A stretch of 8,168 nt of DNA from Paraspadella gotoi (Eukaryota > Animalia > Chaetognatha): assembly GCA_051294375.1 (NCBI GenBank), contig JBJCIZ010000051.1, forward strand, positions 1 to 8,168. Reading direction: 5' to 3'. The notes under the pieces are model-generated. The model had not been told where the DNA came from, did no database searches, and saw nothing but the letters and a program-made list of their open reading frames with translations. Numbering within the stretch: position 1 is the stretch's first letter; every line of letters starts with the position of its first letter. The position numbers and the translations under genes were made by a program. Of the stretch, positions 1 to 8,168 are shown one piece after another.

Positions 1-877
1 TCAGTTTCGCGGAGAAAGCCAGTTTAAACGGCCGTGCAACCAAATTTTGATCAATGAAAATTAGTTCAAATTTCAGACTCGCGAGAAAATTTGTTCGATG
101 ATGAAGGTCGCAGGATTGAAACTGGCGTTGAGGAATACTCTTTATTTCCAACTTTTTTCTTTTTATCTTTTCAACCGTAGAGGTAATAATCACGTAGTCT
201 AAAACAGTCGAATTTATTATGAAACCGCGTTTGTTAAATGACTTTCAAATTAAATTAAGATTCTTCCATTGATTGTGACGCGCTATTTTCTGTTCGCAAG
301 TCTAAATATTAAACTTCAAAATCTTTAAAAACTATTTCTTCCATTGAAACGTTATTTCTCTCCACGTTTAAACGAGAAAATGCCGCGATCGAAGCTCTGG
401 CAAAGAAAAACTAAGCGTGAAAAGGCGTTAGTTCCTGAATTTCCGGCCGTCGTTCGGTCGTTCGCGTTTAAAAGAAAGTTTTGATGTCGAGGCTCCGGCA
501 AGAGACAATCCTCGCGTAAAATTCGCGTCAAAATTCTTCGAAAAGCGAAGGCGACGTATAGTGAGAGAGTTTAAAAAAAATAAAGGAAATCATTATTTCG
601 TCGGGACGTGGAGGCAAATACTCGATTGAGTTACAAAATAGAGAGACGTTCGCCGCGAAACACCGTCCACAAATCGAGTTGAATCAAAACTAATCCAAAA
701 ATCGTTGCTATCGCCGGCAAGAAGAAAATACTCGCAAAATTCAAAATCTTCAGGCGACAAAAGAAATGACTCTCGAAATGATGGAGAGCGACAACGTTAG
801 TAAAGTTTGTAGAATAGAGACGGTCCAGATTTAGAAATAAAATGAACAAAATAAAAGACGCAACTAACGTTAGTAGA

Positions 878-1014
878 GAATTCATTGCCCACTTCCTCTC
901 CCGTGCACTACCTACAATGAGGGCCAGCGTATATATGACGCAAATGGCGGCACTGAAGGGAAGTTAATTTTTTTCTTGTATGCTGTCCCTACATCCGACA
1001 ATCGCCAAATATAG
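878..1014 (+). mobile_element. Possible decayed 3' fragment of a non-LTR retrotransposon ORF2
   Basis: With one frameshift at about 903 it reads EFIAHFLSxCTTYNEGQRIYD...RQI*, resembling the ExxxHFLxxCxxY second half of the LINE ORF2 CCHC knuckle. The upstream Cx2C is absent. Speculative. Confidence 0.2.
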
Positions 1015-1267
1015 CGGCGAAGAGAAAATTTATATTGCGCATTCTCGTCGGTATGCAGGGTAATGAGGATTATCCTCTTACCCAATTAAACAAGAACCGA
1101 AAGCTTTACTTCCGCTCGGAAGATACGCCGTAAGGCATAGGAGATTAACATCTACACGCGCAGATGTGAGGATCTCACCCGGGGTATACCCACTTAAATC
1201 CCACTTCATTATCACTTAACATATATATAAAATATCACTCACCCCACCCCACTTAAGGTAGTAATAG

Positions 1268-1292
1268 NNNNNNNNNNNNNNNNNNNNNNNNN
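1268..1292. other. Assembly/scaffold gap (25 N)
   Basis: Run of 25 n characters. Confidence 0.99.
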
Positions 1293-1646
1293 GCAGAATT
1301 TGTCTCTTTTCTTTATGAAAAACCAAATTAAATCCGTATTAAAATTTCAGACATGTGATTGATTTTCAAGTTGATTACCTGACTTTACAAGTATGATACA
1401 TATGGTATCATACCAAATATGAACTAAATTGATGACTTATAACCAGAGTTATGAGCATAAGTAGGAAAGACATACCGACCGAAAAGTGACTTATCGAGTT
1501 ACTCCGCGAAAGAAAAAATGGGAAGTAAACATCGAAGTGAAAAACAAAGAAAATAACGCGATTAACATCAGTTGAGGTGGAGAAGTCGACATCAGAGGCA
1601 GAAGGAATTTGCCGAGGTCAAATTCGCTTCGTGTGAATTTTGAGAT

Positions 1647-1763
<117 letters not shown>

Positions 1764-2301
1764 ATGACGGCGTTAAAACGGTTAATGGATCTCAACAGAG
1801 AATTAGGTTAAACGAACTAAACTTTGTTATGATTGATGGAATTGACAAAGTAAAATCTATAGTCGGGCCTGCCGTGAGCAGATCCGACTAAAGCTTTGTG
1901 GATTATAAAATTTAAAGTTTTCGATTAAAATTAATTTTTGAAGCCAAAATTGTTGAACTAATCCAGTTTTTTCGACTTCGTCGGCGCAAGAACTCTACTT
2001 TTTTTTTCTAAAATAACTATTATTAATATTTTTTATATTAATATTTTTTCCAGCGACAAATCAATGGAAGGTTCAAACCTTTTTGGGTTTTCCTCCTCTA
2101 CTTTGACGTCCGGCCTTTGGACAAACCGAACCTCAGGTTTTCGTCTAAAGTTGAATTGAGCGAAAACGTCGATAATATTCGTGACTCGCGGACACATTTT
2201 CGATATTTGGGGTGAAAAATTGAAAAAGGCTTGTTAGAAAAAAATATTTTTAAAAATTGTTCAGTGTTCACTGATTTTCCTATCTTAACATAATGTTATA
2301 T

Positions 2302-2549
2302 TGTGGCGATATATTCACACCGCCTCACGTCCACCATCCTTCAGCCAAATCCATTGGCTCAGAGCGGGAACCACCATCCCAAGCCTAGAGTTCAATCCAC
2401 AGGCCTCTCGACTTCCTCTGCGTTGGCAAAGCGAGACCGTCCTGGGTAACCGCGTCAGTGACTGGAGGCGTCATTGAGGGTCGGAAGCCCCCAAGCCAAC
2501 AGTGAGATGCCCCAGCCCAATGGGCAACACAGGCAACCGGCTGTTGGCA
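2302..2549 (+). mobile_element. GC-rich insertion bounded by TG...CA, possible solo LTR or TE remnant
   Basis: Abrupt GC-rich block in AT-rich flanks. Starts TGTGGCGA, as does the minus-strand block starting at 7265, and ends TTGGCA. No clean target-site duplication. Confidence 0.3.
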
Positions 2550-4555
2550 TAATATAAAATTTAAATATATATAATTAACATCGTTAGTCCTTACTCCTTC
2601 CTTACGTCAAACTACAGTTATCGTTAATTTATAATCTATTTGAAACTTTTTTTTTTCCGATTGGTCTTCTATTGTAGACAAAATGTCTGTTTCCTTGACT
2701 CACGGAATTTTGAATTTTTGCTATTCTATTATTTTCAATCTTTCTTGATTTTTAAATTTTTTTTTCTTTTCTGGTTCTTTCGTTTTCTTTCTTTTCACTT
2801 TCTTTTTTTTTGGGGGGGAGGTTTCTCTTCTTTTAGCAAGATCACGAGTTTCGCGAGAGGGGGATCAGGTTTCCGAGAATTTCGGATTTTTTTATGGTCT
2901 CGCCTCGATTCGAACGTAAAGACCGTAACAAATAGTATGAATATGGGCATATTTCGAAAGCGTGGCGTCTTGGGAAGCCCTTGCCGGTGGAGCGCGAGAA
3001 AAATTCGGTCATCTTGACATAAAAAAATGAACCTAAAGTGGACTGGTTTTACGGTTTTTTTTCTTAGCTATCTTTAATTACATCGTTCTTCTAACCTATG
3101 TGGATTATTTTTTTGACCTTACACATTCTGATAGACTGGCGTCTTGGCTAACACAGGGTATCTTAATTGGTTTATAATTTTGCAAGCTTGCTTGTTTAAT
3201 TTAACAATCAAATGAACTGGTTTTTCGGCCATTTATTCGAACGTCACGCCGATAGTATTTTTTACTTTTTATTTTACATTTGGCAAGAGAGGGGTAATGT
3301 CTTTTGTTTCTGGGTGGAGCGCACGAAAGATTTTGATTTTGGTTAACATTTTATATTGGACCCGACCGAGCATAATGACTCTACCGCGAAATCCAAATCC
3401 GAAAGCCATGCCTTGCGACGAGCAACCGCGGTTTCCGAAAGAGAGGATTTTGGTGGCTCGTTTATTTTCAAACATTTTTCCCGCTGGAATTTTTGAAATG
3501 GAATATTTTTAGTTTTAATGTAATTTCGGTTATATATTTAGTATTTACAATTTTTTTAAATTATATTGTGAATAATTCGTGTTTGTTTAAAAGTTCGTCC
3601 CTAAACTGCATTGACCATCAATTTTAATGCAAATTTTTAGGACCCGCCGGTCCGTCCTAAAACGTAATTATACATTTTCTGATGTATCCAGGACCAGCCA
3701 GATATTTTAGTAACCTAATACGGAAGCTTGTTACCTTTTATGTTAAAATTTATAATTTTTTTATTATTTGTATAAATATGTTTAGACTCAGTATTAATTT
3801 TTTGGTTAAGTTTCGTTTTTACGATTTTGTTACGATTTTCTAGTAGTGAAAAATTTATTTGTGAAGTCCAGACGACCATAACTCAGATGCTCTTTTTCAT
3901 AAGAGAGATATTGACTTTCGGCTCACTGCCTATTTCTTGCAATTATTTGGCATTCGGCGTTTGGACGGGACTCTTCAGACTAATTAAACGCTTGGATATC
4001 TTCCGTACTTTAGATCATCAATCCGGTTTCTCTCCCGACGTCTTTTCCCTCTCCGCTAGGTCGAGGAGGGGGTTCTTTAAAACTTGGGCATCTACGGCCT
4101 GGAACACGTCTTCAAACTTAGGCGGGGAAAAACTCGGAATTCACGCGAGAAAGAAATTCAATAACTTTCAGATTAAAAACTCGACACGTGGATTCGCTGA
4201 TCTGCGGATAGTGTAAAAGAGCGACGGCACGCGGGATAGCGCGAGGGCAACGAGGGATATCTTATGAGCCGTGCCCGCTCGCCCAGATAATTCCGTCTTG
4301 CTTAGCAACGGATTCAAGTTGGAGTTATTACTTCGCATCCATTTTGAACACCATCCCTGTGCCAACTCCTCTCTCGGCGACTCGGCTCTCAGCGACGCAC
4401 TCGGCTCTGCACTCGTCTCTTGGTAACTCGGTTAATAATTTTGGCATTCTTAGAGATTAATACGCTCCAGAGATCTATGGGAAAACAAAGAGCAAGATTT
4501 TTCTTAATGAATTAGCGTAAAAAAAGAGGAATAAAACGGAACAGAGGAGGATATA

Positions 4556-4774
4556 AAGTTTTGATGGAATCGTGCCAGTGGAAATGAGATTAAATGGAAA
4601 AAACAAAAAAAATCTACTTCACTATTTGAACACCAATTTCTCATGAGTAGATGGGGCGACTGACATGAAATTTTGTATGTGGGTAGGAAAGTGTGTGATT
4701 AAGCTGGAAATCAAGTTTCGATGGAATCGTTTGAGTGGAAATGGAAAAAACCAAAAACCTGTTTCACTAATTGA
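4556..4774. repeat. Degenerate direct repeat, 157-bp period
   Basis: AAGTTTTGATGGAATCGTGCCAGTGGAAATG...TTCACTATTTGA (4556-4629) matches AAGTTTCGATGGAATCGTTTGAGTGGAAATG...TTCACTAATTGA (4713-4774). Confidence 0.85.
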
Positions 4775-4811
4775 TTTTTTTTTTATTAAATGTAAATGCA
4801 AGATAAGATGT

Positions 4812-4970
4812 ATTAATTGATCTAATAATTAATCAGTTAATTAATTAATTAATATATAATTAATTAATTGGTCAATCAATAAATTATTCAGTCAATCAGT
4901 TTATTTAGTTATCTATTAATTAATTATTCAATCAATCAATGTATTCATAAATTAATTAATTCTTTAATCA
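4812..4970. repeat. AT-rich low-complexity tract of TTAA/TCAA units
   Basis: Repeated TTAATTAA and TCAATCAA words. Confidence 0.75.
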
Positions 4971-4972
4971 AG

Positions 4973-5049
4973 TCAATCTTTATCGCCATTATTGTCGTCA
5001 TCGTCATCATCGTCGTCGTTTCTTTTGTCGTGGTCAGTGACGAAAAGAC
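4973..5049 (-). CDS. Candidate terminal coding exon, (G)LFVTDHDKRNDDDDDDDDNNGDKD*
   Basis: Minus-strand acceptor TGTTTGTTTTTAG| (AG at 5051-5050). It is in phase with the phase-1 donors at 5120 and 5369. Mixed GAT/GAC Asp codons, TGA at 4975-4973, AATAAA downstream at 4905-4900. Confidence 0.5.
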
Positions 5050-5120
5050 CTAAAAACAAACATTTCGGATCAAATTAATTTATTAATTAAAATATTGTTT
5101 TTTATTAATTAATTAATTAC

Positions 5121-5148
5121 CGCTAATGATCGTGGGCAGATCCGACAT
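5121..5148 (-). CDS. Candidate short coding exon A, MSDLPTIIS(G)
   Basis: CAAACA-ATG context and donor AGCG|GTAATT. A 71-nt AT-rich GT-AG intron (5050-5120) joins it in frame to 4973-5049. The frame stays open upstream to an ATG at 5241. Confidence 0.45.
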
Positions 5149-5369
5149 TGTTTGGGTAGCTTTGCTATTCGATGAAGAAAGAAACAAACCGCAAGAAACC
5201 TTAACTACTGCCGGTCGGTAGTTTGTTAAATCAAGCGGCATTAATTAATTATTTGTAATTAATTTTGTGATCGAGATTGTTGTTTTGTGATTAAGAAGCG
5301 AGACAAAGTGGAAAATAATTTTGACACGAATAAAAAAAAATTAATATATGTATCTGATCAGCTGCTTAC

Positions 5370-5397
5370 CGCTAATGACCGTGGGTAGAGACGGCAT
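5370..5397 (-). CDS. Candidate short coding exon B, MPSLPTVIS(G), paralogous to exon A
   Basis: CAAACA-ATG context and donor AGCG|GTAAGC. Segment 5366-5403 is 33/38 identical to 5117-5154. Confidence 0.45.
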
Positions 5398-5748
5398 TGT
5401 TTGCTCAAACTTTTTTTTTCATCTTTTGTTCTCTATATTTTCCATAAGCCTCACGAGCATATTAAACTCCAGTAAATATAATCCTTAAGTATTTGCCAGA
5501 GAGTTACCCTTTCCTCACCCTCCCTGTCTAGGACGGTGGTCGTCACCGGATCCGCCGCCAACTCCTTTCCTCTCCGCTACCGGATAAAAATCCTGATGGC
5601 TGATCCCAAACGAGACAGCAAAAGGGCTTGGTGTCAATCTGCCCTGTAAATAATCCTCAGTTTCTTGAATGTTTTTTTTTCCTGTTTTCTTTGATTTTGA
5701 ATATAAATTGTTTTTGCCTCTCGCTCTTTAAAAATATTTAAATATTTC

Positions 5749-5773
5749 ATTATTATTATATTATTATTATATT
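5749..5773. repeat. Imperfect (ATT)n microsatellite
   Basis: ATTATTATTATATTATTATTATATT. Confidence 0.8.
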
Positions 5774-6062
5774 GTTTTAAAACGATAGTCAGCTGCAATA
5801 GTCATAAATACAGATGGAAAACTTTACTATTCGTCTGCAACCAACTTTAGCTACCACCATTCGGTGCTTTGTTAATCCATTTGATTTTGTTTTCCCTCTA
5901 GCGTCAGTAATACAAATTTTATAATTTTATATTAAATAATAGTTTTAAATTTATGCAATGAACTTATGCAATGCAATGCCCGACTACATTTTAATTATTA
6001 TTTTTATGTTTGAGGTAGAAAAGGAAATGTTTGTTTACGTACGAGTTTCATAAAGAAGCAAA

Positions 6063-6106
6063 TTTCGAACATGTTTCAGCTTCAATGTAAGCTTTCATCA
6101 GCGCAA
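6063..6106 (-). ncRNA. Minimal type-I hammerhead ribozyme motif (minus strand)
   Basis: Minus strand reads UUGCG-CUGAUGA-A-AGCUU-acauug-AAGCU-GAAAC-AU-GUU^CGAAA. Intact core boxes, 5-bp helix II, palindromic ACAUGU helix III, weak helix I. Predicted cut between 6068 and 6067. Confidence 0.75.
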
Positions 6107-6207
6107 CAACAAATTGATTTGTGAAACAAATATTTTCAGACTTTTTCGCTATCTCTCTTTAAAATTCAAAGTCTGTGAAAATATTTGTTTCACAAATCAA
6201 TTCGTTT

Positions 6208-6247
6208 TTGCGCTGATGAAGGTTTGCAAGCCGAAACATGTACGAAA
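6208..6247 (+). ncRNA. Minimal type-I hammerhead ribozyme motif (plus strand)
   Basis: UUGCG-CUGAUGA-A-GGUU-ugca-AGCC-GAAAC-AU-GUA^CGAAA, with CTGATGA at 6213-6219 and GAAA at 6233-6236. Predicted cut after 6242. AATAAA follows at 6258-6263, then an A-rich tract. Confidence 0.78.
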
Positions 6248-6332
6248 TTTGTTTCTTAATAAAACTCGTATGTAAACAAACAAAAAAGAAAAAAAATATT
6301 GTTACGTTATATTTTTTAAACGGTTAGCAATT

Positions 6333-6407
6333 GGGTTAAGGTTGTTTAGGGATTAGGGATGGTTAAGGTTGTTTAGGGATTAGGGATGGTTAGGGTTAGT
6401 TAGGGAT
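6333..6407 (+). repeat. Telomere-like TTAGGG-rich tract with an exact 27-bp tandem duplication
   Basis: GGTTAAGGTTGTTTAGGGATTAGGGAT at 6334-6360 and 6361-6387. Six TTAGGG hexamers start at 6346, 6353, 6373, 6380, 6390 and 6400. Confidence 0.85.
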
Positions 6408-6836
6408 TTGTAATAAAAAGTTTTTTTACCCTTACCAGTGTCCTTCTTTATTTTTGCGTGACGATATTTCTATTCGCCGCTCATAAGAAGCGAAAAAAAA
6501 ACCGACCGCAAAATCTCGGTCGGCGAATGTAAAAATAAGCCATACAGATTTTAATTAATAGGCCATTAACTGGAGGATCAATCTCAAATGCCTAATGATC
6601 ATAGAATGGGAGTCAGTTGTCAGTGTCCTCACTAAATGTCAGCAATATTGTTAGTATAATATATCTTTAATTTTCTTTATCATTAAATTATAATTGAACG
6701 AACTGTAAATTTTTTTTCTGATTTTGTTTCCCTCCTTTGCCCCATATAAATTAAGTTAACTTTTCGACGACCGTAACCAGCCTCATCTACCACCGGTCAA
6801 TGGTTTGTTTGTAAATATTTTAATGTACAATTTGGC

Positions 6837-7265
6837 CTAAATTCCATTTGCGGAGGCTTCGTTGACTATGGAATCAGGTCTTTTGCTCCGGCGTTTTCTT
6901 TCGCGGAATCGTTGACTATGCGGAGTGCATCCTTGGTGTCTTGGTCTCTTGTAGCCGCGACGGCAAATCGAGGAAGACGCCGTTGTAAACCGAGGACGAC
7001 GGGGGCATTGCCGCTTTGCCGTCGGGCTGGCTGTTGTCAAGGTGAACTGCGCGAAGGCTTGCGGAACGTCGCCGCGGCTTCTGCGGCTTGGGCGGTGGAG
7101 GGCCCAGCGGCGTCAGAGCTATCACCATTTTAGGACAAATGCTTGAGCAATGAGCATGCGATCCATCATTTGCTAGGATGGGAAATATGGAGTGGCAGGG
7201 ACGTCCTTCGCGGGTAACATGGCGTGGCGAGCGGAGGCGAGGGTGGCGTTGATGTTGTCGCCACA
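6837..7265 (-). other. GC-rich block of unknown nature (TE remnant or unrecognised exon)
   Basis: Sharp GC-rich island starting TGTGGCGAC on the minus strand at 7265. Internal repeat TCGTTGACTATG at 6859 and 6909. Overlapping short ORFs have no recognisable domain. Confidence 0.35.
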
Positions 7266-7286
7266 ATAAAATATATTTTTATTATT

Positions 7287-7381
7287 TTTGGTTACAAAGT
7301 AGCAGTTTTTATTTGTATTAAACAACGAGTTTTTCACACGTTGTTTAATACAAATAAATACTCTGCTATTTTGTAACCAAA
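7287..7381. repeat. 95-bp near-perfect hairpin (MITE-like palindrome)
   Basis: Perfect 20-bp inner stem 7308-7327/7339-7358 with an 11-nt loop. Outer stem TTTGGTTACAAAGTAGCAG/CTGCTATTTTGTAACCAAA has one G-T pair. Confidence 0.92.
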
Positions 7382-7418
7382 TCTCACATAACAAGGAAAT
7401 GAAAGGAAAAGATAAAAT

Positions 7419-7662
7419 TGTGGCAGCAACAACACGCGACCTTACCAGATCAAGAACCATAGCCGAAAACTATCCTTCTCACTCAATCGCTGACCGGTCA
7501 CCACGGTCATTAGTGACTCTCTCCCGGCTGTCCTCAGCCGGTTCCTTGTAAAGTTATTGTTACTGTTTTAGACTTAGCATTTTCTCTTGTTGATTTTTGT
7601 ATTTGTTGTTGGAGAATAAATTCATTCTCGATCTGAAACTCGTCCCGTTTACTTGACACACA
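7419..7662 (+). mobile_element. Solo-LTR-like segment, 244 bp
   Basis: Termini TGTG...CACA, with AATAAA at 7615-7620 about 40 nt before the end. No target-site duplication is seen (AAAT vs ATCA). Confidence 0.4.
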
Positions 7663-7669
7663 ATCATTT

Positions 7670-7693
7670 TTATTATTATTATTATTATTATTA
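7670..7693. repeat. (TTA)8 microsatellite
   Basis: Eight perfect TTA units. Confidence 0.92.
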
Positions 7694-8168
7694 AATTATA
7701 ATTTAGTGAATGATTTTGCTTAAATCCTTCGGTTTGTATATTAAAAGTTTTTAAATTATAATTAAATTATTATCCATTCACTTATTTAAGTTTTATCAGT
7801 AGTTATAATTTCCTCATTCTCTTATATCCATTTTTTTTCGTGTTCAGCTCCGTAATTTTCCGTTTTCTATTTGGCCCGGAACGAGGATTTCAGGTTTACC
7901 GTTGATTCCGACGGACTAATGATTAGTACTACGTAGTTCAAATCTTATGTAGCCCACTTTTTCGCTCGTTAAGCAACGAAAGTTGATCCCCCGGAACGCG
8001 GCTTTTTTGGTTCGTTTTTTGGCGATTACTTTTGAACGCGTGGACCGATTTTAATGAAATTTTAAACTAAGAAACTTGAGTGAATTTGCTATCGATCGAT
8101 ACCAAATTTATCGAAAATGAGGCACGGGAAATAAAAGATAGTGGTCTTGCTACTTCTTTTTATTTTTA

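What the first reader, a model, noticed from the sequence alone, without database searches (positions are those of the whole stretch)
6028..6282. Foldback element carrying two outward-facing hammerhead ribozymes, one per strand
Seen: a roughly 115-bp inverted repeat in which each arm has CUGAUGA-A-[helix II]-GAAAC-AU-GUH. Established: minimal type-I hammerheads with a tiny palindromic helix III are typical of Penelope-like element (PLE) pseudo-LTRs and are thought to cleave as dimers. PLEs often form inverted pseudo-LTR arrangements, whereas retrozymes carry their hammerheads in direct repeats. Inference: no RT or GIY-YIG ORF is nearby, so this is either a PLE inversion-junction remnant or a compact non-autonomous palindromic ribozyme element. 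A full read-through transcript would fold into a long dsRNA hairpin that sequesters its ribozyme and could yield siRNAs. Transcripts starting in the spacer would leave the ribozyme free.
Basis: partly seen in the sequence, partly recalled or inferred. Interest (0 to 1): 0.85.

Follow-up and report, generated by a model that had tools for sequence, protein, structure and literature searches.

The report
DNA transposon carrying Penelope hammerhead pair
The mirror-image pair of hammerhead ribozyme motifs is real, but it is the middle of a 726-base repeated element with fixed ends and an 8-base target duplication, most likely a non-coding cut-and-paste DNA transposon that picked up a Penelope retroelement stub and spread it as a probably silent passenger.

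Summary
Observation confirmed: arms 6028-6144 and 6168-6282 each hold an outward-facing minimal type-I hammerhead core. Contigs from seven runs of the same organism show a repeat with fixed ends at 5816 and 6541 and many different flanks. The window copy has a perfect 8-bp target duplication (ATACAGAT) and imperfect GG...CC terminal repeats. Other copies share the head-to-head junction and join it to the element's body; 91-100% of depth shows canonical GUC at both cleavage sites. Best reading (0.7): a non-autonomous Mutator- or Merlin-type DNA transposon captured a Penelope-like inverted end stub and amplified it. The ribozymes are predicted to be silent: the foldback removes helix II, the partner is antisense so no cis-dimer forms, and selection on the core was not detected. 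Opposite-strand hammerhead pairs are published (PMC4209133), and 5 of 115 metagenome loci show the same foldback. Their amplification inside a DNA transposon did not turn up in four paper searches. This scan noted a similar chimera in another genome (e1-9520041). No transposase, RNA ends or cleavage were tested.

The parts
5808..5815 (.). Left copy of the 8-bp target-site duplication ATACAGAT
   Evidence: the 8-mer occurs only twice in the window; a random 8-mer pair matches at 1.3e-4 (0.003 over the 25 offsets tried)
5816..5840 (+). Left terminus / imperfect terminal inverted repeat; the window copy starts GGAAAAC, other copies start GGGTAAC after variable flanks
   Evidence: table 7 (loose ends before 5832: 12, 10, 14, 10 contigs in 4 of 4 runs); 13 of 25 identical to the right end
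5841..5943 (.). Left body of the element; other copies carry 33-40 extra letters at 5905, so the window copy likely has a deletion there
   Evidence: tables 2, 5c, 7
5944..5987 (.). Low-copy stretch inside the element, likely a private insertion
   Evidence: depth 548 in X2 against 7,854 and 23,417 in nearby bins; joints 5924-5988, 5943-6000 and 5954-6003 skip it
5988..6027 (-). 40-nt repeated extension on one arm only; candidate PLE 'tail' (inferred)
   Evidence: records 2 and 17 bridge it to the arm; 30-40-bp one-sided tail described in PMC3846280 and PMC8557442
6028..6144 (-). Left arm of the foldback (PLE-like end reading leftwards)
6068..6101 (-). Minimal type-I hammerhead core; triplet GUU here, GUC in 96-100% of family depth; predicted cut between 6068 and 6067
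6145..6167 (.). CT-rich loop between the arms; variable, microsatellite-like in other copies
   Evidence: tables 3, 7; table 7
6168..6282 (+). Right arm of the foldback
6213..6242 (+). Minimal type-I hammerhead core; triplet GUA here, GUC in 91-99% of family depth; loop II is 4 nt shorter than in the left arm; predicted cut after 6242
6283..6516 (.). Right body, with a 27-bp tandem repeat (2.8 copies, 6334-6408, GGTTAGG-like) whose length varies among copies
   Evidence: joints
6517..6541 (-). Right terminus / imperfect terminal inverted repeat ending ...TAAGCC, overlapping a small CCGACCG/CGGTCGG hairpin (6502-6523, read by eye)
   Evidence: depth falls 73-163-fold past 6545 in 4 of 4 runs; loose ends behind 6539-6542 with agreement 0.47-0.57 in 7 of the 8 listed rows
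6542..6549 (.). Right copy of the 8-bp target-site duplication ATACAGAT

Best explanation
The hammerhead foldback is the central third of a 726-bp repeated element (5816-6541) with fixed ends, imperfect GG...CC terminal repeats and an 8-bp target duplication, which is likely a non-autonomous cut-and-paste DNA transposon that captured a Penelope-like head-to-head end stub and likely spread it as a passenger. Step 1 (inferred): a PLE insertion left two ribozyme-bearing ends back to back, perhaps with a 40-nt tail on one side, inside one copy of a small Mutator/Phantom-like (about 0.55) or Merlin-like (about 0.35) element. Step 2 (shown as pattern, inferred as mechanism): that composite was copied to many sites with the same ends and the same inner junction, presumably by a DDE transposase in trans. 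Step 3 (predicted): read-through RNA folds into a 115-bp hairpin that destroys both ribozyme folds; the second motif is antisense, so the dimer these minimal hammerheads need cannot form within one transcript of one element. Cleavage would be rare, and the likelier RNA product is double-stranded RNA that could give small RNAs against both the element and its parent PLE (untested).
For: Ends: depth falls 73-163-fold after 6545 in 4 of 4 runs, with diverse flanks; left loose ends converge on GGGTAAC after variable letters in 4 of 4 runs. TSD: perfect 8-mer at exactly these ends. Cargo is fixed in the family: of the 32 records listed table 8 (3,025 more not shown), 16 span the loop with 11-27 other letters, 6 bridge the right arm to the right body (about 5 loci), and 2 non-self records bridge 5988-6027 to the left arm; one contig runs from 6250 through a 6358-6447 joint towards the right end. 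Arm depth is of the same order as end and body depth (ratios 0.85-1.8 and 2.2-2.7; crude). PLE type: same motif and layout as 5 of 115 metagenome loci, two of which have their own TSD plus a one-sided tail of about 30 nt; helix I and II pairs covary across 16 such motifs (rows chosen by me). Silence: helix II probability 0.0 in full transcripts; intact cores despite 11 arm mismatches are expected by chance at P=0.31. Literature: PMC4209133, PMC3846280, PMC8557442 for PLE ends; PMC8101967, PMC6446971, PMC3169594 for GG ends, 8-11-bp TSDs, imperfect or asymmetric TIRs and cargo.
Against: No transposase and no parent PLE were found; no genome was held. The TSD rests on one copy, and PLE insertions also make 8-10-bp TSDs (PMC3846280). 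The TIRs match at only 13 of 25 positions in the window copy. No listed contig spans the whole element, so the left body is tied to the arm only by a chain of joints. No empty element lacking the foldback was among the joints shown (32 and 12 not shown). Every difference between the two arms leaves the core intact, and the 10.1-11.1 pair is G-C in one arm and A-U in the other, which is what selection would also give. Summed contig depth is not a copy number.
Confidence: 0.7

Rival explanations
1. The element is a DNA transposon, but the hammerheads are working cargo kept by selection: they cut transcripts leaving the element in either direction, co-transcriptionally or as trans-dimers between copies, and so shape or limit its RNA.
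For: Canonical GUC in 91-100% of depth at both sites. No core-box variant among the 40 rows shown in either table, while helix II and its loop vary. A U-G to C-G change at 6223 and a G-C versus A-U swap at 10.1-11.1 keep helix II paired. The ACAUGU palindrome can pair between molecules at -6.6 kcal/mol.
Against: The non-catalytic inner arm is equally invariant in the rows shown; P=0.31 that the core escapes 11 mismatches by chance; 107 and 22 variant rows were not shown. Loose-end consensuses show decayed core letters in some copies. The foldback abolishes helix II. PLE minimal hammerheads cleave poorly even as dimers (PMC4209133) and are dispensable for insertion in vitro (PMC11167929).
Confidence: 0.12
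2. The whole 726-bp unit moves through RNA using PLE proteins in trans (a non-autonomous PLE), and the terminal repeats are incidental.
For: PLE proteins can mobilise unrelated sequence between pLTRs and leave 8-bp TSDs (PMC3846280). One run guessed to be RNA has some contigs at depth 226-331 against 3-30 for most others.
Against: In PLE-mobilised units the pLTRs form the ends; here the ends lie about 210-260 bp outside the arms, are fixed on both sides and are inverted GG...CC repeats.
Confidence: 0.08
3. The stubs were made afresh many times by a PLE that favours one site in an abundant MITE, as other notes of this scan argue for free stubs in other genomes.
For: Free stubs of this layout are common (5 of 115 loci); gap counts across the loop vary from 1 to 15 between records.
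Against: 16 of 32 listed records share the same junction geometry, the variation lies in a CT-rich loop, and the stub has no duplication of its own at its edges, unlike L059 and L079.
Confidence: 0.06
4. The hammerhead likeness is chance within an ordinary foldback MITE.
For: No Rfam hammerhead hit; monomer folds are no better than shuffles (z 0.26 to 1.18); the two motifs are one event duplicated; 115 metagenome matches to a similar pattern were mostly without helix II.
Against: Chance expectation is 0.01 matches per window; helix II, helix I and the palindromic helix III are all present; the family majority restores GUC; the motif aligns with those of unrelated PLE-type foldbacks.
Confidence: 0.04

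Closest known systems
Inverted-pLTR insertions of endonuclease-bearing Penelope-like elements with minimal hammerheads (PMC4209133; PMC3846280; PMC8557442)
   Same: Minimal type-I core with palindromic helix III; two motifs about 100-700 bp apart on opposite strands (reported in Schistosoma mansoni); head-to-head ends; possible one-sided 30-40-bp tail.
   Different: Here the pair has no TSD of its own, no RT or endonuclease ORF nearby, and is a fixed internal part of a larger TIR element with shared junction across copies.
Phantom/Tm1 Mutator-like elements (PMC3169594; PMC6446971; PMC13359780)
   Same: Non-coding elements with asymmetric termini (Tm1 ends read GGGTAGG and CGGTTAA inward; here GGGTAAC and GGCTTAT), G/C-rich first bases, internal inverted repeats (Tm1-ML) and captured RNA-motif cargo (histone hairpin in Tm1-HH); MULE TSDs 8-11 bp.
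   Different: Tm1 has 9-bp TSDs and TIRs built of 14-bp tandem motifs; here 8 bp (one copy), about 25-bp weak TIRs, and the cargo is a retroelement ribozyme pair. No transposase seen.
Merlin DNA transposons (PMC8101967)
   Same: Terminal GG, 8-9-bp TSD, TIRs from about 24 bp that can be highly imperfect (12 mismatches in 26), internal tandem repeats.
   Different: No DDE_Tnp_IS1595 transposase linked; no ribozyme cargo mentioned in the passages read.
Non-LTR retrozymes (PMC7229834, listing only; bioRxiv 10.64898/2026.07.22.740005, part 1 of 5 read)
   Same: Non-coding repeats with type-I hammerheads related to PLE ends.
   Different: Retrozymes are tandem direct repeats that release unit-length circles; here the motifs are inverted, one per strand, so no unit can be cut out of one strand.

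Membership tests
Minimal type-I hammerhead (PLE type) | Core boxes CUGANGA and GAAA, NUH triplet | tested here: met
   family majority GUC
Minimal type-I hammerhead (PLE type) | Helix II with G10.1-C11.1 and one unpaired base after position 9 | tested here: met
   4 bp with G-C on +; 5 bp with A-U on -, where 39-66% of family depth has G10.1
Minimal type-I hammerhead (PLE type) | Palindromic tiny helix III | tested here: met
   ACAUGU in both arms; intermolecular duplex -6.6 kcal/mol
Minimal type-I hammerhead (PLE type) | Helix I of 4-5 bp | tested here: inconclusive
   2 adjacent pairs, extendable only past a bulge or mismatch; PMC4209133 also reports a 2-bp helix I in D. virilis
Minimal type-I hammerhead (PLE type) | Self-cleavage (as dimer) | not testable with these tools
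   only contigs were available; they show no molecule ends
Penelope-like element (autonomous or its insertion) | RT plus GIY-YIG ORF linked to the pLTR | tested here: not met
   no match among 21 of 60 window ORFs scanned; genome-wide link untestable
Penelope-like element (autonomous or its insertion) | Head-to-head inverted pLTR ends | tested here: met
Penelope-like element (autonomous or its insertion) | One-sided 30-40-bp tail | tested here: inconclusive
   5988-6027 is 40 nt, repeated and on one arm only, but could be transposon body
Penelope-like element (autonomous or its insertion) | Own target duplication at the stub's edges | tested here: not met
   only A-rich or T-rich short matches; left 9-mer differs in other copies
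Non-autonomous TIR DNA transposon | Fixed ends with many different flanks | tested here: met
Non-autonomous TIR DNA transposon | Target-site duplication | tested here: met
   8 bp, one copy examined
Non-autonomous TIR DNA transposon | Terminal inverted repeats | tested here: inconclusive
   13 of 25 in the window copy; about 16 of 25 by eye using the letters of other copies
Mutator/MULE (Phantom) | TSD 8-11 bp and G/C-rich terminal bases | tested here: met
   against PMC6446971 and PMC13359780
Mutator/MULE (Phantom) | MULE transposase in a partner with the same termini | not testable with these tools
   no genome held
Merlin | Terminal GG and 8-9-bp TSD | tested here: met
   against PMC8101967
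Merlin | IS1595-type transposase in a partner with the same termini | not testable with these tools
   no genome held
Retrozyme | Hammerheads in direct repeats on one strand | tested here: not met
   one motif per strand

The most novel reading that the evidence does not exclude
A family of cut-and-paste DNA transposons has domesticated a pair of retroelement ribozymes, one per strand, which are kept active and cut transcripts leaving the element; its dispersed hairpins also act as a mobile silencer of the parent Penelope element. This would be a DNA transposon with functional self-cleaving RNA.
Probability: 0.12. Interest if true: 0.8.

Novelty: new variant of a known kind. Interest (0 to 1): 0.38.

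Why it matters
It shows a route by which hammerhead motifs multiply in animal genomes without any RNA step: as cargo of a DNA transposon. Counts of genomic hammerheads, often read as retroelement activity, could include such passengers. One captured stub amplified into many decaying copies is also a natural test of whether minimal hammerheads are under selection outside PLEs. If the ribozymes prove active, or the hairpins feed small RNAs against the parent PLE, it would be a functional crossover between the two transposon classes.

Tried and rejected
Own-genome search: no genome held. Rfam: no hammerhead hit. Pfam on 21 of 60 ORFs: one weak hit below cutoff. Family-specific hammerhead pattern: 0 hits in viral and metagenome contigs; right-end 25-mer: 0 hits in prokaryote genomes. 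Relaxed pattern: 115 metagenome loci, none similar to the element by blastn at E<=0.01; 9 had helix II of 4 bp or more. L077 met the foldback filter but is a long dispersed inversion and was dropped, leaving 5 of 115. L063 has a GIY-YIG ORF (E 1.8e-5) about 2.5 kb from its motif; L087 and L096 gave no PLE domain, so the in-session link of this motif to PLE proteins is thin. The A-rich 9-mer pair at 6019/6283 as TSD: rejected, because other copies differ at 6023 and 6027. TG...CA ends of the foldback as LTR or Ginger ends: rejected, because the repeat continues on both sides. Helitron/HINE reading of the right end (recalled resemblance): rejected in view of the 8-bp TSD and inverted ends. Expression: no RNA holder listed; run X9 is only guessed to be RNA and covers low-copy flanks too, so its high-depth contigs are not used as evidence. 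PMC5785218 (dimer cleavage) was not held and is known only through its citation in PMC6765202. PMC11846391 passages were irrelevant. Supplements were not opened; those of PMC4209133 and PMC8101967 may hold similar cases. Look-ups of earlier findings by sequence returned nothing.

Full report
1. Observation. The window is AT-rich, repeat-rich DNA of eukaryote type with no recognisable gene: none of 21 ORFs chosen from 60 matched Pfam above cutoff. The inverted repeat is real: arms 6028-6144 and 6168-6282, with 102 matches, 11 mismatches and 6 gap columns, folding at -137.8 kcal/mol with z -19.7. A hammerhead-core pattern matches exactly twice, at 6068-6101 on minus and 6213-6242 on plus, against 0.01 expected. 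Since the arms are copies, this is one event, not two. Both motifs have helix II (4 and 5 bp), a 2-bp proximal helix I and the palindrome ACAUGU as helix III. Rfam's curated models did not report them, and isolated monomers fold no better than shuffles; PMC4209133 describes an unstable helix III and dimer-dependent folding for such minimal motifs.

2. The real unit. No genome was held, so I laid contigs from runs of the same organism (9 listed; 7 laid). The right end is sharp: summed depth falls 73- to 163-fold after 6545 in 4 of 4 runs, and loose ends behind 6539-6542 have agreement 0.47-0.57 in 7 of the 8 listed rows, meaning many different flanks (34 contigs in the three rows for X1). On the left, loose ends before 5832 converge on GGGTAAC after variable letters in 4 of 4 runs, placing the end at 5816. 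Exactly outside these two independently defined ends lies a perfect 8-mer, ATACAGAT, found only twice in the window; chance is about 0.003 over the offsets tried. The ends are weak inverted repeats, GG...CC, 13 of 25 identical in this copy. The element is 726 bp. The window copy seems to have lost about 33-40 letters at 5905 and gained 5944-5987.

3. The foldback belongs to the family. Of 32 records listed (3,025 not shown), 16 span the loop with 11-27 differing letters, 6 bridge the right arm to the right body and 2 non-self records bridge 5988-6027 to the left arm. No listed record spans the whole element; the left body is linked by joints only. One record (no. 9) has 442 unlaid letters before 6060, so some arms may stand elsewhere. 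Arm depth is 0.85-1.8 times the depth at the right tip and 2.2-2.7 times the body depth. The tool warns that this is no copy number; I take it only as same order of magnitude, and the flank counts as dozens of loci at least. At both cleavage positions the family has C, giving canonical GUC (91-99% at 6242, 96-100% at 6068). The window's GUA and GUU are private changes. The A-rich 9-mers beside the foldback are not a TSD, since other copies differ at 6023 and 6027.

4. Where the cargo comes from. PMC4209133 (parts 1-2 of 4 read) defines PLE minimal hammerheads, reports pairs 100-700 bp apart on opposite strands, and finds no monomer and low dimer cleavage. PMC3846280 and PMC8557442 (passages) describe head-to-head inverted pLTRs with an optional 30-40-bp tail. 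A relaxed pattern scan gave 115 metagenome loci; 5 are head-to-head foldbacks with a motif in each arm. Two of those have their own TSD (18 and 9 bp) and a one-sided tail of about 30 nt. None resembles our element in sequence. Across 16 motifs, 91.7% of cells pair and all 5 helix II pairs show changes on both sides; I chose these rows, some for their pairing, so this shows kinship of type and not selection in this family. The parent PLE was not found; the PLE origin is inferred from motif and layout.

5. The vehicle. Terminal GG, an 8-bp TSD, very imperfect TIRs and internal tandem repeats all fit Merlin (PMC8101967, passages). TSDs of 8-11 bp, G/C-rich first bases, asymmetric ends, internal inverted repeats and captured cargo fit Mutator/Phantom elements such as Tm1 (PMC6446971, PMC13359780, PMC3169594, passages). 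The Phantom lead came from note e1-9520041. Without a transposase the two cannot be separated; I put MULE at about 0.55 and Merlin at about 0.35.

6. How it likely works. Shown: fixed ends, many flanks, one TSD, shared inner junction, intact family cores. Inferred: capture of one PLE stub, then spread by a transposase in trans. Predicted: in transcripts of the whole element or foldback, helix II and helix I of both motifs have pairing probability 0.0; in transcripts starting in the loop, helix II reaches about 0.2 (plus) and 0.07-0.1 (minus) and helix I 0.003 or less. The partner motif is on the other strand, so a dimer needs two molecules or two elements in one transcript. Selection on the core was not detected: escaping 11 mismatches has P=0.31, and although no core variant appears among the 40 rows shown per call, 107 and 22 rows were hidden and the non-catalytic inner arm is as quiet. 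Against pure neutrality stand a G-C/A-U swap at the first pair of helix II and a U-G/C-G change. In one PLE tested in vitro, ribozyme mutants did not affect insertion (PMC11167929, passages). The hairpin as a small-RNA source against the parent PLE is an untested idea.

7. Novelty. Each part is known. The composite, a PLE hammerhead pair amplified inside a TIR element, did not appear in four searches of the held library that paired hammerhead or ribozyme terms with DNA-transposon terms (listings only, showing 25 of 233 papers); subscription journals and Repbase reports are not covered. This scan has noted free stubs in several other genomes and one similar chimera; these are unchecked notes. 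Another note suggests the host may be an arrow worm, which I did not test. Verdict: new variant of a known kind, interest 0.38; a 0.12 chance that the ribozymes are working cargo, which would deserve about 0.8.

Noticed in passing
window 7287-7381: A second AT-rich foldback of 95 bp (84.5% self-complementary); no 7-11-bp TSD within 15 bp of its edges.
   Followed up: partly
window 1860-1890, 5117-5154, 5366-5403, 5978-5987: A small stem-loop TAGTCGG...CCGACTA at 1860-1890; 1873-1888 matches 5131-5146, part of a 38-bp direct repeat, and 5978-5987 resembles the stem arm. Possibly ends of another small repeat family (Helitron-type resemblance is recalled, not tested).
   Followed up: no
run X9, record 29 (maps to window 6401-6541): An 895-nt contig at depth 226, against 3-9 for most listed records of that run, carries the element's right end plus 692 further letters: either a transcribed copy or a copy inside another amplified repeat.
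   Followed up: no
window 6541-6542: Loose ends behind 6541 start with C in 3 of the 3 runs listing them, so many copies may end GCCC or prefer C at the target.
   Followed up: no
window 6334-6408: 27-bp tandem repeat with telomere-like GGTTAGG/TTAGGG letters, variable in length among copies.
   Followed up: partly
L044:1107-1260, L050:1100-1344, L059:2926-3461, L079:868-1211, L104:303-503: Head-to-head hammerhead foldbacks in metagenome contigs; L079 and L059 have their own TSD and one-sided tail; L044's two cores are only about 10 nt apart.
   Followed up: partly
window 1650-1759; 4549-4629 / 4706-4774; 4812-4978: A (GA)55 microsatellite, a diverged direct repeat of about 80 bp, and an ATTA-rich tandem array.
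   Followed up: no
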